Of a DNA stretch of 64,000 nucleotides, positions 1 to 64,000 are shown piece after piece. The stretch spans positions 32,391-96,390 of the forward strand of contig JAMPXO010000003.1 in NCBI GenBank assembly GCA_023701125.1. The letters run 5' to 3'. The notes below the pieces were generated by a model. It saw nothing but the letters and a program-made list of their open reading frames with translations. It was not told the origin of the DNA and searched no databases. Position 1 is the first letter of the stretch; the number at the start of each line of letters is the position of its first letter. This DNA comes from Vicinamibacteria bacterium (GTDB taxonomy: Bacteria > Acidobacteriota > Vicinamibacteria > Fen-336). A program made the translations under genes and the position numbers.

Positions 1-1
1 G

Positions 2-1084
2 CGGCCCGCCGCCCCTGTCGACGACTCGGCGCGGCTGGACCTGGGCGGCCCGGACGACGTTTCCGGGTTCGCCCGCGCCACGGAGCCGCGACCGCTGCGG
101 CTGCCCGAGGACCACGGCCCGCACTTCGAGTACCAGACGGAGTGGTGGTACTACACGGGCAATCTGGCGGCCGGGGACGGGCGGGCGTTCGCGTATCAGT
201 TCACGGTCTTCCGGCGCGGCCTCTCACCGGGAGACCCGCCCGCCGAGCCTGGCCTGCGCACGAACCAGGTGTACTTCGCGCATCTCGCGCTGACCGACGA
301 GCAGGGGCAGCGCCACGTGTTCGCCGAGCGCTGGGGGCGCGGCGCCGCCGATCTGGCGGGTGCTGCGGCCGAGCCGTATCGGGTCCACGTCGATCACTGG
401 CAGGCGCACGGCAACGCCGGAGGGGGCGTCCGGATAGACGCCCGCCACGAGGGGTTCGGCCTCGCCCTCGAGCTCGAGCCGCGCAAGCCACCCGTGCTGC
501 ACGGCGACCGCGGCCTGTCGCCGAAGAGCGACGAGCCGGGCAATGCCTCGTACTACGTGAGCCTGACCCGGCTCGCGACCCGCGGCCGTGTCGTGCTCGG
601 CGGGCACGAGTTCGAGGTCACGGGCGAGAGCTGGTTCGACCACGAGTGGAGCACGAGCGCGCTGGGGCCCGAGGCGGAGGGCTGGGACTGGTTCAGCCTG
701 CAACTGGACGACGGCCGGGAGCTGATGTTCTTCCGCATTCGCCGCCGCGACGGCGGCTTCGAACCGGCCTCGGGCGGCACCCTCGTGGAGCGCGACGGCA
801 CCACCCGGCGACTCGGGGCCGACGAGCTGCGGATCGAAGTCGGCGACCACTGGACGAGCCCGCGGACCGGCGCACGCTACCCCGCCGCGTGGGAGCTTCA
901 CCTGCAGTCGCCCGCCCTCCGCCTGCGGCTCGAGCCGATCGTCGCGGACCAGGAGATGCGGACCTCGATCGTGTACTGGGAAGGGGCGGTGCGAGTCAGC
1001 GGCACGGCCGGGGAGAGCCCGGTGCAGGGGCGCGGCTTCGTCGAGCTGTCCGGCTACCACGCGCCGATGCAGGGGCTGTTCTGA
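2..1084 (+). CDS. AttH/CrtC-family (hydroxyneurosporene-synthase-like) lipocalin-fold protein, 5' end outside window
   Basis: Frame 2 is open from the window edge. It translates ...LPEDHGPHFEYQTEWWYYTGNL... and continues into track ORF 269..1084. EWWY, FDHEW and VYWEG motifs are typical of this family. Confidence 0.7.
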   Translation, partial: RPAAPVDDSARLDLGGPDDVSGFARATEPRPLRLPEDHGPHFEYQTEWWYYTGNLAAGDGRAFAYQFTVFRRGLSPGDPPAEPGLRTNQVYFAHLALTDEQGQRHVFAERWGRGAADLAGAAAEPYRVHVDHWQAHGNAGGGVRIDARHEGFGLALELEPRKPPVLHGDRGLSPKSDEPGNASYYVSLTRLATRGRVVLGGHEFEVTGESWFDHEWSTSALGPEAEGWDWFSLQLDDGRELMFFRIRRRDGGFEPASGGTLVERDGTTRRLGADELRIEVGDHWTSPRTGARYPAAWELHLQSPALRLRLEPIVADQEMRTSIVYWEGAVRVSGTAGESPVQGRGFVELSGYHAPMQGLF

Positions 1085-1106
1085 CGGGCGAAGGCAAGGG
1101 GAAGGG

Positions 1107-1556
1107 ATGAAGACCATTCACGACGAAGCGACGCGGGCGGAAGTGCTGGCCCGGGTCGCGCGCCTCAGGGCGGACGGCAAGGCGCTCTGGGGCCGCTTCG
1201 ACGCCTCGCGCATGGTGTGCCACCTGATCGACGCGCTGGAGATGGCGAACGGTCAGCGATCGGTCCGGCTGAAGCCGCTGTGGCCCATGCGGCACTTCCC
1301 GCTCAAGCACCTCGTGCTGTACGTGCTCCCCTTCCCCAAGGGCGCTCCGACGGCGCCCGAGCTGCTGTCGACGGCGCCGGCGCCGAGCTTCGACGCCGAC
1401 CGCTCGCGGCTGGTCGACCTCGTCCACCGCTTCGCAGCGATGCCGCAGACGGGCCCCGGCGCCACCCACCCGCTGTTCGGAAAGCTCGACCAGGCCGAGT
1501 GGGGTGCGCTGGTCGCGAAACACCTGGACCACCACCTGCGCCAGTTCGGCGCGTAG
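1107..1556 (+). CDS. DinB-like / DUF1569-type small protein
   Basis: 149-aa ORF with a GGGA motif 6 nt upstream. It has a helical DinB-like pattern and the C-terminal HLDHHLRQFG. Confidence 0.55.
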   Translation: MKTIHDEATRAEVLARVARLRADGKALWGRFDASRMVCHLIDALEMANGQRSVRLKPLWPMRHFPLKHLVLYVLPFPKGAPTAPELLSTAPAPSFDADRSRLVDLVHRFAAMPQTGPGATHPLFGKLDQAEWGALVAKHLDHHLRQFGA

Positions 1557-1562
1557 ATGATC

Positions 1563-1591
1563 TTGACAGAAGAGCACGAGCGTACTATTTT
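1563..1591 (+). promoter_or_regulatory. sigma-70-like promoter (TTGACA-17 nt-TATTTT) driving a probably leaderless tetR transcript
   Basis: TTGACA at 1563-1568 and TATTTT at 1586-1591 with a 17-nt spacer. The GTG start of the TetR gene sits at 1598, about 7 nt after the -10 element. Confidence 0.5.
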
Positions 1592-1597
1592 AAGTTC

Positions 1598-2197
1598 GTG
1601 CGCAAGGGAGAGCTGACCCGGCAGAAGGTGCTCGAGGCCTCGGTGGGCCTCGCCTCCCGGCTCGGCCTCGAGGGCCTCACCATCGGCAACCTCGCGGACG
1701 AACTGGGCCTGTCCAAGAGCGGGCTCTTCGCTCACTTCCAGTCGAAGGAGGCGCTCCAGGTCCAGACCCTGGAGGCCGCCGCCGAGCGCTTCACGGAGGC
1801 CGTGATCCGGCCGGCCCTGGCGGCGCCCCGCGGCATCCCCCGGCTGCGCGAGCTGTGCGAACGCTGGCTGACGTGGCCGCGGGTCGTGCCGCAGGAAGGC
1901 GGCTGCCTGTTCGTCGCTGCCGCCGTGGAACTGGACGATCGTCCAGGCCCCGCCCGCGACACCCTGGTCCGCGTCCAGCGCGACTGGATGGACTTCCTGG
2001 CCGGGGCGGTGCGGATCGCCGTGGCAGAGGGCCACCTGAAGCCGCGGACCGACCCCGTGCAGTTCGCCTTCGAGCTGTACGGCGTGATGCTGTCCACCCA
2101 CCACGCCCATCGCCTGCTCGGCGACCCGAAGGCCACCACCCGCGCCCGCCGTGCGCTCGAAGACCTGATCGCTCGTCACGCGGTCGAGCCGCACTGA
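1598..2197 (+). CDS. TetR/AcrR family transcriptional regulator
   Basis: An in-frame GTG at 1598 lies inside the longer track ORF 1217..2197. N-terminal HTH: LTIGNLADELGLSKSGLFAHFQSKEAL. About 199 aa. Confidence 0.85.
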   Translation: MRKGELTRQKVLEASVGLASRLGLEGLTIGNLADELGLSKSGLFAHFQSKEALQVQTLEAAAERFTEAVIRPALAAPRGIPRLRELCERWLTWPRVVPQEGGCLFVAAAVELDDRPGPARDTLVRVQRDWMDFLAGAVRIAVAEGHLKPRTDPVQFAFELYGVMLSTHHAHRLLGDPKATTRARRALEDLIARHAVEPH

Positions 2198-2213
2198 GAC
2201 CCGGAGGTCCCGC

Positions 2214-3230
2214 TTGCCGACTCCCCCTCCCCCGTCCGTTAATAGCACGAACGTTCGCTCTAGAAAGGCGCCTCTGGCGTTGCGACTCGCTGGCGGATCG
2301 ATCCGCACGCTCGGTGCCGTCTCGCGCTCGGCGGCGGCTGTTCTTGCGGAGCACCTCTTCCTCTCGCCGCCCCGCTTCCCGGCGCCCGCCCGCGAGCGGG
2401 CCGCCTTTGCGCAGGCCCGACCCACGGCGATCGACAGCCCGGAAGGCCGGCTGCGACTGTGGCGCTTCGACGAGCGCCCCGTGGACGTGCTGCTGCTGCA
2501 CGGCTGGGGCGGCCGGTCGAGCCAGATGAGCGCTTTCGTCGCACCCCTGCGTGCGGCCGGCCTGGGGGTCGCAGCGCTCGACGGCCCGGCCCATGGGGCG
2601 TCGGCGGGGCGGCTCGCCACCGTACCCGGGTTCGCACGCGCTCTCCTCGCGGCGCATGCCGTACTCAGGTTCCGGGCGGTCGTCGCGCACTCCATGGGCG
2701 GCGCGGCCACGGGCGTCGCGGTCGGCCGCCACGGCCTCGCCCTCGACGCGGCGGTGCTGATCGGTTCGCCTGCGACGCCGAGCCGTTTCCTGCGCGACTT
2801 CGTCGACGCCGTCGCCCTGCCCGCGGGCATCGAGGCGGCCCTGCTGCGCCGGCTGGCGATCCGCACCGGGCTGACCCTGGCGGACATCGACATCACGTCG
2901 CTCGGTCCCACCCTGAGCGGCGGCGCCCTGGTCATCCACGACCGCGCCGACCGCGAGGTCCCGCACGCCGACGCCGAGGCGATCGCCCACGCCTGGCGCG
3001 GCGCGGAACTGCTGACGACGGCCGGCCTCGGCCACCGCCGCATCCTGCGCGACCCCCACGTCGTCGCCGCCGCCTGTCGCTTCGTGGCTGCGGCCCTCGG
3101 CCACCCGGTCCGCGGCTGCGTGACGCCGGGCTGCCTCGATGTCGCGACGCAACCCGGTGTGCGCTGCGAGCGCTGCGCGCTCGACGCCTTCCTGTTCGAT
3201 CCCCACGCGCGGTGGGCCCCGGCGGCCTGA
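2214..3230 (+). CDS. alpha/beta-fold hydrolase with Cys-rich C-terminal tail
   Basis: LLLHGWGG oxyanion region and AHSMGG nucleophile elbow. C-terminal CVTPGC...VRCERC. The start is uncertain: TTG 2214, or CTG 2274 / TTG 2280 downstream of an operator-like palindrome. Confidence 0.75.
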   Translation: MPTPPPPSVNSTNVRSRKAPLALRLAGGSIRTLGAVSRSAAAVLAEHLFLSPPRFPAPARERAAFAQARPTAIDSPEGRLRLWRFDERPVDVLLLHGWGGRSSQMSAFVAPLRAAGLGVAALDGPAHGASAGRLATVPGFARALLAAHAVLRFRAVVAHSMGGAATGVAVGRHGLALDAAVLIGSPATPSRFLRDFVDAVALPAGIEAALLRRLAIRTGLTLADIDITSLGPTLSGGALVIHDRADREVPHADAEAIAHAWRGAELLTTAGLGHRRILRDPHVVAAACRFVAAALGHPVRGCVTPGCLDVATQPGVRCERCALDAFLFDPHARWAPAA

Positions 3231-3261
3231 GGCGCCCGTCGCGGGGCTATGCTCGCGCCCT

Positions 3262-4362
3262 ATGAGGGTTGCGAGAGGCTTCCTGCCCGCCCTGGCGTTC
3301 TGTGCCGTCGTCCCCTCCATCGGCGCCGCCCAGCCCGCGAGCGGGCCCGTCTGGCTCAAGGGCAGCCTGCACACCCACACCGATCGCAGCGACGGCGACA
3401 CCGCGCCGGAAGTGGTCGTGCGCTGGTACCGGGAGCACGGCTACGGCTTCCTCGCGATCACGGATCACGACCGGATCACCGAACCGGCGCCACTCGCGGA
3501 AGCCGCGGGTCCCGACCTGCTGCTAGTCCCGGCCGAAGAAGTGACCGGCCTCGCCCTTCCTTCCGACGGGCGCAAGGTCCCGGTCCACGTCAACGCCTTC
3601 GTTCCGCGAGAGGTGATCCCACCGTTCAAGGGGGGCACGCCAGCGGAGGCGCTCGCGCAGAACGTGGCGCGGGCGCGGGCGGCGGGGGCCCTGGTCCTCG
3701 TCAATCACCCCAACTTCGGCTGGGCGCTGACGGCGGACGACCTGAAGGCCGCGGCCCCGGGCTTCCGCCTGCTCGAGATCTTCAGCGGCCATCCGCTCGT
3801 CCACTTCCTGGGCGGCGGCGGCGCGCTCTCGGCGGAGGCGCTGTGGGATGCGTTGCTCACGGCCGGCCACCGCGTCCACGGCGCCGCCGTCGACGACTCG
3901 CACCACTTCGCGGGCGAGTGCACGCCGGCCCGCGCCTGCCCGGGCCGCGGTTGGGTGGTCGTCCGGGTTGCCGAGCGCACACCCGCGGCCGTGCTGGCGG
4001 CACTCGAGCGCGGCGACTTCTACGCCTCGAACGGTGTCGCCCTGCGCGACGTGCGGGCGACCGAGGCCAGCCTCGAGCTGACGATCGAACCGCAGAAGAG
4101 CTTCCGTTATCGCACGGAGTTCGTGGGCTCCGGTGGCCGCGTGCTGGCCTCGATCGAGGGCGAGTCCGCCTCCTGGCGCTTCAGGGGCGACGAGGGCTAC
4201 GTTCGCGCCCGCGTCACCGACTCGATGGGCCGCCGGGCCTGGACCCAGCCGGTCTTTGTCCCGGACGGGGGCTTGGGGGCGGAGGAGCTGCGTTCGCGAC
4301 TGAGCCCCCATGGGACCGGCGCCGGGCTCCGCCCGGTGTCGGAAACCGACGAATCGCGCTGA
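3262..4362 (+). CDS. PHP-domain (CehA/McbA-like) metal-dependent phosphoesterase, secreted
   Basis: ATG 3262 is in frame within ORF 3139..4362. Signal peptide MRVARGFLPALAFCAVVPSIGAA and the motif GSLHTHTDRSDGD. The last ~30 codons come from a dispersed repeat. Confidence 0.75.
   Translation: MRVARGFLPALAFCAVVPSIGAAQPASGPVWLKGSLHTHTDRSDGDTAPEVVVRWYREHGYGFLAITDHDRITEPAPLAEAAGPDLLLVPAEEVTGLALPSDGRKVPVHVNAFVPREVIPPFKGGTPAEALAQNVARARAAGALVLVNHPNFGWALTADDLKAAAPGFRLLEIFSGHPLVHFLGGGGALSAEALWDALLTAGHRVHGAAVDDSHHFAGECTPARACPGRGWVVVRVAERTPAAVLAALERGDFYASNGVALRDVRATEASLELTIEPQKSFRYRTEFVGSGGRVLASIEGESASWRFRGDEGYVRARVTDSMGRRAWTQPVFVPDGGLGAEELRSRLSPHGTGAGLRPVSETDESR
4267..4347 (+). repeat. dispersed copy of the 85-bp GC-rich hairpin repeat family
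   Basis: gggggcttgggggcggaggagctgcgttcgcgactgagcccccatgggaccggcgccgggctccgcccggtgtcggaaacc. Near-identical to 60277-60358 and homologous to the tandem units at 56306-56560. Confidence 0.8.
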
Positions 4363-4369
4363 ACGCCTG

Positions 4370-4948
4370 CTACAGGCCGATCTCGTCCGCGATCGGCTTG
4401 AGCGCTTCGATCAGGAAGCCGACGTGCTCGTCGAGCGGGCGGCCGAGGACCTCGGCGCCGCCGTAGACGTAGGTGCGGTCGACCGAGCGCGCGAAGGCCT
4501 TGTCCTTCAGCTTCTTCGTGACCGACTCGACCGGCAGGTCGGCGATCTTCTTCGTCGGCCGCACCTTGACCGCCGCGCCGATGAAGCCGACCAGCTCGTC
4601 GCAGGCGTAGATCGCCTTCTTGAGCGGCGTGTCGCGCGGGATCTTCATGTAGTCGGCGTGGGAGCAGATCGCCTCGACGATCTCCTCCGGGTAGCCCCGC
4701 TCGCGCAGGATGCGGGCGCCGACGTGGAGGTGGGTCTCCTCGGTCGGGTTCTGCTCGTAGTCGAAGTCGTGCAGCAGGCCGACGATCCCCCACTTCTCCA
4801 CCTCGGCGGGATCGGTGATGCCGAACCAGCCGGCGTAGGCGCGCATGGCCTGCTCGACGCCGCGGCCGTGCTTGCGCAAGGCGTCCGACTGGGTGAACTC
4901 GAACAGCAGGGCTTCGGCCTCGGCCCGGGTCGGCACAAGTTCGCTCAT
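4370..4948 (-). CDS. HD/HDIG-domain phosphohydrolase
   Basis: ATG at 4948 (MSELVPTRAEAEALL...) inside the longer ORF 4370..5431. Motifs LLHDFDY and HADY. 192 aa. Confidence 0.8.
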   Translation of the reverse strand: MSELVPTRAEAEALLFEFTQSDALRKHGRGVEQAMRAYAGWFGITDPAEVEKWGIVGLLHDFDYEQNPTEETHLHVGARILRERGYPEEIVEAICSHADYMKIPRDTPLKKAIYACDELVGFIGAAVKVRPTKKIADLPVESVTKKLKDKAFARSVDRTYVYGGAEVLGRPLDEHVGFLIEALKPIADEIGL

Positions 4949-4968
4949 GGCGGCGAGGATACGAAAAT

Positions 4969-5850
4969 TCAGTGCTGACAGCGCGGGCAGTAGTGGGAGG
5001 AGCGACCGCCGATCACCCGCCGCGCGATGACGCCCTCGGCGCAGCGCAGGCAGCGCTCGCCCGTGCGCGCGTAAGCCTGGCGCTCGTCCTGGTAGCCGCC
5101 GTCGCTGCCGTCGGGCCGCACGTAGTCGCTGATGCTCGAGCCGCCGGTCTCGATCGAGCGCAGCAGCACGCGCCGGATCTCGACGGCGACCAGGTCGCAC
5201 TCCGCGCGAGTCAGGCGCCGCGCGCTCCGCGTCGGCCGCACGTGGGCCCCGAACAGCGCCTCGTCCGCGTAGATGTTGCCCACGCCGGCCAGTACGCCCT
5301 GGTCGAGCAGCAGCGTCTTGACCGGCGCCGTGCGCCGCCGCGAGGCCGTCCACAGCAGCGCCCCGTCGACGCCGAGGGCGTCGGGCCCGAGCTTGTCGAG
5401 CCGCGGATCGGAAGCTCCCGGCGCCAGCCACGCGACCTTGCCGAACTTGCGGGTGTCACGGAAGAGCAGGTCGCGCCCGCCGTCGTCGAAGGCCAGCCGC
5501 AGGTGCGTGTGCCGGTCCGGGCCCGGTGCGCTCTCCTGCTCCTCGGGCGACAGCGTGGCGCCCGCCGTCGACGAGAGCAGCCGCACGCTGCTCACCCCCG
5601 AGCCGTAGAGCTGCCCGGTCATGCCCAGGTGCAACAGCACCCGCGCGCCGTCGTCGAGCGCGGCGAGCAGGTACTTCCCGTGCCGCGCGACGGCGGTCGT
5701 CACCCTTCCCGTCAGTCGCCGTTTCAACGTCGCGGGCGGGGTGACGAAGAAGTAGCTCGGCCGCGTGGTGTGCACGGCGGCGATCCGCCGCCCCACCAGC
5801 AGTGGCACGACCTGCCGCCGCGTGACCTCGACCTCGGGGAGTTCAGGCAC
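4969..5850 (-). CDS. mutM: formamidopyrimidine-DNA glycosylase
   Basis: MPELPEVE N-terminus with the catalytic Pro2, an H2TH region and a C-terminal zinc finger C..C...CPRCQ. Confidence 0.9.
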   Translation of the reverse strand: MPELPEVEVTRRQVVPLLVGRRIAAVHTTRPSYFFVTPPATLKRRLTGRVTTAVARHGKYLLAALDDGARVLLHLGMTGQLYGSGVSSVRLLSSTAGATLSPEEQESAPGPDRHTHLRLAFDDGGRDLLFRDTRKFGKVAWLAPGASDPRLDKLGPDALGVDGALLWTASRRRTAPVKTLLLDQGVLAGVGNIYADEALFGAHVRPTRSARRLTRAECDLVAVEIRRVLLRSIETGGSSISDYVRPDGSDGGYQDERQAYARTGERCLRCAEGVIARRVIGGRSSHYCPRCQH

Positions 5851-5960
5851 ATCCGGAGCCTACCGCCTTCGCGCGTCGCCGGGCAGCATGCCCTTCCCGT
5901 GCACGCCCGAAGGGCGCATCATTCGCACGCCGCGCCACCCACTGAAGACCAGGAGCCCCG

Positions 5961-7235
5961 ATGACCCTCTCGCGACGACACTGGCTGGAAGCGACCGGAC
6001 TGGCGACGCTCGGTGCGGCCCTGCCCTCCGGCGCCGAAGCCGCCGACGCGGGGCGCGAGTGGCCGGCGGCGATCGCCGCCCTGAAGCCGATGCTGGACGG
6101 GGTCTCGCCGATCACTGTCGAAGAGCGCCAGGCCCGCATCGCCCGCGCCCGGCAGCGGATGGCCGAGCACGGACTCGACGCGATCGTGATCGCCTCCGGC
6201 ACGACGCTCGACTACTTCACGGGCGCGCGCTGGGGCAACTCGGAGCGCTTCTTCGGCGTCGTGATCCCTCGCGCGGGCGACGTCGCGTGGGTCACGCCGG
6301 CGTTCGAGAAGGGCCGGGCGCTGGAGCAGGTCCAGCCCGGAGACGACGTCCGGGCATGGGAGGAGCACGAATCTCCCTACGCGCTCGTCGCCGGCATCCT
6401 GCGCGACCGCGGCGCCGCATCCGGTCGCACTGGCATCGAGGAGACCGTGGCCTTCGTGTTCGCGGACGGCATCGGCCAGGCGCTACCCGCCGCCAGGGTC
6501 GTCAGCGCCACGCCGGTGACGGCCGGCTGTCGGATGATCAAGGACGCCCACGAGCTGGCGCTGATGCAGCGCGCGGCCGAGATCACGCTGACGGCCCATC
6601 GCGCCGTGTTCGCCTCGCTGAAGGAGGGCCTGAGCCAGGCCGAGGTCGGCGAGCTGTGCGCCGAAGCCCACCGCCGGCTCGGCATGCGCGGCGGCGCGCT
6701 CGTCCTGTTCGGAGCCGACGCGGCCTTCCCGCACGGGACCACGAAGCCCCAGCCGCTGCGCGCCGGCGACGTCGTGCTGATCGACGGCGGCGGGCGCCTG
6801 CACGGCTACGCTAGCGACATCACCCGCACCGGCGTGTTCGGCGCGGCCCCGACGGACCGCCAGCGCAAGGTCTGGGACGTGGTGAAGAAGGCCCAGGAAG
6901 CGGCCTTCGCCGCCGCGCGGCCCGGGGCGGCGTGCCAGGACGTCGACCGCGCCGCCCGCAAGGTGATCGAGGAGGCCGGCTTCGGGCCGGGCTACCGCTA
7001 CTTCACCCACCGCGTCGGCCACGGCATCGGCATGGACGGCCACGAGTGGACGTACCTCGTCGAGGGCAACGCCACGCCGCTGCAGCCGGGCATGTGCTTC
7101 AGCGACGAGCCGGGGATCTACGTGCCTGGCGAGCTGGGCGTGCGCCACGAGGACGCGATCGTGATCACCGAGGGCGGGGCGCGCAACCTGTCCCCGAAGT
7201 GGACGCTCAGCCCCGAGCAGCCCGCCGTCGTCTGA
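5961..7235 (+). CDS. M24-family Xaa-Pro peptidase with Tat signal
   Basis: AGGAG Shine-Dalgarno upstream. Twin-arginine signal LSRRHWLEATGLATLGAA. Motifs HRVGHGIGMDGHE and DEPGIY. Confidence 0.85.
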   Translation: MTLSRRHWLEATGLATLGAALPSGAEAADAGREWPAAIAALKPMLDGVSPITVEERQARIARARQRMAEHGLDAIVIASGTTLDYFTGARWGNSERFFGVVIPRAGDVAWVTPAFEKGRALEQVQPGDDVRAWEEHESPYALVAGILRDRGAASGRTGIEETVAFVFADGIGQALPAARVVSATPVTAGCRMIKDAHELALMQRAAEITLTAHRAVFASLKEGLSQAEVGELCAEAHRRLGMRGGALVLFGADAAFPHGTTKPQPLRAGDVVLIDGGGRLHGYASDITRTGVFGAAPTDRQRKVWDVVKKAQEAAFAAARPGAACQDVDRAARKVIEEAGFGPGYRYFTHRVGHGIGMDGHEWTYLVEGNATPLQPGMCFSDEPGIYVPGELGVRHEDAIVITEGGARNLSPKWTLSPEQPAVV

Positions 7236-7238
7236 AGC

Positions 7239-8111
7239 TCAGGCCTTGCGCGGCGGCGCGAAGACGTTCGCGTAGTCCTGGGCGAAGGTCTCGAAGGCCA
7301 GCGGGGCTCGCCCCAGCACCTTGTGCACGTCGGCGGTGACCCGCGCGCCCGCGCCCTCGCGGAACGACGCGTACAGCTCGAGCATGCCGTCGGCCAGCCA
7401 GTCCGGCAGGCCTGCCGCCCGCATCGACGCGCCCGCAGCGTGCGGGTCCGCGGGCACGTAGCGCACGGCGCGCCCGCTGGTCGCGGAGATCTGCTCGGCC
7501 ATCTCGTCGAAGCGCAGCGCGGCCGAGCCGGTCAGCTCGTACGCCCGGTTCTCGTGGGCCGCGGGGGCCAGCAGCACCGCCGCGGCGACGGCCGCCACGT
7601 CGCGGGCGTCGATGGCAGCGACGGCCGCGGCTCCCGCGGGGATCGAGAAGGCGCCCTGGCCGACGATCGTCGACGCGAACATCAGCAGGTTCTGCATGAA
7701 GTACGACGGGCGCAGCAGCGTGAAGGCCAGCCCCGACTCCTCCAGCCGCGTGTCCGTGGCGGCGTGCCAGCGCGAGAGGCTGACGGGCGCCCCGGCGCGC
7801 GCGCCCGCGCCCGACACGCGGACCACGCGCGGGACCCCGGCGCGGCGTGCGGCGCCGATCGCCCGGCCCTGGATCTCGTCCTGCCGCGGGTCCACGGGCG
7901 AGAGCAGGAACAGGGTGTCGATACCCGCGCAGGCGACCTCGACCTGCTGCGGCTGCTCGAGGTTGCCCTCCACGACTTCCACGCCGGCGGCGCGCAGGAC
8001 CCTGGCCTTGGCGGGGTTGCGGGCGAGCACGCGGAAGGCGACTCCACGGTCGCGGAGCAGGCGCACGAGTTCTGTGCCGATCGTCCCGGTTCCACCGGTC
8101 ACGAGGATCAT
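7239..8111 (-). CDS. NmrA-like / atypical SDR NAD(P)-binding protein
   Basis: MILVTGGTGTIGTELVRLL Rossmann motif. 290 aa. Confidence 0.8.
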   Translation of the reverse strand: MILVTGGTGTIGTELVRLLRDRGVAFRVLARNPAKARVLRAAGVEVVEGNLEQPQQVEVACAGIDTLFLLSPVDPRQDEIQGRAIGAARRAGVPRVVRVSGAGARAGAPVSLSRWHAATDTRLEESGLAFTLLRPSYFMQNLLMFASTIVGQGAFSIPAGAAAVAAIDARDVAAVAAAVLLAPAAHENRAYELTGSAALRFDEMAEQISATSGRAVRYVPADPHAAGASMRAAGLPDWLADGMLELYASFREGAGARVTADVHKVLGRAPLAFETFAQDYANVFAPPRKA

Positions 8112-8145
8112 CGAGGTGAGGCCTCCAGGAGGTCGAAGTTCTTCT

Positions 8146-9324
8146 TCAGAGATCGCGCAGCGCCACGGCGACCGGGACCCGTACCGCGCGTAGCGCAGGA
8201 GGCAGGCCCCCGACCAGGCCCATGGCGAGCGCGAATGCTACGCCCAGGCCGAGCAGGTCGGGGGTCACGCGGAAGGCGAACGAGACGTGGGAGAAGGTCT
8301 GGAAGTTCAGGGTCGAGGTGGTCAGGCCGTCCAGCGGCAGCGCCGCCGCGACTCCGACCAGGCCGCCGACGGCCGACAGCAGCAGCGACTCGGCCACGAT
8401 CGCGATCAGCACGGCGCCGCTGCCGAAGCCGAGTGCGCGGATCGTCGCCAGTTCGCGGGCCCGCTCGGCCACCGCCGAGTAGAGGGTGTTGAGCGCGCCG
8501 CACACGGCGCCGATGCCCATCACCGCGGCGACCAGCGCGCCCAGCGACAGGATCAGGCCGCGCATGGCCTCGGACGCCTTCGCGTAGTAGTCGGTCTCGC
8601 GGTCCACCTGGTGTCGCATCCGGGGGTCGGACGTCAGTCGTTGCCGCAGCAGGTCGAGGGTCTCACGTGAGGCGAGCCGCGCCGCCGCCGATTGATAGTA
8701 CCCCCGCGGTCGCTGGTAGGCGGGGCCGAGCACCGCGGCGTCGGCCCAGATCTCGGAGTCGAAGGCGCTGCCGCCGCCGTCGAGCACGCCCACGACCTGG
8801 AACGGCGTGCCGCCGAGGCGCACCGTGGCGCCGGGCTCGAGGCCGGCGTAGCTCTCCCGGGCGTAGCGGCCGACCACGATCTCGGCCGTGCCGGGCGTCA
8901 GCATCCGGCCCTGGGCGACCCGCACGCCCTGGTGGACGTCCAGGGCGCGGGCGCCGATCCCGCGCACCTGGACGTTGGCCTCGGCCCCTTCCGCGCGAAG
9001 GGCGCGCAGCGGGAGGGCGACGATCACGACGATCTCCGCGCTGACCAGCGGGCCGCGGGCGTCGCGCGCCACCTCGGGCGCGTCCTCGATCACCCGCAGC
9101 TCCTCCATGTCGATCACGCTGTCCATCTCCGAGGTGGCGCCGGCGCGGCGGATCATCGCGTTGTCCGGCGAGCCCGTGGACACGAGCGCCTGCTCGAAGC
9201 CGCGAGCCAGCGCCAGCATCGCGACGAAGACGGCCACGGAGCCGGCGATGCCGGCGACGGCCACCAGCGACGAGCGCCAGCGGGCGCGCAGGCTCTCGAC
9301 GGAGTAGACGAGCGGGAGCGCCAT
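8146..9324 (-). CDS. ABC transporter permease, FtsX/MacB type
   Basis: ATG at 9324 inside ORF 8146..9990. N-terminal TM, a periplasmic domain, and the C-terminal FtsX core ERARELATIRALGFG. Confidence 0.8.
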   Translation of the reverse strand: MALPLVYSVESLRARWRSSLVAVAGIAGSVAVFVAMLALARGFEQALVSTGSPDNAMIRRAGATSEMDSVIDMEELRVIEDAPEVARDARGPLVSAEIVVIVALPLRALRAEGAEANVQVRGIGARALDVHQGVRVAQGRMLTPGTAEIVVGRYARESYAGLEPGATVRLGGTPFQVVGVLDGGGSAFDSEIWADAAVLGPAYQRPRGYYQSAAARLASRETLDLLRQRLTSDPRMRHQVDRETDYYAKASEAMRGLILSLGALVAAVMGIGAVCGALNTLYSAVAERARELATIRALGFGSGAVLIAIVAESLLLSAVGGLVGVAAALPLDGLTTSTLNFQTFSHVSFAFRVTPDLLGLGVAFALAMGLVGGLPPALRAVRVPVAVALRDL

Positions 9325-9329
9325 CGGGA

Positions 9330-10475
9330 CTACAGGCGCCGCAGCGCCGTCGCGACCTCGAGGCGCATCGCGGCCAGGGCCGGCGCGAAGCCGGCGAACA
9401 GCCCGACGGCGACGGACAGGCCGAGCGCGGCCAGCAGGCCGGCGTCGGGCAGGTAGAACACGGGCAACATGCCGCCGGTGGGATCGCCCGCCAGCGTGAA
9501 CGCCTTGGCCAGCCCCGCGCCCAGCGCCCCGCCCATCACGGCGATCGCCAGCGACTCGGCCAGCACCAGGCCCAGCACGAAGCGGTCGCCGTAGCCGATC
9601 GCCTTCAGCACCGCGAGCTCGGACGTGCGCTCGCGCACGGCGCCGGCCATCGTGTTGCCGGTGACCAGCAGCAATGTGAAGACCACGACCGAGCCCACCG
9701 CCAGCATCAGCGTCTCGATGTTGCCCATCTGCTTGACGAACGAGGCGGCCATCGCCTTCTCGCTCTGGGCCCGCGTCTCCCACGCCGAGTTCGCGAAGCG
9801 CTCGTCGATGCGGCGGCAGATCTCGACCATGTCGGCGCCGGCCGCCATCCGCACGGAGTACCAGCCGACGTACCCCTCGGGGTAGCCGTCCGGCAGGTTC
9901 TCGTTCAGGTAGTCCCAGCGGAACCAGAACTGGGTCAGGTCGTCGTTGGCCTTGGTGCCCTCGTAGATGCCGACCAGCAGGAAATTCCACTCGCCCGCGA
10001 AGATCGCGCCCTGGATCGGGATCCGGTCGCCGACCTTCCAGCCGAAGCGTCTCGCGAGCGCCGCGCCCGCGATCGCGGCCGTGCGGTCGGACTGGAAGGA
10101 CTGCCAGGCCGCGTCGTCGATCCGGAACTCCCTGTACATCTCGCGGTAGGTGTCCTTGTCGACCGCGAACTGCGGGAAGAAGTTCTTCGGGTCCTGGTAG
10201 ACGCCGCCGAACCAGTTCGCGTAGCTGACCGCCTGCACGCCGGGGACCTTCAGGATCTGGTCGCGGTAGGCGAGCGGCAACGGCTGGATCAGCGACGTGC
10301 GGTTGGTGACGAAGATGCGGTCGGCACCGGCGGCGTCCACGCCCTGGTTGAACGAGGCGCGGATCGTGACCAGGATGCAGAACAGGAACAGCGCGATCGC
10401 GAACGAGGCCGCCGTGAGCGCGGTGCGCGCTTTCTTGCGCAGCAGGTTGGCCAGGACCAGGGGCAGGAAGCGCAC
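9330..10475 (-). CDS. ABC transporter permease, FtsX/MacB type
   Basis: MRFLPLVLANLLRKKARTALT N-terminus and ERTSELAVLKAIGYG FtsX core. 5 nt upstream of the next permease. Confidence 0.85.
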   Translation of the reverse strand: MRFLPLVLANLLRKKARTALTAASFAIALFLFCILVTIRASFNQGVDAAGADRIFVTNRTSLIQPLPLAYRDQILKVPGVQAVSYANWFGGVYQDPKNFFPQFAVDKDTYREMYREFRIDDAAWQSFQSDRTAAIAGAALARRFGWKVGDRIPIQGAIFAGEWNFLLVGIYEGTKANDDLTQFWFRWDYLNENLPDGYPEGYVGWYSVRMAAGADMVEICRRIDERFANSAWETRAQSEKAMAASFVKQMGNIETLMLAVGSVVVFTLLLVTGNTMAGAVRERTSELAVLKAIGYGDRFVLGLVLAESLAIAVMGGALGAGLAKAFTLAGDPTGGMLPVFYLPDAGLLAALGLSVAVGLFAGFAPALAAMRLEVATALRRL

Positions 10476-10479
10476 GGCG

Positions 10480-11217
10480 CTACGAAAGCTCCCCCTTGTC
10501 GAGGTGGAAGGTGACCTGGGCGCGGGCGGCGGCCCGTGGGTCGTGGGTCACCATCAGCACCGTCTTGCCGAAATCGCCCACCAGGTGGTGGAGCATGTCG
10601 AGGATCTCGTCCGCGCTGTGGCGGTCGAGGTCACCCGTCGGCTCGTCGCACAGCAGGAAGGTCGGGTCGCCGACGATCGCACGCGCGATGGCGACCCGCT
10701 GCTGCTGGCCGCCGGAGAGCTCGCGTGGCTTGTGGTCCATGCGGTCGTCGAGACCGACGACCCGCAGCGCGGTCGCCACCCGCTCGCGCCGCTCGGCCTT
10801 CGACAGCGGCAGCAGCAGCAGCGGCAGCTCGACGTTGCGGAAGGCCGACAGCACCGGGATCAGGTTGTACATCTGGAACACGAAGCCGACGTGGCGCGCC
10901 CGCCACGTCGTCAGCTTCGACCGCGAGAGCGACGTGATCGGGTCGCCGGCCACGCGGATGATCCCGGCCGACGGCACGTCGAGCCCGCCGATCAGGTTCA
11001 GCAGCGTGCTCTTGCCGGAGCCGGAGGGCCCCATCAGGGCGACGAACTCGCCGCGGTCGACGTCGAGGTTGACGTCCGTGAGGACGTGCAGGTCTTCGCT
11101 GCCGCGCCTGTAGTTCTTGGCGACGCCACGCAGACAGATCAGCGCTTCCGAGGGGGCCGTCGCTCCTACCCGGGCCATGATGGCGCTCATGCTACCGCCG
11201 CCCGAAAGAGCTTGCAT
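10480..11217 (-). CDS. ABC transporter ATP-binding protein (MacB/LolD-like)
   Basis: Walker A GPSGSGKST, signature LSGGQQQRVAIARA, Walker B LLCDEPTG. The start is ambiguous: ATG at 11217, 11190 or 11178. Confidence 0.9.
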   Translation of the reverse strand: MQALSGGGSMSAIMARVGATAPSEALICLRGVAKNYRRGSEDLHVLTDVNLDVDRGEFVALMGPSGSGKSTLLNLIGGLDVPSAGIIRVAGDPITSLSRSKLTTWRARHVGFVFQMYNLIPVLSAFRNVELPLLLLPLSKAERRERVATALRVVGLDDRMDHKPRELSGGQQQRVAIARAIVGDPTFLLCDEPTGDLDRHSADEILDMLHHLVGDFGKTVLMVTHDPRAAARAQVTFHLDKGELS

Positions 11218-11276
11218 TCCAGCCGCCGCGGGCCCATCTTGAAGGTGTAGGACACGAGGGTAGATGCTCGGAGGTC

Positions 11277-11396
11277 AAGTGACCATGGAGGGTCCCCCCG
11301 ACCACGATGGGCCCCGCGGAGGACGGCGGGGCCGGTAAAGAGGCGTAGCAGACCGGGTTCGTTGGGTTTCGTCCTCACCCGGTGTTTCGGTCACTT
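11277..11396 (+). promoter_or_regulatory. candidate structured RNA element (three-way junction with loop-loop complementarity); strand unresolved
   Basis: Closing helix aagtgacc (11277-84) / ggtcactt (11389-96). Hairpin ggccccgc/gcggggcc (11310-17/11326-33). Hairpin accgggt/acccggt (11352-58/11377-83). Loop gaggacg (11319-25) is complementary to loop cgtcctc (11370-76). Confidence 0.3.
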
Positions 11397-11441
11397 CAAA
11401 ACCCCCACCACCCGGGTGGGGCGCGAGAAGGAAGCCTCGCT

Positions 11442-11480
11442 GGCCCGGCAGCTGACGTCGCTGCCGGGCCTCTTTCGTCT
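11442..11480 (+). terminator. intrinsic-terminator-like hairpin upstream of btpA
   Basis: 11-bp stem ggcccggcagc / gctgccgggcc with a 7-nt loop, followed by tctttcgtctc. Confidence 0.45.
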
Positions 11481-11507
11481 CGGGCGCTGTGCTAACTTCC
11501 GCCGCGG

Positions 11508-12317
11508 ATGGACCAGCGCGGCGTCGTTCCAGCGCTCTTCGGCGTGCCTCGCGCCCTGATCGGCATGATCCACGCGGGCGCTCTGCCCGGCTCTCCCCTC
11601 TCCGCCGATCCCGTCGACGCCCTCTGCGCCCACGCCGTGGCCGAGGCGCGGGTGCTGGCCGCGGCCGGCTTCCACGGCCTGCTGCTCGAAAACATGCACG
11701 ACCGACCCTACGTGCGTGGCCAGGCCGCGGCCGAGACGGTCGCCGCGATGGCCGTGATCGCGCGCGAGGTCCGGCGCGAGGTGGCGCTGCCGCTGGGCCT
11801 GCAGGTGCTGGCCGGCGCCAACCGTGAGGCGATCGCGATCGCCCACGCGAGCGGGGCCTGTTTCGTGCGCGTCGAGGGCTTCGTCTTCGCCCACGTCGGC
11901 GACGAGGGCGTGCACGAGTCGGATGCGGCCGCCCTGTTGCGCCACAGGCGGGCGATCGGCGCCGGCGAGGTCCGCGTCTTCGCGGACATCAAGAAGAAGC
12001 ACTCCGCACACGCCATCACCGCGGACGTGTCGCTGGTCGAGACCGCCCGCGCCGCGGAGTTCTTCCTCGCCGACGGCGTGATCGTGACCGGCAGCGCCAC
12101 CGGCGACCCGGCCGACGCCCGCGCGGTGGCCGAGGTCGCCGCCGCCACCGGCCTGCCCACGCTGGTCGGCTCCGGCGTGGACCCTCACAACGTCGCCAGT
12201 TACCGGGCGGCGGACGCGCTGATCGTCGGCTCCTCCCTGAAGAAGGGCGGCCACTGGACCGGGTCGCTGGACGAGGCGCGCTGTGTCGCCGTCTCCCGCG
12301 CCTTCCGGGCCAGCTAG
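11508..12317 (+). CDS. BtpA/SgcQ-family TIM-barrel protein
   Basis: LIGMIHAGALPGSP and GFHGLLLENMHD motifs characteristic of the BtpA family. 269 aa. Confidence 0.75.
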   Translation: MDQRGVVPALFGVPRALIGMIHAGALPGSPLSADPVDALCAHAVAEARVLAAAGFHGLLLENMHDRPYVRGQAAAETVAAMAVIAREVRREVALPLGLQVLAGANREAIAIAHASGACFVRVEGFVFAHVGDEGVHESDAAALLRHRRAIGAGEVRVFADIKKKHSAHAITADVSLVETARAAEFFLADGVIVTGSATGDPADARAVAEVAAATGLPTLVGSGVDPHNVASYRAADALIVGSSLKKGGHWTGSLDEARCVAVSRAFRAS

Positions 12318-12326
12318 GAACTCCCC

Positions 12327-13253
12327 GTGACCGCTCCGGACCTCGTCCTGCTCGGCAACCTGCTGGTCGACGACGTCGTGCTGCCGGACGGTCGCACGCG
12401 GATGGCCGAAGCCGGCGGCTCCGTCCTCTACGGTGCGCTCGCCGCTCGCCTGTGGCAGACCCCGGTCGGCCTCGCGACCGTGCGCGGCAGCGACTACCCG
12501 CAGCCCGTGCTGGACGCGCTGCGCTCGCGCGGCGTGGATTTCGAAGGCGTGCGCGAGCTCGGCCGCGAGGGCCTCCGCACCTGGCTGCTCTACGAGGGCA
12601 AGCGCCGCCAGGTGCTGCACCGCCTCGACCGCCCCACCCACGCCGAGGTCTCGCCCACCCCGGGCTCGCTGCCCGAGCGCTACCAACACTCGCGCGCCTT
12701 CCACCTCGGGCCGATGCCGTTCGAGGTCCAGCGCGAGCTGGTGCTCGAGCTGTCCACGCTGCCGGGGGCGATGCTCTCGCTCGACCCGTTCCGGCCGCTG
12801 CGGCCGGATACGCTCGACGCCTGGCAGCCGATCTTCGCCCGCATCGACATGCTGTTCCTCAGCGAGGACGAGATGCAGTTGCCGGGGGCGGTCCAGCGGC
12901 CCGAGGACGTGCTGCGCTCGCTGCGCGGCGGTCGCCTGCGCCACGTGTTCTACAAGCGTGGCGCGCAGGGCGGCCTGGCCTACGACGTGGCGCGCGACCG
13001 GATCGACGCGTGGGGGGGCCGCGCGCCGGAGTACGCGGACGCCACCGGTGCCGGCGACGCCTTCGCCTCGGGTGTGATCAGCGGCCTGCTCCGCGGCGAA
13101 CCGACCGCGCGGGCCGTGGCCCGCGGCATCGTGGGCGCGAGCTTCGCGATCTCGAGCTGGGGCATCGACGGCCTGCTGGAGACTGGCGCAGAGGAGGCCG
13201 AAGGCCGGCTCGCGAACTGGTTCGCGCAGGGCGGAGCGTGGGCGGAGGCGTGA
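12327..13253 (+). CDS. PfkB-family carbohydrate/nucleoside kinase (pseudouridine-kinase-like by context)
   Basis: PfkB signature DATGAGDAFASG. Its stop overlaps the psuG start (GTGA). Confidence 0.8.
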   Translation: MTAPDLVLLGNLLVDDVVLPDGRTRMAEAGGSVLYGALAARLWQTPVGLATVRGSDYPQPVLDALRSRGVDFEGVRELGREGLRTWLLYEGKRRQVLHRLDRPTHAEVSPTPGSLPERYQHSRAFHLGPMPFEVQRELVLELSTLPGAMLSLDPFRPLRPDTLDAWQPIFARIDMLFLSEDEMQLPGAVQRPEDVLRSLRGGRLRHVFYKRGAQGGLAYDVARDRIDAWGGRAPEYADATGAGDAFASGVISGLLRGEPTARAVARGIVGASFAISSWGIDGLLETGAEEAEGRLANWFAQGGAWAEA

Positions 13254-14167
13254 TTCGCGGCCGCCTCCGGATCGCGCCCGCGATCGCGGCGGCCCTGCGC
13301 GCCGACCGTCCCGTGGTCGCGCTGGAGACCACCCTCGTCACCCACGGGCTGCCCGCTCCGGAGGGGGTCGCCACGGCCCGGCAGATGGAGGCCGAGGTCC
13401 GCGACGCGGGCGCCGTGCCCGCGACCATCGGCGTCCTGGACGGCGCGATCGTGGTCGGCCTCGAGGACGTGCAGCTCGATGCGCTCTCCGCCCCGGGGGC
13501 CGTCAAGCTCAACCTCTCGAACCTGGCGGCGGCCCTCGCCCGCGGTCAGCGCGGGTCCACGACCGTGGCGGCCACGGCGTGGTGCGCGTCGCTCGCCGGC
13601 ATCCGGGTCTTCGCGACCGGCGGCATCGGCGGCGTTCATCGTGGATTCGCCGATCGCGGAGACGTCTCTGCGGACCTCGAGGCGCTGGCCCGCTTCGCCG
13701 TGGTCGTGGTCTCGGCCGGGGCCAAGGCCGTGCTCGACCTCCCCCGCACCCGCGAGCTGCTGGAGACGCTCGGCGTGCCCGTCTACGGCTTCGGCACCGA
13801 CACCTGGCCCGCGTTCTACCGCCGTGGCAGCGCGCTGGCCGTCGACGCCCGCTTCGACGACCCCACGGCCCTCGCGGCCGCGGCCGCCGCCCACTTCGAA
13901 CTCGGCGGCGGTGGCGTGCTGGTCGGCAACCCGATCCCGATGGAGCACGAGCTCCCCGCCGAGGTCGAGCGCGAGGCGATCGCCGCAGCGCTGGCCGACG
14001 CGGAAGCCTCGGCCGTGGCCGGGCGCGACCTCACCCCGTTCCTGCTCGATCGCTTGCGCGTGGCGACCGCGGGGCGCAGCGTCGTCAGCAACGTGGCGCT
14101 GCTGCGGAACAACGCGCGCCTCGCCGGGCGAATCGCTGCCGCGCTACCTCCGCGACCGCGCGAATAA
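13250..14167 (+). CDS. psuG: pseudouridine-5'-phosphate glycosidase (IndA family)
   Basis: GTG 13250 is in frame in ORF 12452..14167. Motifs VVALETTLVTHGLP, FATGGIGGVHRG and VVSAGAKAVLDLPRTRELLETLGVPV. Confidence 0.85.
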   Translation: MIRGRLRIAPAIAAALRADRPVVALETTLVTHGLPAPEGVATARQMEAEVRDAGAVPATIGVLDGAIVVGLEDVQLDALSAPGAVKLNLSNLAAALARGQRGSTTVAATAWCASLAGIRVFATGGIGGVHRGFADRGDVSADLEALARFAVVVVSAGAKAVLDLPRTRELLETLGVPVYGFGTDTWPAFYRRGSALAVDARFDDPTALAAAAAAHFELGGGGVLVGNPIPMEHELPAEVEREAIAAALADAEASAVAGRDLTPFLLDRLRVATAGRSVVSNVALLRNNARLAGRIAAALPPRPRE

Positions 14168-14659
14168 CGAGCGCAGGGGCACGCGGGCCAGCGGCCCGTC
14201 GAAGGCCTCCTGCAGGGCGCGCAGTCGCTCCTCCCACGGGCCGAGGGTCCAGCAGCGATCCGGCGGCAACTCCGTCAACGGGGGCCCGGTCTCGTCGTTG
14301 AGCGGGCAGATGTCCCGCTGCTCGACCACGGTGCCGGGGTCCGCCTCGTCTTCCTCGACCCAGCGCAGCGGCAGCCCCTGGGTGCGGCAGACGTAGGGGC
14401 GCAGCGCGTAGACGCGGCAGGCGCCGTCGGCGTCGAGGAAAGCACAGGTGCCCTCGGGCCCCGGCTCGCCTTCCGCCAGCAGCTCCGGCGCGCCGGCGCG
14501 GATGCGCTCGGCCTCGACGGCGAAGACCGTGATGCCGTCGACGCAACACGACGAACAGCCGCGACCGCAGCGCAGCCGCGATCCGTGCGCGGCAGCGACC
14601 CGATTCGCGGCGGCGTCCACCGCGGCGTGGAAGGCCTCGACGTCAGCCGTGCGGTTCAC
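14144..14659 (-). CDS. YkgJ-family (UPF0153) cysteine-cluster protein
   Basis: GTG 14659 overlaps the upstream stop (GTGA). CxxxCxxCC motif CGRGCSSCC plus CAFLDADGACRVYALRPYVCR. Confidence 0.75.
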   Translation of the reverse strand: MNRTADVEAFHAAVDAAANRVAAAHGSRLRCGRGCSSCCVDGITVFAVEAERIRAGAPELLAEGEPGPEGTCAFLDADGACRVYALRPYVCRTQGLPLRWVEEDEADPGTVVEQRDICPLNDETGPPLTELPPDRCWTLGPWEERLRALQEAFDGPLARVPLRSLFARSRR

Positions 14660-15615
14660 GCTCCGCCCGGGCGGCCCTCGGGCGCGTAGATCAGGCCGAT
14701 GTGGTACGTCCCGTCCGGCACGTCCAGCACGGCCCCGCCGAGCGCATCGAGCCGGAGATCGAAGAGGGTCGTCGACGATTCCTGCGGGACCAGCCGCAAC
14801 ACGACGTCGCGCAGGTGGGTCAGGCCCGGGATGTGAACCTGGATGATCCAGCTCTCGTCGCCCAGCATCTGCTCGCGCAGGCAACGCAACGGACCGTAGT
14901 CGCCCAGGTGCGGCAGGTCGCCCGGCACGCGCAGCCGCGGCGTCGAGTAGCCGAGCTTGTCCTTCAGGTAGTTCTGGACGCTGACCTCGACCTCCATCAG
15001 CCGGTACAGGGCGCGCGCGATCTTGTTGCGCTGGATGATCGAGAGCAGTTGTGTCGAGATGATGCCCGCGGCCATCGCGTAGTCGCCGACCACGATGAAG
15101 CCCGCCATCTGGTCGATGCTGCGGAACACGAGGTCGCTCTCCGACGGGGCGAGCTTGACGTCGGAGATCTCGATCAGCACCTTCTCCATCTCGCGCAGCG
15201 CCATCCGACCGTCGGCGCGCTGGGTGTCGCTCGCGCCGAAGTCGTTCCAGGCCACGTGCAACAGGGTCGGCGCCAGGCGGAAGAAGAAGCGCTTGATCAG
15301 GCCGGCGCCTTCGACGGAGAGGGCCGGGACCAGGGTCTGGACGAAGACGACGAAGGCTTCGACGGCCTGGGCGGCGCCGCTGCCCCGGGCCTCGCGGCAG
15401 ATCTCGATCAGCAGGTTGGTGCGCTCGGCGAAGCTCGTCGCGGGCAGCGCGACGAACGCCTCCTCGTCGAGCGGCGTCTCGCCCGGGCCGCCGAGAAAGG
15501 CCTGCCAGCGAACCTGCAGCCCGCTGGTCTCGGCCCCGAAGCCGCCCGGCCCCTGGCCCTCGGCCAGTTCCTCGAGTTCGGTGAGGAACTGGTCGTCGAA
15601 GAACTCGTCGCTCAC
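14656..15615 (-). CDS. hypothetical cytoplasmic protein (acidic N-terminus, no family recognised)
   Basis: 319-aa ORF with normal composition, translationally coupled to ykgJ. MSDEFFDDQFLTELEELAEG... Confidence 0.6.
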   Translation of the reverse strand: MSDEFFDDQFLTELEELAEGQGPGGFGAETSGLQVRWQAFLGGPGETPLDEEAFVALPATSFAERTNLLIEICREARGSGAAQAVEAFVVFVQTLVPALSVEGAGLIKRFFFRLAPTLLHVAWNDFGASDTQRADGRMALREMEKVLIEISDVKLAPSESDLVFRSIDQMAGFIVVGDYAMAAGIISTQLLSIIQRNKIARALYRLMEVEVSVQNYLKDKLGYSTPRLRVPGDLPHLGDYGPLRCLREQMLGDESWIIQVHIPGLTHLRDVVLRLVPQESSTTLFDLRLDALGGAVLDVPDGTYHIGLIYAPEGRPGGA

Positions 15616-15642
15616 GCGGCTATAGGTTACGGCCTTTCCACG

Positions 15643-16257
15643 TCAGGAGCCGAGCACGTGGCGGACCGCCTGCACGAGCCAGACCACGCCGACGACGCGG
15701 AACAGCCAGACCACCGTGAGGCTGCCGACCAGGGCCTGGATGTGGAGCGGGAGCGGCGAGCGGGCGTGGGTCGGCGCCGGACAGCCCGGGCCGAAGAGCG
15801 AGAGCGGGAGCACGCTGAGCGCGACACTGCCCTGGAACAGGGCGACGGCGTCGGAGTAGCGCTCCGACGGGAGAGCGCCCGCAACGACGGCCACGCCCAC
15901 GGCCAGCAGGACGAGCAGCGAGCCGAGGATTCCGGCCTTCAGCAAGGCAGCCCGGCGCTCCGCCCAGCCGACGAAGGCCAGCAGCGGCGTGGCGTGAAGC
16001 GGGCATGCGCTCCAGGCCGCCGCGCCGAGGGGGTCGGAGACCGCGACCCGCTCGACGGCGGAGTTGGCGCCGCACCACAGGCAGCGCTTCGCCGCCCGCG
16101 CGATGACCCAGGGCCGAGCGTACGAACGGTGGCTCGCCATCACCGCGACGCCCAGGCCGAGCGAAAGGCCGAGGCCCAGCGAGGCCCGCACGAACAACAC
16201 GAGGACCAGCGGGACCGGCAGGAACAGCAACGCCCCGATCCAGCGCTCCGCGTTCAT
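15643..16257 (-). CDS. hypothetical polytopic membrane protein with CxxC...C..H cluster
   Basis: ATG 16257 overlaps the upstream stop (ATGA). Several hydrophobic segments. Motif CLWCGANSAVERVAVSDPLGAAAWSACPLH. Confidence 0.6.
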   Translation of the reverse strand: MNAERWIGALLFLPVPLVLVLFVRASLGLGLSLGLGVAVMASHRSYARPWVIARAAKRCLWCGANSAVERVAVSDPLGAAAWSACPLHATPLLAFVGWAERRAALLKAGILGSLLVLLAVGVAVVAGALPSERYSDAVALFQGSVALSVLPLSLFGPGCPAPTHARSPLPLHIQALVGSLTVVWLFRVVGVVWLVQAVRHVLGS

Positions 16258-17726
16258 GCGCCCGGTGCTGCCGCGCGCTTTCGCAGCTCCTCGAGGATCG
16301 CCTCGAACTCCGCGTCGCCGCGCAGCGACGCGAGCTCGGGGTCCTCGGCCAGGGGTACCATCGGACGCGGGACGCCCTTCTCCAGCGCCTTGCGCAGCGC
16401 CGCGATCGCCTCGGCCTTGCGGCCGGCGAGAGCGTGAGCTCGAGCCTGGTTGACCAGCGGCCCGGGCGACTCCGGGTCGATCACCGCGGCCAGCTCCGCC
16501 GACACCATGGCGTTGACCAGCAGGCCGCGCTCGCGCAGGGTGCGCGGGACGTAGGAGTTCGCCTGGGCCATGATCGCGCTCAGGCGCCGGGTCGCGGACA
16601 GCGCCGTGATGCGATCGGCCGCCTCCAGTTGCTGCCGGAGCTGGACGACGTCGAGCTGCTGCACGAGCTGGGCGAGCGGGGGCGGCGGGGTCTGGCCCAG
16701 GCTGGCGATCGTGCGCATCGCCTTCTCGGTCCACTCCTGGTCGCGCTTCACCTGCGCCCGCTCGCGCTCCAGCTCCTTGCGCGCCGCGGTCCCGAGCCGC
16801 TCGGCCTCCTTGACGGCCGCGGTCGAGCCGCCGAAGCCGGCCAGGTCGTCGGCCAGCGCTTCCCACGTCCGCAGCGCCTCGCCGACCCGCCCCTCCTGCT
16901 CGTATCGCGCAGCCCGCGCCGACACGGACGCCCGGTAGCGATCGGCCACCTTCGGATCGGTCGGCGTGCGGTCCTCGGCCATCGCCTGGAGGGCCATCCA
17001 GTCGAGCGCCTCCAGGGCCAGCCCGGAAGGCAGCCATTGGTGACCACCTTCGAACGAGACGATCCGGGACGGCGTGTGCGAAGCCCGGAGCTGCTGCTCC
17101 AGTTGTCGCATCTCGGTGTAGTTGAAGTCCGTCTCCCCCATCGCCCCGTACAACGCGAAGGGCTGCTTGAGCCGGGCGTCGGCCTCGGGCGGCAGGCCCG
17201 CGCCGACCGCGATCACCCCGGCCAGGCCGCCCTTGAGCACTGCGCCGACGCGGGCCGAGAGCCGAGCGCCGCCGGAGAAGCCGCCGGCGTAGAGCCGGCG
17301 CGGGTCCAGGCTGAGCCGCGAGTAGGCGTCCGCCCAGGTCGCCATCACCGCCTCGTTGTTGGGCGCCCTGGGGTCGTCGCTGCGGGTGTCGTTGGAAGAC
17401 ACGAGGATCATGCCGTGCAGCGCAGCGGCTTCCTTGAAGAGTGCCGCGGCCAGCGGGCCGCGCTCGCGCGGGTCGAACAGGAACAGCGCCGGCCACTTCC
17501 TGGCCGGGTCGTAGTCGGCAGGCAGGTACAGCGCGTAGCTGAAGCGCGGCTCCGCGGCGCACTCGACCTTCGGCGTGATCGCGCCGCGCACGACCGAAAG
17601 CGGCGCGGCCGTCGGGCTCGCGGCGGCGGTCGGCGGAGGGGGTGGCGGCGGGGTCTGCGCTGCGGTGGACACGGCGAGCAGGAAGCCGAAGAGCGACGTC
17701 GAACGATGTCTCACGCCTGGCACCAA
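16254..17726 (-). CDS. secreted alpha/beta-hydrolase (esterase/depolymerase-like) fused to a helical TPR-like C-terminal domain
   Basis: Signal-like RHRSTSLFGFLLAVSTAAQ followed by a poly-Pro linker. GGFSGGA nucleophile-elbow-like motif. The C-terminal half is helical-repeat-like. The likely true start is GTG 17714. Confidence 0.65.
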   Translation of the reverse strand: MVPGVRHRSTSLFGFLLAVSTAAQTPPPPPPPTAAASPTAAPLSVVRGAITPKVECAAEPRFSYALYLPADYDPARKWPALFLFDPRERGPLAAALFKEAAALHGMILVSSNDTRSDDPRAPNNEAVMATWADAYSRLSLDPRRLYAGGFSGGARLSARVGAVLKGGLAGVIAVGAGLPPEADARLKQPFALYGAMGETDFNYTEMRQLEQQLRASHTPSRIVSFEGGHQWLPSGLALEALDWMALQAMAEDRTPTDPKVADRYRASVSARAARYEQEGRVGEALRTWEALADDLAGFGGSTAAVKEAERLGTAARKELERERAQVKRDQEWTEKAMRTIASLGQTPPPPLAQLVQQLDVVQLRQQLEAADRITALSATRRLSAIMAQANSYVPRTLRERGLLVNAMVSAELAAVIDPESPGPLVNQARAHALAGRKAEAIAALRKALEKGVPRPMVPLAEDPELASLRGDAEFEAILEELRKRAAAPGA

Positions 17727-17735
17727 GACCCGCGC

Positions 17736-18281
17736 CTAGCGCCCCCGGACTCCTCCCCGCCGGCGCGACGGGTCGCGCGGCGCGGTCGCCCGCGCGCGGG
17801 ACGCGGACGCTGCCCATTGTGGCAGTTCCGGCTTCGAAATCCTCTCGAACAGCAGGTGGGTCTCGAGGTGGGCGACCTCGCGCCGGGTGGTGAAGCCCTC
17901 GAGCGCAATGTCCCGCAGATGGTCGGCGTCTCGCACGGCCAGGTGGACGAGGAAGTCGTGGCGCCCGCCCACGTGGTAGAGCGCGACGGTCTCGGGCAGC
18001 GACAGGGCGTGGGCGCGGAAGGCCTCCACCTGCTTGCGCGAGTGGCGCGCCAGCCGCACGAACAGCAACGCTTGCAGGCCGATGCCGAGGGCCCGCGGAT
18101 CGGCCTCCGCGTGGAAGCCGCGCAGCACGCGGTCGTCGGTCAGCCGCCGCACGCGGCCGAGGCACGTGGACGGCGCGAGCCCGACCCGGGCCGCGACCTC
18201 CTTGTTCGACAATCGAGCATCGTTCTGAAGAAGGCGCACGATTTCGAAGTCGATTCGATCCAGTGACGTGTTTTCCGCCAT
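17736..18281 (-). CDS. Lrp/AsnC family transcriptional regulator
   Basis: ATG 18281 inside ORF 17736..20108. LDRIDFEIVRLLQNDARLSNKEVAARVGLAPSTCLGRVRRL HTH plus an RAM/ASNC domain. Confidence 0.85.
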   Translation of the reverse strand: MAENTSLDRIDFEIVRLLQNDARLSNKEVAARVGLAPSTCLGRVRRLTDDRVLRGFHAEADPRALGIGLQALLFVRLARHSRKQVEAFRAHALSLPETVALYHVGGRHDFLVHLAVRDADHLRDIALEGFTTRREVAHLETHLLFERISKPELPQWAASASRARATAPRDPSRRRGGVRGR

Positions 18282-18282
18282 G

Positions 18283-18301
18283 AATCGAAGTGTATTCGAT
18301 T
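18283..18301. promoter_or_regulatory. inverted repeat in the lrp / PLP-lyase divergent intergenic (candidate Lrp operator)
   Basis: AATCGAA-gtgta-TTCGATT. Related GATTCGAT/TTCGAA words occur just upstream at 18241-18262. It is a locally AT-rich island. Confidence 0.35.
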
Positions 18302-18335
18302 GCGGGGCCTCGCCGCCGAACGTCATCATTCGGTC

Positions 18336-19565
18336 ATGAAGCCTGACACCCGCCGCCCACTCGCCGACACGACCCGCGCCGTCCACGCCGGGCGCCACGA
18401 CCTCGCCGAGTTGGGCCTGCACGCGCCGCCGATCGACCTCTCCAGCACCTACCCGACTCCCGACCTCGAGGCCGCGGGGCTCAGCATGGGTTCGCTGGGC
18501 GCTGGCGGCCGGCCGAAGGGCAGCTTCATCTACTCGCGCATGCACAACCCCACGGTTGCCCGCTTCGAGGACGGCATCGCGGAGCTGGAAGGCGCCGAGG
18601 CCGCGGTCGCGTTCGGCTCGGGCATGGCGGCGATCACGGCCGCGCTGCTGGCCGCGGCCGACAACGGCAAGCGGCGCCACGTGCTGGCGGTGCGCCCGCT
18701 GTACGGCGGCACCGACCATCTGCTCGAGGCCGGCACGCTCGGCCTCGACGTGACCTTCACGGACGCAGCGCATGCTGCCGAGCACATCCGGCCGGACACG
18801 GGGCTCGCCATCGCCGAGACGCCGGGCAACCCGACCCTCGACCTGGTCGACATCCGCGCGCTGGCGACCCGCCTGGGCGACGTGCCGCTGATGCTCGACA
18901 ACACGTTCTCGACGCCGATCCTGCAGAACCCGCTGGCATTCGGCGCTGCGCTCGCTCTCCACTCCGCCACCAAGGCGATCGGCGGCCACGGCGACGTGCT
19001 GGCCGGCGTGATCGCCTGCTCGGAGGCGTGGGCCGAGCGGCTGCGCAAGGTGCGGGTGCTGACCGGAGCGGTGCTGCACCCGCTGGCGGCCTACCTGCTC
19101 CACCGCGGCCTGCCGACGCTGCCGCTGCGCGTGCGCGCGATGCAGGCGACGGCCCAGGTGCTGGCCGAGCGCCTCGCGGCCCACCCGGGGATCTCCCGCG
19201 TGCTGTTCCCCGGCCTGCGTGGCGCGGACCCGAACGGGTTGCTCGGTCGCCAGATGCGCGGCCCCGGCTCGATCATGGCCTTCGAGGTCGAAGGCGGGAT
19301 CGAAGCGGCCGCGCGGATGATGAAGACGCTGCAGATCGTCACCCCCGCGGTCAGCCTCGGCTCGACCGACACGCTGATCCAGCACCCGGCGGCGCTCACC
19401 CACCGCTCGGTGTCCGAGGCGGCGCGGCGCGCCGAGGGCATCACCGGTGGCCTGCTCCGCCTCTCGGTCGGCCTCGAGGACGTCGAGGACCTGTGGCACG
19501 ACCTGGAGACCGGCCTGGCCGCCGCGGCCGAGGTCGCGCATCCGGCGGAGATGGCGAAGGCCTGA
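18336..19565 (+). CDS. Cys/Met-metabolism PLP-dependent enzyme (methionine gamma-lyase / cystathionine gamma-synthase family)
   Basis: ATG 18336. PLP-lysine motif HSATKAIGGHGD. Family-typical SRMHNPT and LSVGLEDVEDL. Confidence 0.85.
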   Translation: MKPDTRRPLADTTRAVHAGRHDLAELGLHAPPIDLSSTYPTPDLEAAGLSMGSLGAGGRPKGSFIYSRMHNPTVARFEDGIAELEGAEAAVAFGSGMAAITAALLAAADNGKRRHVLAVRPLYGGTDHLLEAGTLGLDVTFTDAAHAAEHIRPDTGLAIAETPGNPTLDLVDIRALATRLGDVPLMLDNTFSTPILQNPLAFGAALALHSATKAIGGHGDVLAGVIACSEAWAERLRKVRVLTGAVLHPLAAYLLHRGLPTLPLRVRAMQATAQVLAERLAAHPGISRVLFPGLRGADPNGLLGRQMRGPGSIMAFEVEGGIEAAARMMKTLQIVTPAVSLGSTDTLIQHPAALTHRSVSEAARRAEGITGGLLRLSVGLEDVEDLWHDLETGLAAAAEVAHPAEMAKA

Positions 19566-19637
19566 CGAGCGGCAGGCTCTGCCTGCCGCGAGCCGCCCGA
19601 CTGCCCGCGGGGCGGGGTTCGCGTAAGATCCGGCCCC

Positions 19638-19970
19638 GTGGCAGCAGCCAAGCGACTCTACAAGGTCACCTTCCTGAACCAGGGCCAGGTCTACGAGATC
19701 TACGCCCGCAACGTGAGCCAGGCGAACCTGATGGGGTTCGTGCAGGTCGAGCACCTGGTGTTCGGCCAGCGGACCACGGTCGTGGTCGACCCCGCCGAAG
19801 AACGGCTGCAGCGCGAATTCGAGGGCGTCAAGCGCTGCTTCCTGCCGATGCAGGCGATCGTCCGCATCGACGAGGTCGAGAAGCAGGGCCCGTCGCGGAT
19901 CTCCGAGGCCGGCAAGGGCGACAACGTGGCCTCCTTCCCGATCCCGCTCTTCAAGCCCAAGGGAGAATGA
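19638..19970 (+). CDS. DUF1820-family small protein
   Basis: LYKVTFLNQGQVYEIYARNVSQANLMGFVQVEHLVF matches my recollection of the DUF1820 N-terminal pattern. 110 aa. Confidence 0.6.
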   Translation: MAAAKRLYKVTFLNQGQVYEIYARNVSQANLMGFVQVEHLVFGQRTTVVVDPAEERLQREFEGVKRCFLPMQAIVRIDEVEKQGPSRISEAGKGDNVASFPIPLFKPKGE

Positions 19971-19971
19971 G

Positions 19972-21582
19972 ATGAAGCTCGTCGAGTGCGTCCCCAACTT
20001 CTCCGAGGGCCGCGACCGGGCGGTGATCGACGCGATCGCCGAGGCCGTGCGCCAGACTCCGGGCTGCGCGCTGCTCGACGTCGACCCGGGCGCCTCCACG
20101 AACCGCACCGTCTACACTTTCGTCGGCGAGCCCGAGGCGGTGGTCGAAGGCGCGCTGGCCGCGGCCCGCGTCGCCCGCCAGAAGATCGACATGCGCCGCC
20201 ACCAGGGCGAGCACCCGCGGATGGGCGCGCTCGACGTGTGCCCTTTCGTGCCGATCTCGGGTGTCACGATGGAGGACTGCGTCGCTCTCTCGAAGCAGTT
20301 CGGCCAGCGCCTCGGCGAGGAGTTGGGCGTGCCGGTGTTCCTGTACGAGGCTGCTGCCACGCAAGCCCACCGCAAGGCGCTCTCGCAGATTCGCGCCGGC
20401 GAGTACGAGGGGCTCGCGGCCCGACTGCCGAAGCCCGAGTGGAAGCCGGACTTCGGGCCGCAGGCCTTCGTGGCCGAGTGGGGCGCGACCGCGACTGGCG
20501 CCCGCTTCTTCCTGATCGCCTACAACGTCAACATCCTCGGCACCAAGGAGCAGGCCCACCGCATCGCGCTCGACGTGCGCGAGCAGGGCCGCGGGCCAGG
20601 CGAGCCGGGCGCACTCAAGGCGGTCAAGGCGATCGGCTGGTTCGTCGACGAGTACCAGATGGCTCAGGTCTCGATGAACCTCGACGACTTCACGACCACC
20701 CCGCCCCACGTCGCGTTCGAGGCCTGCGCCGAGCGGGCGCGGGCGCTCAACCTCGGCGTGGTGGGCTCGGAAATGGTGGGCCTCGTCCCGAAGCAGGCGC
20801 TCCTGATGGCGGCCGACCACTACATCGCCCGCGAGAACCTTTTCGTCCTCGACGAGCGGCAGAAGATCCGCCTCGCCGTCGAGCGCCTCGGCCTCTCCTC
20901 CTGCCAGCCCTTCGTGCCCGAGAAGCGGGTCATCGAGTACATGATCCCGGCCGCCACGACACCCACGCTCACGGGCCTCACGCTGCGCGGCTTCATCGAG
21001 CAGGTCGGCGCTCGCACACCCGCGCCGGGCGGCGGCTCCGTGTCCGCCGCGGTCGCCGCGATGGGCGCCGGGCTGGGCGCGATGATGGGCTGGATGACCT
21101 ACGGCAAGCGCAAGTTCGAGGCGCACGACGCGCGCATGCGGCAACTGATCCCGCCCATGCACGAGGCGATGACCGCCCTGATTCCGCTGGTCGACGCGGA
21201 CACGGCGGCGTTCGACGCCTACATGGGGGCGATGGGGTTGCCGAAGGACACGCCCGAAAAGGCCGCGGCGCGCACGGCCGCGATGCAGGCGGGCCTGCGC
21301 CGGGCGATCGAGGTGCCGCTGTCCGTGATGCGGATCGCCGACCGTTGCTGGGAGCCGATGATCGAACTCGCCCGGTACGGCAACCCGGCCTCGCGCTCCG
21401 ACCTCGACGTCGGCGCCAAGGCGCTGGAGGCCGGCATCTGGGGCTGCGGTCAGAACGTGCTGATCAACCTCGCGGACGTGAAGGACGACGGCTTCCGCAC
21501 GGCCGCGCGCACGGAAGCGGAGGCGCTCGCGGCCCGCGCGAAGGCCCAGCTCGAGGCCGTCCTGGCGACGAAGTCGTCGTAG
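19972..21582 (+). CDS. ftcD: glutamate formimidoyltransferase / formimidoyl-THF cyclodeaminase fusion
   Basis: GGGAG Shine-Dalgarno upstream. MKLVECVPNFSEGRD N-terminus typical of FTCD_N, plus a helical cyclodeaminase C-terminal domain. 536 aa. Confidence 0.85.
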   Translation: MKLVECVPNFSEGRDRAVIDAIAEAVRQTPGCALLDVDPGASTNRTVYTFVGEPEAVVEGALAAARVARQKIDMRRHQGEHPRMGALDVCPFVPISGVTMEDCVALSKQFGQRLGEELGVPVFLYEAAATQAHRKALSQIRAGEYEGLAARLPKPEWKPDFGPQAFVAEWGATATGARFFLIAYNVNILGTKEQAHRIALDVREQGRGPGEPGALKAVKAIGWFVDEYQMAQVSMNLDDFTTTPPHVAFEACAERARALNLGVVGSEMVGLVPKQALLMAADHYIARENLFVLDERQKIRLAVERLGLSSCQPFVPEKRVIEYMIPAATTPTLTGLTLRGFIEQVGARTPAPGGGSVSAAVAAMGAGLGAMMGWMTYGKRKFEAHDARMRQLIPPMHEAMTALIPLVDADTAAFDAYMGAMGLPKDTPEKAAARTAAMQAGLRRAIEVPLSVMRIADRCWEPMIELARYGNPASRSDLDVGAKALEAGIWGCGQNVLINLADVKDDGFRTAARTEAEALAARAKAQLEAVLATKSS

Positions 21583-21591
21583 GCCGTCCGA

Positions 21592-22905
21592 CTAGAACAG
21601 CACCGTGAAGCGGGTCGGCCCTCCGGGCGCGGCCTCCAGCGAGAACGCGCAGCGGTGCTGGGCCAGGATTTCCTGGACGAGCGTGAGCCCGATGCCCTGG
21701 CCGCCCTCCTTCGTGCTGAAGAAGGGGGTGAACAGGTTCGCGCGGACCTCTTCGCTCAACCCGGGTCCCGTGTCGCGGACCTCGATCAGGCCGCGACCCT
21801 CGCGCCGCCCGGTCACCAGCGTGACGGTGCCGCCGCGGCCCGCCGCTTCGATGGCGTTCTTGATCACGTTGGCGAGTGCCTGCTCCAGCAGCGCCCGGTC
21901 CGCGTCCACGATGACCGGCGCCGGCGCCAGCTCCCAGGCGATGGCGACGCCTCGGGCCCGGGCGTGGGCCGCCAGCAGGCGGGCGAGATCGCCCAGCAAC
22001 TCCCCCACGTCCAGGCGCTCCCGGCGCGGAGGTGGCAACCGGAACAGCGCGGCGAAGCGGCCCAGGAAGTCGGCCAGCGCGCGGGTGCGTTCGATCACGA
22101 CGCCCAGCGCGTTTTCGTAGTCGCCACGGTCCTCGTCGCGCAACTGCGGCGCGTAGGCGAGGCAGGACTGCAGCAGCGAGCCCGAGGCGGCGACGGTGGT
22201 GTTGACCTCGTGCGACATCGTGCGGATCAGCTTCTCGTAGGCCGCGCGCTCGGAGCGCCGCAGTTCTTCGGTCAGCTCGTCGAGCACGAAGAAGCGCCTT
22301 CGGAATCCGCGATCGAGGAAGTGCCCACATTGCGCGCGGACGCGCCGCCCCGCGCTGAGGGTCGCGACCCGGGCCTCGCCATCCGCGAGGCCCGCCACCG
22401 CCTCGCCGAGCGGGCCCGGTAGCGACAGGAGGGCGACCCCGCGCAGCGCCGCAGGCTCGCTGTCGAGCAGGCGGGCGGCCGCCGGGTTGGCGACGTCGAC
22501 CCGCTCGTCGAAGTCCAGGACCAGGACGCCCGTGGCCGAGACCTCCAGGATGCGGCTCAGGAAGTGGTGCCGCTCCTCCGCGTGGACCCGTTCCGAGCGC
22601 AACTGGTCGGCCATCCGGTTGTAGACGTGGACCAGTTCGTCGACCTGCGGCTGGCCCGTGGCCACGAAGCGGGTCGTGAAGTCGCCCTCCTCCAGCAGCC
22701 GCGCGCTGTCGCGCGCCAGCTCCAGCGGCTCGAACAGCGCGGCCGTCAGACGGAAGCCGAGCAGCAGGCTGGCCACGAACAGCGTCTCGACCACGATCAG
22801 CGCCGAGCGGTTCTCGACGAGCAGCACGAAGGCCAGGGCGGCGAACACGCCGTGGATGGCGGCCAGGTACACGAGCACCCGCCCTCGTGGGCTCAGCAGC
22901 TTCAC
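21592..22905 (-). CDS. sensor histidine kinase (2 TM, HAMP, PAS, HisKA, HATPase)
   Basis: Two N-terminal TM segments. H-box IRTMSHEVNT, N-box NVIKNAIEA, G-boxes DTGPGL and GQGIGLTLV. Confidence 0.85.
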   Translation of the reverse strand: MKLLSPRGRVLVYLAAIHGVFAALAFVLLVENRSALIVVETLFVASLLLGFRLTAALFEPLELARDSARLLEEGDFTTRFVATGQPQVDELVHVYNRMADQLRSERVHAEERHHFLSRILEVSATGVLVLDFDERVDVANPAAARLLDSEPAALRGVALLSLPGPLGEAVAGLADGEARVATLSAGRRVRAQCGHFLDRGFRRRFFVLDELTEELRRSERAAYEKLIRTMSHEVNTTVAASGSLLQSCLAYAPQLRDEDRGDYENALGVVIERTRALADFLGRFAALFRLPPPRRERLDVGELLGDLARLLAAHARARGVAIAWELAPAPVIVDADRALLEQALANVIKNAIEAAGRGGTVTLVTGRREGRGLIEVRDTGPGLSEEVRANLFTPFFSTKEGGQGIGLTLVQEILAQHRCAFSLEAAPGGPTRFTVLF

Positions 22906-24128
22906 GTCGCCAGTCCTCCCGCGGTGTCACAATCCGGCATGCGTCCTGACGGGTCCTGGCACCCGGTCCTGCTGTGGATCACCGCCATTCTCCTGGCCCT
23001 CGGGTTCCACGTTCTGGCCCCGGTACTCGAAGTGCCTGACAGCGCGTCGTACCTCGCGCCGGCCCGTTCATGGGCGCGTGGCGACGGGCTGCTGGAGGCG
23101 GACGGATCGCCGATGTCCTACCGGATGCCGGCCTTCCCGCTGGTCGTCGGCATCGGGATCCGGCTCTCCGGCGATCCCGGGAACCTGGCCTCCGTCAGCC
23201 TGACGAACTTCGTCTGCCTGCTGCTCACCGCGCTGCTGACCCGACGCGCGATCCGGAGTCTCGGGGCGCCCGACCTCGCCGATCTCGGCGGGGCCGTGTG
23301 CCTCCTGTACCCGCCGCTGCTGACCTCCACGGCCCTCGTGCTGCAGGAGACCCTGCTCACGTTGTTCGTGACGCTGCTCTTCTCCTGCCTGGTGACGGCG
23401 ACGAAGGAGGACAGCTGGGGGCCAGCGGGCCTCGCCGGAGCCGCGCTCGGCCTCACGCTGCTGACCAAGCCCGTGATCGCTCCGACGGCGCCGCTGCTGC
23501 TGCTGCTGCTGGCTGCGACGCAGCGCAATGTTCGCAAGCGGGTCGCCGCGTTCTGCCTGCTGGCCGCCCTCGTGGTCGCGCCCTGGGCCATCCGCAACGC
23601 GGTGGTGCTGGGCCGCATCGAGCTGGCGCCGGGCAACACCGGGCACACGCTCCTGGGAGGCACCGTCTCCAACCAGATCGACGACTGGTACGGCTTCGAC
23701 GAGTACGAGAGCGCCGCTCGCGACTGGGCCGCGAGTGCTGCGGGCGCCGACACCCTCGACCGTCACCTGACCCGGGTCGCGCTCCACCGGATCGCGCAGG
23801 ACCCGGCCCGCTGGGCCCGGCTCTGCCTCGAGCGCGTGGGCCGCTTCATGCTTCCCTCGCGGGTCTTCTTCGTGCAGGCGGGGCTCTCGCGGACCGGCAG
23901 CTTCGGCCCCCTGTACGTGGTCGCCAGCCTGGTCAGCGTGGCGCTCTTCGCGCTCACGCTGTTCGTCGGCGGGCTGGCCTGGCGAAGGCGCGACCCCGCG
24001 CTGGCCGTCGGTCCGGTGCTCGTGTTGGGCCACGTGCTGGTCTACGCCGCCACCTACGTGAGCCCCCGCTACGCCCTGCCGATCACCCCGGCGCTGATCG
24101 CCTGCGCCGCCTGGGCCGCGCAAGTCGC

Positions 24129-25502
<1,374 letters not shown>

Positions 25503-25529
25503 GCGCGCTCCGGGGGCCAGGCCTGCGGG

Positions 25530-26741
25530 CTACTCGTAGCGCAGGGCCTCGGCCGGTTCCAGCGAGGCCGCAAGGCGCGCCGGGTAGGCGGCAGCGGCGA
25601 GAGCCAGACCATAGAGGCCGAGGACCGAGAGCGCAAGAGAGCGGGCGAAGACCTCCGGACGGATGCCGCTGACGATGTCCATCAGCGGTACCTGGACCAC
25701 GAGCGCGACGCCAGCCAGCACCGCGATCGTGACCAGCAGCGCCACCTCGGCCAGCACCTGGCGGAACACATCGGCCGCCGCGGCGCCGTGGGCGCGACGC
25801 AGACCGATCTCGCGGGTACGCTGGGTGACGTTCTGCCACAGCACGCCCGACAGGCCGAGCGCCACCATGACCAGCAGGAACAACCCGATCACCCCGCCCG
25901 TCGCCAGCGGCACCAGGCTGATCGAGTTACGCGTGGACCGCATCTGGGACAGCGGCTCGATCTGAAACGTGTAGCCCGGGCGCTCCCGCTCGAGCCGCCG
26001 GAGCAGGCGCTCCTCGAGCGCCACCCCGCTGTCCGGCGCCACCCGGACCAGCATCACCCGCGGCAGCCGCCGGATCGCGCCGCTCGCGGGCTCCGCTCGC
26101 CGGAAGACGTAGTGCTCCGGCCCCATCAGTTCGCCGTCCTGGCGGTAGTCGGCGAGCACGCCGACGATGCGCCGGGCCGGGGGCGGCGCCGAGTCGCGCC
26201 CCTCCTGCTCCGCGGTCGCATCGCGCCCGACCACGTCCGCGGTGTCGAACACGTGGCGGGCGAACGACTCCGTGACGACGATCGGCTCGGCCGCGGCGCC
26301 GTCGTCTTCGCGGGAGAACCAGCGGCCGGCAAGCAGTTTGATCCCCAGCGCTTCGGGCAGCCCGTCGTCCGCGCTCGCGATCCGGAACCTGACCCGCCGG
26401 CCGGCGATGCGTCCGGCGTCCATCCACTGCGACTGCTGGAACGGGGCGGGGTCGATGAATGCCGCGGCCTGCACCTCGGGAAACTCGCGCACGGCAGCGC
26501 GCAGGGCGATCAGGTCTGCGCTCGCCATCACCTCGTCGCGGCGTTCGCCGGTGGACGGGCGGATCTGCACGAACCAGGCGTTCTCCCACTCGAAGCCCAG
26601 CGGCCGTCGCCAGTTGTCCGCTGCGACGACGGAGCCGAGCGTGACGCCGAACAGGACCAGGAACGAGGCGAACAGCTCGGCCAGCAACAGCGCCGACTGG
26701 CGCTTGCGGTGCCACACGAGACGCAGCAGGTGGAGGATCAT
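25530..26741 (-). CDS. ABC transporter permease, FtsX/MacB type
   Basis: ATG 26741 (MILHLLRLVWHRKRQS) overlaps the upstream stop (ATGA). FtsX core QRTREIGLRRAHGA. Confidence 0.8.
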   Translation of the reverse strand: MILHLLRLVWHRKRQSALLLAELFASFLVLFGVTLGSVVAADNWRRPLGFEWENAWFVQIRPSTGERRDEVMASADLIALRAAVREFPEVQAAAFIDPAPFQQSQWMDAGRIAGRRVRFRIASADDGLPEALGIKLLAGRWFSREDDGAAAEPIVVTESFARHVFDTADVVGRDATAEQEGRDSAPPPARRIVGVLADYRQDGELMGPEHYVFRRAEPASGAIRRLPRVMLVRVAPDSGVALEERLLRRLERERPGYTFQIEPLSQMRSTRNSISLVPLATGGVIGLFLLVMVALGLSGVLWQNVTQRTREIGLRRAHGAAAADVFRQVLAEVALLVTIAVLAGVALVVQVPLMDIVSGIRPEVFARSLALSVLGLYGLALAAAAYPARLAASLEPAEALRYE

Positions 26742-27975
26742 CGCGCGGCTCCCTTCAGCGCCTGCACGGGATGGAGGCGGGCCAGGCGCCACGCCGGGTA
26801 GGCCCCCGACAGCACGCCGAAGAAGACGGCCAGGCCGAGGCCGAGGCCGAACGTGCGCAGGTTGAGGCCCAGTTGCGCGTAGGGGATCAGGCCGCTGTGA
26901 TTGATCGCGGCCAGCACCAGCGGCGCGGCCAGCAGGGCGAGAGCGCCACCCAGCAGCGTGAGCACGACGTTCTCCAGTACGAACTGGCCGACCAGGCTCA
27001 ACGCCGACGCGCCGAACGCCTTGCGTACGCCGATCTCCGGGGCTCGCTCCAGGATGCGGCTGACCGAGAGGTTGACCAGGTTGATCGTCGGCAGTCCCAG
27101 GAACAGCAGGGTCAGCAGGCCCAGAACGCCGACCAGCCGCTCGGGCCGGCTCTCCGCTTCGTCATGGGTGTCGAAGAGCATCCGCGAGGTGCTGGCGAAC
27201 AGGGTCTCGGGCAGCGCCAGGATGCGCTCGAACCCGGGCTCCGCCGACAGGTCGATCCGCTGCAGGCGCGATCGGAACTCGGCCTGGATCTGCGGGAAGG
27301 CCGCCGCGTCGCGGGCCAGCAGGAGCCCCCAGAAATCGCCGCCGAGTTCCTTGCGGTAGGCCTGGTCCTTGGCCGCGGAGTGCGGGACCCAGACGTCGGA
27401 GAACGGCAGGGCCCGCAGCATCGAGACGTCCGCGACGACGCCCATCACGCGGTAGTTCACCCCGTCCACCTCGACGTCGCGGCCCAGCGCTGGAGCGTCG
27501 CCGAAGATCCGCTCGCGTGTGGAACGGTTCAGCACCGCCACCCGCGAGCCCGCCTCGACCTCGGCCTCGGCGAACGGAGCGCCCTCCAGGAACTCGAACT
27601 GGAGGACCCGCCAGTACTCGGCGTCGGTGCGCTTCATGTAGAGCCGGTGCTTCTGGCCGCCCTGGTAGGAAAACGCCTCGCGCATCGTCGAGGTGATCGC
27701 CATCCGCTCGACCCCGGGCAGGTCGCGCGCGTAGCGGTCGAGCAGGCCGAAGCCGGCCGGCGAAGTCGACTGCGCGTTCTTGCCCTCCATCCGGACGTTG
27801 AAGATCAGCAGCGTGCGATCGTGGTGGACCTCCGGCGGGAACGCCCCGAACACGTTGTCGAGCAGCGCCCCGGCCACGATCAGGACGAGCAGGGTCAGCG
27901 CGATGCCGAACAGGCTGATGGCCGTGAACACCTTGCGGCGCTGGAGCACGGCCAGGGCCAGGCGCAGGTGGCTCT

Positions 27976-27982
<7 letters not shown>
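26738..27982 (-). CDS. ABC transporter permease, FtsX/MacB type
   Basis: MLKSHLRLALAVLQRRKVFTAISLFGIAL N-terminus and FtsX core ERAPEIGVRKAFGA. Confidence 0.85.
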
Positions 27983-28644
<662 letters not shown>

Positions 28645-28657
28645 CCCTGCTCCTCCG

Positions 28658-29902
28658 TCAGCGCAGCCGCAACCGGCGCGCGGTCCCGAAGGCGCTCGTG
28701 TCGGAGACGAGCACCTCCTCCCCCTCCTGCAGTCCTTCGAGCACCTCGATGTGCTCGTAGCTCGCGACGCCCAGCCGCACGCTGCGGCGGCGGGCTTCCC
28801 CGCCTTCGACCACGAACACGTCCTGCACGCCGAGCCCGGTCAGGCCCGGACCGCGCGCGACCCGCAGCACGCCGGCTCGCTGCTCGGTGAGCACCTCGAC
28901 GTCGACCCGCAGATTCGGCCGCAGCGCCGCGTCGCTGGCGTCCTCCAGGGCCACCCGGAAGCTGACCGCCCCGCCCTGCACCGAGGGCTCGACCGCGGCC
29001 ACCGTGCCGGGCAGCGCCCGCTCGCCGAGCCGCACGCGGACGGGCATCCCGGGCCGGAGGACGTTCGCGTGCACGTCCGACAACGTGGCCTGCACGCGGA
29101 ACCGGGTCAGGTCGGCGACCCGGGCCAGCACGTCGCCCGGCCGCACCGTGGAGCCCTCGTCGGTGATCACGAACGTCAGCACCCCCGCCCGCTCGGCGCG
29201 GGCGGTCGCCCGCTGCAGCGTCCGCCACGCCTCGGCCCGCTCCTGGCGCAGGGTGCCGCCCTCGAGCGCGATCTGGCGCAGCCGGGCCGCGGTGCTGGCC
29301 GCCGCGTTCTTCTGCTCGAACTCGAGCTGCGCCACCTCGATCCGGGCCTGGGCGGTCGCCAGCTCGCTCTGCTGCAGCACTTCTTCCGCGATCAGGCCCT
29401 CGGCGTGCAGCTTGCGGTTGCGGGAGAGCTGGGATTCCAGGCTGGCGAGCTGCAGGCCGCGCACGTTGCGCCGGGCCTCGAGGTCGGACTGGGTGCGCTC
29501 GAGGGCCAGTCGCTCGCGCTCCTCGTCGGTCTCGCGCAGCGAAATCTGCTGGTCGAGCCGCTCCACCGCCAGCCGCGCCGGGGCCACGTCCAGTTCCAGG
29601 ATCGGCTCGCCCGCCGCGAGGGTCGCGCCCGGGCGCTTCAGGACGCGGAGCACACGCGCCTCGACAGGGCTGGTCAGGGCCTGCTCCGACTCGGGCAGCA
29701 CCGTCCCGCTGGCGGAGAGCGAGGCCGCGAGATCGCCACGCTCCACCCGCGCGAGCCGGACGCGGTCGCGGGCGATACTCGGTCCGAACCAGTACGGAAA
29801 CGCGAACCAGGCGGTCAGGCTGGCCACGACCACAGCCGCTGCGAGGCGGATGCGGCGGCGGCGCTGGTCAGCGACGAATTCGGCGTCGAGGGGGCGGTCC
29901 AT
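28658..29902 (-). CDS. HlyD-family periplasmic adaptor (membrane fusion protein)
   Basis: N-terminal TM (IRLAAAVVVASLTAWFAF), a coiled-coil hairpin region, and beta-barrel/lipoyl-like segments. ATG 29902 is preferred over 29965 because a sigma-54 promoter lies between them. Confidence 0.8.
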   Translation of the reverse strand: MDRPLDAEFVADQRRRRIRLAAAVVVASLTAWFAFPYWFGPSIARDRVRLARVERGDLAASLSASGTVLPESEQALTSPVEARVLRVLKRPGATLAAGEPILELDVAPARLAVERLDQQISLRETDEERERLALERTQSDLEARRNVRGLQLASLESQLSRNRKLHAEGLIAEEVLQQSELATAQARIEVAQLEFEQKNAAASTAARLRQIALEGGTLRQERAEAWRTLQRATARAERAGVLTFVITDEGSTVRPGDVLARVADLTRFRVQATLSDVHANVLRPGMPVRVRLGERALPGTVAAVEPSVQGGAVSFRVALEDASDAALRPNLRVDVEVLTEQRAGVLRVARGPGLTGLGVQDVFVVEGGEARRRSVRLGVASYEHIEVLEGLQEGEEVLVSDTSAFGTARRLRLR

Positions 29903-29923
29903 GTCGGTTCCGAGCCGACGTAG

Positions 29924-29939
29924 AGCAACCGCGATGCCA
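29924..29939 (-). promoter_or_regulatory. sigma-54 (-24/-12) promoter
   Basis: The minus strand reads CTGGCATCGCGGTTGCT. This is TGGCAT-N5-TTGCT with exact GG-N10-GC spacing, about 22-37 nt upstream of ATG 29902. Confidence 0.6.
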
Positions 29940-29997
29940 GCCAGAAACCCCTGTTTCAGGGGCACTTGTGGCTGATTCCGTGCGCCTTCGGACGAAC

Positions 29998-30019
29998 GGC
30001 CGTCCGGAACCGGACGGCC
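29998..30019. promoter_or_regulatory. 22-bp perfect palindrome: terminator of the lipid operon and/or bEBP upstream activating site
   Basis: GGCCGTCCGG-AA-CCGGACGGCC. It lies 11 nt after the stop of the CDP-alcohol transferase gene and roughly 95 bp upstream of the predicted sigma-54 start site. Confidence 0.45.
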
Positions 30020-30029
30020 CGGCCCGAGG

Positions 30030-30773
30030 CTAGCGGGAGCGCTCGATCAAGCGCCTCGAGATCCAGATCGTGCGATGGGTCGCGGTCCAGAAGGTGCCGA
30101 CCGCGATCGCGCCGAGCACGAACAGCGACGGCGTCCCGCTCTGCCAGCCGAAGCGCTCGCACAGCGCCGTGTCGGACAGGCAGACGAGACAGGTGAGCAC
30201 GAGTCGCTCCGCGCGCTGCATCAGGCCCTCCTTGCACAGCACGCCGAGCGACTCGCCGCGGGCCCGCGCGTAGCTGACCAGCAGCGAGCCGGACAGCGCC
30301 GCGGCGGCCACCAGCGCACCGTGCTCGCGGTCGCGCAGGAAGTAGACGAAGCCGAGCAGGCAGAACACCTCGACGAAGCGGTCCAGCGTGCTGTCGATGA
30401 ACTTGCCGTAGTCCGAGTCGAGCTTGCGCGCGCGCGCGATGCGGCCGTCGAGGATGTCGCAAACGCCGCCGGCCGCGATCGCCCAGCCGCCGGCCTCGAG
30501 GTGACCGAGCCCGATGCAGACGCCCGACACCGCGCCGAAGAACAGGCCGGCGAAGTTGAACACGTCGGGCGTCGCCCCCATCGCGAGGAAGAGCCGCTCG
30601 ACCGGCCCGATCACCCACATGAACCAGTGAACCAGGAAGTTGCCCGCGCCGCCCGCGAACTGGGTGTTCTTCTTCGTGGCGTCGGCGTCGCGACCTGCGC
30701 CGGTCAGGGCGAACACGGCCATCGAGGCGAACGCGGTGCCGAAGATGGCGAGAAGGATCTGCAAGCTGCTCAT
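30030..30773 (-). CDS. CDP-alcohol phosphatidyltransferase family protein
   Basis: DILDGRIARARKLDSDYGKFIDSTLD matches the DGx2ARx8Gx3Dx3D signature. Multi-TM, 247 aa. Confidence 0.85.
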   Translation of the reverse strand: MSSLQILLAIFGTAFASMAVFALTGAGRDADATKKNTQFAGGAGNFLVHWFMWVIGPVERLFLAMGATPDVFNFAGLFFGAVSGVCIGLGHLEAGGWAIAAGGVCDILDGRIARARKLDSDYGKFIDSTLDRFVEVFCLLGFVYFLRDREHGALVAAAALSGSLLVSYARARGESLGVLCKEGLMQRAERLVLTCLVCLSDTALCERFGWQSGTPSLFVLGAIAVGTFWTATHRTIWISRRLIERSR

Positions 30774-31709
30774 CTACCGTTTCCCCCTGGAGTCCTTGGT
30801 GGCGAAGTAGCGCACGACCCGCGGCCACAGGAACACGAGCGGCCAGCGGCGCTCGCGCGGGGTCAGCTCGATCCGCTGCCCCGTGTGGCGCTCCGCCTTG
30901 CGCACGATGTAATCGAGCCAGTCGTCGAAGGTGACGACGTACTTGGCCCAGCGCAGCGTCGCGCGCAGGCGCGAGCGCTGGAAGAAGATCCACAGCCGGG
31001 CCCGCTCGGCCGAGCCGACCCGCCGCACGAGCGCGAAGCGGCCCGGCGCGACCTCGCGCAGTGCCCCCCGCGCCGCCGCCTCGGCCAGCACCGGGGCGAA
31101 CGCGGGCACCTGCTGCACCCGCTGCGCGTTCCACAGTGCCTCGGCGCGCCCGGCGGGCTCGGGCCGGATCTCGTGCCGCATCGAGACCTGCAGCGCACGA
31201 TGGCAGAACTGCTCGGCGTCGAAGCTCTCCGGCAGCCACGGCCGCGCCCAGTCCAGGGTCACCCGCCGTGCCTCGGCCAGCGCCGTGTCCGCCGCGGTCC
31301 GGGCCTGCTCGTCGGCGGCATAGACGATCGACGCGGGCTGGAACAGCCGCCCCGCGCAGAAGTGGTCGTGGCGGCGTGGCCCGGTCTCGCGCACGAGCGT
31401 CGCCAACTGGATCACCGCGCACTTCGCCGTGCGCTCGCCCGCGCGGACCCGGACCTGGTTGGGCGCCAGTACCGCGTTGATCGAAGCCGCCAGCCCGGGC
31501 GAGCGCCGGTAGGCCCCGGCTCGAACCAGCGCCTCGTAGAACGGGGCGTAGTCGGAGACCGCGACGAAGAAGTCGTAGCCGCTGTGGGGATCCGTCGGCG
31601 TGCCCGTGCGACGCGAGCCGAAGAACACGATCGCCCGCACGGCCTCCCCGCCGACCCGGGCGACCGCCGCGGCGAGGTCGCGCGCGTCCGGGGCCACCTC
31701 GCCCACCAT
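30774..31709 (-). CDS. Tam41/Mmp37-like nucleotidyltransferase (putative lipid-phosphate cytidylyltransferase)
   Basis: ATG 31709 in ORF 30774..32582. FFGSRRTG...GYDFFVAV NTase motif. AKCAVIQLATLV...FCAGRLFQP resembles Tam41 KYGVVS..TLL...YLAGRLQKP. 311 aa. Confidence 0.6.
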   Translation of the reverse strand: MVGEVAPDARDLAAAVARVGGEAVRAIVFFGSRRTGTPTDPHSGYDFFVAVSDYAPFYEALVRAGAYRRSPGLAASINAVLAPNQVRVRAGERTAKCAVIQLATLVRETGPRRHDHFCAGRLFQPASIVYAADEQARTAADTALAEARRVTLDWARPWLPESFDAEQFCHRALQVSMRHEIRPEPAGRAEALWNAQRVQQVPAFAPVLAEAAARGALREVAPGRFALVRRVGSAERARLWIFFQRSRLRATLRWAKYVVTFDDWLDYIVRKAERHTGQRIELTPRERRWPLVFLWPRVVRYFATKDSRGKR

Positions 31710-31714
31710 CGCGC

Positions 31715-32548
31715 TCAGGCCGGAAGCGCGGGCTGACCCGCCGCCGCGCCGCCCTCGGGCTCGCGGCCGCGCATCTGCGCCAGGTGCGCCCGCATGCGGG
31801 CCTCGATCTGCTCCACGAACGCCGGCAGCACCGCGGGGTCCGTCGGCGCCTCGAGCACCGCCGCGACCTCGGTCCGGCCGCGCAGGTGGTGGACGTTGGT
31901 GACGAAGTCGACGAAGGTGCGCGCCTTCCAGAAGCCGTCGGTGACGACCAGCGTGACCGGGGCGCCGGGCTGCTCGCGCAGGATCGCCAGCAACCCGCCC
32001 GTGCGGAAGCCGCCGAGCTCGCCGTTCTTCGTCCGGTGCCCCTCGGGGAACAGCGCGAAGGTGCGGGCCTGGGTCGCGGCCAGCCGCGTCAGCAGGTCGA
32101 CCGCGCCGCGCGCGTCGCGCTTCGGGTCGATCCTGGGCCCGTCGATCAGCCAGATGCCGCCGCCGACCAGCGGGACGTACCAGTGCCCGTAGCGCTGGCG
32201 GGCGATGAAAGCCGGGATCGCCGGGCTCGCCATCAGGCTCAGCGCGGGGATGTCGAGCAGCGACTGGTGGTTCATCACGACCAACCCGCGGCCGCGGGTG
32301 TCGACCTGGCCGACGCGGACGAAGCGGGCGCCGCCCAGCTTGAAGAAGAAGAAGATCCCGGTGCACGTCATGCGGAAGTACCAGAGCGCGATCCGCGACC
32401 GCCAGCCGGGCAGCAGCGCGCAGAGCGGGATCGCGAGCAGGTACATGATCGGCCCGCACGGGAACGCCATCCAGCTCAGCACGAGCAGGAACGAGACCGC
32501 GCTGCGGACCTGACGCAGGCGTTCGACGAACGACACGCCAGCCGTCAC
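31715..32548 (-). CDS. PlsC-type (lysophospholipid/1-acyl-G3P-like) acyltransferase, membrane anchored
   Basis: GTG 32548 overlaps the upstream stop (GTGA). HX4D motif NHQSLLD, plus FPEGHRT. N-terminal TM segments. Confidence 0.8.
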   Translation of the reverse strand: MTAGVSFVERLRQVRSAVSFLLVLSWMAFPCGPIMYLLAIPLCALLPGWRSRIALWYFRMTCTGIFFFFKLGGARFVRVGQVDTRGRGLVVMNHQSLLDIPALSLMASPAIPAFIARQRYGHWYVPLVGGGIWLIDGPRIDPKRDARGAVDLLTRLAATQARTFALFPEGHRTKNGELGGFRTGGLLAILREQPGAPVTLVVTDGFWKARTFVDFVTNVHHLRGRTEVAAVLEAPTDPAVLPAFVEQIEARMRAHLAQMRGREPEGGAAAGQPALPA

Positions 32549-33438
32549 GGGACCAGCACCTCCAGCGCGGCCGGCTCGACATGCACGTCGAGGGTGTCTG
32601 CGTGGGCGCGGTTCCACTCGCCGTCCGTCTCGTAGGTCGGCGCCGTCTCGAAGCGCAGCCTGAGCCGCGCGGGCTGGCCCATCTTCACGTCGGGCGCCTG
32701 CTCGTGGGTCCCGCGCAGCAGCTTGCCCATCAGCGAGAGCCGACGACCGAGGCCCATGTTGGCGAAGGCGACCGAGTCCAGCCGGCCGTCGCCGAGGTCG
32801 GCCCCGGGCGCAATCTTGAAGGCGCCGCCGAACACCCGCGCGTTGGCGACGATCAGCATCAGCAGGTCGTGGGCCTGCTCGGGCTGGTCGTCCGCGGTGA
32901 TCCACACCCGGAAGCCCGGGAAGTTCCGCAACTGGCGCAGCGCGCAGTACAGGTAGAGCAGGTCACCCTGCAGCCGGGTCACCGTCCACGAGTCCTCGAG
33001 CACGGCGACATCGAAGCCGAACCCGAGCACGTTCAGGAAGCGCTTGCCTTCGACGACGCCGACGTCCACGCGTCGCGTGCGTCCCGCGGCCAGGATGTGC
33101 AGGCACTGCCGCAGGTCCTTGCCCGGGATGCCCAGCGTCTTGACGAAATCGCAGCCCGTGCCGCCGGCGATGAAACCGAGCCGGGTCGGCTTGCCCGCCT
33201 CGAGCACGCCGTTCGCCGCATTGCCCCAGGTGCCGTCGCCGCCGACCGCGACGATCGTCCCGAAGCCCCGCGACGCCGCTTCGCGCGCCAGGCGACGCTC
33301 GTCGCCCGGCGCCTCGGTCAGGCCGTGGTCGACCTCGAAGCCCTGCGCGCGCAGCCACGAGGTGACCGGCTCGATGAGCGTGGCGCCGCGCCCCTTGCCG
33401 GAGCGCGGGTTGAACACGACGTAGTAGGACGCGGCCAC
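32545..33438 (-). CDS. DAGK_cat / YegS / LCB5-family lipid kinase
   Basis: YVVFNPRSGKGRG and IVAVGGDGTWGNAANG motifs. 297 aa, GTG start. Confidence 0.85.
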   Translation of the reverse strand: MAASYYVVFNPRSGKGRGATLIEPVTSWLRAQGFEVDHGLTEAPGDERRLAREAASRGFGTIVAVGGDGTWGNAANGVLEAGKPTRLGFIAGGTGCDFVKTLGIPGKDLRQCLHILAAGRTRRVDVGVVEGKRFLNVLGFGFDVAVLEDSWTVTRLQGDLLYLYCALRQLRNFPGFRVWITADDQPEQAHDLLMLIVANARVFGGAFKIAPGADLGDGRLDSVAFANMGLGRRLSLMGKLLRGTHEQAPDVKMGQPARLRLRFETAPTYETDGEWNRAHADTLDVHVEPAALEVLVP

Positions 33439-33466
33439 GCGAACGTCCGTCGACGCGCCCGCCCGC

Positions 33467-34135
33467 TCAGGCCGTCTGCAGCGTGAGCAGCGGGTCGAAG
33501 GTCTGCTTCCCGTTCCGCATCCAGATCTCGCGGAACGGCATCGTCGCGACCTCGCCGATCGACAGCGCCCGGTTGAAGGGATGGTCGTGCAGGACCAGCG
33601 CCCCGGTCTCTTCTTCGTGCTCGCTCTGCTCGCCCTGCATCACGATGTTGGCCTGGTAGGCCCCGGAGTCGTCCTTCATGAAGGACTGGTAGAGCTGGTC
33701 CACGGGCTGCCAGGAGTGCTCGCCGATCGACAGGTCCGCGAGCGGCGTGCCGTCGAGGGTGACCTTCGCCGCGAGCGCGCGCTCGGCGCGCACCCACTCG
33801 ATGCCGACGTCCTCCATCCAGTGCGGCAGGTGCCAGCGCTCGATCGCGTGCTCGCGCGCGGCCCGGGTCGTCGTGCCGACCATGTAGGGGTACAGCGCGA
33901 ACTTGGGCAGCCGCTCGCCGGCCTTGACGATCGGCGCGACCATCACCGACATCACGACCTCGCCGTAGGGACCCACCGAGCTCTGGTCGAAATCGAAGCA
34001 GGTCATCGCGAAGATCGACGTGCCGTGGTGCAACTCGGCCAGTTGCAGGTGATCGGGCACGATGCGCCGCGCGTTCTCGGTCGGAAACTCGAAGAAACCG
34101 GCGATGACGTCGGCGTAGCCGTAGACGGTCTTCAA
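33467..34135 (-). CDS. acetoacetate-decarboxylase-fold (ADC-like) protein, function unknown
   Basis: TTG 34135 overlaps the SPT stop (TTGA). ARRIVPDHLQL...FAMTCFDFDQSSVGPYGEVVMSVMV resembles the ADC-family N-terminal beta pattern. The ADC catalytic KK motif is not evident. Confidence 0.45.
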   Translation of the reverse strand: MKTVYGYADVIAGFFEFPTENARRIVPDHLQLAELHHGTSIFAMTCFDFDQSSVGPYGEVVMSVMVAPIVKAGERLPKFALYPYMVGTTTRAAREHAIERWHLPHWMEDVGIEWVRAERALAAKVTLDGTPLADLSIGEHSWQPVDQLYQSFMKDDSGAYQANIVMQGEQSEHEEETGALVLHDHPFNRALSIGEVATMPFREIWMRNGKQTFDPLLTLQTA

Positions 34136-35415
34136 CGGATGATGCCCTCCTCGCGGAGCACGCCCGCGATGACGTGAACGGCCGTCTCGAGATCCTCCTC
34201 GCTGTGCGCCGCCGAGACCGAGACGCGAAGCCGCGACTTGTGCTTCGGCACGGCCGGGTAGGTCACGGGCTGCAGGAACAGGCCACGGTCCTGGACCTTC
34301 TCGGCGACCGCGAACACGCGAGCGTCGTTGTTGACCATCACCGGCATCACCTGCGAGGTCGACTTGCCGATGTCGACGCCTTCCTCCGCGAAGCGGCGGC
34401 GCAGGTAGGCGACGTTCGACCACAGCTTGGTGCGGAGCTGCGGCTCGGACTGGGCGATGCGCAGGCCGGCCAGCAGCCCGGCCGCGACGGGCGGCGCCAG
34501 GTTGCAGGAGAAGAAGCGCGAGCGGCCGAAGGCGTTGACGTAGTCGATCAGGTCGCGGCTGCCGCACACGAAGCCGCCCTGCCCGCCCAGGCTCTTGGAG
34601 AACGTGCCGAGGTGGAAGTCGATCTCGTTGTCGAGCCCGAAGTGCTCCGCCACGCCGCGGCCGTTGGGGCCGAACAGGAACGTGGAGTGCGCCTCGTCGA
34701 TCAGGATGCGAGCGCCGTGGCGCTTGGCCACCTCGACGATCTCGGGCAGCACGCAGACGTCGCCGTCCATCGAGTAGACGCCCTCGACCACGACCAGCTT
34801 CTTGCCCTTGGCCTTCTGCAGCTTGCGCTCGAGGTCGAGCGGGTTGTTGTGGCGGAACCAGAGCGTGTTCGACTTGGCCAGGATCGCGCCGTCGACGATC
34901 GACGCGTGCGAGTACTGGTCGAGGATGATGTAGTCGCCCGAGCGCATCAGCGCGGCGATGAAGCCCACGTTCGCCGAGTAGCCGGTCGGGAACAGGATCG
35001 CGGCTTCCTTGTCCTTGAACTCGGCCATCTCGCGGGCCAGGTCGAGGTGGACCTGCAGGGTCCCGGACAGCATCGGGGAGCCCGAGGCGCCCAGGCCGTA
35101 GAGGTTGGTGGCATCGATCGCCGCCTGCTTGACCTCGGGCCGGTAGGAGATGCCCAGGTAGTTGTAGGAGGCGAGGTTGATCAGGTCCTGGATGCGGCCG
35201 GTCTTGCGGTTGCGGACCCTGACCCGGGACTCCGGGGCGGTCTGCAGCGGCTCGGAGTAGAGGTAGTAGCCGTTCGGCAACGCCTCGCGATACCACTCGT
35301 TGAACGGACCGAGCAGGTTCAGCGGGTCGTCGCCCGCGCCGTAATAGAAATTGCTGTAGTCGTACTCGGCGAACGTCGACGACTTCCCGGGGTCCTTGCC
35401 GTGGACCGGATCCAT
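34132..35415 (-). CDS. spt: alpha-oxoamine synthase, serine-palmitoyltransferase-like
   Basis: ATG 35415 preceded by AAGGAG. LASYNYLGISY (SPT-type SYNYLG), DEAHS, PLP lysine in GTFSKSLGG. 427 aa. Confidence 0.7.
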   Translation of the reverse strand: MDPVHGKDPGKSSTFAEYDYSNFYYGAGDDPLNLLGPFNEWYREALPNGYYLYSEPLQTAPESRVRVRNRKTGRIQDLINLASYNYLGISYRPEVKQAAIDATNLYGLGASGSPMLSGTLQVHLDLAREMAEFKDKEAAILFPTGYSANVGFIAALMRSGDYIILDQYSHASIVDGAILAKSNTLWFRHNNPLDLERKLQKAKGKKLVVVEGVYSMDGDVCVLPEIVEVAKRHGARILIDEAHSTFLFGPNGRGVAEHFGLDNEIDFHLGTFSKSLGGQGGFVCGSRDLIDYVNAFGRSRFFSCNLAPPVAAGLLAGLRIAQSEPQLRTKLWSNVAYLRRRFAEEGVDIGKSTSQVMPVMVNNDARVFAVAEKVQDRGLFLQPVTYPAVPKHKSRLRVSVSAAHSEEDLETAVHVIAGVLREEGIIR

Positions 35416-35462
35416 AGGGCGGTCTCCTTGTGCGCCACGCACCACCGGCACGCGGCAGCGGG

Positions 35463-35471
35463 ATTCTACCA
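35463..35471 (-). promoter_or_regulatory. possible extended -10 (TGGTAGAAT) in front of spt
   Basis: The minus strand reads ...GGCTGGTAGAATCCC... about 47 nt upstream of the spt ATG, inside the 130-nt SDR-spt gap. No good -35 element. Confidence 0.3.
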
Positions 35472-35545
35472 GCCCCGGCCAGCGGCCGGAAGCGCCCACT
35501 GCGGCAAATCGCCGGACGGCTTGGACTTGCGGCGCAGGGAATGCG

Positions 35546-36343
35546 TCAGCGCGGTCGGAACAACTCCCCCGCCAGGCGCCGGGTCAGGCTGCGTGGCACC
35601 AGCGACTGGGCCGCCACGGTGAGCCGGTTCTGCAGGCCGGGGATCACGACCAGGGTCCCCCGCTCCAGGCCGGCGAGCGAGGCGGCCACCACGTCCTCGG
35701 GAGGACTGGCCGGGGTCTTGTCGAACAGCACCTTGTCGGTGCCGGCGACCTGCTGGAACTCCGTCTTGATGTTCCCGGGACAGAGCGCCTGGACGCGGAC
35801 GCCGGTCCCCTCCAGCTCCACTGCCAGCGACTCGGTGAACGAGAGCAGAAACGACTTGGAGGCGGCGTAGACGGCGAAGAACGGCACCGGCTGGAACGCG
35901 GACATCGACACCACGTTGACCACCCGGCCGCGACCGCGGGCGGCCATCGCCGGCACCAGCCGCGCGCACAACTCCACGGTGGTCCGCACGTTCAGGTCGA
36001 TCACCTCCAGCGACGCTTCGACGGGACGTTCGACGAAACGGCCCGTGTCGCCGCGCCCCGCGTTGTTGACGAGCAGGTCGATCTCCCGACCCCGCTTGCC
36101 CAACTCGGCCTCCAGCCGCGCGGGGCCTTCGGGTCGGGCGAGGTCCAGGGTGATGACGTCCACCTGGTCTGCCCCGCCGAGTTCCTCCTGCAGAGCCCTC
36201 AGCCGTTCGACCCGCCGGGCCACCACCACGACCCGCTCGCCGCGGCTGACCAGGGCGCGCGCGAAGGCGGCGCCGATCCCGCTCGACGCGCCCGTGACCA
36301 GCGCCCAAGGCCCGTCCGCCGACTTGTTTCGCCCTCGCGCCAT
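35546..36343 (-). CDS. classical short-chain dehydrogenase/reductase (3-ketosphinganine-reductase-like by context)
   Basis: ATG 36343 in ORF 35546..37183. Motifs TGASSGIG, NNAG and YAASK. 265 aa. Confidence 0.8.
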   Translation of the reverse strand: MARGRNKSADGPWALVTGASSGIGAAFARALVSRGERVVVVARRVERLRALQEELGGADQVDVITLDLARPEGPARLEAELGKRGREIDLLVNNAGRGDTGRFVERPVEASLEVIDLNVRTTVELCARLVPAMAARGRGRVVNVVSMSAFQPVPFFAVYAASKSFLLSFTESLAVELEGTGVRVQALCPGNIKTEFQQVAGTDKVLFDKTPASPPEDVVAASLAGLERGTLVVIPGLQNRLTVAAQSLVPRSLTRRLAGELFRPR

Positions 36344-36517
36344 GCCGCGTCCCTCTTCGGCGAGCGCCCACCCGGAACCGCGGGTCCGTCGCGCTCGTCG
36401 CGGGGCGACAATAGCAGACGGTCCCGCGGGCTTTAGGCTATGCTCCGCCTTCCGCCGCGGGCCGTCGGCCCGGGTACCAAGGGCGCCCCGAAACCGAAGA
36501 GACCTCGAAGACCCGCA

Positions 36518-37624
36518 ATGGCCAACCTCGCCGCCGCCAACGTGATGCACCGCAAGACCCGGACCCTCGTCTCGGTGCTGGCGGTGGCGATGGAAGTCGC
36601 GATGGTGATGGTGCTGGTCGGGCTGGCCAGCGGCACCCTGGGCGAGATCGCCGACCGCCTCCAGAACGTGGGGGCCGACGTGCTGTTCCAGCCGCCGGAC
36701 GCCTCGCTGCTGCTGGGCGCCACGGCCGCCGTGATGCCGGTGAAGTACATCGACATCATGAAGACCGTCCCGGGCGTGGTCGAGGCCACCCCCGTGCTCA
36801 ACTGGCACGTCTCCAAGGTCAAGGGCGAGACCCGGGCGATCAACCTGTGGGCGATCGACTACCCCTCCTTCACCCGCATCTCGGGCGGCTTCGACCTGCT
36901 CGAGGGCCGCGGCCTTGAGCAGCCCCACGACCTCGTGATCGACACCGTGCTGGCCAACGCCAGCGGCCTGCAGGTCGGCGAGGCGATGCCGATGATGAAC
37001 CGCGAGTTCCGCGTCGCCGGCATCTGCCGCGCGGGCGCGGGCGGCCGGCTGTACGCCCGCATCGAGGACGTGCAGGAGGCGATCGGGGAGCCGGGCAAGG
37101 CCTCGTTCTTCCTGGTCAAGGGCACCGACTCGAAGCAGGCCGACGCGCTGGCGCAGGCGCTCCAGGAGAAGTTCAAGGGCCACAAGATCACGCCCGTCGC
37201 CCAGGTTTCGAGGGCGATGCAGGAGAACGCGATCGGCCTCCAGCAGTTCAAGGAAGCGCTGACCGGGATGGCCGTCATCATCTCGTTCATGGTGGTACTG
37301 CTGGCCATGTACACCACGATCATCGAGCGCACCCGCGAGATCGGCATCCTGCGCGCGATCGGCGCGACCCAGGGCAAGGTCGTGCAGTACGTCGTGGCCG
37401 AGAGTTTCCTGATCTGCCTGGCCGGCGTGCTGCTCGGCAACGCACTGGCGGTCAGTGCGCAGTGGCTGCTACCGAAGATTTTCCCGATGCTGAACATCGC
37501 CTTGAGCCGCGAGTGGGCGCTGATCGCCGCCGCTCTCGGCCTCGTCGGCGGGCTGCTCGGCGCGATCTACCCTGCGATCAAGGCCGCCCGCCTCGACCCC
37601 GTGCAAGCACTCAATTTCGAGTAA
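36518..37624 (+). CDS. orphan FtsX/MacB-type ABC permease (no adjacent ATPase)
   Basis: ATG 36518 in ORF 36440..37624. N-terminal TM, periplasmic domain, and FtsX core ERTREIGILRAIGAT. Confidence 0.8.
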   Translation: MANLAAANVMHRKTRTLVSVLAVAMEVAMVMVLVGLASGTLGEIADRLQNVGADVLFQPPDASLLLGATAAVMPVKYIDIMKTVPGVVEATPVLNWHVSKVKGETRAINLWAIDYPSFTRISGGFDLLEGRGLEQPHDLVIDTVLANASGLQVGEAMPMMNREFRVAGICRAGAGGRLYARIEDVQEAIGEPGKASFFLVKGTDSKQADALAQALQEKFKGHKITPVAQVSRAMQENAIGLQQFKEALTGMAVIISFMVVLLAMYTTIIERTREIGILRAIGATQGKVVQYVVAESFLICLAGVLLGNALAVSAQWLLPKIFPMLNIALSREWALIAAALGLVGGLLGAIYPAIKAARLDPVQALNFE

Positions 37625-37654
37625 CTCCGAAAAGGACTTGGCCCCTTTCAGCTC

Positions 37655-38269
37655 ATGAAACTTCTCAATACCCTGATCGAGAAGGTCTCCGACCACCCGG
37701 TGCTGTTCATCTTCTTCCGGGCGATCCTGGAGAACGATTTCAAGGCGATCCGTGCGGTGATCCGGCGCGAGTTGAACCTCGGCCCCGGCCAGCGGACCCT
37801 GGACCTCGGCTGCGGGCCCGGCGCCTTCTCGGACCTGTTCGAGAAGCACGACTACGTCGGCGCCGACCTCAACAAGCGCTACATCGACTACGCCCGCGAG
37901 CACCGCCGCGGCACGTTCATCGCCTCTGACGCGCGCAAGGTGGACCTGCCGGACGCCCGCTTCGACCAGGTGCTGATCTTCGGCCTGCTCCACCACCTCT
38001 CGGACGAGGACACGCGGGCCGTGTTGTCGGAGGCGCGGCGCATGGTCGTCCCCGGCGGCGTGATCCTGGCGATCGAGGACATCCCGGCCCAGCATCGGCT
38101 CAACCTGATCGGCCACCTGCTGCACGCGATCGAGAACGGCGAGCACATCCGCCCGACCGCGGACTACAAGGGGCTGTACGCCGAGGCCGGCACGATCGAA
38201 CTCGAAGAAGAACTGCGCAGTGGCGTCTGCGACTACTACGTCGCGCGGATTCGCACGCCCAGGGTGTGA
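37655..38269 (+). CDS. class I SAM-dependent methyltransferase
   Basis: SAM motif I LDLGCGPGAF and post-I DLNKRYIDYA. 204 aa. Its stop overlaps the next start (GTGA). Confidence 0.8.
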   Translation: MKLLNTLIEKVSDHPVLFIFFRAILENDFKAIRAVIRRELNLGPGQRTLDLGCGPGAFSDLFEKHDYVGADLNKRYIDYAREHRRGTFIASDARKVDLPDARFDQVLIFGLLHHLSDEDTRAVLSEARRMVVPGGVILAIEDIPAQHRLNLIGHLLHAIENGEHIRPTADYKGLYAEAGTIELEEELRSGVCDYYVARIRTPRV

Positions 38270-40266
38270 GCGGCCGGCGCCTCGCCGGCACGCTGGCCTG
38301 GGCGCTCGCCGCCGCCGTGCTGGCGGTCGCCGGCCTCGCTGCGGGGTTGCGGCAGGCGCGCCCGCTGGTGCTCGACCTGGGGCCCAACGACGCGGCGCAA
38401 CTTGCCGGCTTCCGCGAGGACTGGGAGCGCGAGGGATCGGTCGCGTTCCGCTGGACGACGCTGCGCTCGGAGGTGCGCTTCCCCTTCGCGCTCGCCGAGC
38501 CCGGGGGCCGCGTCGTACTCCGCTATCGGCGCCACTTCGACGACCCCGCTCGGGTGCGCATCGTCTCCGCGGGCGCCACGGTCGTTCAGTTCGAGGCCAG
38601 GGCCGATCGCAAGAGCCCCTACCTCGAGCTCGAGGCTCCGCTCGGCGCGACGCGCGGGCCGCTCACGCTGGTGTTCGAGTCCCACGTCACCAACGAGCGC
38701 CCGCTGGGCATCGCTCTCGACTGGGTGCGGGTCGAAGGCCGAGGCGGCTACCAGACGACGGGAAGCCTGTCCGTCGCGGTCGCCCTGCTGGCGGCAGGCA
38801 CCGTGTTGCTCGTCGCGGCCGCCGGGGCTCCGGCCCTCCCGGCCGCGGCGGCCGGATTGCTGGTTGCGGCGGCGATCGGACTGGGCGGCTGGTGGGACCC
38901 GATGGCACTGGACCGGATCGTCCAGGGCGGCCTGGCGCCGTGGCTGCTCACGGGTGCGGCTGCGGTCCTGCTGCTCCGGGCGCGGCCGTCCTCGGCCTGG
39001 CTGCGTGTCGAAGTCGCGCACCGGCCCGCGCTGCTCGCGCTGGCCCTCGTGGCGCTGGCTGTGCGGCTCGTGCTGGTGCTCCACCCCCGCTTCTACTACC
39101 CGGACGTGCGCACCCATGCGCTCTTCGCGGGACAACTCGCCCGCCACGGGCTCGAGCGCTTCTTGCAGGGCTTCACCGAGAACCAGTTCCGCTACTCGCT
39201 GGGCATCCAGCTCGAGGGCGATCACTGGTACGCGTTCCCCTACCCGCCGCTGTTCTACGTCTTCGCCCAGCCCCTGATCGGATTGTTCCGCCTCGCGCCC
39301 GAGCTCGCCGTCTCGGCGCTGCCGGCGATGGTCAACGCGCTCGAGGTGCTGCTCGTCTACGCGCTCGCCCGTCGCCTGGCGGCCGTCGCGCCGCTGCGCG
39401 CCGCGGCGCTCGTGGTGGTGCTACCGATCTTCCTGGCCCGGGCGTCGCTGGCGCTCTTCCCCGCCCTGGTCGGCCATGCCCTCGATACGTTGCTGCTGGT
39501 CTGCCTGCTCGACCTGTTCCAGGCCGCGCGCCCTCGCGTCCGCAGCGGGGTCGTGTCGGGCCTGCTGCTGGCGACGGCCTTGCTGGCGTACACACAGGGC
39601 GTCCTGAACTTCGGCCTGCTGCTGCCGCTGGTGCTGGCCTGGGATTTTTTCGCGGACCGCACGCCGACGGGCCGCGATCGGCAACGGGCTCTGCTGACCG
39701 CGGGCGTCCTCGGTGTGACGCTGGCAGCCGGGCTCTTCTACGCGCGCTACGTGCCGGTGTTCGTGGACATGCAGCGGGGCATCCCCCAGCCCGAGGAGCG
39801 CATCTGGCTGGAGTTGCAGGAGCGGCGGGCGCTGCAGGGGGACGACGATCAGCCCGAGGAGCCCAACGACCCCTACGCCGCCCCGACGTTCGAGGCCACC
39901 CGGGGGCTGGCCAAGGCGGGCTCGCGCTTGTGGATTTTCTGGGGCCCGTTCGCGCTCCTGCTACCGGTCGGGGTGGGACTACTGGCCGCGGGCGAAGCCG
40001 CGGCCAGCCGGCGCTTCCTGATCGCGTGGGCCAGCCTCTACATCGTGCTGAACTTCGCATCCGGCAGCCTGCCCGGCCCGAACCTCTTCCGCCACAGCAA
40101 GGACGTCGAGGTCGTCGCGCCGCTCTGCGCGCTCTCTCTCTCTCTCGCCGGCTCCGGGCCCCGCTCGCGCCTGGCGTGGCGCGCGGTATGGATGGCCTTC
40201 GTCGTCTACGCAGCCTGGCGAGTCGTCGAGATCTACGGGCGCATCACACCCGCTCCGTTGCCCTAG
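38266..40266 (+). CDS. large polytopic membrane protein, GT-C/PMT_2-like, with N-terminal extracytoplasmic domain
   Basis: 666 aa. An N-terminal TM is followed by a ~150-aa soluble domain and then more than 10 hydrophobic segments. HPRFYYPDVRTHA loop motif. Confidence 0.55.
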   Translation: MSGRRLAGTLAWALAAAVLAVAGLAAGLRQARPLVLDLGPNDAAQLAGFREDWEREGSVAFRWTTLRSEVRFPFALAEPGGRVVLRYRRHFDDPARVRIVSAGATVVQFEARADRKSPYLELEAPLGATRGPLTLVFESHVTNERPLGIALDWVRVEGRGGYQTTGSLSVAVALLAAGTVLLVAAAGAPALPAAAAGLLVAAAIGLGGWWDPMALDRIVQGGLAPWLLTGAAAVLLLRARPSSAWLRVEVAHRPALLALALVALAVRLVLVLHPRFYYPDVRTHALFAGQLARHGLERFLQGFTENQFRYSLGIQLEGDHWYAFPYPPLFYVFAQPLIGLFRLAPELAVSALPAMVNALEVLLVYALARRLAAVAPLRAAALVVVLPIFLARASLALFPALVGHALDTLLLVCLLDLFQAARPRVRSGVVSGLLLATALLAYTQGVLNFGLLLPLVLAWDFFADRTPTGRDRQRALLTAGVLGVTLAAGLFYARYVPVFVDMQRGIPQPEERIWLELQERRALQGDDDQPEEPNDPYAAPTFEATRGLAKAGSRLWIFWGPFALLLPVGVGLLAAGEAAASRRFLIAWASLYIVLNFASGSLPGPNLFRHSKDVEVVAPLCALSLSLAGSGPRSRLAWRAVWMAFVVYAAWRVVEIYGRITPAPLP

Positions 40267-41105
40267 TCGGCCGCCTTCTCCAGGTCCTCGAGGATGCGGC
40301 GCAGGGCCGCGATGACCTCGTCGCGGGAGACCTCGGTCTTGCGGAACTTCAGGTCGAGAGCGAAGGTCTTCTCGGCTGGCTGAAACTGGAACACGTAGTT
40401 CCGGGGCCGTCCCGGCTTCTTCGAGACCTCCTTCGCGGCCCGGCGTGCGACCTCGCGAGTGCCGCCGCCCTCCTGGATTTTTTTGATGAGGGACAGCATC
40501 TTACCCGGGTCTCCCTGCCGAACTACTTGAAGCAGGAGGGACTTCGACTGGATGTCCGCCAGGCGACACAGCTCCCGGATATCGGCCGGCATCGAGGTCA
40601 GCGACAGCATCTCGGTGACGGAGGTCCGGCTCTTGCCCAGCCGCTCGGCCATCAGCTCGTGCGTGTAGCCGTAGCTCTCGGCCAGTTGCTTGAGACCGTC
40701 TGCCTCCTCGAAGGCGCTCAGGTCCTTGCGCTGGAGGTTCTCGATCAGCGCGATCTCGGTGACCTCGGCGTCCGAGCACTCCCGGATCACACAGGGCACC
40801 TCGTCGAGTTCGGCCTCGCGAGCCGCGCGAAAGCGCCGCTCACCCGCGATGATCTGGTAGCGCCCGCCTTGGGGCCGAACCAGGATCGGCTCCAGCACGC
40901 CCTTCTCGCGGACCGAAGCGACCAGTTCAGCCAGGTCTCCGATCTCGCGCCGGGGCTGATCCGGGTTCGGGTCGATCTGGTCGAGCGCGATCAGGCGGCC
41001 GATCGGCTCGCCCGGAGTCCGTCCGAGTTGCTCGACGAAGTGCGTGTCGTGGCGCATGCGGAGCGAACCCGGCAGCCCGAAACGGCGCGCGGCGGTGTTA
41101 GACAC
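40263..41105 (-). CDS. parB: ParB/Spo0J chromosome partitioning protein
   Basis: IIAGERRFRAA ParB box and the HTH region GKSRTSVTEMLSL. GTG 41105 overlaps the parA stop by 8 nt. The longer ORF to 41261 is rejected. Confidence 0.85.
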   Translation of the reverse strand: MSNTAARRFGLPGSLRMRHDTHFVEQLGRTPGEPIGRLIALDQIDPNPDQPRREIGDLAELVASVREKGVLEPILVRPQGGRYQIIAGERRFRAAREAELDEVPCVIRECSDAEVTEIALIENLQRKDLSAFEEADGLKQLAESYGYTHELMAERLGKSRTSVTEMLSLTSMPADIRELCRLADIQSKSLLLQVVRQGDPGKMLSLIKKIQEGGGTREVARRAAKEVSKKPGRPRNYVFQFQPAEKTFALDLKFRKTEVSRDEVIAALRRILEDLEKAAD

Positions 41106-41859
41106 GTTCGATGACCTCCTCGCAGAGCCGGTAGTACTCGAAGGCGCCGCTGGACTGGGGTGCGAAGGTGAAGATGGACTCCTTGTGCGCCGGGCTCTCC
41201 TCGAGGCGAATGCTCTTGGAGATCGTCGTCTGGAACACACGGTCGCCGAACACGTCGGCAACCGCCTTCTGGACGTCCCGAGCCAGCGTCGTACGCTTGT
41301 CGTAGAGCGTGATCACCGCTCCCAGCAGCTTGAGCTGCGGGTTGGGCCGCGAGCGGATCTTCTCCACCGTCTCGAGCAGGTCGTCGGTGCCTTCGAGCGC
41401 GAAGTAGGACGACTGCACGGGAACCAGCAGATGAGTCGCGGCCACGAGCGCGTTGACCGTGATCAGGCCCAGGGCCGGCGGGGTGTCGATCACAGCGAAG
41501 TCGAACTCGTCCGCCACCGCCGCCATCCGGTCCTTCAGGCGGAAGTGACCGTCGATCTCCCCGACCAGCTTGGCCTCGACCTTGGCAAGCGCGATGCGCG
41601 AAGGCGCGACGAACAGGTTGTCCACCGATGTCGGCCGGATGATGTCCTTGAGTTCGCTGTCCCCGGACAACACGTCGTACATCGATCGCTCCAGGGACCG
41701 GACATCCAGATAAGAGATCGACGAATTGGCCTGGGGATCGAGGTCGATCAGCAGGGTCCGTTTGCCCCTCATCGCCAGGGCTGCCGCGAGGTTGATCGCG
41801 GTCGTGGTTTTGCCGACGCCGCCCTTCTGATTCGCGATCGCAATGATCGTCAAAGACAC
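41098..41859 (-). CDS. parA: ParA/Soj partitioning ATPase
   Basis: Deviant Walker A KGGVGKTT. GTG 41859 gives ~253 aa, with TTG 41919 as an alternative start. Confidence 0.9.
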   Translation of the reverse strand: MSLTIIAIANQKGGVGKTTTAINLAAALAMRGKRTLLIDLDPQANSSISYLDVRSLERSMYDVLSGDSELKDIIRPTSVDNLFVAPSRIALAKVEAKLVGEIDGHFRLKDRMAAVADEFDFAVIDTPPALGLITVNALVAATHLLVPVQSSYFALEGTDDLLETVEKIRSRPNPQLKLLGAVITLYDKRTTLARDVQKAVADVFGDRVFQTTISKSIRLEESPAHKESIFTFAPQSSGAFEYYRLCEEVIERV

Positions 41860-41934
41860 CTCGTCAAGGCTGGAGAACGTGCAGGAGCGGATCGTAGGGG
41901 ACTCGATCCGTGGGGTCAAGGGGAGAAGGCACCC

Positions 41935-42426
41935 TTACATCTTGTATTTTCCGAGATCCTCGTCCGAGAGGCCCTCAAGCCACCTCTGGAGCCGCTCGAC
42001 GTCCGCCGAACGAGGTGAGGACTCCTCGGTCGGCACCTCGGGAGCCTCGATCACGTGGTCCTCGACGAAGATCGGCGCCCCGGCTCGGAGGGCCAGGGCG
42101 ATCGCGTCCGACGGGCGGGAGTCGACGAGAACCCGCCCTGCCGGGGTGTCGAGGTGGATCGAGGCGTAAAAGGTGTTCTCACGCAGGTCGCAGACGACCA
42201 CTCGCGCCACTGCACCCCGCAGGTTCTCGATCACGCTCCGCAGGAGGTCGTGGGTCATCGGACGAGGCGTCTGCACGTTTTCGATCTGGAGCGCGATGGC
42301 GTTGGCCTCGAAGACGCCAACCCAAATCGGGAGCATCCGGTCCCCGCCCGGCTCACGGAGGACCACGATCGGCATGCTCGTGATCGGGTCGATCATCAGC
42401 CCCCGGATCGTCATCTCGACCAACAA
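41935..42426 (-). CDS. bifunctional nuclease (DUF151/BFN) family protein
   Basis: Motifs PIVVLRE...LPIWVGVFEA.AIA and RPMTHDLL, plus a C-terminal UVR-like tail. 163 aa. Confidence 0.75.
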   Translation of the reverse strand: MLVEMTIRGLMIDPITSMPIVVLREPGGDRMLPIWVGVFEANAIALQIENVQTPRPMTHDLLRSVIENLRGAVARVVVCDLRENTFYASIHLDTPAGRVLVDSRPSDAIALALRAGAPIFVEDHVIEAPEVPTEESSPRSADVERLQRWLEGLSDEDLGKYKM

Positions 42427-42486
42427 GCAGTCCTCCGCTCGGCAATATAGGCGGGCCGGAAGTGAGCGTCAATGAAGTGTTTGCGG

Positions 42487-42512
42487 GTCATTGTCGGCCG
42501 GCCGACAATGAC
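42487..42512. repeat. 26-bp perfect palindrome, core TGTCGGCCGGCCGACA
   Basis: GTCATTGTCGGCC|GGCCGACAATGAC in the nuclease/miaB intergenic region. Confidence 0.8.
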
Positions 42513-42572
42513 GGGAATATCGAGGCAGGACAAGGCTTAAGCCAAATACCCATGAGGTGTTACGTGAGAGGA

Positions 42573-42590
42573 ATGTCGGCCGGCCGACAT
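42573..42590. repeat. 18-bp perfect palindrome with the same core TGTCGGCCGGCCGACA
   Basis: ATGTCGGCC|GGCCGACAT, 14 nt after the miaB stop. Could act as the miaB terminator hairpin. Confidence 0.8.
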
Positions 42591-42603
42591 CGGGCCGAAG
42601 CCC

Positions 42604-43932
42604 TCAGGCGCTTGTTTCGAGCGCAGAGTCCTCAACACGACTGCCACGGAAGGCGTTTGGGCCCGCCGAGTCGATCCGGACCGCGACCTCACGGCCAAGC
42701 AGTTCGGCCTCGCCGTCGACATGGACCAACCGGAAGTGCATGGTCCGCCCCGACACCCGGCCCGGGCCATCGATGGTATCGACCAGGATCGTCTCCTGCT
42801 CGCCGACGCGGCCCCGATTTCGCTCCTCCTGGAATCGCTGCTGCATGCGCTGGAGGGTGTGCAGCCGATGGCGCTTTTCTTCCTCGGGCACGTCGTCCAC
42901 CTGCCGGAACGCGGTCGTGCCCGGCCGAGGTGAGTACATGAACGAGAAGATGGACTCGAAGCCCACTTGTCCGACCAGGCGGAGGGTGTCCTCGAACTCC
43001 TCTTCGGTCTCTCCGGGATAGCCCACGATCACGTCGGTCGAGAGCGCCAGGTCGGGCCGGTGGGCGCGCAGGAGCGCGACTTTCTCGAGGTACTCCGCGG
43101 GCGTGTAGCCCCGTCGCATGTCCGCCAGCACCCGAGGCGCTCCCGACTGCACCGGCAGATGGAGATAGCCGCCCAGCTTGGGCAACTCGCGGAACGCCCG
43201 AGCGAGGTCCTTGTTCACGTGCTCGGGATGTGACGTCGTGAACCGCAGGCGCCGCAGTCCGGACACCTCGTGGACCCGGTGGAGCAACTCCGCGAAATCG
43301 ATCCCGTCGCTGGCATAGGCGTTGACGGTCTGTCCCAGCAGCATGACCTCTGCAAAGCCCTGCTCGACGACGTGCCGCACCTCGCGGAGGATCTCGCCGG
43401 GCGTCCGGTTGACCTCGGGTCCGCGGGTCCGCGGCACGACACAGAAGCTGCACACGTGGTTGCAGCCTTCCATCACCGTCACGAAGGCGCGAACGCGATT
43501 CGAGTGCACGACGTCGACGGCCTCGACGGCGAAGGCGTCCGCCTTGCGGTCGAGTTCGAGCAACGGCTCCGAAGAGTCCCGAGAGCGCTCCAGGAGTTCC
43601 GGCAGCGACGACAGATTGTGGGTGCCGATCACCACGTCGACGCCAGGCGCGCGATCGAGAATCTCCTTGCCCTGGAGCTGGGCGACACAGCCGCCGACCG
43701 ACACGCGGAGTTCCGGGCGCTGCTTCTTGATCCGGCGGAAGCGTCCGAGCGAGTGGTAGAGCTTCTCGGACGCCTTTTCTCGGACCGCGCAGGTGTTCAC
43801 GAAGACCACGTCGGCCTGGTCGACCGAGGTCGCCTCTTCGTAGCCCTCGCGGCGGAGCAGGCCAGCCACCTTTTCGGAGTCGTTGACGTTCATCTGACAG
43901 CCGAACGTCTCGATGAAATAGCGCTGGGTCAT
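42604..43932 (-). CDS. miaB: tRNA (i6A37) methylthiotransferase
   Basis: FIETFGCQMNVNDSE N-terminus, radical-SAM CNHVCSFCVVP, and a TRAM C-terminus. Confidence 0.9.
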   Translation of the reverse strand: MTQRYFIETFGCQMNVNDSEKVAGLLRREGYEEATSVDQADVVFVNTCAVREKASEKLYHSLGRFRRIKKQRPELRVSVGGCVAQLQGKEILDRAPGVDVVIGTHNLSSLPELLERSRDSSEPLLELDRKADAFAVEAVDVVHSNRVRAFVTVMEGCNHVCSFCVVPRTRGPEVNRTPGEILREVRHVVEQGFAEVMLLGQTVNAYASDGIDFAELLHRVHEVSGLRRLRFTTSHPEHVNKDLARAFRELPKLGGYLHLPVQSGAPRVLADMRRGYTPAEYLEKVALLRAHRPDLALSTDVIVGYPGETEEEFEDTLRLVGQVGFESIFSFMYSPRPGTTAFRQVDDVPEEEKRHRLHTLQRMQQRFQEERNRGRVGEQETILVDTIDGPGRVSGRTMHFRLVHVDGEAELLGREVAVRIDSAGPNAFRGSRVEDSALETSA

Positions 43933-43977
43933 CCGGCCCGCTCCCGAAAAAATGCTGAATTGATCAAAAGGTAGGCG

Positions 43978-45645
43978 TCACTCGCCGGCGGCTTCGACGA
44001 GCTCGCGGGCGTGCTTGCGAGCGGCGTCCGTGACCCGTTCGCCGGCCAGCATCCGGGCCAGCTCGTCGACTCGCTCCCCGGGTTCGAGGCGGTGGACGCG
44101 CGTGAACGTGCGACCGCTTCGGATCTCCTTGGAGACCCGCCAATGGGTGTTCGCCTGGGCTGCGATCGGGGCCAGGTGAGTCACGCAGAGCACCTGATGC
44201 CGCTCCGCCATCGCCCGGAGCCGCCGCCCGACGACTTCGGCAACGCGACCGCCAATGCCGGCGTCGATCTCGTCGAAGACCAGGGTGTGCCCCTGTTCCC
44301 GGATGGCGGCCGACTTGAGAGCGAGAAGCAGGCGCGACAACTCACCGCCCGAGGCGATCCGCGCCAGTGGCCGGAGGTCTTCGCCGAGGTTCGGGGCGAT
44401 GAAGAACTCGCCCCGCTCGAGCCCATGCTCGCCCGCGGCCGACAGGTCTTCCACCGCCGGCGTGAAACGCACCTCGAAGCGGGTGCCCTCGAGCGCCAGC
44501 TCGCGCAGCCCCTTCTGCATCCGCCGCTCGAGATCCCGCGCCGCCGACCGGCGTCGACCCGATAGGGTGCGGCCCGTGTCCAGATAGCGGGCACGGGCCT
44601 CGGTGGCCGCAGTAGACAGCTGTTCGCGACGAGCCTCCGGGGCCTCGAGGGTGGCGAGCTGCCGCCGTGCGTCCTCCGCGAACGTCAGGACCTCGTCGGC
44701 GGTCGCGCCGTACTTTCGGCGAAGGCGGTCGATGGCGGCGAGCCGGGACTCGATCTCGTCGAGCCGGCCCGGGGCGACCTGCAGGTCGTCCGAGAAGTCG
44801 CGAAGCGTGTAGGCCAGGTCCTCGAGCGCCGAGTTGACGGCCGCCCTTGCTTCGAGCGCCGCCGTGAAGCGAGGTTCGAGCGCCGCCAGGTCGTCCACCT
44901 TGCGGTAGACCTGGCGAAGCCGGGAGAGGATCGCGGCGTCTTCATCATAAAGGGAGGCATAAGCCTCAGCGCACAGGGCGGCGAGGCGGTCGGCGTTGGC
45001 GACGACGGCCTTCTCCCGAAGCAGCGCCGTGTCCTCGCCAGGCTGCAAGTGGGCTCGCTCGATCTCCGCGACCTGTTGCTCGAGGGCCTCGCGGTGTCGC
45101 TCGAGCTCGCGGCGATCGCGCTCGAAGCCCGCCAGTTCCGACTCGGCGCGCTGCCAGCGCTGCCAGGCGGCGGCAACCTCGACTGCCAGTTCCTCGAGTT
45201 CGCCGTGCTGATCGACGAGCGGCGTATGGCTGTCCGGGTCGAGCAGGCCCTGGGGCTCGTGCTGTCCATGGACTGCCGCGACCCGGGGAGCCAGTTCGCG
45301 AAGGAGCGCGACCGGGACCAGGACGCCATTGACGGTCGCCCGGCCCTTGGCGCCGGACTGGATCTCGCGGCGCAGGATCACTTCTTCGCCGTCCGCGTCG
45401 ATCGCGTGCTCCTGCAGCCAGCCGCCGATCGCCGGCAGGTCGACGATCGCCTCGACGGCGGCCTTCGTCTCTCCCGTGCGGATCAGATCGGCTCCGGCCC
45501 GGCCACCCAGGACGAGGCCGAGCGCGTCGAGCAGGATCGACTTGCCCGCGCCCGTCTCGCCCGTCAGCACCGTCAGCCCGGGGCCCAGTTCGAGCTCGAC
45601 GCCGGAGGCCAGGGCGATGTTGCTGATACGCAGGAACTTGATCAC
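43978..45645 (-). CDS. recN: DNA repair protein RecN
   Basis: GTG 45645 (VIKFLRISNIAL) with AGGGGG upstream. Walker A GETGAGKS, coiled-coil middle, and C-terminal SGGELSR / LVFDEIDAGIGG. Confidence 0.9.
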   Translation of the reverse strand: MIKFLRISNIALASGVELELGPGLTVLTGETGAGKSILLDALGLVLGGRAGADLIRTGETKAAVEAIVDLPAIGGWLQEHAIDADGEEVILRREIQSGAKGRATVNGVLVPVALLRELAPRVAAVHGQHEPQGLLDPDSHTPLVDQHGELEELAVEVAAAWQRWQRAESELAGFERDRRELERHREALEQQVAEIERAHLQPGEDTALLREKAVVANADRLAALCAEAYASLYDEDAAILSRLRQVYRKVDDLAALEPRFTAALEARAAVNSALEDLAYTLRDFSDDLQVAPGRLDEIESRLAAIDRLRRKYGATADEVLTFAEDARRQLATLEAPEARREQLSTAATEARARYLDTGRTLSGRRRSAARDLERRMQKGLRELALEGTRFEVRFTPAVEDLSAAGEHGLERGEFFIAPNLGEDLRPLARIASGGELSRLLLALKSAAIREQGHTLVFDEIDAGIGGRVAEVVGRRLRAMAERHQVLCVTHLAPIAAQANTHWRVSKEIRSGRTFTRVHRLEPGERVDELARMLAGERVTDAARKHARELVEAAGE

Positions 45646-45795
45646 GCCCGCCCCCTGGTTCCGAACTCCCGGCAACTCTCGTAAGTCAATGATTCCAAAC
45701 AGCTTATATAGCCAGCAGAGGCGCGGGATCGCGCCGCGAAATCGTTGACACCCCCTAGGGATTGTGGCATCCTCTGACGGCAGCGCAATTTAGAG

Positions 45796-46530
45796 GTGAT
45801 CACCCTGCTTTTTTCCACGCTGTTGGCCCAGGCGGGCGGGACCGCATTTTCCGGAGGCGTGTTCGGACTGATCCGCGACAGCGGCCCGGTCGCGATCGCC
45901 GTCCTGTTCACGCTCCTCGTGTTCTCCTTCGTCTCGTGGGCGATCATCGTCTACAAGGGCCTCGCGTTGCGTCAAGCGTACCAGCACTCCGAGACGTTCC
46001 TGGAGATCTTCCGGAAGAGCTCCAAGTTCTCCGAGGTGCACTCCGTCTGCGTCCAGCTCAAGGCGAGCCCGCTGGTCGGTGTCTTCCAGGCCGGCTACCA
46101 GGAGGTCAACCAGCAGGTGCGCGCCGGCCAGCAACCGGCCGCAGCCGCTGCCGCGCGCCCGGTCGTGAAGAGCCTGGAGTCCCTCACCCGTGCGCTGGTC
46201 CGCGCCGCCACCGCCGAGTCCACCCGCCTCGAGCGACGGCTGAGTTTCCTCGCGACCACTGCCGCCGTGTGTCCGTTCGTCGGCCTTTTCGGCACCACGT
46301 GGGGCATCATGAACGCCTTCCAGGAGATCGGCTCGCAGGGATCGGCCAACCTGGCCGTCGTCGCGCCGGGCATCTCCGAGGCGCTGATCACGACGGCGAC
46401 CGGCCTGGCCGCGGCGATCCCCGCGGCCGTCTTCTACAACTACTTCGCCAGCCGCGTGCGGGTGCTGACCGCGATGGTCGACGACTTCGCGCTCGAGTTC
46501 CTCAACATCGTCGAGCGGAACTTCACTTAA
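45796..46530 (+). CDS. tolQ: MotA/TolQ/ExbB proton-channel protein
   Basis: Three TM segments and the C-terminal GLFGTTWGIMNAF...EALITTATGL motif. First gene of the tol-pal cluster. Confidence 0.85.
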   Translation: MITLLFSTLLAQAGGTAFSGGVFGLIRDSGPVAIAVLFTLLVFSFVSWAIIVYKGLALRQAYQHSETFLEIFRKSSKFSEVHSVCVQLKASPLVGVFQAGYQEVNQQVRAGQQPAAAAAARPVVKSLESLTRALVRAATAESTRLERRLSFLATTAAVCPFVGLFGTTWGIMNAFQEIGSQGSANLAVVAPGISEALITTATGLAAAIPAAVFYNYFASRVRVLTAMVDDFALEFLNIVERNFT

Positions 46531-46531
46531 G

Positions 46532-47002
46532 GTGGCGATCGGGACGGGCGGCGGAGGCGGCGGACGCGCGAGCGCGCTGTACTCCGGGTTCCGCTCCAAG
46601 CGCGGCCTGCAGCAGATGGGCGAGATCAACATCACACCGCTGGTCGACGTGGTGCTGGTGCTGCTGCTCGTCTTCATGGTGACAGCGCCGATGATGAGCC
46701 GCGGCATCGACGTGTCGCTGCCGGTGGCGGGCCTCAAGGACCCGCAACCCGAGGACCGGCTGACGGTCTCGGTCAATGCCGAGGGCCGCGTCTACCTCGG
46801 CGACCGGCCGATCGCTCTCGAACTGCTCGAGGACGAGTTGCGGGGCCGCCTGCAGGGCGTCGGCCAGCGCATTGCCTACCTGCGGGCCGACGAGCGCATC
46901 GCCTACGGCCGGGTGATCGCGGTCGTCGACCGAATGAAGAGGGCAGGCGTCGAAAACATCGGGTTCGTCTACGAGCTTCCCGAGGAGAAGGCCGCGCGTT
47001 GA
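46532..47002 (+). CDS. tolR: TolR/ExbD biopolymer transport protein
   Basis: EINITPLVDVVLVLLLVFMV motif. The start is uncertain: GTG 46532 or ATG 46616. Confidence 0.8.
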   Translation: MAIGTGGGGGGRASALYSGFRSKRGLQQMGEINITPLVDVVLVLLLVFMVTAPMMSRGIDVSLPVAGLKDPQPEDRLTVSVNAEGRVYLGDRPIALELLEDELRGRLQGVGQRIAYLRADERIAYGRVIAVVDRMKRAGVENIGFVYELPEEKAAR

Positions 47003-47805
47003 AGGATGCCGTCGATAGCGTGATCGCCGAGCGCGAACGGCTCGACCGGGGCTTCCCGGCCGGGCTCGTGATGTCGCTGGCCGGTCACCTGCTGATCGCG
47101 GGGGCCGCGTTCGCGCTGCCGATCCTGATGCCGGCCAAGCCGAAGCTGCAGGTCTCGATCGGCATCGCCATCCCGATCCCGCGTGGGGGCGGCGGCAGCC
47201 CGACGGCCGGCTCGCCCGACGGCGGCGCCGCACAGCAGCCCCCGGTCACCCAGGCCCCGGAGCCGGAACCGCCCAAGCCCGAGCCTGTCAAGGTCGTGAA
47301 GCCCCCGAAGGAAGCCGAGCGCAAGGGCCTGCCCGACCCGAAGGCGGACAAGAAGAAGGCGAAGGCGAAGAAGCCCGAGCCCGCGCGGCCGTCCAGCACC
47401 ACGTCCGCGAAGTCCACCGCGAGCAAGAAACCGGCCGGCACCGGGGCGCAGAGCACGACCGCCTCCAGCGCGACCCCGGGGGTGGGACTCGGTCCGGTCG
47501 GACCCGGGCTGCCTGGCGGCACGACCTCGACCGGCGACTGGTACCTTGCGGCCGTCCAGCAGAAGATCTGGATGATCTGGAATCAGCAGCTCCGGACCGG
47601 CACGTATCCGCCGGTGACTGTTCGCTTCACCATCCTCGGCGACGGCCAGGTCACCGACGTCGCCATCGTCCAGTCGAGCGGGCAATACCTGCTCGACCAG
47701 GCGGCCCAGCGGGCCGTGCTCACCGCCGGGCCATTCTCGCCGCTGCCCAGGAGCTATGACACCAAGGCCTTCACACTCCAGGCCGTCTTCCAGCCGGTCG
47801 GTTAG
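46999..47805 (+). CDS. tolA: TolA-position energy transducer with TonB-type C-terminal domain
   Basis: The TTG start overlaps the tolR stop (TTGA). N-terminal TM, a Pro/Lys/Ala-rich linker, and a TonB_C-like C-terminus (VTVRFTILGDGQVTDVAIVQSSG). Confidence 0.7.
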   Translation: MKDAVDSVIAERERLDRGFPAGLVMSLAGHLLIAGAAFALPILMPAKPKLQVSIGIAIPIPRGGGGSPTAGSPDGGAAQQPPVTQAPEPEPPKPEPVKVVKPPKEAERKGLPDPKADKKKAKAKKPEPARPSSTTSAKSTASKKPAGTGAQSTTASSATPGVGLGPVGPGLPGGTTSTGDWYLAAVQQKIWMIWNQQLRTGTYPPVTVRFTILGDGQVTDVAIVQSSGQYLLDQAAQRAVLTAGPFSPLPRSYDTKAFTLQAVFQPVG

Positions 47806-49141
47806 CCTCGGCGCCGCCGTCGCGGCGCTGGTGCTCGTACTGACGGGCCGAGAGGCGACGCCTGTCCTTGCGGCGCCCCAGGCCCCGCCTCCCGACACCC
47901 AGATCGTGATCACGAGCGGGACCCAGGGTCCGCGGCTGGCGATCGCCGACTGCGCGCCGCGGCGCGAGGACCCCGCCCTGCGCGCGGCGTGCGGCACCAT
48001 CTCCCAGGTGCTCCGCGCCGACCTGCGCTTCGAGGGACTGTTCCAGTTCGTGCCCGACAGCCTGCTGCGCGCGATCCCGCCGCTCAACCCCGAGTCCCCC
48101 AACATGGAGGACTGGAAGTCGATCGGCGCCGGGGTGCTGGTCGTGACCCGCGTCGACGGCACCGCAGCCGAGCTCGGCGTCGACCTGCGCGTCTACTTCG
48201 TGGAGAACGGCCAGGTGATGCTGGCCAAGCGCTACGCCGGCCCGGCCAGGAACCCGCGCGTGTTCGCCCACCAGGCCTCGGACGACATCGTGCTGCTGAC
48301 CCAGAACCGGGGGGTCGCCCGCACCAAGATCGCCTTTTCCTCCGACCGCGACGCGACCAAGGAGCGCCGCGCGAAGGAGATCTACATCATGGATTACGAC
48401 GGGTTCAACCCGCGCCGGGTCACGGTCAACAACTCGCTGAACATCCTGCCGAACTGGACGCCGGACGCCACCGGGCTCGCCTACGTCTCCTACCGCCAGG
48501 GCCGGCCGCTGGTCTTCCTGTCGCGGATCTACGCGGGGACCAACACCCCGAACCTGACCGGCGAGAAAGAGTCGAGCCAGGCCTTCGCCCCGTCCTTCAG
48601 CCCGGACGGATCGCGCATCGCCTGGGCCAGCAACCGCAGCGGCAACATGGAGGTGTGGGTTGCCAACGCCGACGGCTCCGGGGCCCACGCGGTGACCCAG
48701 AGCGCGGCCTCGGACACGGCCCCGACCTGGAGCCCCACCGGCCGCGAGATCGCCTTCACCTCGAACCGCGGCGGCACGCCCCAGATCTACGTGATGGACG
48801 CCGAGGGCCTGAACGTGCGCCGGCTCTCGACGGTCGGCAATTACAACGACGCCCCGTCGTGGAACCCGAACAAGCAGTTCCTCGAGGTCGCCTACACCTC
48901 TCGGCTGGAGGGCCAGTTCCAGATCGCGATCGTCGACATCGCCAGCGGCCAGGTCCGTCAGATCACCGAGAACCGCGGCTCGTGCGAGTACCCGACCTGG
49001 GCGCCCTCGGGTCGGCACCTCGCGTTCTCGTGCCAGCGCGGCGCGACGTGGCAGATCCACGTCGCGGACCGCGAGGGGCGCATCGTGCAACCGCTCCAGG
49101 CCGGGCCGGGCAGCAACGTCCAGCCCGACTGGAGCAATTGA
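47756..49141 (+). CDS. tolB: Tol-Pal system beta-propeller protein TolB
   Basis: TolB N-domain plus repeated ...P.WSPDG..IAF.S.R.G...I... blades. The ATG 47756 start overlaps tolA by 50 nt. Confidence 0.85.
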   Translation: MTPRPSHSRPSSSRSVSLGAAVAALVLVLTGREATPVLAAPQAPPPDTQIVITSGTQGPRLAIADCAPRREDPALRAACGTISQVLRADLRFEGLFQFVPDSLLRAIPPLNPESPNMEDWKSIGAGVLVVTRVDGTAAELGVDLRVYFVENGQVMLAKRYAGPARNPRVFAHQASDDIVLLTQNRGVARTKIAFSSDRDATKERRAKEIYIMDYDGFNPRRVTVNNSLNILPNWTPDATGLAYVSYRQGRPLVFLSRIYAGTNTPNLTGEKESSQAFAPSFSPDGSRIAWASNRSGNMEVWVANADGSGAHAVTQSAASDTAPTWSPTGREIAFTSNRGGTPQIYVMDAEGLNVRRLSTVGNYNDAPSWNPNKQFLEVAYTSRLEGQFQIAIVDIASGQVRQITENRGSCEYPTWAPSGRHLAFSCQRGATWQIHVADREGRIVQPLQAGPGSNVQPDWSN

Positions 49142-49155
49142 GGAGCGAACCCGAG

Positions 49156-49731
49156 ATGCACGCCCGACGTCTGAACCTGCTCGCGGCCGTGGTGCTGGCC
49201 GTCTTCGCCCTGGCCTGCGGCGGCGGCAAGCGCCCGTCCGCGCTCACCCAGCCCCCGCCCCCGCCCCCGCCCGGCACCGGCTCCACGTACGGCGGCCCGC
49301 GGCCGCAGCCCGTCGATGCCGGTCCCGACGTGGTGCCGCTCGACGGCGAGGGCGTGGCCGCTTCCGATTTCGAGGAGTCGCGCGCCGACGGCGAAGGCGG
49401 GCCGCTGGCCGACGTGCTGTTCGGCTACGACCAGGCCAACCTGTCGGACGAGGGCCGCGCGCTCGTGGAGCGTCACGCGGTCTGGCTCCAGGCCCGTCGC
49501 GAGGCCAAGATCATCATCGAGGGCCACTGCGACGAGCGCGGCACCGTGGAGTACAACCTCGCCCTCGGCGAGTTGCGGGCCAGGGCCGTCCGCGACCTGC
49601 TGGTCAGCCTCGGCGTCGACGGGGCGCGGCTGAACGTCGTCTCCTACGGCAAGGAGCGGCCCCTCGACGGCGGCTCGGGCGAGGCGTCCTGGGCCCGGAA
49701 CCGGCGCGCGCACTTCGTCGTCCGCCGCTGA
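49156..49731 (+). CDS. pal: peptidoglycan-associated lipoprotein (OmpA-family)
   Basis: GAGGAG Shine-Dalgarno upstream. Lipobox VFALAC|G. OmpA_C motifs GHCDERGTVEYNLALGELRA and NRR. Confidence 0.9.
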   Translation: MHARRLNLLAAVVLAVFALACGGGKRPSALTQPPPPPPPGTGSTYGGPRPQPVDAGPDVVPLDGEGVAASDFEESRADGEGGPLADVLFGYDQANLSDEGRALVERHAVWLQARREAKIIIEGHCDERGTVEYNLALGELRARAVRDLLVSLGVDGARLNVVSYGKERPLDGGSGEASWARNRRAHFVVRR

Positions 49732-49834
49732 CGGTCACCACGACTTTCGCGCCGGGCGCGGTCCTCCCGCGGTCTGGCGATTGTCTACCATGCGCCGCAT
49801 GACGGTTGCGGCGCGCTCGATCGAGGAGGTCCCC

Positions 49835-50632
49835 GTGATCCGCCGCACTCTCGCGTTCGCCCTGCTCGTCGCCCTCGTGGCCGTGCCCGCGCGAGCGGAC
49901 GACAAGCAGGAGATCCAGCGCCTCCAGGTCCAGGTGGCGACGCTGCAGGTCCAGGTCTCAGACCTGCTTCGCCTGGGCCAGGACAACCAGCGCGAGATCA
50001 AGCGCCTCAACGAAGCTCTCGCGGAACAGACGCAGCTCGTCCGCAAGCTCGTGCAGGACCAGCGCCTGCAGCTCGAGTCGTTGCAGACCGCGATGCGCGA
50101 GAACGGTGAGCGCCTCGCCGAGATGGGCGAACGCCTCCAGGGCCTGCAGGGTTCGGCCCTGCCCCCGGCCGGCTATGCCCCGGCGCCGACGGCTGCGCCG
50201 GGTGCGGCAACCGACCCCGCGGCTCCCGGCGCCACGCCGCCCGCGGGCGCCGCGGCCCCGCCCCCGCGCGAGCTCTACACCCAGGCCTACGCCGACTTCG
50301 CGCGCGGCAACTACGATCTCGCCATCCAGGGCTTCCAGGAGTACCTGCGCAACTACTCCGGCACCGACTTCGCCGACAACGCGCAGTACTGGATCGGCGA
50401 GTGCCTCTACGGGAAGCTCAAGTACGAGGAGGCGATCGAGGCGTGGAACGGGCTGCTGCGCGACTACGCCGCCAGCGACAAGCTGCCCGACGCGCGGGTC
50501 AAGAAGGGCATGGCGCTCGAGAAGCTCGGCCGCCGCTCCCAGGCCCAGCTCGAGTACCGCTTCGTCGTCGAGCGCTTCCCCAACACCCAGGCCGCGCGCA
50601 TCGCGCGCGAGAAGCTCAACCCCCAGCAGTAA
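49835..50632 (+). CDS. cpoB: Tol-Pal system protein CpoB/YbgF (coiled coil + TPR)
   Basis: GTG 49835 lies 5 nt after GAGGAGG. Signal peptide, coiled coil, and the TPR block YTQAYADFARGNYDLAIQGFQEYL. Confidence 0.85.
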   Translation: MIRRTLAFALLVALVAVPARADDKQEIQRLQVQVATLQVQVSDLLRLGQDNQREIKRLNEALAEQTQLVRKLVQDQRLQLESLQTAMRENGERLAEMGERLQGLQGSALPPAGYAPAPTAAPGAATDPAAPGATPPAGAAAPPPRELYTQAYADFARGNYDLAIQGFQEYLRNYSGTDFADNAQYWIGECLYGKLKYEEAIEAWNGLLRDYAASDKLPDARVKKGMALEKLGRRSQAQLEYRFVVERFPNTQAARIAREKLNPQQ

Positions 50633-50653
50633 GGCTTTCGCGAAGGAGATCGC

Positions 50654-51097
50654 ATGGCCAGCGTCAACAAGGTGATCCTGATCGGCAACCTCGGGCGAGA
50701 CCCCGAGATCCGGTACACGCAGGGCGGCGAGCCGATCGCCAACTTCTCGGTCGCCACCAGCGAGCGCTGGACCGACAAGTCCGGCCAGAAGCAGGAGCGC
50801 ACGGCCTGGCACCGGGTCGAGGTGTTCGGCAAGACCGCGCAGATCGCCAAGGACTACCTGTCCAAGGGCCGCCCGGTCTACCTCGAGGGCAGCATCTACT
50901 ACGACGAGTGGACCGACAAGGACGGCAACAAGCGCAACAGCACCAAGATCCGGATCTCGGGCCCCAACTCGAAGCTGGTTCTGCTCGGCTCGCGCGGGGA
51001 AGGCGGCGCAGGCGGTGGCGGCTCGCGTGGCGGCTCGCCCGACGAGGGCCCGGCCGGGGAGGACTTCGTTCCCGGCGACGAGGACGTCCCGTTCTAG
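50654..51097 (+). CDS. ssb: single-stranded DNA-binding protein
   Basis: AAGGAG Shine-Dalgarno upstream. MASVNKVILIGNLGRDPEIRYT OB fold, a Gly-rich linker, and the acidic tip DEDVPF. Confidence 0.95.
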   Translation: MASVNKVILIGNLGRDPEIRYTQGGEPIANFSVATSERWTDKSGQKQERTAWHRVEVFGKTAQIAKDYLSKGRPVYLEGSIYYDEWTDKDGNKRNSTKIRISGPNSKLVLLGSRGEGGAGGGGSRGGSPDEGPAGEDFVPGDEDVPF

Positions 51098-51114
51098 CCC
51101 ACGGGCGCGCTCCG

Positions 51115-52191
51115 GTGACAGCGGTCGCCGGCCTCCTGCCGATCGCTCGCTGGGCGACGCCGTACGTCTGCTCCCAGGCCCAAGTGGCCGAGCGCGTGCG
51201 CGCTTGGCTCGGCGAACCGGGTACCCCGCCCTCGCTGCAGCGGTTGATGGCGGTGTACGCGGTGGCCGGCGTCGAGGCGCGCTCGTCGGCGCTGCCGATC
51301 GACGAGATCTTCGCGGGCAGCGACTTCGAGTCCCGGAACGACCGCTACGCTGCGGTGATGATCGAGGCCGCCACCGCCGCCTCCCGCGAAGCGCTGGCGC
51401 TCGCCGGCGTGGATGGGACGTCGATCGGCCTCGTCACCAGCGTCTCGTGCACGGGCTTCATGATCCCGGCCGTCGATGCTCACGTCGCCAACGCGCTCCG
51501 GCTCGGGCCGCGCCTGGCCCGGCTGCCGATCACGCAGAGCGGCTGCGCGGGTGGCGCCGTCGGCCTCGCGCGCACCGTCGACTTCCTGGCGGCGCATCCC
51601 GCGCAGGCGGCACTGCTGATCGCGGCGGAGTTCCCGTCGCTGACGTTCCAGCGCTGGGATCGGTCGGCCACCAACGTGATCTCCACCGCGCTGTTCGGCG
51701 ACGGGGCCGCCGCGTGCGTGCTGGTCGGCCGCGACCACCCCCGCTTCGCCTCGGCACCGGTGCACTGGGAGCACGCGGCCAGCCGCTTCTTCGCGGACTC
51801 GCTGCCGATGATGGGCTTCCGGCTCCGCAATCCCGGCCTGCAGATCATCCTCGACAAGGGCCTGGCCCCGTTCGTGCGCCGCCACGCGGGCGAGGCGCTG
51901 GCCACATTTCTCGATGAAGCGCAGGTCTCCCGCGACGAGCTGACGCGCTTCGCGCTCCACCCCGGGGGGCGCAAGGTGATCGAGGGCCTCGCCTCCGCCT
52001 GGGGCCTCACCGCAGCGGACCTCGAGGCCACCCGCCGAGTGCTGCGCGAGCGCGGCAACATGAGCTCGGTGACCGTTCTCCACGTGCTCGCCGAGGTGCT
52101 CGCGGAGCGGCCTGCGGCAGGCGAGCGCGGCCTGCTGGTCGCGTTCGGGCCGGGTTTCGGAGCCGAACTGGCGCTACTGCGCTTCACGTGA
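51115..52191 (+). CDS. type III polyketide synthase (chalcone/stilbene-synthase family)
   Basis: GTG 51115 in ORF 50401..52191. Catalytic Cys in VSCTGFMIPA, His in ALHPGGRKV, Asn in RGNMSSVTV. Confidence 0.85.
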   Translation: MTAVAGLLPIARWATPYVCSQAQVAERVRAWLGEPGTPPSLQRLMAVYAVAGVEARSSALPIDEIFAGSDFESRNDRYAAVMIEAATAASREALALAGVDGTSIGLVTSVSCTGFMIPAVDAHVANALRLGPRLARLPITQSGCAGGAVGLARTVDFLAAHPAQAALLIAAEFPSLTFQRWDRSATNVISTALFGDGAAACVLVGRDHPRFASAPVHWEHAASRFFADSLPMMGFRLRNPGLQIILDKGLAPFVRRHAGEALATFLDEAQVSRDELTRFALHPGGRKVIEGLASAWGLTAADLEATRRVLRERGNMSSVTVLHVLAEVLAERPAAGERGLLVAFGPGFGAELALLRFT

Positions 52192-52889
52192 GCCGGCTGC
52201 CCGACCTCCGCGAGCGGTCGCGCGAGCCGGAGTTGCTGGACCTCGGCGGGGTGCCCGACCACGAAGTCGCGGCCTCGCTCGCCGACATCCGCTTCGTGAA
52301 CACCTGGCTCGGCGGCCACCGGACGTTCGCGATGGTGCTGCGGCCCTTCCTCGCCGAGGCCCGAAAACGCGGCGGGCCGCTGACGCTGCTCGACGTCGGC
52401 TGCGGTTCGGCCGACCTGCCCTCCCACCTGCAGGCGCGCGAGCCGAGGCTGGTCCGCGCGTTCGGCGTCGACCTCAAGCCCGGGCACCTGCGCCAGGCCC
52501 CCGCCTCGATTCACCGCGTGGCCGGCGACGTGTTCGCGCCTCCTTTTGCGGAGCGCTCCTTCGACGTCGTGGCCTGCTCGTTGTTTCTCCATCACCTCGA
52601 CGGCGACGACGTTCCACGGGTGCTCTCGTCCCTCTGGCGCCTGGCCCGCCGGGCGCTGGTCGTCAACGACCTGCGCCGTGCCCAGGTCCCGCACGCGTTC
52701 GCGCGGCTGGTCTTCCCCCACCTCTTCCGCTCCCCGGTCAGCGTGCATGACGGCCTGGTGTCGATCCGCCGCTCCTTCACGCCCGGCGAGTTGCGCGAGG
52801 CCTTCGCCGCCGCGGGCTTGCCCGCCCCGACCGTGACCCGCGTCTTCCCCTACCGCCTCGCCGCCGTCGTGCGACGCGAGTCGCCGTGA
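52188..52889 (+). CDS. class I SAM-dependent methyltransferase (SrsB-like by context)
   Basis: Start overlaps the PKS stop (GTGA). Motif [12 protein letters not shown]. 233 aa. Confidence 0.8.
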
Positions 52890-54094
52890 GCCAGGCGGAG
52901 CGCGAGGTCGTGATCGTGGGTGGCGGCCCGGCCGGTGCCGCCGCGGCGCTGTTCCTGCGGCAGCAGGGCGTCGACGTGCTGCTGCTCGAAGCCGCCCGTT
53001 TTCCCCGCGACAAGATCTGCGGCGAGGGCGTGTCGCCCGAGGCCTGGCGGCTGTTGCGAGCGATGGGGGCCGCAGAGGACGTCGCCCGACTCGCGCCGCG
53101 GCCGCTGCGCGGCATGCGCGTGATCGCGCCCGACGGAACGGTCTTCGAGGGCGTCTACCGGCGCGGCGGCGAGACGCTGACCGGGTTCGCGGTGCGCCGG
53201 ACGCGCCTCGACGCCACCCTGCTCGACGCCGCCCGCCGCGCGGGAGCGGAAGTCCGCGAGGGCGCCCGGGTTGCCGAGGCCGTTCGGTCCGCTGGCGGCG
53301 TCACCGGCGTCCGGATGCAGGACGGCGAATCGATCCGGGCCCGCTTCGTGCTCGGCTGCGACGGCCGCTGGGGGGCCTGCGCGCGGGCCGTGGGCGGCCT
53401 GCGCGGATCCCGCTTCTTCCGGCGCTTCGCGTTGCGCCTTCACCTCGAAGGCGTGGCGGGCCTTGGCTCCGTCGGCGAAATGCACGTGGGCCGCGGCGGG
53501 TACTGCGGCATCGCCCCGCTCTCGGACACGTCGGCCAACGTGGCCTTCGTGCTGGACGCTTCCGCCTTCGCCGCCGCGGCCGGCCGGCTCGAGGACTTCG
53601 CCCGCGAGACGCTCGCGCAGCGCTTCCCCGCGGTCGCGGCCCGCTGTCGCGACGCCAAGTGGCTGGGACCGCCGCGCGCCATCGGGCCGCTCGCGGTCTC
53701 GGTCCCCCGCCGCGCCCTGCCCGGCCTCCTGCTCCTGGGGGACGCCGCAGGCTTCTACGATCCCTTCACCGGCGAAGGCGTGACCCTCGCCCTGCGCAGC
53801 GCCGAACTCGCCGTCGGGCCCGTGGTCGACGCCCTGCACGGCCGCGTGTCGTCTGCGGCTGCCGCCGCGCGCTACGAGCGCGAGTATGCTGGCGCCACTC
53901 GCGACAAGTTCCGCCTCAACCGCCTGCTGCAGTGGGTCGTGGCCTGGCCGGCGGTCGCCAACGCGGTCGCCCGCCGCTTGCGCGCGCGCCCGCGCACGTG
54001 CGACGAACTGGTCGGCATCGCCGGCGATTTCGTGCCGGCGCGGCGCGCCCTGGGCCCCCGCTTCCTGCTCCAGTTGCTCCAGCCCGGCGCCTGA
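52886..54094 (+). CDS. FAD-dependent oxidoreductase, geranylgeranyl-reductase/aromatic-hydroxylase family (SrsC-like by context)
   Basis: Start overlaps the methyltransferase stop (GTGA). [17 protein letters not shown] dinucleotide fold, [25 protein letters not shown]. Confidence 0.8.
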
Positions 54095-54183
54095 CGGCGG
54101 GCCCGAAACCGGGGGGCGGCTCCGCGGGGGGTGCAGTAGAATTCCTTTTTCTCGGCAGCCTGCCGTTCCCGGAGGTAATTCGC

Positions 54184-56298
54184 GTGGCCACGACCGCCCT
54201 CAGCCAGGAGACCGGACTCGACCGCCAGACTCTGGTGGGGATCTACCGGACGATGTACCAGTCGCGCCGGGTCGACGACAAGGAGATCCAGCTCAAGCGC
54301 CAGAACAAGATCTTCTTCCAGATCAGCGGCGCGGGCCACGAAGCGGTGCTGGCGGCGGCGGGCCTCGTGCTCAAGCCCAACCACGACTGGTTCTACGCGT
54401 ACTACCGCGACCGCGCGCTGATGCTGGCGCTGGGCATGACGCCGCTGGAGATGCTGCTCTCCGCGACCGGCGCCGCGGACGACCCGAACTCCGGCGGCCG
54501 CCAGATGCCCTCGCACTGGGGTCACGCGGGCCTCAACATCGTCACCAAGTCTTCGCCCACCGGCACCCAGTTCCTGCAGGCGGTCGGCTGCGCGGAGGCC
54601 GGCATCTACGCTGCCGCCCAGGAGGGAGCCGGCACGAAGCTCGGGCTGCCCTTCCGCTCGGACGAAATCGTGTACGTCTCGACCGGCGACGGCACGACGT
54701 CCGAGGGCGAGTTCTGGGAGAGCCTCAACACCGCCTGCAATCGCAAGCTGCCCGTCCTCTACCTGGTCGAAGACAACGGCTACGCGATCTCGGTCCCGGT
54801 CGAGGTCCAGACGGCCGGTGGCAGCATCTCGAAGCTGGTCTCTTCCTTCCCCAACCTGCTGGTGCGCGAGGTGGACGGTTGCGACCCGCTGGCGAGCCTC
54901 GGCACCCTGCGCGAGGCGGCGACCTGGTGTCGCGAGCGACGCGGGCCTGCGCTCGTCCACGCCAAGGTGATCCGGCCGTACTCGCACTCGTTGTCCGATG
55001 ACGAGGCCCTGTACCGCCCCGGCCACGAGCGCGAGGCCGACGCGGCGCGCGACCCGCTGGTCTCCTGGCCGGCCTTCCTGCTACGCGAGGGACACGCGAC
55101 CGAGGCCGAACTGGAGGCGCTGCGCGCCGAGGTCGACCGCGAGGTGGCCGAGGCCGGCGATCTCGCCTGTGCCGCGCCCCAGCCCGAGCCGGCTTCAGCC
55201 CTGCTCCACGTCTACTCGCCCGAGGTCGACCCGACCTCGAAGGCGTTCGACACCGAGCCGGCCTTCGCGGGCGATCCCAAGACCGTCGTCGACCTGCTCA
55301 ACGCCTGCCTGCACGAGGAGATGGCTCGCGACCCGCGGGTCGTCGTCTTCGGCCAGGACGTCGCCGACTGCAGCCGCGAGGACAACCTGCCCCACGTCAA
55401 GGGCAAGGGCGGCGTGTTCAAGGTCACCCACAACCTGCAGCGGCGCTTCGGCGGTGAGCGCGTGTTCAACTCGCCGCTGGCCGAGGCCAACATCGTCGGC
55501 CGCGCGATCGGCATGGCCACCCGCGGGCTGAAGCCGGTGGTCGAGATCCAGTTCTTCGACTACATCTGGCCCGCGTACATGCAGATGCGCAACGAGCTGG
55601 CGCTGATCCGCTGGCGCTCGAACGGGGCGTTCAAGTGTCCCGCCGTCGTGCGCGTGACCTACGGCGGCTACCTCCAGGGCGGCGCCGTCTATCACTCCCA
55701 GTGCGGTGAGGTGCTGTTCACCCACATCCCCGGCCTGCGGGTCGTGCTGCCGTCGAACGCCGAGGATGCGAACGGCTTGCTGCGCACCGCGATCCGCTGC
55801 GACGACCCCGTGCTCTTCCTCGAGCACAAGCACCTGTACCGTCAGACCTACAACAAGGGCCGCAACCCCGGCCCCGACTACTGCATCCCGTTCGCCAAGG
55901 CGCGCACGGCGCGGCCCGGCAAGGACCTGACGATCGTCACCTTCGGCGCGCTCGTGCAGCGCAGCCTGGTGGCCGCCAAGCAGGTGGCCGAGAGCGACGG
56001 CATCGAGGCCGAGGTGATCGACCTGCGCACGCTGTCGCCCTACGACTGGGACGCGATCGCGGAGAGCGTGAAGCGCACTGGCAAGGTGATCGTGGCCCAG
56101 GAGGACCAGATCTCCTGGGGCTACACCGCGGAGATCGCGGCCCGCATCTCGGACGAGCTGTTCGAGTGGCTGGACGCCCCGGTCAAGCGCATCGGCGCCA
56201 CCGACACCTTCGTCGGCTACGCGCCGTCGCTCGAGGACTTCATCCTGCCCCAGATCCCGGGCATCGCCGCGGAGATCCGCAAGCTCGCCCGCTATTAG
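54184..56298 (+). CDS. 2-oxoacid dehydrogenase E1 component, fused alpha+beta subunits (TPP-dependent)
   Basis: GTG 54184 lies 8 nt after GGAGG. TPP motif [15 protein letters not shown]. The beta-like half carries [13 protein letters not shown]. 704 aa. Confidence 0.85.
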
Positions 56299-56305
56299 GA
56301 CTAGG

Positions 56306-56560
56306 TGGGGGTGCGGGGGCGGAGGAGCGTCCGTTCGCGCCGTAGCCCCCGCGGGACCGGCGACGGGTTCACCCCGGCGCTGGAACCCTATGGGGGTGCG
56401 GGGGCGGAGGAGCGTCCGTTCGCGACGTAGCCCCCGCGGGACCGGCGACGGGTTCACCCCGGCGGTGGAACCCTATGGGGGTGCGGGGGCGGAGAGCGTC
56501 CGTTCGCGCCGTAGCCCCCGCGGGACCGGCGACGGGTTCACCCCGGCGCCGGAACCCTAT
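56306..56560 (+). repeat. three head-to-tail copies (85, 85, 84 bp) of a GC-rich hairpin repeat
   Basis: Units start at 56306, 56391 and 56476. Unit: tgggggtgcgggggcggaggagcgtccgttcgcgccgtagcccccgcgggaccggcgacgggttcaccccggcgctggaacccta. They differ by 2-3 substitutions and a 1-nt deletion. Internal 8-bp stem gcgggggc/gcccccgc. Confidence 0.95.
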
Positions 56561-56928
56561 GGCTTGCTCGTGCCGGCTCGGCCGTAGCGGTCTTCGAGGC
56601 GGACGACGTCGTCCACCTCGGGCGTCGAGACCTCGAGGATGTCCGTGTCCTCGAGTCCGGTCATGCGGTGCAGGGTGCCGGGCGTGATGTGGTAGCTCTC
56701 GCCCGGGGCCATCTCGACCCGGCGCAGCTCGCCCGGCTCGTCCTTGCCCTTGACCTCGAACAGCAGCTTTCCGCTCTGGATCAGGATCGTCTCGTCCTTG
56801 ACCTCGTGGTACTGGAGGGACAGGCTCTCGCCCTTCTTCACGTGCAGCAGCTTGCCCACGTAGCGCTCGGTGCGCGCCCACCAGACCTCGTGCCCCCAGG
56901 GCTTTTCGACCCGCTTGTGCTCGGTCAC
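56557..56928 (-). CDS. cupin-domain protein (mannose-6-phosphate-isomerase type II C-terminal-like)
   Basis: KPWGHEVWW...SLQYHEVKDETILIQSG...PGTLHR cupin motifs. 123 aa. Confidence 0.8.
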   Translation of the reverse strand: MTEHKRVEKPWGHEVWWARTERYVGKLLHVKKGESLSLQYHEVKDETILIQSGKLLFEVKGKDEPGELRRVEMAPGESYHITPGTLHRMTGLEDTDILEVSTPEVDDVVRLEDRYGRAGTSKP

Positions 56929-56931
56929 GTC

Positions 56932-58671
56932 TCAGGACTCCCCGGCGTCGGCCGCGGCCAACGCCTCGTGCAGTTCCGTTCTCAGGTGCGATTCGACCGC
57001 AGCCGCGGACGACAGCCGCAGGGCGCGCAGCGTGGCCTCTCGCACGTGCGCCAGGTCCGCGGCCCGCAGGACCTGCTTGACGCGCGGGATCGCCGTCGGG
57101 CTCATCGACAGCTCGCGCGCGCCAAGGCCGGCCAGCACCAGCGATTGTAGCGGGTCGCCCGCCATCTCCCCGCAGACGCCGACCGGGCGGCCGGCGGCCC
57201 GCGCCTGGTCGAAGGCCGTGACGAGCAGCGCCAGCACCGCGGGGTGCAGTGGCTCGTAGAGGCTCGCCACCCGCGGGTCGGCGCGGTCCACGGCGAGCAG
57301 GTACTGGATCAGGTCGTTGGTGCCGATGCTGAAGAAATCCGCCGCCGGGGCGAGCTGGCCGAGCGTCAGCGCGGCGCTCGGGATCTCGATCATCACGCCG
57401 ACCGGCAGCTCGGCCGCGTACACCCGGCCCTCGGACTCCAGCTCCTGCGCCGTCTCCGCCAGGAACGCCCGCACCTCCGCGAGGTCGGACGCCCCGCGCA
57501 GGAACGGGAACAGGATGCGCAGCGGCCCGTGCACGGCAGCCCGCAGCAGCGCCCGCAGTTGCGGCCGGAAGGCGCCGGGGGCGCGGCTGAGCATGCGCAG
57601 TGCGCGCGGCCCGAGCGCCGGGTTGGGGCTCGAAGGTCCGCCCGGTGCGATGTCCTCGGGCCCCAGGTCCCAGACCCGGACCGTGACCGGGTGCGGGTGC
57701 ATCTGGTCCAGCAGGCGCCGGTACAACTCGTACTGACGCTCCTCGTCGAGGCTGCCGCGCCCGAGCAGGTACTCGCTGCGGAACAGGCCGATGCCCTCCG
57801 CGCCGTACTGCATTGCGGTCGCCGCTTCTTCGGCGAACTCCGCGTTGGCGAGCAGCGCGACGCGCACGCCGTCGCGCGAGGCCGCGGGCTCGCCGCGGGT
57901 CGACTGCAGGCTGATCTCGCGCCGCTGCTGGCGCTCGCGCAGCGCGCGAAAGCCCGCCACCACCGGTTCGGACGGCTCCACGACGAGGCGGCCCTGGGTG
58001 CCGTCGAGCACGACCAGCGCCCCGGGCGGAACCCGCTGGGTCGCGTCGCGCAGCCCGGCGACGGCCGGGATGCCACGCGAGCGGGCGAGGATCGCCGTGT
58101 GGTAGGTGCGCGAGCCGCCATCGAGGGCGATCCCCATCACCTTCGCCCAGTCCAGCTCGGCGGCCTCGGACGGGGTCAGGTCCTGGGCCACCAGCACCAC
58201 CGGCCCCGGCAGCCGCGCCAGCGACGGCCCGTCGGCGGCCCCGGCCAGGTTGAGCAGCACGCGCCCGAGCACGTCGTCGAGGTCGCTGCTGCGCTCCTTC
58301 AGGTACTCGTCTGTGAAGCCGTCGAACAACGCGTGCAACTGCTCGGAGACCTGGCGCAGGGCCCACTCGGCGTTGACGTGGTCCTGGCGCACGATGCCCG
58401 CGGCGCGATCGCGCAGCAGCGGATCCTCGAGCATCAGCAACTGGGCGTCGAAGATGTAGGCGTGGAGCGCGCCGACTTCGCGCGACAGCCGGGCCTTGAT
58501 CGCCTCGAGCTGCTTGCGCGACGCGGCGACGGCCCGCAGCAGCCGCTGCACCTCGCGCTCGACGGCATCCGGCGCGAGCAGCAGCCGGAACACCGGCACC
58601 CGCTCGCGCTCCATGACCAGCGCCTGGCCGACGGCGATTCCCGGCGAGACGCCGTTGCCGGTCAGCTCCAC
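56932..58671 (-). CDS. ptsI: phosphoenolpyruvate-protein phosphotransferase (PTS Enzyme I)
   Basis: Phospho-His region GGSRTYHTAILARSRGIPAV and a PEP-utilising TIM barrel (FFSIGTNDLIQY). 579 aa. Confidence 0.9.
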   Translation of the reverse strand: MELTGNGVSPGIAVGQALVMERERVPVFRLLLAPDAVEREVQRLLRAVAASRKQLEAIKARLSREVGALHAYIFDAQLLMLEDPLLRDRAAGIVRQDHVNAEWALRQVSEQLHALFDGFTDEYLKERSSDLDDVLGRVLLNLAGAADGPSLARLPGPVVLVAQDLTPSEAAELDWAKVMGIALDGGSRTYHTAILARSRGIPAVAGLRDATQRVPPGALVVLDGTQGRLVVEPSEPVVAGFRALRERQQRREISLQSTRGEPAASRDGVRVALLANAEFAEEAATAMQYGAEGIGLFRSEYLLGRGSLDEERQYELYRRLLDQMHPHPVTVRVWDLGPEDIAPGGPSSPNPALGPRALRMLSRAPGAFRPQLRALLRAAVHGPLRILFPFLRGASDLAEVRAFLAETAQELESEGRVYAAELPVGVMIEIPSAALTLGQLAPAADFFSIGTNDLIQYLLAVDRADPRVASLYEPLHPAVLALLVTAFDQARAAGRPVGVCGEMAGDPLQSLVLAGLGARELSMSPTAIPRVKQVLRAADLAHVREATLRALRLSSAAAVESHLRTELHEALAAADAGES

Positions 58672-58714
58672 GCGTCCATCCTGTCCCGTTGTGCGGCAGC
58701 CTGCACGAGTGCGC

Positions 58715-58984
58715 TCAGGCGCCCTCCCCGAAGCCGCTCTCGACCAGCGCGGCCAGCGCGTCGGAGGCGGCCTGCTCGTCGTCGCCGTCGGTCTCGATCC
58801 GCAGCGTGGTGCCGCGCGACGCCGCCAGCAGCAGGATGCCGAGGATCGACTTGCCGTCCATCATGTGCCCGTCGCGACTGACCCGCACCTTGCTCCGGAA
58901 GGTCGACGCGCGGTGGACGAAGCGGGCGGCGGCCCGCGCGTGCAGGCCCAGCCGGTTGGGGATCTTGACCTCGCGCGAGATCAC
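58715..58984 (-). CDS. ptsH: phosphocarrier protein HPr
   Basis: His15 context NRLGLHARAA and Ser46 context GKSILGIL. 89 aa. Confidence 0.9.
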   Translation of the reverse strand: MISREVKIPNRLGLHARAAARFVHRASTFRSKVRVSRDGHMMDGKSILGILLLAASRGTTLRIETDGDDEQAASDALAALVESGFGEGA

Positions 58985-59379
58985 GCCTTGCGCGGCTCCA
59001 GCAGTTCCGACGCCACGTGGATGGCCGCCTGGCCGTACTCGCGGATCGCCCGCGCGACGACCTTGAGCTCGCCGTCGCGCAGGCTGGAGAGCTTGATCAG
59101 CATCGGCAGGTTGACGCCGGTGACGATCTCGACGGTCGGCCCCATCGAGGGCAGCGCCAGGTTGGTGGGCGTGCCGCCGAACATGTCCGTCAGCACCAGC
59201 GCGCCCTCGGCGCCGACATCTGCGATCGCCTTCTCCACGGCCTCGCGGGCCGCCACGGGGTCGTCGCTCCAGCCGATCGAGACCGCGGCCGAGAGCGGAA
59301 GCTCGCCCACGATCTGGGTGGCCGCCGCCACCAGCTCGGAGGCCAGCCCGCCGTGGGTCACGACCACGATCCCGATCAC
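58981..59379 (-). CDS. PTS EIIA component, mannose/fructose family
   Basis: GTG 59379 overlaps the rapZ stop (GTGA). IGIVVVTHGGLA with the phospho-His. 132 aa. Confidence 0.8.
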   Translation of the reverse strand: MIGIVVVTHGGLASELVAAATQIVGELPLSAAVSIGWSDDPVAAREAVEKAIADVGAEGALVLTDMFGGTPTNLALPSMGPTVEIVTGVNLPMLIKLSSLRDGELKVVARAIREYGQAAIHVASELLEPRKA

Positions 59380-60248
59380 GACAGCCTCGCGTCGCGATGG
59401 CGGACCTGGACGCCGTAGCGGCCCTTGCGAAGGGCCTCGCCGATGCGGGTCGCCAGCATCACCGAGCGGTGGCGGCCGCCGGTGCAACCGACTGCGATCG
59501 TCACGTAGCTCCTCCCTTCCTTGCGGTGCCGAGGCAGCACGAACGCCAGCAGCCCCATCACCTTGCGCAGGAACCGCGCCGTGTCCGGCTGGGCGTCGAG
59601 GAAGCGCTGCACGGGGGCCTGCTCGCCTGTCAGCCGCCGCAGCCGCGGCACGAAGTTGGGGTTGGGCAGGAAGCGGGCGTCGAACACCAGGTCCGCCTCG
59701 GCCGGCACCCCGTACTTGTAGCCGAACGAGGTGACGGTGACCATCATCGGCGCGTCCGCCGTGCGGGCGCCGAAGCGCTCCCGCACCCAGGCCCGCAACT
59801 CGTGGACCGTGAATGCCGAGGTGTCGACGATGCGGTCGGCGGTCTTGCGGATCGGCCGCAGCGCCTCGCGCTCCTGGCGCAGTCCCTCGACCACCGGCTC
59901 GTCCACCGCCAGCGGGTGCGGCCGCCGGGTTTCGCTGAAGCGGCGAACGAGGGTGCGCTCGTCGGCCTCCAGGAACAGCAGCTCGACCGGCAGCCCGCGC
60001 TGGCGCAGGCTGCGCAGCGCCGTCGGGAACTGGCGGGTGAAGGCGGGCTCGCGCAGGTCCACCACCAGCGCCGCCCTGCGCAGGCTGGGCGTGTCGCGGA
60101 TCAGCTCCGCGAAACGGGGGATCAGGGCGGTCGGCAGGTTGTCGACGCAGAAGAAGCCGAGGTCCTCCAGTGCGCGCAGGACGTGCGTCTTGCCGGAGCC
60201 CGAGAGCCCGGTCACGATCACCAGCTTGTCGGTCTGCTCGGCCTTCAT
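59376..60248 (-). CDS. rapZ: RNase adapter / nucleotide-binding protein RapZ (YvcJ)
   Basis: ATG 60248. Walker A GLSGSGKT, DLGFFCVDNLP, C-terminal GCTGGRHRSV. 290 aa. Confidence 0.9.
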   Translation of the reverse strand: MKAEQTDKLVIVTGLSGSGKTHVLRALEDLGFFCVDNLPTALIPRFAELIRDTPSLRRAALVVDLREPAFTRQFPTALRSLRQRGLPVELLFLEADERTLVRRFSETRRPHPLAVDEPVVEGLRQEREALRPIRKTADRIVDTSAFTVHELRAWVRERFGARTADAPMMVTVTSFGYKYGVPAEADLVFDARFLPNPNFVPRLRRLTGEQAPVQRFLDAQPDTARFLRKVMGLLAFVLPRHRKEGRSYVTIAVGCTGGRHRSVMLATRIGEALRKGRYGVQVRHRDARLS

Positions 60249-61315
60249 GCCCGCCCCCGCGCCGCCTTCCGCCGTGTGGGGGCTTGGGGGCGGAGGAGCT
60301 CCGTTCGCGACGTAGCCCCCATGGGACCGGCGACGGGCTCCGCCCGGCGTCGGAACCCGTCGGCCGCTGGCCCGGCGATGATCGCCTCCAGTCGGTGGGC
60401 GAAGCGCTGCGCGCCGTCGAGGCCCCGCTCCTTGAGCAGGTGGTTGCGAGCCGCCACCTCGATCAGGATCGCCAGACTGCGGCCGGGCGCCACCGGCATC
60501 CGCAGCCGCGGCACGTCGACGCCCAGCACGTCGACGCTCTCCTGCTGGAGCCCGAGACGGTCGTACTCCTTGCCCGGCTCCCAGCGCTCGAGGTCCACCA
60601 CCAGCTCCACGCGCTGGCTGACCCGCAGCGACGAGACGCCGTACAGGTCGCGGATGTTGATCACGCCGAGGCCGCGCAGCTCCATGTGGTCGCGCAGCAG
60701 CAGCGGCGAGGTGCCGACCAGGGTGTCGCCGATGCGCTTGACCTCCACGACGTCGTCCGCGACCAGCCCGTGGCCGCGGTCGACGAGGTCGAGCGCGCAC
60801 TCCGACTTGCCGATGCCGCTCTCGCCGCTGATCAGCACGCCGAGGCCGAAGACGTCGACCAGCACGCCGTGCAACTGCGCCCGGCGCGCGAGCTGCTCGT
60901 CGAGGTACGCCGTCAGCCGCTTGATGAACGGCGTCGACTCCAGCGGCGTCACCAGCAGCGGCACGCCGCGGCTGTCGGCCGCCTGGACCAGCTCGCGTGG
61001 CGGCGGCAGGCCCTTGGTGACGACGAAGCAGGTCACGTCGCAGGCCGCCAGCCGGGCCAGCAGTCGCCGGCGGGCCACGGCCGACAGCTTCTGGAGGTAG
61101 GTCGACTCGCTGACGCCGAGGATCTGGACGCGACCGTAACGCAGGTACTCGAAGTAGCCGGACAGCGCCAGCCCGGGCCGCTGTACGCGCGACTGCAGGA
61201 TGGCGCGGGCGAGGCCGGTGCGGCCGGCCACCAGCCGCAGCTTCAGCTCCGCTCGCCGCTCCCGCAGCAGGCGGCGGACGCTGACGGCGGGCTCCGGTGC
61301 CGCCTTCCCCGCCAC
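60245..61315 (-). CDS. hprK: HPr kinase/phosphorylase with repeat-derived C-terminal extension
   Basis: Walker A GESGIGKSE, LVADDVV, GLGVINIRDLYG. The ORF reads through the repeat and stops in an ATGA overlap with rapZ. Confidence 0.85.
   Translation of the reverse strand: MAGKAAPEPAVSVRRLLRERRAELKLRLVAGRTGLARAILQSRVQRPGLALSGYFEYLRYGRVQILGVSESTYLQKLSAVARRRLLARLAACDVTCFVVTKGLPPPRELVQAADSRGVPLLVTPLESTPFIKRLTAYLDEQLARRAQLHGVLVDVFGLGVLISGESGIGKSECALDLVDRGHGLVADDVVEVKRIGDTLVGTSPLLLRDHMELRGLGVINIRDLYGVSSLRVSQRVELVVDLERWEPGKEYDRLGLQQESVDVLGVDVPRLRMPVAPGRSLAILIEVAARNHLLKERGLDGAQRFAHRLEAIIAGPAADGFRRRAEPVAGPMGATSRTELLRPQAPTRRKAARGRA
60277..60358 (+). repeat. dispersed copy of the 85-bp repeat family, embedded in the 3' end of hprK
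   Basis: tgggggcttgggggcggaggagctccgttcgcgacgtagcccccatgggaccggcgacgggctccgcccggcgtcggaaccc. About 90% identical to 4267-4347 by eye. Confidence 0.8.
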
Positions 61316-62743
61316 CTAGTGCGCCGACTTGCGAAGGTTGGACGGCGGGATGCGCAGCTCCTCGCGGTACTTGGCGACCGTGCGCCGCGCCAGCGGCACG
61401 CCCTCCGCCTGCAACAGCTCGGCGATCCGCGAGTCGGACAGCGGGTGCTGCGAGTCCTCGGCCTCGATCATCTTGCGGATGCGGTCCTTGATCGTGACCG
61501 AGCTGACCGACTCGCCCATCGAGGAGGTGATGCCGCTGTGGAAGAAGAAGCGCATCTCGTACACCCCGCGCGGGGTGTGCATGTACTTGTTGGCGACCAC
61601 GCGCGACACCGTCGACTCGTGCATGCCGATGTCGTTCGCCACGTCGCGCAGCACCAGCGGCCGCAGGTGCTCGATGCCGCGGTCGAGGAAGGCGCGCTGG
61701 TGGCGCACGATCGACTCGGCGACGCGGAAGATCGTGCGCTGGCGCTGGTCGACGCTCTTCAACAGCCACAGCGCGCTGCGCAGCTTGTCCTTGACGTAGG
61801 CCCGGGTCTGCTCCGAGCCCGGCTCCTTGTCGTCGAGCATGCGCCGGTAGGTCGGGCTGATCCGCAGCCGCGGCAGTCCCTCGTTGTTGAGCTCGATCCG
61901 GTACTCCTCGGCGTCCTTGATCACGAACACGTCGGGCGTGACGTAGGCGGCGTCCTGCGGCGAGTACCGCATCCCGGGCTTGGGGTCGAGGCGCTGGATG
62001 ATCTCCAGGTGGTGGGCGACCTCGTCCTGGGTCAGGTTCATCGCCCGCGCGATCTCGGAGTACTGGTGGGTCTGCAGTTGCTTCAGGTGGTCGCGGACGA
62101 TCAGGTCGGTGACCGAGCCGTCGAGGTGGAGCGCGCGGAGCTGCAGCCGCAGGCACTCGCCGATGTCGCGGGCCGCCACCCCGGCCGGGTCGAGCTGCTG
62201 GACGATGGCGAGTGCCCGCGTCACCTCGTCGGCCGGGTACGGCCCCATGTTGGCGATGTCGTCGAGCGACACCCGCAGCATGCCGTCCTCGTCGAGGCTG
62301 TCGATGATCTTCTCCGCGATCTCGACCAGCAGGTCGTCGGAGACCGACAGCACCAGCTGCCACTTGAGGTGGTCGTAGAGGTTGGTCGCCGCGGTCAGCG
62401 TGTTCTCGATCGGCGGCGCCTCGGGGATCTCGGTGCCGCGCGTGCGGCGCTGCTCGCGGTCGGCCTCGGCGTACTCCTCGAAGAACTTCTCGATGTCGAT
62501 CTGCTCCAGCGGGTCGTCCGCTTTCGCCTTTTCGGCCGCGGCTTCTTCCTGCGTCTCCTCGGCCGTCTGCGCCTCCTGCGGCGCCTCCTCCAGCAGGGGG
62601 TTCTCCATCACCTCCTGCTCCAGGACCTCGGCCAGCTCCAGGGTGGTGAGGGGCAACAGCTTGATCGCCTGCTGCAGCGACGGCGTGAGGACGAGCCGCT
62701 GCGAGAGGCGTGCCTGCAGTCCCAGCTTCTGTTGAATCGCCAA
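61316..62743 (-). CDS. rpoN: RNA polymerase sigma-54 factor
   Basis: N-terminal Gln/Leu region (QKLGLQARLSQRLVLTPSLQQAIKLL), an acidic region II, and the RpoN box ARRTVAKYRE. Confidence 0.95.
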   Translation of the reverse strand: MAIQQKLGLQARLSQRLVLTPSLQQAIKLLPLTTLELAEVLEQEVMENPLLEEAPQEAQTAEETQEEAAAEKAKADDPLEQIDIEKFFEEYAEADREQRRTRGTEIPEAPPIENTLTAATNLYDHLKWQLVLSVSDDLLVEIAEKIIDSLDEDGMLRVSLDDIANMGPYPADEVTRALAIVQQLDPAGVAARDIGECLRLQLRALHLDGSVTDLIVRDHLKQLQTHQYSEIARAMNLTQDEVAHHLEIIQRLDPKPGMRYSPQDAAYVTPDVFVIKDAEEYRIELNNEGLPRLRISPTYRRMLDDKEPGSEQTRAYVKDKLRSALWLLKSVDQRQRTIFRVAESIVRHQRAFLDRGIEHLRPLVLRDVANDIGMHESTVSRVVANKYMHTPRGVYEMRFFFHSGITSSMGESVSSVTIKDRIRKMIEAEDSQHPLSDSRIAELLQAEGVPLARRTVAKYREELRIPPSNLRKSAH

Positions 62744-62752
62744 GATCGGTCC

Positions 62753-63550
62753 CTACGCTCCCGCCGGTCGGGGCGCCTCGGCGTCGAGCCGGAAACCCTC
62801 GCCGAGATAGACCCGTCGGACTTCTTCGTCGCCAGCGAGCGCCTCGGGCGTGCCCGCGCGGAACACCTCGCCGTCGCGAAGAATATAGGCGCGGTCGGTG
62901 ATCTTCAACGTCTCGCGCACGTTGTGGTCGGTGATCAGCACGCCGATCCCACGGTCCTTCAGGTGACTGATGATCTTCTGGATGTCGATCACGGCGATCG
63001 GGTCGATGCCCGCGAACGGCTCGTCCAGCAGGATGAAGGACGGCTCGGTCGCCAGCGCCCGAGCGATCTCCAGCCGGCGCCGTTCGCCACCCGACAGGGT
63101 GTCGGCCCGCTGCCGGGCGAGGCCGTGGATGCCCAGTTCCTCGAGCAGTTCGCGGGTGCGCTGGCGGCTCTCGCCCTGCGGCTCGCCGAGCGCCTCGAGG
63201 ATGGCCAGCACGTTGTCCTGCACGGACATCTTGCGGAAGACGCTGGCCTCCTGCGGCAGGTAGCCGATGCCCGCCCGCGCCCGCTCGTACATCGGCAGGT
63301 CCGTGATGTCGTCCTCGCCCAGCATCACGGTGCCGCCGTCCGGCCGGGCCAGGCCGACGACCATGTAGAAGGTCGTGGTCTTGCCGGCCCCGTTGGGCCC
63401 GAGCAGGCCGACCACCTCGCCCTCCTGGACGTGGAGGTCCACGCCGCGCACGACCGTGCGTCGGCCGTAGCTCTTGGTCAGTCCGCGGGCGTCGAGGGTT
63501 TTCATCGGCGTCCCGATGGTAGCCCGAGCGGCCGCGTCGGCGTCGGTCAT
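62753..63550 (-). CDS. lptB: LPS export ABC transporter ATP-binding protein
   Basis: Walker [14 protein letters not shown], signature [18 protein letters not shown] 63550 overlaps the lptA stop (ATGA). Confidence 0.9.
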
Positions 63551-64000
63551 GGCGTCTTCGTCGGCGCCGGGCTGGCGGCCGGCGGCCGGCCCTGGAAGAT
63601 GGTCTCCGTCCGCGTCTCCTCGCGGCCGTCGATCAGGATCAGGTCGTCGCCCAGGTGGAAGGTCACGCTGCGTCCGCGGGCCGTGCGGTCCGGGTCCTTG
63701 AGCACGACCTCGGGACCGGTCAGCAGCACCTTGCCGTCGGCCGGGGTATAGACGACGCGGGCGCCGTCCGCGACCCGGGCGCCCTGTCGCACCCGTACCG
63801 GCTCGCCTGCCACCAGCCGCTCGAAGCCGCCGCCGGCCGGCTCGAGATGGAGCGTGGCCTGCTCGCTGTCGACCTGGATCTCGCCCTGGGTCAGCGCCAC
63901 GTGGCCCGTGTAGACGACCTCGCGCTTCTTCTCGTCGTAGACCATCGCGTCGGAGCGGCTCTCGACCTGCGGCGGGCCGGCCTTGGCCTTGTCGGCGCCC
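63547..64000 (-). CDS. lptA: LptA/OstA-family LPS transport protein, 5' end outside window
   Basis: OstA-like beta-jellyroll repeats ([23 protein letters not shown]..., [14 protein letters not shown]). The frame stays open to the window edge. Confidence 0.75.

Follow-up and report, generated by a model that had tools for sequence, protein, structure and literature searches.

The hprK gene in a 64-kb stretch of Vicinamibacteria DNA (the window, by which we mean the whole stretch analysed) runs on beyond the conserved part of its product, through a copy of a dispersed repeat, and stops in an overlap with rapZ, which raises the question of how repetitive DNA came to lie in the reading frame of HPr(Ser) kinase/phosphorylase and of what this means for the two genes. 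The explanation that we consider very probable is that a small mobile repeat of the REP/RPE-like kind, non-autonomous and able to form hairpins, has recently inserted in the 3' end of hprK, where it spans 60278-60358 and is tolerated. The features of the hprK-rapZ region, as read along the coding direction, are the following:

60245-61315, minus strand: hprK coding sequence, HPr(Ser) kinase/phosphorylase, 356 aa (open reading frame list)
60377-61315, minus strand: conserved HprK core, residues 1-313, ending in ...AARNHLLKERGLDGAQRFAHRLEAII (Pfam, AlphaFold and homologue alignment)
60359-60376, minus strand: first part of the native HprK tail, AGPAAD, 6 codons, 5' of the insert (alignment to empty alleles)
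60278-60358, minus strand: repeat copy inserted in hprK, 81 nt or 27 codons, GFRRRAEPVAGPMGATSRTELLRPQAP (filled/empty comparison; nhmmer E = 1.3e-23)
60323-60358, minus strand: hairpin 1 of the element, an imperfect 13-bp palindrome, GGGTTCCGACGCCGGG-CGGAG-CCCGTCGCCGGTCCC (RNAalifold consensus)
60284-60322, minus strand: hairpin 2 of the element, with outer stem TGGGGGC...GCCCCCA, inner 5-bp hairpin, loop CGCGA and a CCUCC-containing bulge (RNAalifold and pair counts)
60248-60277, minus strand: second part of the native HprK tail, TRRKAARGRA, 10 codons (kept in empty alleles)
60245-60248, minus strand: ATGA overlap of the hprK stop (TGA, 60247-60245) with the rapZ start (ATG, 60248-60246) (sequence)
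59376-60248, minus strand: rapZ coding sequence, 290 aa (PF03668 RapZ-like_N and PF22740 PapZ_C; gene call in L083)

The HprK protein of the window is 100% identical to NCBI entry MCM2254315.1 (P0001, an exact database match), and its translation carries the P-loop GESGIGKSE together with the domains PF02603 (Hpr_kinase_N, E = 3e-33) and PF07475 (Hpr_kinase_C, E = 4e-66), both above the curated Pfam cut-offs and with their end at residue 308. AlphaFold predicts with high pLDDT a long C-terminal helix at residues 281-313, which is the last predicted helix of the protein and ends in ...RLEAII; for residues 319-353 it returns pLDDT values below 50 and no secondary structure, and the Pfam scan found no family covering this tail. 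Arg-rich tails of very variable length occur in all 120 of the HprK homologues listed. Most of these are metagenome proteins without a name, and those with a name are from Vicinamibacteria or Acidobacteria. Measured from the AARN motif, the tail comprises 31-85 residues in the 88 of these homologues with a match to the motif, and the repeat peptide is present in none of the 120. An earlier note on this DNA had offered, as one option, that the tail is tolerated or disordered, which fits both the low pLDDT at 319-353 and the variable Arg-rich tails of the listed homologues. The tryptic peptides predicted from the tail include AEPVAGPMGATSR and TELLRPQAPTR.

Comparison of filled and empty alleles locates the repeat within this tail. 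Orthologues P0123 (96% amino acid identity), P0124 (92%) and P0002/L001/L002 (85%) are 329 aa long each, that is, shorter by exactly 27 residues (81 nt), and the L081 and L082 loci, with 94-95% DNA identity to the window, likewise carry an hprK gene without the 81 nt. The same 81 nt stand unchanged at the same place of hprK in L083, a separate assembly (JGI 3300037810) that differs from the window at about 5 of 3356 nt (99.85% identity). In the nucleotide alignment, 21 + 33 flanking nt account for the empty allele's 54 nt, filled and empty alleles differ in length by exactly 81 nt, with an insert boundary that is ambiguous by 1 nt, and both flanks are collinear with the empty alleles, the downstream frame being the ancestral one. 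On the 5' side, AGPAAD aligns with AGPTPG, AGPPPA or AAGAGK of the 329-aa alleles and has as its end the CGAC that directly precedes the element; on the 3' side, TRRKAARGRA has its counterparts in ..RRRASRGRA, ..RRQAARGRA and ..ATSARGRR, and its coding sequence includes, ahead of the rapZ start, a G-rich stretch. These alignments indicate that the insert is recent and lies within an older, 16-aa Arg-rich tail, the last 10 codons of which are ancestral, as is the (A/T)TGA overlap. Where the earlier note had seen a C-terminal extension of ~40 aa, the repeat accounts for 27 aa, placed inside a pre-existing tail whose 6 + 10 residues are present in the empty alleles. Its central observation, namely that a dispersed repeat has been inserted within an operon leaving the hprK frame and the ATGA overlap unbroken, is upheld by the filled/empty alignments; the coordinates it gave for the overlap agree with the sequence, and its concern that relatives might have the same tail is answered by the close orthologues, with their 329 aa and without the 27 residues.

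The repeat family is represented in the window by five copies at three loci, all on one strand (4266-4353, 56306-56392, 56391-56477, 56476-56562 and 60277-60363), with nhmmer E-values of 1e-20 to 1e-23. The search pattern found no matches in shuffled sequence, and an Rfam scan of the whole window matched no family, the repeat thus being no known RNA. The two loci other than hprK are:

4266-4353, minus strand: second locus of the element, at the 3' end of a CehA/McbA gene (profile search and alignment)
56306-56562, minus strand: tandem array of three variant copies of the element, with periods of 85 and 84 nt (profile search and alignment)

At 4266-4353 the antisense frame of the repeat is read as a C-terminal extension of ~31 aa of a CehA/McbA-family metallohydrolase (~3262-4362, plus strand), and a minus-strand HD-domain gene ends with its stop codon 17 nt upstream of the copy; 91 of 109 CehA/McbA homologues stop 4-9 aa past W[T]QP, as compared with 36 aa in the window protein. 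The tandem array occupies the whole space that separates convergent genes, with the TAG stop codon of a cupin gene (56557-56928, minus strand) at its 5' junction (CATAG directly followed by GGTTCC). The assumption that the repeat elsewhere sits in intergenic DNA does not hold in full, as one window copy is read as the C-terminal end of a second protein and the tandem array adjoins the cupin stop. Further copies were found at five distinct metagenome loci, and in L095 (2 copies) and L096; none was present in relatives at 85% identity within the ~13-kb loci L001-L007, which represent a small share of those genomes. Presence/absence polymorphism of the repeat at orthologous sites is seen at hprK and at the junction of the CehA and HD-domain genes. 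At this junction the copy is full-length in the window, reduced to a 28-nt remnant in L094 and of opposite orientation in L095. This polymorphism and the dispersed copies together suggest that the element is mobile.

The consensus structure of the family consists of two hairpins, in which 89% of the pair cells are paired versus 36-54% when the partners are slid. Hairpin 1 has 91% of its cells paired and compensatory changes at 2 pairs, and hairpin 2 covaries between U-A and C-G in the outer stem and between C-G and A-U in the inner one. Compensatory changes are few, being seen at 4 pairs in a small sample (10 sequences), and the covariation score was reached in none of 500 shuffles. Folded as single-stranded DNA, single copies are more stable than shuffled sequence in 5 out of 6 folds (4 out of 5 copies; z = -2.3 to -5.8), with z = -3.5 for the single-copy fold recorded with hairpin 2. 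By inspection, L096 has a further apparent compensatory change in hairpin 1.

In-frame copies are common in this family: about ten other genes hold the repeat in frame, either internally or at their end. Its hosts comprise the acyl-CoA synthetase L087, where 29 aa from the repeat stand between PGERG and ELLLRGP (checked against PDB 8weu), the BNR-repeat protein L090, the CehA/McbA gene in L095, with two in-frame copies (one internal and one C-terminal), P0247, a protein with a GDE_N domain and four in-frame copies, and P0248, P0250 and P0251/L096; by annotation, the hosts include an Nmad2 protein and two unnamed proteins. The phmmer search with the 35-aa window peptide covered cluster representatives, one protein per 50% cluster, and its result is therefore an undercount; a profile of 58 columns built from both translated frames gave no match in the protein database at E <= 1. 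As counted from the alignments, the near-consensus internal in-gene copies compared as DNA (L087, L090 and L096) have a core length of 81 nt, and the copies with a 1-nt indel are intergenic or C-terminal. The element is found in either orientation inside unrelated genes, and nearly all in-gene copies are read in the same two frames. As other proteins read the same DNA in other frames or from the other strand, the alignments indicate that conservation is at the DNA level.

What precedes the element is also conserved. CG(A/T)C stands before 9 of the 10 full-length copies outside the tandem array (CGAC 5, CGTC 4), the tenth, a diverged copy in L095, having CCAC; the tandem variant has ATA. The empty hprK alleles read CGGC where the filled allele has CGAC, and the tetranucleotide could be part of the element instead of its target; in the hprK copy, its GAC can pair with a downstream GTC. 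In the genes of the window, 75% of the occurrences of CGAC/CGTC are in phase xxC-GAC and 66% of those of GTCG/GACG in phase 0. No target-site duplication was found at hprK, which is the sole site where filled and empty alleles are comparable, and a 3-nt duplication, considered for two copies with GTC...GTC flanks, was dropped in view of the same comparison. Terminal inverted repeats were likewise rejected as a feature of the element, the candidate being a weak match of GGGCGGAG to CTCCGCCC that is not kept in the tandem variant. No transposase was found among the 7 further window ORFs screened, which correspond to a hydrolase, ParB, a radical-SAM enzyme, RecN/SMC, a methyltransferase, an acyltransferase and one protein without match.

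Other readings of the locus have to be set against these data. That the repeat only looks in frame, as a result of mis-assembly or of a hidden frameshift or stop codon, is suggested by the nature of the source, a metagenome-assembled genome, and by the fact that repeats are classic sites of mis-assembly; this artefact retains next to no probability, however, given that the separate assembly L083 has the same 81 nt at the same place, that both flanks are collinear with the empty alleles and that the difference is exactly 81 nt with the ancestral frame downstream. The sequencing error contemplated in the earlier note is argued against by that identical insert. It is also very improbable that the 27-aa repeat peptide is a functional module conferring a new property on HprK, such as a binding site or an altered regulation of the oligomer. 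The peptide is predicted to be disordered, in a tail outside any Pfam family; relatives at 92-96% identity do without it, and elsewhere the same DNA is read in other frames or from the other strand. In favour of a functional module stand the allele itself, intact and identical in two assemblies, and a like speculation on the Rickettsia RPEs, whose insertions are apparently compatible with protein folds (PMC10969869). The translated peptide is probably without function.

An effect on expression of the two genes is unlikely too, although less so. The genes are part of a PTS cluster with the order rpoN-hprK-rapZ-EIIA(Man)-HPr-ptsI, in which the end of rapZ overlaps the EIIA(Man)-like gene (GTGA). 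The hprK and rapZ gene calls share 4 nt in L081-L083, and the overlap reads ATGA in L081, as against TTGA in L082 and L001; with the insertion point 30 nt upstream of the hprK stop, the coupling signal was never at risk. Transcribed hairpins might nevertheless shift the hprK:rapZ ratio, either through pairing of the C-rich 3' part of the element (CCUCCGCCCCC...GCCCCC) with the G-rich stretch upstream of rapZ or by acting as an RNA-decay barrier or partial terminator. Such a regulatory insertion would agree with the minimum-free-energy fold of the junction, in which CCGCCCCC of the element pairs with GGGGGCGG, immediately before the rapZ ATG, and with the view that REPs downstream of genes serve as RNA elements (PMC3733652), but the junction fold is no better than that of shuffled sequence (z = -0.68), no intrinsic (U-tract) terminator or sigma-70 promoter pattern was found in or near the insert, and a role of this kind is implausible for copies lying in either orientation within unrelated genes. 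The energy needed to open the rapZ start region (-18 to +3), as computed in four sequence contexts, is highest in the allele with the insert (18.7-20.7 kcal/mol) and falls to 12.9-18.6 kcal/mol after synthetic removal of the 81 nt, so that the region becomes 0-6 kcal/mol harder to open with the insert, depending on the folded context. The natural empty allele L082 is, however, equally closed (18.2-19.0 kcal/mol), alleles without the repeat range overall from 12 to 19 kcal/mol, and all alleles are strongly structured. Occlusion of the rapZ start by the element was dropped as a candidate, the effect being small and overlapping the natural empty alleles, and the suggestion that a hairpin acts on the rapZ ribosome-binding region finds no clear support in these energies or in the junction fold. 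All the alleles probably rely on the terminating ribosome for initiation at rapZ; the folding models also allow that the insert may have a mild side-effect on rapZ regulation.

The recent, tolerated insertion of a mobile repeat, which we favour, offers a simple view of how the frame was preserved. The element would insert immediately 3' of CG(A/T)C without target duplication and, in genes with G/C-rich third codon positions, this motif would be mostly in phase xxC-GAC, so that an insert of 3n length would usually begin at a codon boundary. The use of the same two reading frames by nearly all in-gene copies would follow from this codon-phase bias. At hprK the insert would have persisted since the harm is small: it consists of 27 codons read in frame without a stop codon, it is placed past the last HprK helix in a tail already unstructured, Arg-rich and length-variable, and it leaves intact both the final 10 codons, which are ancestral, and the ATGA overlap coupling rapZ translation to hprK.

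Rickettsia and a few REP-rich Proteobacteria are the best-known hosts of intragenic palindromic elements read in frame. Both intragenic in-frame REPs and RPEs have been described, as have REP termini that supply TAG stop codons (PMC3733652, PMC10969869). The phenomenon is thus known, and the repeat family itself appears to be undescribed in the literature searched. Like the hprK element, RPEs are short, dispersed hairpin repeats located between genes and in frame in many unrelated genes, where they add roughly 30-50 hydrophilic residues to loops or termini of host proteins that survive the insertion, and they contain no transposase (PMC10969869, PMC3733652). RPE hosts are, however, AT-rich obligate intracellular alphaproteobacteria, whereas ours is a free-living acidobacterium of ~70% G+C, and RPE-1 measures ~100-150 nt as compared with the 81 nt of the element described here, for which, unlike for RPEs, a simple reason for in-frame insertion can be proposed in CG(A/T)C, as tag or target, and the codon-phase bias. 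No sequence relationship was detected (no Rfam match), and what we claim is an analogy of behaviour and not membership of an RPE family.

The CGTC-tagged REPs (Di Nocera et al. 2013, PMC3733652) resemble the element in having a G+C-rich hairpin with a 5-nt loop, directly preceded by a CGTC-type tetranucleotide to which the CG(A/T)C of our element may correspond, in their location mostly near 3' gene ends or between convergent genes, with some copies intragenic in frame and some supplying or adjoining stop codons, and in having no known transposase. Their unit is a single palindrome of 20-40 bp or an inverted dimer, with a stem of 8-9 bp that starts with A-T, a loop of 4-5 nt and a short CCA-like tail (PMC3733652), in contrast to an 81-nt composite of two different hairpins whose imperfect 13-bp stem starts with GGG/CCC and in which only the loop matches. 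Their tag is an unpaired CGTC (or TGTC/CCTC), to be compared with the CGAC, CGTC, CCAC and ATA counted here, and Acidobacteriota are not among the phyla reported for CGTC repeats (PMC3733652). IS200/IS605-derived and REP/RAYT elements insert beside a conserved tetranucleotide with no target duplication, as ours appears to do, and have hairpins near their ends, as ours has; unlike the RAYT-associated REPs, our element has no GTAG tag and is accompanied by no Y1 (HUH) transposase in the screened parts of the window, and a mechanism of this type is compatible with such likeness but is not proved by it. Classical MITEs (Correia, ERIC, RUP and Nezha) can give rise to in-frame fusions, C-terminal extensions and effects on the expression of neighbouring genes (PMC3184786, PMC10969869). 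The element is like them a small, non-autonomous repeat able to make such fusions and extensions, and unlike them it has no convincing terminal inverted repeats and, at hprK, no target-site duplication.

For hprK and rapZ, our results would make the odd tail a recent, probably neutral insertion next to a translational coupling that is ancestral and intact; in annotation, hprK should not be trimmed and no new function should be read into its tail. The behaviour of an in-gene element is now seen in an abundant, little-studied soil phylum, with filled and empty alleles available for comparison, and frame preservation has a testable explanation in the combination of a tetranucleotide tag or target, a 3n length and codon-phase bias. 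Tentatively, and as a proposal that could well prove too broad, we suggest that Vicinamibacteria harbour a new family whose copies enter protein-coding genes with the regularity seen for RPEs, though in a free-living soil bacterium of high G+C, staying in frame by virtue of its 81 nt and of CG(A/T)C standing at a codon boundary (~70%), and adding disordered loops or tails of 27 residues to many proteins, the central carbon-regulation kinase HprK included. Anyone who calls genes or clusters proteins in high-G+C metagenomes should be alert to the family, which could serve as a natural system for the seeding of disordered protein segments by selfish DNA; if such routine colonisation of genes is true, it would represent a general route from selfish DNA to new disordered segments of proteins.

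The 4-nt stop/start overlaps around the repeat-bearing hprK gene chain hprK, rapZ, EIIA(Man) and HPr (window 59376-61315, downstream to ~58715; the EIIA to HPr junction is also a 4-nt overlap), the rpoN stop immediately precedes the hprK start (61316/61315), and translational coupling appears to extend across the entire PTS regulatory cluster. HprK has the same amino acid sequence as NCBI MCM2254315.1, annotated as 'HPr(Ser) kinase/phosphatase [Vicinamibacteria bacterium]', its C-terminal Pfam domain stops at residue 308, and the genomes closest to the window are Vicinamibacteria/Acidobacteriota MAGs. The features of the locus are:

61315 to 60245, minus strand, hprK open reading frame (356 aa; both HprK Pfam domains)
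60247-60245, minus strand, hprK TGA, overlapping the ATG (60248-60246) of rapZ, which has both RapZ domains
60245-60248, minus strand, ATGA of the hprK/rapZ overlap
59376-59379, minus strand, GTGA of the rapZ/EIIA(Man) overlap

Judged from allele comparison, the hprK repeat is a recent insertion. The 90%-identity cluster of the window HprK includes 329-aa members, and protein alignment revealed exactly 27 residues missing in the database proteins P0123 (96% identical), P0124 (92%), P0121 and P0002 (85%). On both flanks the related contigs L081 and L082 match the window DNA at 93-95% identity, their sole length difference being 81 nt (138 nt in the window vs 57 nt between fixed anchors), and L001 and L002 (85% amino acid identity) likewise do not carry the segment. 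Since every outgroup is without it, the segment was gained in the window lineage, not lost in the others. An assembly artefact is argued against by L083, a separate assembly (JGI metagenome 3300037810) with an identical insert and 99.85% identity over 3356 nt. Filled and empty alleles showed no target duplication at hprK.

In alleles without the insertion the last HprK helix, which ends at residue 313 (...RLEAII), is followed by a 16-aa tail, e.g. AGPTPGARRRASRGRA, and the window tail reads AGPAAD + GFRRRAEPVAGPMGATSRTELLRPQAP + TRRKAARGRA, with the repeat (60278-60358) contributing 27 aa within the pre-existing tail. What the earlier note had described as a ~40-aa C-terminal extension is thus a 27-aa segment inside the ancestral 16-aa tail of 329-aa alleles; the orthologue check that it proposed found HprK proteins of 329 aa without these residues in close relatives. 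Its statement that the frame and the ATGA overlap with rapZ are unbroken was borne out by the exact 81-nt difference, the final 10 codons and the stop/start overlap being ancestral (ATGA in L081, TTGA in L082 and L001). The element went in 30 nt before the stop and therefore left the coupling signal untouched; hprK and rapZ keep their ancestral translational coupling.

The insertion was probably tolerated because the tail is variable and predicted to be disordered and because most copies of the element are open in 5 of 6 reading frames. An Arg-rich, low-complexity C-terminal tail of highly variable length was found in 120/120 listed HprK homologues, mostly metagenome proteins, the named ones being from Vicinamibacteria or Acidobacteria. 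Measured from the AARN motif, the tail spans 31-85 residues in the 88 homologues with a motif match, 69 in the window HprK and 42 in its nearest relatives. AlphaFold (60-sequence alignment) modelled the core well and gave residues 319-353 pLDDT values <50 and no secondary structure, which, together with the variable tails, agrees with the tolerated or disordered tail suggested initially. As a separate observation, an Arg-rich variable tail after the last helix is common to the listed HprK homologues (P0002-P0120); well-studied Firmicute HprK/P proteins are not known to have a comparable tail.

That the hprK segment belongs to a repeat family was corroborated by five window copies on one strand (nhmmer E-values 1e-20 to 1e-23; pairwise identity 66-98%), at 4266-4353, 56306-56392, 56391-56477, 56476-56562 and 60277-60363. 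Five further distinct loci came from metagenomes scanned with a 26-base core pattern, and L095 and L096 contain more copies. Three of the window copies form one feature:

56306-56562, tandem array of 3 head-to-tail variant copies (repeat periods of 85 and 84 nt; identity 87-98%)

This array occupies nearly all of the 258 nt separating two stop codons, that of a dehydrogenase E1-like gene (56296-56298) and that of a cupin gene (56557-56559), whose TAG sits within the CATAG junction that also links the tandem units. Each copy is predicted to form two hairpins, an imperfect 13-bp palindrome (GGGTTCCGACGCCGGG-loop-CCCGTCGCCGGTCCC) and a TGGGGGC/GCCCCCA outer stem around a 5-bp hairpin. In an alignment of 10 copies, pairing is kept in 89% of pair cells vs 36-54% with partners slid, compensatory changes occur at 4 pairs, and the covariation score was matched by 0/500 shuffles; L096 apparently adds one further compensatory pair (by inspection). 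Single copies folded as ssDNA beat shuffled sequences in 5/6 folds (4/5 copies; z = -2.3 to -5.8). The element has no Rfam match, and no convincing terminal inverted repeats were seen in it. CGAC or CGTC directly precedes 9/10 full-length copies outside the tandem array, CCAC the diverged L095 copy and ATA the tandem variant.

Copies also interrupt or extend other genes in frame, and one remnant is listed with them:

L087 295-381, acyl-CoA synthetase, 29 aa between PGERG and ELLLRGP
L090 834-920, 650-aa BNR-repeat protein, insert between BNR repeats
L096 883-969, membrane protein P0251, from the same metagenome as L083
Window 4266-4353, CehA/McbA-family metallohydrolase (gene ~3262-4362, plus strand), antisense frame (DGGLGAEELRSRLSPHGTGAGLRPVSETDESR), ~31-aa C-terminal extension
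L095 1191-1271 and 1968-2050, CehA/McbA orthologue, two copies, the internal one adding 36 aa to the loop LALPA|DGRKVPVHV
L094 3507-3534, 28-nt element remnant at the CehA/McbA C-terminal site
P0247, GDE_N domain, four copies (2 tandem sense, 2 antisense)
P0248, internal copy, no Pfam match
P0250, Nmad2 domain, copy at the C-terminus

The L087 flanks align uninterrupted to PDB 8weu residues 247-341 and 341-486. The antisense-frame peptide, used as query against 1.84 billion cluster representatives, retrieved four additional hosts (P0247, P0248, P0250 and P0251/L096); a fifth match is an unrelated TPR-repeat protein. The 4266-4353 copy follows the stop of a convergent HD-domain gene by 17 nt, and the window protein runs 36 aa past WTQP, where 91/109 CehA/McbA homologues end after 4-9 aa. 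The L095 orthologue has a diverged internal copy and a C-terminal one that is inverted relative to the window copy, and at the same internal loop P0128 carries a 6-aa GLGAEP that resembles an element remnant. Together with the L094 remnant, this suggests that the CehA/McbA sites are insertion hot spots with subsequent partial deletion. Counted from alignments, the near-consensus internal copies compared as DNA (L087, L090, L096) have an 81-nt core, and variants of 80 and 82 nt occur between genes or at C-termini.

For nearly all in-gene copies the reading frame is either the sense GFRRR... or the antisense GGLGAEEL...; in both, codon boundaries fall at the element ends, and the adjoining GAC or GTC makes up a complete codon. 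Within 34.6 kb of window genes, 588/788 CGAC/CGTC (75%) are in phase xxC-GAC and 475/716 reverse motifs GTCG/GACG (66%) in phase 0, a bias arising because third codon positions are G/C-rich. An element of 81 nt inserted immediately 3' of CG(A/T)C would thus usually land on a codon boundary, which is a proposed reason why the frame is preserved. This tetranucleotide may belong to the target, in the manner of IS200/IS605-type insertion, or to the element, like the 'CGTC tag' described by Di Nocera et al.; in hprK alleles that lack the insertion, CGGC occupies the position.

The note also offered the possibility that the element modulates hprK/rapZ expression, for example through a hairpin acting on the rapZ ribosome-binding region. 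In the minimum-free-energy fold of the junction the element C-run does pair with a G-run upstream of the rapZ ATG, but this fold is no better than that of shuffled sequence (z = -0.68), no terminator or promoter pattern was found in or near the insert, and the rapZ start region is predicted to be closed in all alleles, with or without the insertion.

Opening energy of the rapZ start region (positions -18 to +3; four sequence contexts)
Window with insertion: 18.7-20.7 kcal/mol
Window after in silico deletion of the 81 nt: 12.9-18.6 kcal/mol
L081, natural, no insertion: 12.5-16.6 kcal/mol
L082, natural, no insertion: 18.2-19.0 kcal/mol
L001, natural, no insertion: 15.4 kcal/mol

The modelled effect of the insert on opening would be modest at most and varies with the folded context, and a closed start region fits initiation by the ribosome terminating at the overlapping stop. 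Regulation of rapZ by the element is, in our opinion, very unlikely, and the hprK insertion is probably neutral.

Intragenic in-frame palindromic repeats are established for Rickettsia RPEs and for GTAG- and CGTC-tagged REPs of several phyla, including copies at ORF ends, some REP termini supplying TAG stops (PMC3733652, PMC10969869); CGTC REPs have no known transposase (PMC3733652). The present element behaves like these repeats. It differs from CGTC REP families in stem, size and tag and lies outside their structural definition; having neither terminal inverted repeats nor target duplication, it does not qualify as a strict MITE. Full-text searches of the Vicinamibacter*/Acidobacteria literature yielded no title or abstract describing such elements. 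The hprK segment is a recent in-frame insertion of a REP/RPE-like mobile element in the end of the gene that encodes a disordered tail, and the phenomenon, an in-frame palindromic repeat within a gene, has been described before. New here are the element family, the high frequency of its copies within genes and the proposed explanation by codon phase; this phase bias would steer any element targeting CG(A/T)C to codon boundaries.
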